Shown here piece by piece: positions 1 through 6,424 of a DNA stretch of 6,424 nucleotides; the stretch's first letter is position 1, and every line of letters begins with the position of its first letter. The notes under the pieces were generated by a model, which saw only the letters and a program-made list of their open reading frames with translations, ran no database searches and was not told the DNA's origin. A program made the translations under genes and the position numbers. The stretch is taken from positions 1 through 6,424 of the IMG/VR virus record IMGVR_UViG_2700989228_000060; one strand, written 5' to 3'. The DNA is from a virus.

Positions 1-98
1 AATGAACTCATAATTAATAATTATTATTATTCGATGAAATCGGGATTAAATGTATCATTATATATTTTAGTCTTGTTAGCATCTTGTAAGTACTTGTA
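1..98. repeat. Terminal direct repeat, left copy, identical to 6327-6424. It marks a circular 6326-nt genome (assembly overlap). It contains the first 11 nt of VP1 (1-11) and the last 72 nt of the VP4 ORF including its stop codon (27-98).
   Basis: By-eye comparison base by base: the 98 nt starting aatgaactcataattaataatt and ending cttgtaagtacttgta occur at both window ends. The VP1 ATG at 6335-6337 corresponds to 9-11. Confidence 0.97.
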
Positions 99-1490
99 TT
101 GTTTCATACGGTTATTGATACCGAATTGTGAGTACTTTTGCTTAGATAATTCGACCTTTGTAGGGTCTAATTTATCATCAGTGTAAAACAAATCTTCGGC
201 AGTTTGTAAATCAATACCAAAACTTTCGCACACCCAAGACGCATTAGACCAAATAAAATCTTTATACCTTTCGAGCAGCTGCTCATAAAAGGTAGGATCT
301 ATACCCAACAAGTGGTGTATAGGTTGATGTAGGTTTTCTATGTATATCTTTTCATATTCTAATTGTTGTTTTAATAGGTAATAATCTTTGTTTTTATAAT
401 AGTTGTCCAATAGTCGGACATACTCACGAGTAGATACGCCAAATTCTTTACAGAAGCGAGCGCATTGTCTAGCACAGTAACAATCTATTGAGCTTTCGAA
501 GTGTTCTTTGACTTCTCTTTCTGGATGCTCTCTTTTATAACCATAAATTCGTAATTTTTCAACACTAGATAACGAGCGGTAGCCGCGACACTTTGGGAAA
601 AATCGCATTTCAAGCGCACGGGGAGGTTGAACATATACGGTAGATTGAGTGGCAATATCATATTGATAGTGTCCATAAGTTCCGTTAAAGGCATTTTTGA
701 GTAATTCCTTTTCATCATCCTCGCCATATCCGATAATAGGCGATTTACTTTGGACATGGAATGGACGGGTAAATTTAAGCTGTAGAAACGTTGGCAAACG
801 AGAATTGCCAGCAACGTATTTTGCAACGTACTGAGCGGCAGTGCTGTGGACGAGGCTTGGTTCTCGCACAGAACCATACGTCCAACTTTCACGGAGAAAT
901 TGCAAGATGTGCGCCATGATGGTTGGACTATCGAAGAATAAGATTGCATGATAATGCGGGCGGTAGGTTTTTCCGCCATACTCGGCAGCGAGGAAGTAAC
1001 GTAACGTTTGTGATTCATCTTTGATATTGTTTTTTTTGAATAAGTAAGCTATCTTTGCGCGTAAACGCTTGAAGAAACCTTGAACATCTTTAATATTGAA
1101 AGTCGGAATAATATACTTTCGATTATATTTATCATGATTGAGACGAATGTCAGCGGAGAAAGCGGGAATATCCAATATATCATAACAACCTTTTTCTATT
1201 GCAAATTGGCTAACATAGCGAAGATGTTCACCGTATTCATCTTGAATAGGTTCTAAAGAGTAATAGGGTATATGCTCGTTGTCATACGTCAGTGTAATGA
1301 ATAAGTTGTATCTATGCTTTTTGCACTCTAACTGTACACGATATGACCAATGTGAGCCTTTAGCGTTTAAGCACGCAGCACAATGTCTGCAAGGAGCATA
1401 AACAACCTCTTTTGTATAAGGGTTAATTATACGCTTTGGACTCAAACATCGGTCAATGTTAGGTAATTCGTCTACTTTATTAATAAACAT
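27..1490 (-). CDS. VP4: Replication initiation protein VP4, a rolling-circle HUH endonuclease of the Microviridae gene A / VP4 family
   Basis: 487-aa ORF. RCR motif 1 FITLTY lies at 1284-1301 and motif 2 HYHAILF (HUH) at 936-956. Motif 3 YVAKYV, with two catalytic Tyr in YxxKY spacing, lies at 813-830. There is an N-terminal Cys cluster (C15, then CRHCAAC at aa 34-40). All motifs were checked by back-translating the DNA. Confidence 0.93.
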   Translation of the reverse strand: MFINKVDELPNIDRCLSPKRIINPYTKEVVYAPCRHCAACLNAKGSHWSYRVQLECKKHRYNLFITLTYDNEHIPYYSLEPIQDEYGEHLRYVSQFAIEKGCYDILDIPAFSADIRLNHDKYNRKYIIPTFNIKDVQGFFKRLRAKIAYLFKKNNIKDESQTLRYFLAAEYGGKTYRPHYHAILFFDSPTIMAHILQFLRESWTYGSVREPSLVHSTAAQYVAKYVAGNSRLPTFLQLKFTRPFHVQSKSPIIGYGEDDEKELLKNAFNGTYGHYQYDIATQSTVYVQPPRALEMRFFPKCRGYRSLSSVEKLRIYGYKREHPEREVKEHFESSIDCYCARQCARFCKEFGVSTREYVRLLDNYYKNKDYYLLKQQLEYEKIYIENLHQPIHHLLGIDPTFYEQLLERYKDFIWSNASWVCESFGIDLQTAEDLFYTDDKLDPTKVELSKQKYSQFGINNRMKQYKYLQDANKTKIYNDTFNPDFIE

Positions 1491-1492
1491 AC

Positions 1493-1669
1493 CTAAGGAT
1501 TATTACGCTTTTTTGGATTGATAAACAAACCAAGTAAGAATGTAACGATATTGATAACTATCGTTGTTAGTGTACTAGCTTGTTCGGGGTCTAAACCGCC
1601 TTTACTAGCAGCGTAACTGTTAGCACCCATAGCTACAGCAGCTAATGCCATTAAAATTTTACTTTTCAT
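1493..1669 (-). CDS. Small membrane protein of 58 aa, a candidate holin-, pinholin- or spanin-like lysis accessory. It is not in the supplied ORF track, which lists nothing shorter than 62 aa.
   Basis: Hand translation gives MKSKILMALAAVAMGANSYAASKGGLDPEQASTLTTIVINIVTFLLGLFINPKKRNNP, then TAG at 1493-1495. It has an Ala/Gly-rich N-terminal hydrophobic segment and a C-terminal TM helix followed by a basic tail. It fills the gap between the peptidase and VP4 almost exactly, with the stop 2 nt before the VP4 ATG. Confidence 0.55.
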   Translation of the reverse strand: MKSKILMALAAVAMGANSYAASKGGLDPEQASTLTTIVINIVTFLLGLFINPKKRNNP

Positions 1670-1722
1670 AATTAAAGAATGAATTAAAAATTAATAATAT
1701 AATGAATAATTGAAGTAGTATA

Positions 1723-2052
1723 TCATTTAGGGTCATATTCTATATGGATATGGTCTTTTTCAAGAACTACGTCACAATCTCTAAGATTTGGATCAGAAGC
1801 AAGAGCATCATAAAAAAGATGTATTTCATCTTTTGGCTTATCGTTAATACGAACATCAAATGCTAAACCTTGATAATGTTTAGAGTTCTTCATATGTTTA
1901 CCGTCTGTTACAGAAGTAATAACCATTTTCTTAGGATTAAAGTACCTAAAATGAATATTAGAAGCATAAACAATTAAAGGGAACATAACAGGTTTTAAAC
2001 CCTCAATTTTAACACCAGATTTAAACTCAAATTGATTGATTAAATAGTACAT
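1723..2052 (-). CDS. Zinc peptidase of the M15 / LAS superfamily (D-Ala-D-Ala carboxypeptidase or L-Ala-D-Glu endopeptidase type), a probable endolysin
   Basis: 109-aa ORF. SKHYQGLAFD (aa 57-66, nt 1855-1884) matches the LAS zinc-site motif SxHxxGxAxD (H-x6-D). HIH (aa 101-103, nt 1744-1752) supplies the HxH third ligand. ITSVTDG occupies the position of the TSGYR-like motif in M15_3/M15_4-type domains. There is no signal peptide and no wall-binding domain. Confidence 0.85.
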   Translation of the reverse strand: MYYLINQFEFKSGVKIEGLKPVMFPLIVYASNIHFRYFNPKKMVITSVTDGKHMKNSKHYQGLAFDVRINDKPKDEIHLFYDALASDPNLRDCDVVLEKDHIHIEYDPK

Positions 2053-2416
2053 AATAAATAAATTTTAGTTACATGGTGCAAATATAATAAACTAGATAAT
2101 AACGATTATGAATATTACATTTTTTAACTATGTTTTAACATATAAGCAATAAAATCGGTTTTCTGTCAGTTTTTGTAATATATGCCAAGGGGAGACACAA
2201 CTTCGATAAGGTTTGAAGAAGTTGCACTTCGTGAAAACTGATTAATAATTTACATCATAAGTATAAATAATTGACATTTAAACACTTCTTCGAAGTAGAG
2301 CGGTATATTTTTAACGCAACAGAGTTGCGATTGCGTTTCCTCCTTTCATCAGGGCTCCAAACTAGTAAAAAGATTTTCCTTTTATGACGTTGCACTAAGC
2401 TTGGATATACAAGGAT
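2053..2416 (-). other. Large noncoding region of 364 nt, the only long gap in the genome. It is the candidate site of the promoter(s) and of the replication or complementary-strand origin.
   Basis: The longest ORFs found in the frames translated by hand, on either strand, are about 11-19 codons. The region is dense in hairpins and short repeats (see findings). It lies between the terminator at 2417-2443 and the first gene of the unidirectional gene array. Confidence 0.6.
2079..2086 (-). promoter_or_regulatory. Bacteroidota-type -7 promoter element TAnnTTTG (TATATTTG on the minus strand) upstream of the peptidase gene
   Basis: Plus-strand caaatata at 2079-2086 is TATATTTG on the minus strand, 26 nt upstream of the peptidase ATG (2052). 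No clean -33 TTTG was seen at the expected spacing. Confidence 0.3.
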
Positions 2417-2443
2417 AAAAAAAGCACCTACCGAAGTAAGTGC
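2417..2443 (-). terminator. Rho-independent terminator on the coding strand, with a UUCG tetraloop
   Basis: The minus-strand RNA reads GCACUUAC-UUCG-GUAGGUGC, an 8-bp stem with one G-U pair. Seven U residues follow directly (plus-strand A7 at 2417-2423). The stem starts 6 nt after the stop of the 40-aa ORF. Confidence 0.75.
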
Positions 2444-2449
2444 CTTTTA

Positions 2450-2572
2450 CTAGGAGAATAAGAAAGCAATAATAAAACATATTAAAGCTAATACATACTT
2501 AAATAATAATAAAGCAATAATAACATACAAAAATATACGTAATACTTTATACAACTTTTGTTTTTCGTTCAT
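2450..2572 (-). CDS. Hydrophobic micro-ORF of 40 aa, a putative small membrane protein. It is not in the supplied ORF track.
   Basis: Hand translation gives MNEKQKLYKVLRIFLYVIIALLLFKYVLALICFIIAFLFS, then TAG at 2450-2452. It has a polar, basic N-terminus followed by about 28 hydrophobic residues. It sits between the VP2 stop and the terminator. AT-rich sequence can produce such ORFs by chance. Confidence 0.4.
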   Translation of the reverse strand: MNEKQKLYKVLRIFLYVIIALLLFKYVLALICFIIAFLFS

Positions 2573-2590
2573 ATAATGTTATTTTTTGCA

Positions 2591-2598
2591 CAAATGTA
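2591..2598 (-). promoter_or_regulatory. Second TAnnTTTG-type motif (TACATTTG on the minus strand) between VP2 and the 40-aa ORF
   Basis: Plus-strand caaatgta at 2591-2598 lies 18 nt upstream of the micro-ORF ATG. Motif match only. Confidence 0.2.
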
Positions 2599-2604
2599 CA
2601 AATA

Positions 2605-3723
2605 CTATTTAACTTTACCCATTTTTTTAATCTTTTTAATATGTCCAACAGTTCTAACACCACCTTCAGCACCATTTATAATATCACCGCCACGGCGGAA
2701 CCACTTATCTGTATCGTAATCACCCAATCTTTTTAAAACATACTGATTATCAAGATAACCAGAATATACGTCTTGTTGTGTCTTTTGCAACGCTGCTTTA
2801 TATTGACCAACAATAAATTCCATAGATCTAGCCCTAGTAACATTATCCAAATGAATACCAGTTCTTTCCTCAACCTTTTTCAAAGTATCAGCAGCCTTGT
2901 TATTAATTTCGGCAAAACTAAGATTACGGTTAGTAATAGCATTCATACGGTTAGTATCTGAATTCTTAAGGTTTGCAATAGCATTCATGCGATTAGAATC
3001 CGCATTCTTATAACCTGTAATAGTTTCCATTGTCAGTTTTGCCATTTCAGCTTTAAACTGTTCTTCTGCATGTTTTTGTTTGAAGCCTAAATCAAATGAC
3101 GCTAAATCTTTTTGTATTTTTAATAAATCGGTTTCAGCTTGTGTCTTACCTACCAAAGCTTGTAACTGTGCAAGGTTCATATTATTAATATCTGGAAGTG
3201 TAAGATTATTAATATCTTGAGCCGTTTTCTCTGAATCAAGTTTACCTTTTTGACTTTTTTTTAACCCAATATCAGCTAAATAAACATCGTCTTTATGTAG
3301 ATTATCAATAGCAAGACCTTTTCTCTGTTCTTCTTTAATTTGAATATCAGCTTGCGCCTGCGACAAATCAATTAAATTACGAATAGAATTTTGAGACGCT
3401 GCTTGCAACGACTCACCAAATTGAGTAATAGGAGCAATTTGCGGAGCGTTAGGGGCTTGCATAGTAGATTGTTGACTACCACTTGAAATATTACCTAAAG
3501 CAAGATAAGGGTTAATACCAGCTTCTTCGTATCTAGCACGTTGAGCAGCGGGGGTATTATACGCATTTTGTTCACGTATCATATCACGATTAAACCGCAT
3601 TTGCTCATGAAACATATTCATTTGTGTTTCATTAGCGGAATTTTGTGCGAAAGCACCAATAGCACCACCAGCTAGAGAACCAACGGCAGAGATTAAAGAC
3701 GGAGCGATAGAAGAACTAGACAT
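2605..3723 (-). CDS. VP2: Minor capsid / DNA pilot protein VP2
   Basis: 372-aa ORF. It has a Gly/Ala/Ser-rich hydrophobic N-terminus (IAPSLISAVGSLAGGAIGAFA). The block that follows (NMFHEQMRFNRDMIREQNAYNTPAAQRARYEEAGINPYLALG) resembles what I remember of gokushovirus/alpavirus VP2 proteins. Downstream come a long Q/K/E/L-rich predicted coiled-coil region and a basic C-terminus. Confidence 0.85.
   Translation of the reverse strand: MSSSSIAPSLISAVGSLAGGAIGAFAQNSANETQMNMFHEQMRFNRDMIREQNAYNTPAAQRARYEEAGINPYLALGNISSGSQQSTMQAPNAPQIAPITQFGESLQAASQNSIRNLIDLSQAQADIQIKEEQRKGLAIDNLHKDDVYLADIGLKKSQKGKLDSEKTAQDINNLTLPDINNMNLAQLQALVGKTQAETDLLKIQKDLASFDLGFKQKHAEEQFKAEMAKLTMETITGYKNADSNRMNAIANLKNSDTNRMNAITNRNLSFAEINNKAADTLKKVEERTGIHLDNVTRARSMEFIVGQYKAALQKTQQDVYSGYLDNQYVLKRLGDYDTDKWFRRGGDIINGAEGGVRTVGHIKKIKKMGKVK
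2935..3010 (-). repeat. In-frame tandem duplication inside VP2, period 42 nt (14 aa)
   Basis: 2935-2968 and 2977-3010 match at 29 of 34 nt. They encode DSNRMNAIANLK and SDTNRMNAITNR. A partial third unit (acggttagta) occurs at 2926-2935. Confidence 0.8.
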
Positions 3724-3730
3724 ATAATTA

Positions 3731-3769
3731 AAAATTTAAAACCCTACCTAACAAGGCAGCTAGATAGGG
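3731..3769 (-). terminator. Terminator-like or attenuator hairpin between the VP3-like gene and VP2
   Basis: The minus-strand RNA reads CCCUAUCU-(12-nt loop)-AGGUAGGG, 8 bp with one G-U pair, followed by UUUUAAAUUUUU. The hairpin spans 3742-3769 and the U-rich tract 3731-3741. The large loop and interrupted U tract make it weaker than the 2417-2443 terminator. Confidence 0.4.
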
Positions 3770-3791
3770 CGAGTTAAACATATATATAAAA

Positions 3792-4253
3792 TTAAACTTG
3801 TGGTTCTGAAGTAGAAGTAGTAGAAATGTCAGAAGTATCGGGCAACGGTTCTGATTCTTCTTTCATTTCCTTTTCACTCAACAAAGCATCACGATACTCT
3901 TTAACATCCTCGAGATAACGATTAATCTCAACGGGGTCACTGATATACTTACTTGGTATCATCATCAATATATCATCATCACTTAAACCTTTGGTAGAAT
4001 TACGTGATTTAAGCTCTTGAAGATTAGATATAATAAGTTCTTTTTCGGAACGAGATACAAGAGGATTAAACAAGCGAGATAAATCACCGTCACGATGCCC
4101 AGTAACTGGGTTTATAGGTGAAAGAAGTTCTACACTTTCAGTTTCACATATTGGCATAGATGTAGGAACATTACCTACAAAATCGGGGGCAATATTAGAG
4201 GGACTATCATCCGCTACATATTGATTAAAAATAATACTTGAACGTAAATTCAT
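3792..4253 (-). CDS. Hypothetical acidic protein of 153 aa, possibly an internal scaffolding protein (VP3-like)
   Basis: The ORF is tightly packed, 11 nt after the VP1 stop. Its size and position among the structural genes fit a VP3-type scaffold. It has an acidic, Ser/Thr-rich C-terminal tail (EESEPLPDTSDISTTSTSEPQV). I recognise no diagnostic motif, so coding status is likely but the function is a guess. Confidence 0.6.
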   Translation of the reverse strand: MNLRSSIIFNQYVADDSPSNIAPDFVGNVPTSMPICETESVELLSPINPVTGHRDGDLSRLFNPLVSRSEKELIISNLQELKSRNSTKGLSDDDILMMIPSKYISDPVEINRYLEDVKEYRDALLSEKEMKEESEPLPDTSDISTTSTSEPQV

Positions 4254-4264
4254 AACTACATAAT

Positions 4265-6337
4265 TTAAAGATTCATACTACCAACAACAGACATAGGACG
4301 GACTGCCTTAACATCAAAGTAAGAGTTAATCATAAATTGGTCAGTCATTGTACGACCGTCATAATTGAAAGAGAATATAGGGTCTAATACTTTAGGGTCA
4401 ATCATAAAGTTACGCAAACTTAAGAAAGATTTTTGATTTTTGTCATCACCTTTATAAGTATAAGTATTCATACGTGGAGTAGTCCAAGCGCTCAACGTAC
4501 CAAAACTTTGGAACTCACCGAATACCAAGTCCCTACTATTCTTATATTCTGCATAACGTGAGGTATAACCTAAGATACCGTTATTAACATCGGTATTAGT
4601 TGTGAAGCACAAATCAGATTGTAAAATAGGTTGTAATCCAAGATTTTGAAACTCTGGTTGGAAGTAATCCATACGATCGAGTTTGCGGTTAAAGGGATTC
4701 ATAAACTCAGCGTTGTAATCTACTTGTGGGGCAATAGAATAGATACACATAATCAAGCCATGTTCTTTAACATCAAAGTTTATTTTACCACTATTCATAG
4801 AGCCAATACCTTTACCGAACATCTGACCTGTAACAGAGGGAGAAGAAGCCTTTGTAGTAGGGTCTACAGCCGTACCGTTAGCAGTACTTATAACTTCACT
4901 AATAGCTACTGTATTATCAAAACCACCTATAAACTGTGCGCAATCTCTACGACTTTCGGGTACTTTAAAGCCATAATGTGCTGCTATCTGACTAGAGTAA
5001 TCAAGACCGTTAGCACGGCGAGTAGCTTCAAGCATTTTTTCAAGGGCAAACGCTGCCTTAATGTCTGCAACAGAAAGATAATTACTAGTATCAGTATTTA
5101 CAACAACAGAAGTATCACCAGCACCACGCAATAAATCTGGTTCTTGAAAACCATTAGTAAAAGTAGGCAAATTAAATATGCCTTCAGTATACAACACACT
5201 AGGTAAAGCAGAAGTTAACCAATCTTTTTGCCAATAGCGATAACGAAGATTAAAGAGATTATAGACTTCATTATTATCCATTAAACCACCTTTATACATA
5301 TAATCTACATTGAAACAAGTAGGGTCTGCCTTTTCCCATTGCTGATTACGATAGAAGTCATTATATATACGTTGATAAGCTAGAGGACGGAAAGCACTAA
5401 CGTGATAAGATTTTAAAGTAGCTAGGTTTTTATTCTTTTCATCAGTAATAGGGAAATAAACATACTTATTAGAAATCTTTTTATCACGTGTATCATAGTA
5501 AGGTAATATCATACGACCGTCAGACGATACACCATATTCCATTAAGTTCAACAGACGGAAAGCACCATAAGTATAACTATAACCGTGTACATCTTTATTT
5601 TTATCTTTAGTAAAATCGAAAGGAACACTATCGGGTAACGCATGATAAGAAGAACCCCAGAACGTACCAGAGTGATGCGGTTTATTATTACCACTACCAA
5701 AATGAAAATTATGAGTAAAAGGATAATTCTCATCATTATCTATAGGATTATCTGAATGATGACCATCGTCAATAGGATGAGAAGTATCAGCATCAACAGA
5801 AGAACGAGTAGACGCAGCTAAAGGGGGTTGATTAGGATTAATTGGAGACGGTCCAGCGGTAGGAGCTTTTTCGTTAGAATAAGGAACTTCATAAGGGTCA
5901 GAACCAATATGACCTTTAAAACGAGAACCATCCTCTTTACCAATAGACGATAAAAAAGACAACAAGTCAAAGCTAGGTACACTATTAGGAACGTCACTAA
6001 AGGAAGATATATCACCTTTTAAATCTTTAGGGTCACGGAAAGAACGGTCACCATTGGTTACACCAGCAAAGAAGCGGTCAGAACTAGACCATAAAGCACG
6101 ATAGGGAACGAAGAAGAAGTGATAGTATTCCTTACAACGAGCGAAAGCAGCTGTATTCAGTGGTTGAGTCCTTACGAGGTCTTGTACTGAAATACTAAAA
6201 TGTTCGCCCGGATTAACTTCTTGTGTTAGAACCGGCAGTAATGCACCAGCGGGAGCGGAGAAGATACGGCGACTAGATAAGTCAAAACCGTTCCTAGATA
6301 GGGTAGGGTGGGGGGTAGGTAATTTGAATGAACTCAT
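4265..6337 (-). CDS. VP1: Major capsid protein VP1 (Microviridae F-protein family)
   Basis: 690-aa ORF. The N-terminal region NGFDLS...LLPV...NPGE...TQPLNTAAFARCKEYYHFFFVPYRALW resembles what I remember of conserved Microviridae VP1/F N-terminal blocks. The C-terminal beta-rich region ends in ...DVKAVRPMSV. The start codon lies inside the terminal repeat, which is consistent with circularity. Confidence 0.95.
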   Translation of the reverse strand: MSSFKLPTPHPTLSRNGFDLSSRRIFSAPAGALLPVLTQEVNPGEHFSISVQDLVRTQPLNTAAFARCKEYYHFFFVPYRALWSSSDRFFAGVTNGDRSFRDPKDLKGDISSFSDVPNSVPSFDLLSFLSSIGKEDGSRFKGHIGSDPYEVPYSNEKAPTAGPSPINPNQPPLAASTRSSVDADTSHPIDDGHHSDNPIDNDENYPFTHNFHFGSGNNKPHHSGTFWGSSYHALPDSVPFDFTKDKNKDVHGYSYTYGAFRLLNLMEYGVSSDGRMILPYYDTRDKKISNKYVYFPITDEKNKNLATLKSYHVSAFRPLAYQRIYNDFYRNQQWEKADPTCFNVDYMYKGGLMDNNEVYNLFNLRYRYWQKDWLTSALPSVLYTEGIFNLPTFTNGFQEPDLLRGAGDTSVVVNTDTSNYLSVADIKAAFALEKMLEATRRANGLDYSSQIAAHYGFKVPESRRDCAQFIGGFDNTVAISEVISTANGTAVDPTTKASSPSVTGQMFGKGIGSMNSGKINFDVKEHGLIMCIYSIAPQVDYNAEFMNPFNRKLDRMDYFQPEFQNLGLQPILQSDLCFTTNTDVNNGILGYTSRYAEYKNSRDLVFGEFQSFGTLSAWTTPRMNTYTYKGDDKNQKSFLSLRNFMIDPKVLDPIFSFNYDGRTMTDQFMINSYFDVKAVRPMSVVGSMNL

Positions 6338-6424
6338 AATTAATAATTATTATTATTCGATGAAATCGGGATTAAATGTATCATTATATATTTTAGTCTT
6401 GTTAGCATCTTGTAAGTACTTGTA
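6327..6424. repeat. Terminal direct repeat, right copy, identical to 1-98. Positions 6353-6424 are a redundant copy of the last 72 nt of the VP4 ORF including its stop codon.
   Basis: Same comparison as for 1-98. Confidence 0.97.

Follow-up and report, generated by a model that had tools for sequence, protein, structure and literature searches.

A putative minimal LAS endolysin and its membrane-peptide neighbour in a temperate microvirus of Prevotella bivia

The locus and the virus that carries it

The window analysed here is the whole 6,424-nt stretch of the IMG/VR record IMGVR_UViG_2700989228_000060. Its first 98 nt are found again at its end (1-98 = 6327-6424), and this terminal duplication indicates a circular genome that is complete at 6,326 nt. 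All ORFs lie on the minus strand (Table 1); read along that strand, they come as VP1, a 153-aa ORF, VP2, a 40-aa ORF, a non-coding stretch, the 109-aa ORF of main concern here, a 58-aa ORF and Rep/VP4. The gene order of microviruses is VP1-VP2-VP4, with a variable location of VP3 (PMC11499846).

Table 1. Coordinates of the features described in the window.
Feature	Position	Strand	Remarks
VP4/Rep, replication initiator	27..1490	-	profile match; immediately downstream of the 58-aa membrane peptide
58-aa membrane peptide (type A), candidate holin-like partner	1493..1669	-	53 nt downstream of the peptidase ORF
109-aa mini LAS (Hedgehog/DD-peptidase fold) zinc peptidase, putative endolysin	1723..2052	-	motif, family profile and model
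TATATTTG, Bacteroidota -7 promoter consensus TAnnTTTG	2079..2086	-	27 nt upstream of the peptidase ATG
Attachment core, 14 nt, CATAATCGTTATTA	2097..2110	-	duplicated at both prophage junctions in P. bivia
Terminator-like hairpin, 13-pair stem and T run	2419..2448	-	directly after the 40-aa ORF
40-aa membrane ORF	2450..2572	-	begins MNEKQKLYKVLR; one transmembrane helix; conserved in L001, L003 and L102
VP2, DNA pilot protein	2605..3723	-	profile match
153-aa protein in the VP3 (internal scaffold) position	3792..4253	-	without profile match; assigned by position
VP1, major capsid protein (Phage_F)	4265..6337	-	profile match
Terminal redundancy	6327..6424		same as 1-98; assembly overlap of the circular genome

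The 109-aa ORF runs from an ATG at 2052 to a stop codon at 1723-1725 and encodes a protein of 12.8 kDa. An earlier note, which named no strand, had described a free-standing 109-aa gene with the motifs SKHYQGLAFD and HIH. This gene was recovered on the minus strand, with S57-x-H59-x2-G-x-A-x-D66 at residues 57-66 and HIH at 101-103, and the numbering of H59, D66 and H103 given there is right. Upstream, the ORF is preceded by 552 nt of non-coding DNA.

As for transcription signals, the TAnnTTTG consensus occurs 8 times in the window against 8.8 expected, and matches to sigma-70-type promoters are not commoner in the window than in shuffled sequences. Two terminator-like sites were found against 0.3 expected, and the hairpin after the 40-aa ORF stands between the VP1-VP3-VP2 unit and the peptidase unit. 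Taken together, this hairpin and the TAnnTTTG box hint that the peptidase, the 58-aa peptide and Rep could form a transcription unit of their own.

Near-identical circular genomes are present in GenBank (PV067928, with 94.8% identity, PV067926 and OP549866), the last one obtained from a vaginal secretion. The virus was also found as a prophage on a 146-kb metagenome scaffold (L001, positions 9942-16200), and since the proteins flanking it are exact matches to Prevotella bivia proteins, we conclude that P. bivia is the host. This vaginal species is a cultivable, clinically relevant, diderm bacterium. The insertion site lies downstream of the gene for L-serine dehydratase. No integrase was found in the prophage or in the virus genome. 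Integration through the Xer/dif-type system of the host has been proposed for Bacteroidetes microviruses and the prophage fits that pattern, its 14-nt core comparing with the 13-bp core repeat of BMV1. Another lineage (L063) has the same arrangement, with a bacterial gene followed by the peptidase. We took VP1, VP2 and VP4, the absence of an integrase and a Bacteroidales prophage flanked by a short direct repeat as the marks of Alpavirinae-like viruses, and the window genome has all of them. By gene content and integration pattern, this is an Alpavirinae-like temperate microvirus of Bacteroidota. The group is said to have been described by Krupovic and Forterre in 2011, and reportedly corresponds to the 'Family 5' of Kirchberger in 2022.

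The peptidase family

Searched as a single sequence, the 109-aa protein gives only sub-threshold or empty annotation. Its Pfam match to HH_signal (PF01085) scores 15.5 bits against a gathering threshold of 22.1 and covers profile positions 98-136 only, the full domain having about 160 aa and the ORF 109. Peptidase_M15_3 scores 13.5 bits (E=0.083) against a threshold of 23.2, and no match was found in PHROG and NCBIfam. The fold assignment thus rests on the family profile and on the structure model. A first homologue search with the protein returned 40 homologues, and in an alignment of 37 sequences K11, H59, D66, R68, D94, H101, I102, H103, I104 and E105 are invariant, while E98 is conserved in at least 90%. 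Compared with the PDB, the profile of these 37 sequences retrieves the N-domains of Sonic, Indian and Desert hedgehog (E=8e-7 to 4e-5), aligning H59/D66/H101-I-H103 with H141/D148/H181-I-H183 of Shh, which is the zinc site. The roles of the Shh residues and the definition of the motif as H-x6-D plus H-x-H are taken from earlier work (PMC6027127). In the HMM alignment, E98 and Shh E177 are out of register by one position. H59, D66 and H103 are accordingly named here as predicted zinc ligands, with H101 as the first His of HxH and E98 or E105 as candidate catalytic residues.

The AF2 model built from the alignment has a pLDDT of 91.9. When this predicted structure was compared with the PDB by Foldseek, HhN was matched with a TM of 0.72 and a probability of 1.0, followed by the zinc LD-endopeptidase domain of VldE and, more weakly, by 1lbu, a zinc DD-peptidase of Streptomyces, all with modest E-values (2e-3). 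Against BFVD, a Microviridae homologue was matched with a TM of 0.82, together with many phage proteins labelled 'Peptidase M15A, C-terminal'. Motif, profile and predicted fold all agree on LAS / Hedgehog-DD-peptidase membership (MEROPS clan MD; Pfam clan Peptidase_MD), as the note had supposed, and the placement of the protein in this fold is well supported, the M15A branch being the nearest within the clan. Zinc binding and catalysis would be expected from the conserved residues.

Other expectations of the note did not hold. It had proposed profile searches with M15_3, M15_4 and VanY; M15_3 stayed below its threshold, and neither VanY nor Peptidase_M15_4 gave any match at E<=0.1 in the 37 members. 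Likewise, no enzyme of the VanY/T5/Ply500 type is among the top 50 PDB fold matches. The kinship with these enzymes that the note had drawn stands at the level of the motif and was rejected beyond it, the nearest relatives by profile and fold being HhN and M15A. Sub-threshold matches of the members point to the same clan: 24 of 37 match HH_signal and 11 of 37 match M15_3 (best 5.7e-4), and the only Pfam families matched are clan members (HH_signal, M15_3, M15_2 and Extensin-like_C).

The peptidase family already published from microviruses was also considered. Its canonical representative (MG945328) is a 131-aa protein and a clear M15_3 member, with 59 bits. Aligned with it by hhalign, the mini-LAS family reaches a probability of 7.8% and only the zinc motif is aligned, so identity with the published family was rejected. 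Judged by sequence comparison, the mini-LAS family is a sister to Pfam Peptidase_M15_3 (PF08291) and not a member of it, and the remoteness of this alignment indicates a second, distinct LAS family in microviruses.

Against close relatives, the dN/dS of the peptidase ranges from 0.15 to 0.54 and that of the 58-aa ORF from 0.28 to 0.37, figures that come from few substitutions and are only mildly informative. With its homologues and invariant residues, the peptidase ORF is, as a coding sequence, far beyond chance. The protein has no hydrophobic N-terminus (maximum Kyte-Doolittle value of 0.96 in a 19-residue window), and the description of a minimal catalytic domain in the earlier note proved apt, a wall-binding module and a signal sequence being both absent.

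An exhaustive profile search found 5,908 representative clusters at E<=1e-3 and 3,958 at E<=1e-10. Almost all members stand alone, have about 100 aa and are without a Pfam model; one match (P0221) lies in a very large protein of 1,075 aa. Among GenBank phage records, the family was found in 14 genomes, all of Microviridae, where every copy is either a 'hypothetical protein' or not annotated. One Microviridae homologue (A0A8S5SY19) carries the UniProt label 'Sonic hedgehog protein', which was presumably copied from a structure entry rather than meant as a functional claim. As a family of this length escapes profile libraries and is left 'hypothetical', surveys undercount the microviruses that encode a peptidase.

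GTDB genomes, IMG/VR and look-ups in assemblies yielded a set of 146 loci, in which the window and its three close relatives are included. VP1 and/or VP4 are present in 18 of them, corresponding to 13 lineages, and the other 128 have neither. A PHROG census of the neighbours in the 128 loci includes HK97-type head and scaffold genes, which indicates that these loci belong to tailed phages and prophages. That the GTDB homologues could be binned microviruses was ruled out by phmmer and jackhmmer with VP1 and VP4, which found none in L004-L059. Tailed-phage neighbours include holins (GTA_holin_3TM in three cases, 9e-13; phrog_3427 in four, 2e-26; phrog_9284 in one) and one Rz-like spanin. In some family members (P0199, P0220, P0225 and P0239) the N-terminus is a signal peptide or a membrane anchor, and this suggests a periplasmic substrate. 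We infer that the family was recruited into microviruses from tailed phages.

Small membrane peptides beside the peptidase gene

A small membrane ORF on the same strand lies within two genes of the peptidase in 63 of the 128 non-microvirus loci (49%) and in 14 of the 18 microvirus loci. The background, taken from other genes of the same loci, is 16%, corresponding to an enrichment of about 3-fold. Within microviruses, a single-pass membrane peptide follows the peptidase on its 3' side in at least 12 divergent lineages, and two types could be recognised.

In the window, the 58-aa peptide has a signal-peptide-like N-terminus ending in S-Y-A/A, then LDPEQ and a single strong transmembrane helix (approximately residues 33-50; Kyte-Doolittle 2.1-2.5), and its basic tail reads KKRNNP. 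Peptides of this type A share the core LDPEQ...VTFLxGLFINPKK with its one helix. They follow the peptidase in the window and in L060, L063, L065, L066, L087, L102 and L150, and that of L151 is similar. An AxA-type cleavage motif is present in each of the long forms of 56-60 aa (L060, L087 and L065), and short forms of 31-34 aa (L102, L063, L066 and L150) match the predicted mature part exactly. From the cleavage motif and these short forms, the mature type A product would have about 35 residues and an N-out/C-in topology. Type B peptides (28-33 aa; KKxNW...LLEVxKVVIGxxAGxQ) follow the peptidase in L062, L133, L143 and L144. The type of peptide co-varies with the peptidase clade, and among the 146 loci the HMMs of both types match microvirus loci only. 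A scan of IMG/VR with a narrower type A query gave two loci, both already in the set. No clear adjoining membrane peptide was found in L088, L108 and L152, nor in L144 at a stricter threshold.

By architecture the 58-aa peptide resembles a holin: it is small, has one transmembrane helix and a charged C-terminal tail, and its gene adjoins that of the peptidase. Classical holins are larger than its predicted mature part, which would have a single helix and about 37 residues. No significant homology with a described holin family was found in Pfam or PHROG: the Pfam match to Phage_holin_10 stays at 19.7 bits, below the cut-off of 27, and recurs in none but one of the seven type A peptides, and the PHROG search gave no match. 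In a set of 5.8 billion proteins, the only homologues were those of its own cluster. Architecture and conserved synteny make the peptide a candidate for a holin-like role. Types A and B (28-60 aa) could be new minimal, microvirus-specific classes of holins, a reading that we hold to be somewhat less likely than not.

Spanins were considered as well. A unimolecular spanin, suggested by the N-terminal signal and the C-terminal helix, was rejected because the mature part is too short to reach across the periplasm. Moreover, of the four long forms, L060 and L065 alone have a Cys in the signal-like segment, and in both it was judged to lie outside a lipobox context. The host is diderm, yet neither a spanin nor any other disruptor of the outer membrane was recognised in the window. 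The 40-aa ORF upstream may encode a further component of the lysis system or of the membrane.

Lysis, alternative roles and known systems

We suggest that the peptidase and membrane-peptide genes most likely constitute a two-gene lysis cassette, and that in this temperate P. bivia microvirus a minimal LAS endolysin is probably freed when the membrane peptide encoded downstream of it opens lesions. Late in infection or on prophage induction, the soluble enzyme would build up in the cytoplasm while the 58-aa peptide would enter the inner membrane with its N-terminus out and its C-terminus in, the signal-like N-terminus being probably cleaved to leave about 37 residues. The peptide would permeabilise the membrane and the peptidase would then cut the peptide stems or cross-links of peptidoglycan, with zinc held by H59, D66 and H103 and water activated by H101 together with one of the conserved Glu residues, either E98 or E105. 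In microviruses, the family would travel as a two-gene cassette with one of the two tiny membrane-peptide families. The membrane partner that the earlier note had called for is plausible, and its candidate lies immediately downstream. Enzymatic lysis 'instead of an amurin', as that note put it, may hold for this virus, and an overprinted lysis gene may also be present in the genome; the close relatives are too similar in Rep and VP1 to inform on embedded ORFs.

The peptidase could be an endolysin without the 58-aa peptide being its holin, its export taking another route. The peptide might then disrupt the outer membrane, serve in superinfection exclusion or immunity, or be a membrane anchor associated with Rep, whose start it nearly abuts, the stop codon of the 58-aa ORF lying 2 nt ahead of it. 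The lack of homology with known holins agrees with this, and the second membrane ORF (2450-2572) could be the real holin; moreover, OR149011, a relative that lacks this peptidase, has small membrane ORFs at both positions. However, in the 146 loci and in one scan of IMG/VR, every microvirus with a type A or B peptide also has the peptidase, no other locus has either type, and the types co-vary with the peptidase clade; the small size, single helix and highly basic cytoplasmic tail are holin-like. We regard a non-holin peptide as rather unlikely, and keep it in mind.

A prophage-expressed accessory gene appears very unlikely. As such a moron, the peptidase would be made in the lysogen to remodel the wall or to give a fitness or exclusion benefit. 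Inward from the left prophage junction its gene comes first, at 110 nt from bacterial DNA (window 2111; ATG 2052), possibly with its own promoter box and with a terminator between it and the structural genes, and it behaves as an exchangeable module, since the allele of OP549866 is 45% identical within a genome that is 88% identical. Nevertheless, it is co-oriented with Rep with the 58-aa ORF alone between them, so that both would share one transcription unit, barring a terminator in between. A muralytic enzyme and a membrane peptide produced constitutively would be risky for the host, and the same family is found in the holin and spanin contexts of tailed phages.

Very little probability is given to an enzyme that stays in the cytoplasm as an enzymatic 'amurin', destroying D-Ala-D-Ala (as VanX), or removing the terminal D-Ala (as VanY) of UDP-MurNAc-pentapeptide or lipid II, so that growing cells would lyse without a holin. 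The peptidase has no signal sequence, and its SxHxxGxAxD motif is common to VanX, which is cytoplasmic. Some microviruses with the peptidase have no obvious membrane partner, and classical microvirus lysis is itself a block of wall synthesis (PMC3394797). The conserved adjacency to a membrane peptide in microviruses, the recognised holins next to the gene in tailed phages, the signal peptides or anchors that place the action of relatives in the periplasm and the nil result for VanY/M15_4 profiles among family members all speak against it. If true, this would be an enzymatic counterpart of amurins and a new mode of phage lysis, of which we know no description.

An entry enzyme, packaged or virion-associated and opening the wall locally during DNA delivery, is hardly probable. 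LAS/M15A domains do occur as C-terminal modules of very large tape-measure or tail-type proteins (P0221 and the BFVD matches). Here, however, the gene lies outside the VP1-VP3-VP2 block and behind the terminator-like hairpin, nearly all family members are free-standing with about 100 aa, microvirus virions hold few proteins, and the pairing with a membrane peptide suits egress more than entry. Least probable of all is a Hedgehog-like zinc module that binds a wall fragment or a host protein with no hydrolysis: the best sequence and fold matches are indeed Hedgehog N-domains, whose peptidase activity is disputed (PMC6027127), but the three zinc ligands, H101 of the HxH motif and the conserved acidic residues are invariant or nearly so across the alignment, which is the pattern of an active enzyme and one that Drosophila Hh, with its activity lost, does not have (PMC6027127), and related M15A phage enzymes are active (PMC5025407).

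Returning to the endolysin released through a membrane peptide, the idea of M15 endolysins in microviruses is not new. As the earlier note had guessed, there is precedent: such peptidases were proposed as endolysins of horizontal origin by Roux et al. in 2012 (PMC3394797), and the proposal has been repeated since by Kirchberger et al. in 2022 (PMC9239249) and for Occultatumvirinae in Commun Biol in 2024 (PMC11499846). No functional test of a microvirus M15 peptidase was found in the literature searched. What goes beyond that literature is a distinct LAS family, without a Pfam model and unannotated in deposited genomes, its consistent pairing with very small membrane peptides that fall into two families, and the identification of the host and of the attachment site.

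Microviruses are among the most abundant phages of the human gut, mouth and vagina, and we know of no experimental account of host lysis by any of them other than phiX174. The locus is a compact candidate of two genes (330 and 177 nt) that is directly testable, its host being identified and cultivable. A muralytic domain of 109 residues would rank among the smallest endolysins. If type A and B peptides are holins, they would offer useful minimal models for studying how membrane lesions form, and a 6.3-kb ssDNA phage would hold a complete holin-endolysin system.

Among known systems, the canonical M15_3 peptidase of microviruses is likewise a free-standing small LAS gene, horizontally acquired, occasionally swapped and presumed to replace single-gene lysis, and an unknown ORF adjoins it in 5 of 11 cases (PMC3394797); unlike the protein of the window, which belongs to a separate family of about 100 aa, it passes the PF08291 threshold. 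HhN (HH_signal; PDB 1VHH, 3N1F and others) shares the zinc site residue for residue and the alpha/beta sandwich, and the bacterial Hh/DD-peptidases share the zinc site and the fold (Roelink 2018, PMC6027127). The window protein falls about 50 residues short of HhN, whose N-terminal part it lacks (matches start at chain residue 73 or later), and it differs from Hedgehog in being encoded by a phage and in lacking an autoprocessing domain. The endolysin of Burkholderia phage ST79 is also a small LAS peptidase formed by the catalytic domain only, from a phage of a Gram-negative host; this M15A enzyme is encoded with a holin and was shown experimentally to degrade A1-gamma peptidoglycan (PMC5025407). 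It differs in having 149 aa, in belonging to PF08291 and in coming from a tailed phage with a holin, LysB and LysC, whereas the 109-aa protein is of a different subfamily and has no candidate partner beside it other than a tiny membrane peptide. With the T5 L-Ala-D-Glu endopeptidase and Ply500 (VanY/M15C), the window protein shares the His, Asp, His logic of the zinc site and the general class of fold, in contrast to their profiles, which its family does not match. Finally, protein E of phiX174 is also a case of lysis by a very small phage genome involving a small membrane protein; E is overprinted, non-enzymatic and inhibits MraY (PMC3394797), whereas the window has a separate gene for the putative enzyme and another for the membrane peptide.

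Divergence of the peptidase gene and content of the VP2-Rep interval

The genome OP549866 (L002), recovered from vaginal secretion, shares 88% identity with the window genome as a whole, and this rises to 95-99% in the regions flanking the peptidase gene, whereas the peptidase allele itself (window 1800-2100 against OP549866 1706-2008) has only 45% protein identity and about 60% DNA identity. The membrane peptide downstream is nearly the same in both, with 3 of 58 residues differing. Such a divergent gene between near-constant neighbors looks like an exchangeable module. In the related oral microvirus OR149011 (L148), the mini-peptidase is absent and four unrelated small ORFs are found in its place, the last being a membrane protein that abuts Rep; the interval between VP2 and Rep is therefore a hotspot for accessory genes.

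In other microviruses, a different clade of mini-peptidases is followed by a second peptide family of 28-33 aa, having a basic N-terminus and then NW...LLEVxKVVIGxxAGxQ. ORFs of this length are below the size called by most annotation pipelines. A peptidase homologue with 43% identity, listed in BFVD as A0A8S5SY19 and coming from Microviridae sp. ctoGr7, goes under the UniProt name 'Sonic hedgehog protein, Cell adhesion Protein-Protein Complex, Autocatalytic cleavage'. The wording resembles a structure entry's title and could lead text-based surveys astray.

Coordinates of the small ORFs, hairpins and attachment core
Feature	Record	Position	Strand	Remark
14-nt core CATAATCGTTATTA	window	2097-2110		flanks the prophage in L001
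14-nt core, prophage copies	L001	9942-9955; 16187-16200
Short GC-rich hairpin CGCAACAGAGTTGCG	window	2315-2329		inside the non-coding stretch ~2100-2400
Terminator-like hairpin, 13 pairs	window	2419-2448	-	after the 40-aa membrane ORF
40-aa membrane ORF, MNEKQKLYKVLR... plus one helix	window	2450-2572	-	directly after VP2; conserved
Four unrelated small ORFs (143, 72, 67 and 62 aa)	L148	1443-2420		mini-peptidase's slot, VP2 to Rep
28-33-aa peptide family	L062	1384-1485
28-33-aa peptide family	L133	4269-4364
28-33-aa peptide family	L143	3539-3706
28-33-aa peptide family	L144	4791-4877

Conserved and variable regions

Homologues of the 40-aa membrane ORF were found in the prophage scaffold L001, in the close relative L003 and in the divergent locus L102, and OR149011, which is devoid of the peptidase, has a similar 36-aa ORF in the matching position. 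One possible role is that of another lysis or membrane component. From the attachment core to the terminator, the non-coding DNA shares 95-99% identity with PV067928 and OP549866, which makes it better conserved than much of the coding sequence, and it may serve as the replication origin or have a regulatory function; the predicted ORF of 46 aa at 2255-2395 is probably not a real gene.

Among close relatives, the genome varies most within a long insertion in the major capsid protein VP1 (4265-6337; approximately residues 130-260, window ~5550-6000), which is of low complexity and has a high content of Pro, Asp, His and Asn. Here OP549866 shows 47-73% identity, the kind of variability one would expect of the surface 'mushroom' loop. 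The other variable region is in VP2 (~2400-3450).

Genome ends and prophage copy

Positions 1-98 and 6327-6424 are an exact terminal duplication of 98 nt, including the VP1 start (6337); the genome has 6,326 nt, and the window is its assembly in circularly permuted form. A complete prophage copy of this virus is present in the Prevotella bivia scaffold L001, downstream of an L-serine dehydratase gene, and carries no integrase. The 14-nt core flanks it on both sides, and in these features it resembles the dif/Xer-type integration proposed for Alpavirinae.

Follow-up and report, generated by a model that had tools for sequence, protein, structure and literature searches.

An intergenic 92-nt DNA element beside a dif-like site as a candidate rolling-circle origin in a Prevotella-type microvirus

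Mapped replication origins in the Microviridae are, to our knowledge, confined to the phiX174-like coliphages. A literature search found none outside that group, and we know of no mapped origin for the gut, oral, and vaginal microviruses, which are far more abundant than those coliphages. In phiX174, the viral-strand origin is a linear 30-nt sequence inside the Rep gene (gene A) that does not need a fold of the kind discussed below, and protein A cuts it at CAACTTG/A (4305/4306). Rolling-circle plasmids offer a second point of comparison. The double-strand origin of pC194 and pUB110 is nicked at CTTG/ATA, and the nick sites of pMV158 and pT181 are presented on hairpins, with separate bind repeats. 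For the phage group considered here, the Bacteroidetes microvirus proviruses (BMV/Alpavirinae), it is the attachment sites that have been described, as dif-like att sequences (Krupovic and Forterre 2011, PMC3091885). That paper covers the att sites only; the word "hairpin" does not occur in it, "origin" occurs twice in other senses, and the conserved element that adjoins the att site in our sequence is not described there.

Here we analyze a 6,424-nt stretch of DNA (IMG/VR record IMGVR_UViG_2700989228_000060, positions 1 to 6,424), referred to as the window, from a small Prevotella-type single-stranded DNA phage. An earlier note made from the letters alone had singled out its 364-nt noncoding gap as a likely origin and promoter region, organized around iteron-like repeats and two alternative-hairpin switches. 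The gap does contain a conserved and structured candidate for an origin as well as a conserved promoter-type box, while the switches and iterons did not hold up in comparison with relatives.

Layout of the noncoding gap

The gap (2053-2416) is the sole long one in this genome. All genes are carried by the minus strand, and the gap is read here on that coding strand, which we take to be the packaged strand as well. In this direction the VP1-VP3-VP2-40aa block is closed by an intrinsic terminator at 2448-2417, with a 13-pair stem and a T-run; the sister clade (that of OP549864) has a hairpin and T-run of different sequence at the same position. A lineage-specific spacer (2416-2249) follows, and then a conserved structured DNA element of 92 nt (2248-2157), recognized by a covariance model and by covariation. 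Beyond the element lie two direct GTTAAAA repeats at 2139-2122 (start-to-start distance 11 nt), a dif-like site at 2116-2089 that is a candidate XerC/D attP, and a putative Bacteroidota-type -7 promoter box, TATATTTG (TAnnTTTG), at 2086-2079. The next gene, of 109 aa, begins with the ATG at 2052, 27 nt downstream of the box. The 92-nt element is therefore flanked by a terminator on one side and by a promoter box on the other.

The view that the gap has no credible gene was borne out, in that it holds no ORF with a family hit, no tRNA in a tRNA scan, and no match to Rfam 15 at E values up to 10. Two short ORFs were considered as genes and rejected. One of 46 aa (2395-2255) has no family hits, and the frame of the other, of 30 aa (2227-2135), is broken by a 1-nt indel in close relatives. 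The assignment of the gap as the cis-acting control region of the phage genome is supported. The dif-like site, the GTTAAAA repeats, and the invariant CTTG-N9-ACAAAAACTGACAGAA arrangement described below were absent from the earlier note.

Distribution, covariation, and fold of the element

Copies of the element were found in 54 genomes and proviruses of related microviruses, including a provirus of Prevotella multiformis. The covariance model (R1) scores the window's copy at 91.8 bits (E 3e-17) over 2248-2157 and the 54 loci at 72-102 bits. Every locus has it on the coding strand, at a distance of 400-700 nt beyond VP2, and in some diverged relatives blastn detects no DNA other than the block 2079-2269. 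Divergent versions occur in microviruses from pig, cattle, and IMG/VR. A survey of 151 genomes of the Prevotella genus group turned up the element solely in the one that carries a provirus, which marks it as phage-borne. Most of the loci were gathered by two collection searches that each required part of an invariant block, namely the whole 16-mer ACAAAAACTGACAGAA in one search and AAAAACTGACAG plus TTTCAC...GTG in the other, so part of the invariance of this block was imposed by the searches themselves. CTTG and its 9-nt spacing were not among the requirements. Beyond the lineage of the window itself, blastn reached the invariant block in only six loci (L001-L006). A further scan of the collection missed the main family but found a second subfamily, and a VP4-based search for related loci in viral contigs gave no confirmed relatives.

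Three helices make up the predicted fold. The basal stem, taken from single-sequence prediction, pairs the 5' arm TCAGTTTT (2234-2241) with AAAACTGA (2173-2166). It is invariant in the main family, and covariation is therefore no test of it there. In distant versions the two arms change together, to CAGTA/TACTG in MG945638 and to the 8-bp CAGTTTTC/GAAAACTG in subfamily B. The second helix is a mini-hairpin, CAC-GAA-GTG (2225-2233), with invariant CAC and GTG around a variable loop of 3-4 nt; compensatory variants of it are CCA..TGG (L044) and CCC-GAA-GGG (MT135455). The third is an upper hairpin at 2198-2224 in which CAACTTC (2198-2204) and GAAGTTG (2218-2224) enclose the 13-nt loop TTCAAACCTTATC. 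Its 7-bp stem carries changes on both sides at all 7 of 7 pairs while remaining 100% paired in 50 distinct sequences. In control comparisons no shuffle and no slid register came near this level of pairing, and RNAalifold recovered the stem independently. The divergent subfamilies, too, keep the fold by compensatory changes. This stem is one half of the first switch that had been proposed for the gap, and it stands as a conserved structure across relatives. The competing hairpin, in which GAAGT would pair with ACTTC at 2226-2230 across a 3-nt loop, has no counterpart in the three closest genomes, which have AGCGT in place of GAAGT. Folding of single sequences, which had been suggested as a check on the structures of the gap, was unremarkable on both strands (z from -1.3 to +0.4), and the fold of the element is itself ordinary by this measure (z = -1.3), so that folding energy alone is uninformative.

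The composition of the upper stem bears on the nature of the folded molecule. Not one G-T pair occurs in 350 stem cells, and a DNA hairpin or cruciform therefore fits better than RNA. The element could instead be a structured RNA, such as a small RNA or leader, or a transcription-factor operator for the downstream promoter, and a covarying hairpin that precedes the -7 box by 75-160 nt is compatible with such roles. However, zero G-U pairs would be unusual for an RNA helix, a strong terminator precedes the element and the only conserved promoter box lies beyond it, and the element shares in the absence of Rfam matches given above. The distance to the promoter is variable, which speaks against an operator. 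We consider an RNA or operator function quite improbable.

Candidate nick site and the case for a viral-strand origin

The unpaired C-rich linker of the predicted fold ends in CTTG (2186-2189), which is invariant in 54 of 54 loci and persists in the divergent subfamilies. It is followed by G, T, or A, and hence not always by A. A candidate Rep nick is placed after G2186 (2186/2185). It is followed by a 9-nt spacer, GCATATATT (2177-2185), that is variable in sequence and mostly A+T-rich but fixed in length, as 47 of 49 unique sequences have 9 nt here. Next comes the invariant 17-mer ACAAAAACTGACAGAAA (2160-2176), a candidate protein-binding sequence that also provides the 3' arm of the basal stem. 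Sixteen of its 17 bases (ACAAAAACTGACAGAA) are identical even where VP4 is only 37-44% identical to that of the window; the final A varies. The divergent versions have CTTG, about 9-10 nt, and then AAAACTGACA as the sole remnant of the invariant block. The two exceptions to the 9-nt spacing are tandem duplications in independent proviruses, ACCTATATTA twice in L087 and ACCAATAT twice in L091, and both start exactly after CTTG. A nick at CTTG had been proposed before these duplications were seen, and a duplication edge at this point is the footprint expected from imprecise termination or repair at a nick. There are two such cases, and the spacer is also the likeliest place to tolerate insertions.

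The protein that would act on this site is VP4, which carries the motifs FITLTY, HYHAILF, and YVAKYV and matches the Pfam family REP_ORF2-G2P at 5e-14. VP4 thus has both the HUH and the Y-x3-Y signatures of a Rep, and phiX174 protein A has the corresponding FYVAKYVNK. On the strength of the CTTG-anchored duplications in two proviruses and of the phiX174-type catalytic motif in VP4, we propose with a probability of about 0.5 that the 92-nt element is the viral-strand rolling-circle origin, nicked after CTTG. In the proposed mechanism, the single-stranded or supercoiled element would fold into the basal stem, the 3-bp mini-hairpin, and the 7-bp upper hairpin, leaving the C-rich strand that ends in CTTG unpaired ahead of the 9-nt spacer and ACAAAAACTGACAGAA. 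VP4, as a two-tyrosine HUH Rep, would bind the invariant block and the fold, nick after CTTG (2186/2185), and rejoin the strand there after each round.

The comparison with phiX174-like origins is instructive in both directions. The virus family, the YVAKYV motif of the Rep, and the location on the coding strand are the same, as is the order of a C-run with CTTG, an A+T-rich stretch of about 9 nt, and a conserved block starting with ACA. In contrast, similarity to the phiX174 30-nt origin as a whole does not reach significance at any position of the genome. At the proposed register 15 of 30 positions match, yet 39 positions of the genome score higher, other family members reach 12 of 30, and shuffled genomes reach 17-20, so only CTTG and the spacing are alike. 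The phiX174 origin also lies inside the Rep gene, whereas the window's element is intergenic and has a three-helix fold with a covarying hairpin. The pC194 group of rolling-circle plasmids shares CTTG as the (here candidate) nick site, and plasmid double-strand origins likewise use a hairpin or cruciform to expose an unpaired strand. The window differs from these plasmids in that its candidate nick sits in an internal loop beside a hairpin rather than in an apical loop, and its Rep is of the microvirus type. The GTTAAAA/GTTAAAG pair, which is kept across the family at the same position with 11-nt spacing, resembles the pMV158 bind repeats in consisting of direct repeats downstream, the bind locus being 84 bp from nic (PMC1851628). 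The window's repeats differ from these in being only two 7-mers.

The main rival to a viral-strand origin is that the element is instead a complementary-strand (minus) origin, at which hairpins free of SSB would recruit host primase, RNA polymerase, or a PriA-type primosome, and the invariant ACTGACAG and CAGTTTTCAC blocks would be the recognition and start signals of the host enzyme. Like G4 oric, M13 ori-, the phiX174 PriA site, and ssoA, the element has several viral-strand hairpins, conserved unpaired motifs, and a place in a noncoding gap, and its stems covary freely. A conserved Bacteroidales host enzyme would easily explain invariance across phages whose Reps are 35-44% identical. Primases of the E. 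coli type start at the trinucleotide CTG, and the element contains a CTG. Several observations point the other way. Duplications anchored at CTTG indicate a nick and are not expected of a priming site, and the fact that no G-T pairs occur at all suggests a role for both strands, as in a cruciform. The element has no promoter-like duplex, and the gap has no CS-6 motif of the ssoA type (no TAGCGT/A, searched as TAGCGW, on either strand of 2053-2416). Members of the phiX174 group share a conserved plus origin, and their minus origins vary from phage to phage. Furthermore, the variable structured spacer that adjoins the element could itself serve as a minus origin. On balance we regard a complementary-strand origin at the element as unlikely, though it is the alternative that deserves the most attention.

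The element offers a precise and testable candidate, 92 nt long and with its nick predicted to fall after CTTG, and the covariance model recovers it from over 60 genomes and proviruses. Such a candidate would enable in vitro nicking assays as well as minimal replicons or shuttle vectors for use in Prevotella and other Bacteroidales, which are hard to manipulate genetically, and would improve annotation and the calling of prophage boundaries in these phages.

Attachment site, promoter box, and lineage-specific spacer

The sequence at 2116-2089 reads AATATTCATAA-TCGTTA-TTATCTAGTTT. Set against the general bacterial dif consensus, it has an 11-6-11 layout of 28 bp with the inner half-sites CATAA and TTAT. 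The crossover point was mapped in relatives, and the window's site is homologous to it by alignment. Comparison of the circular genome L053 with the proviruses L072, L114, and L081 places the att core at 4897-4921 of L053, and in the P. multiformis provirus 24-nt direct repeats (attL/attR) lie 6069 nt apart. None of the products of the seven ORFs in the window matches an integrase or recombinase family. These features agree with the published proviruses, which belong to the same phage group, share the gene order, the Prevotella hosts, and the lack of an integrase gene, and are flanked by imperfect direct repeats with a CATAA-N6-TTAT core (PMC3091885). The double-stranded form would enter the host dif by way of 2116-2089, through the action of host XerC/D. 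A dif-like pattern was found in 117 of 151 genomes of the Prevotella genus group, but with much noise in the controls, and the counts per genome were too noisy to reveal a single chromosomal dif. A dif-like site is what one would expect of a temperate microvirus, and its presence in this phage matters for the interpretation of human mucosal virome data. A second, inverted dif-like site in the manner of CTXphi was considered at 2250-2275 and rejected, as its CATAA is lost even in the closest relatives.

The proximity of the two sites raises the question of whether the element, alone or together with the GTTAAAA repeats, serves as an accessory or regulatory site in Xer integration and excision or in the choice between lysis and lysogeny. 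Analogues would be the sequences beside the XerC arm of plasmid cer and psi sites and the folded attP of CTXphi. In every genome the element is on the XerC-arm side of the dif-like core, in proviruses it is next to attR, and extra dif-like sequences occur near one end of Prevotella proviruses (PMC3091885). However, the distance between element and core ranges widely, from about 25 to 85 nt, and so suits a fixed synaptic architecture poorly; the element itself contains no dif-like sequence; and the weak inverted stretch at 2250-2275 is not kept in the closest relatives. CTTG, the fixed spacer, and the duplications would also be left unexplained. Such an accessory or regulatory role appears improbable to us. 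A related idea retains the viral-strand origin and adds to it, in that replication and lysogeny would share one compact cassette. The predicted fold is a three-helix DNA junction whose internal loop displays CTTG, with the Xer site a few dozen bases away, and the same single-stranded fold might steer integration or excision or the choice between replication and integration. An intergenic origin of this kind, dependent on structure, would be an architecture new to the Microviridae, as opposed to the linear 30-nt origin within phiX174 gene A. We offer this as a speculative extension that is rather unlikely to be correct as it stands.

Between the dif-like site and the first gene, the motif TAT[AC]TTTG is kept at the -7 box in 8 of 8 aligned genomes, and a -7-like box also follows attL in several relatives. 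The motif shows no genome-wide enrichment, and the window has no -33 TTTG about 19-21 nt upstream of the box. A sigma-70 scan found no more sites than in shuffled sequences, and the sigma-70 consensus is not the one used by this host type. A promoter at 2086-2079 could transcribe the whole one-strand gene array to the terminators at 3770-3741 and 2448-2417.

The spacer between the terminator and the element (2416-2249) contrasts with the rest of the gap, being conserved in the three closest genomes only. The OP549864 clade has unrelated sequence in its place, including a GGGGGC-ATAATA-GCCCCC hairpin, and folding of the window's spacer against shuffles revealed nothing exceptional. Most of the motifs on which the switch and iteron proposal was built lie here. 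Their coordinates are all correct, with CGCAAC (2315-2320) opposite GTTGCG (2324-2329), AACGCAA (2313-2319) opposite TTGCGTT (2331-2337), and the hairpin ACTTC-TTC-GAAGT at 2284-2296. The 8-mer GTTGCACT does occur twice, against an expectation of 0.14 (1 of 200 shuffles reaches 2). The second switch, the 2284-2296 hairpin, the second GTTGCACT copy, and a AAAGGAGGAAA motif (2346-2336) are all part of this spacer, and the first three are thus replaced by unrelated sequence in the sister clade. Alignment of homologues, which the earlier note had named as a check, brought out the covariation of the 7-bp stem at 2198-2224 and found the other stems of that note and the iterons not to be conserved. 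The hexamer ACTTCG/CGAAGT occurs 5 times in the genome where 2.1 are expected, a count reached by 15 of 200 shuffles and so not significant, and two of the copies are simply the arms of the freely covarying stem. It is true that this single sequence permits mutually exclusive pairings and that the region holds control elements. Nevertheless, regulation of origin or promoter use by two three-segment switches and ACTTCG iterons is very improbable, given that the alternative arm of the first is lost in the three closest relatives, that the second lies in a spacer which the sister clade lacks and has a host-repeat copy as its core, and that the hexamer count is unexceptional.

The host repeat just mentioned is the hairpin CGCAAC-TCT-GTTGCG with its flanks (2307-2334), a copy of a hairpin repeat dispersed in Prevotella. 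The repeat has no Rfam family match. Of 401 genomes searched in the Prevotella genus group, 13 have matches of 93-96% identity over 24-28 nt. Some of these genomes carry 6-14 copies of the motif, compared with 0 in controls, and the copies in the group are intergenic.

Layout and conservation of the noncoding gap

The window represents a complete circular microvirus genome, closed into a circle of 6326 nt by a 98-nt terminal repeat, with every gene carried on the minus strand. The gene order is VP1 (6337-4265), a 153-aa ORF, VP2 (3723-2605), a 40-aa membrane ORF (2572-2450) directly before the noncoding gap (2053-2416), a 109-aa ORF (2052-1723) as the first past it, a 58-aa holin-like ORF, and finally VP4/Rep (1490-27). 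Public relatives of this phage were sampled from the human vagina, saliva, and nasopharynx. A second strong terminator-like hairpin lies on the coding strand at 3741-3770, between the 153-aa ORF and VP2. Two extra TAnnTTTG boxes are found on the same strand at 2591-2598 and 2528-2535: TACATTTG, which precedes the start of the 40-aa ORF by 19 nt and may be an internal promoter, and TATTTTTG, within that ORF.

The gap contains only small ORFs without a family match, in agreement with an earlier note that saw no credible ORF there, and neither a tRNA scan nor an Rfam search to E = 10 gave a hit in it. That note had proposed the gap as origin plus promoter on the basis of alternative hairpins and iteron-like repeats. 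Its motif coordinates are all correct on inspection of the sequence, and the twofold occurrence of the 8-mer GTTGCACT is real and unlikely by chance (0.14 copies expected; two reached by 1 of 200 shuffles). The supposed iteron ACTTCG/CGAAGT is present in ordinary number (5 versus 2.1 expected; 15 of 200 shuffles reach 5), and the folding energies of both gap halves, as DNA on either strand, are unremarkable (z from -1.3 to +0.4). Comparison with relatives upheld a covarying stem and a near-invariant block; most of the noted hairpins are not conserved. The observation of the note is partly confirmed, and its origin-plus-promoter proposal is partly supported, but in another form than the one first put forward.

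A coding-strand alignment of eight genomes is near-invariant from about 2262 to 2160 except for a stem altered on both sides. Likewise, 2079-2269 is the sole stretch detected by blastn in several diverged microviruses, and for OP549865 megablast matches nothing else across the whole genome. A 92-nt element (2248-2157, minus strand) emerged at 54 loci with 49 distinct sequences when IMG/VR, metagenomes, and GTDB genomes were scanned for its pattern and blastn hits were added; one of the loci belongs to Prevotella multiformis DSM 16608. Both collection searches behind most loci demanded part of the invariant block, so some of the invariance is search-imposed. All of these loci score 72-102 bits with a covariance model, and at each of them the element follows VP2 by 400-700 nt on the coding strand. 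Its layout is (A/T)CAGTTTTCAC, 3-4 nt, GTG, a 7-bp arm, a 10-15 nt loop starting TTYAAYC, and the matching arm, followed by TG, a C-rich linker ending CTTG, 9 nt, and ACAAAAACTGACAGAA. Among 151 Prevotella genus-group genomes only the one provirus carrier has the element, which is therefore phage-borne and not host sequence.

Across 50 distinct sequences the upper helix (2224-2198) keeps 100% pairing with no G-T pairs. It shows double-sided changes at all seven pairs and was recovered independently by RNAalifold. Its covariation score is 0.415 overall, compared with 0.098 in shuffles and at most 0.072 in slid registers. Compensatory changes also occur in the mini-hairpin CAC-NNN-GTG, which reads CCA..TGG in locus L044 and CCC-GAA-GGG in the pig virus MT135455. 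The basal stem does not vary within the main family; distant versions, from pig, cattle, and IMG/VR contigs, differ in both of its arms and retain CTTG followed by about 9-10 nt and AAAACTGACA. A second, more divergent subfamily, ...CAGTTTTC-CCY-AAC-GG-hairpin-CCCTTG-TCCTATATAC-GAAAACTGACAC, keeps the same fold in IMG/VR loci L162, L165, L166, L169, L171, L173, and L174, in L146 (MT135455, pig) and L147 (MG945638, cattle blood), and in human L145 and L140, which argues for an architecture wider than the window's own clade.

A candidate viral-strand origin

We put at about one half the probability that the element is the viral-strand rolling-circle origin, with a candidate nick after CTTG. The rolling-circle motifs of VP4 are FITLTY, HYHAILF, and YVAKYV. 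The last recurs unchanged in FYVAKYVNK, the two-tyrosine site of phiX174 protein A, so the Rep catalytic motif is shared. The phiX174 origin is cut between CAACTTG and A within ...CCCCCAACTTGATATTAATAACAC..., and the window has CTCCCCTTG, a 9-nt A+T-rich spacer, and then a conserved block beginning ACA. After the nick had been proposed, two independent proviruses were seen to carry tandem duplications, ACCTATATTA twice in L087 (2169-2271; 10 nt) and ACCAATAT twice in L091 (10627-10725; 8 nt), with left edges exactly after the invariant CTTG and unshiftable boundaries. Imprecise termination or repair at the nick would yield such duplications. That the stem has no G-T pairs agrees with a hairpin or cruciform made of DNA. 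In the modeled fold, the element occupies an unpaired part that single-stranded or supercoiled DNA would expose. Because it sits between terminator and promoter, it is probably not transcribed.

Against this reading, only two duplications were seen, and the stretch in which they lie is the one that tolerates insertions best. Nor is the 30-nt phiX174 origin matched significantly, with 15/30 at the element and 12/30 in relatives compared with chance maxima of 17-20. The invariance, in part search-imposed, could also come from a host enzyme reading the element. For these reasons a complementary-strand origin is kept as the main rival, though we consider it rather unlikely. The genome's best ungapped match to the phiX174 origin (20/30) lies inside VP4 at 99-128 (minus strand) and was dismissed as chance, since shuffled genomes reach 17-20. 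As a candidate viral-strand origin, the element appears to be undescribed so far; searches of papers on Alpavirinae and gokushoviruses turned up neither its motifs nor an account of an origin or hairpin.

An apparently exchangeable spacer with a host repeat

The sequence from 2416 to about 2265, most of the lineage-specific spacer (2416-2249), is common only to the three closest of the eight genomes and also holds the motif AAAGGAGGAAA. The second GTTGCACT copy and two of the proposed hairpin modules (CGCAAC/GTTGCG, 2313-2337, and ACTTC-TTC-GAAGT, 2284-2296) fall within it. The alternative 3-nt-loop hairpin GAAGT-GCA-ACTTC, which would compete with the upper stem, is already gone in the closest relatives, where AGCGT replaces GAAGT. 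Since the sister clade has unrelated sequence in place of the spacer, it looks like an exchangeable module. In this sister clade (OP549864; L001-L004), the region equivalent to 2416-2265 holds a GGGGGC-ATAATA-GCCCCC hairpin.

The core of the CGCAAC module, GCAATCGCAACTCTGTTGCGTTAAAAAT (2334-2307, minus strand), comprises the hairpin CGCAAC-TCT-GTTGCG and flanks and is matched at 93-96% identity in 13 of 401 Prevotella genus-group genomes. Some matching genomes contain 6-14 copies of TCGCAAC-NNN-GTTGCG, compared with none in controls; the host copies are intergenic, beside GC-rich hairpins (L175-L179), and the repeat has no Rfam family match. These matches argue that one copy of a hairpin repeat dispersed in host genomes sits in the spacer, and this likeness supports Prevotella as the host genus. 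In the spacer, the repeat may be a terminator-like site, a host-factor site, or a minus origin.

Candidate attachment site and promoter box

Between the element and the attachment site, two GTTAAAA repeats (2139-2133 and 2128-2122, minus strand) lie 11 nt apart and are kept across the family. At many loci the phage is a provirus embedded in a long bacterial contig, with the order VP4-VP1-VP3-VP2-element-host. When the circular genome L053 was compared with proviruses L072, L114, L081, L075, and L098, homology stopped at a core of about 24 nt, TATTTATC(A/T)TA.CTACCATTATCT, which is placed 52 nt past the element and present at both provirus ends; P. multiformis has two copies 6069 nt apart. The core follows the CATAA-N6-TTAT layout of dif sites, and alignment with it places the homologous candidate site in the window at AATATTCATAA-TCGTTA-TTATCTAGTTT (2116-2089, minus strand). 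Attachment sites of this type are not new for the group: Krupovic and Forterre reported dif-like att sites in these very phages and suggested that XerC/D integrate them (PMC3091885). Past it lies a Bacteroidota -7 box, TATATTTG (2086-2079, minus strand), conserved in all aligned genomes; it is not accompanied by a -33 TTTG, and its motif has no genome-wide enrichment. Many metagenome contigs stop 120-380 nt past the element, on the attachment site or slightly beyond it (L045, L065, L074, L076, L084, L092, L100, L103, L114, L072, and L089). Such ends would be expected of assemblies that branch at the point where integrated and free forms, or different insertion sites, diverge.
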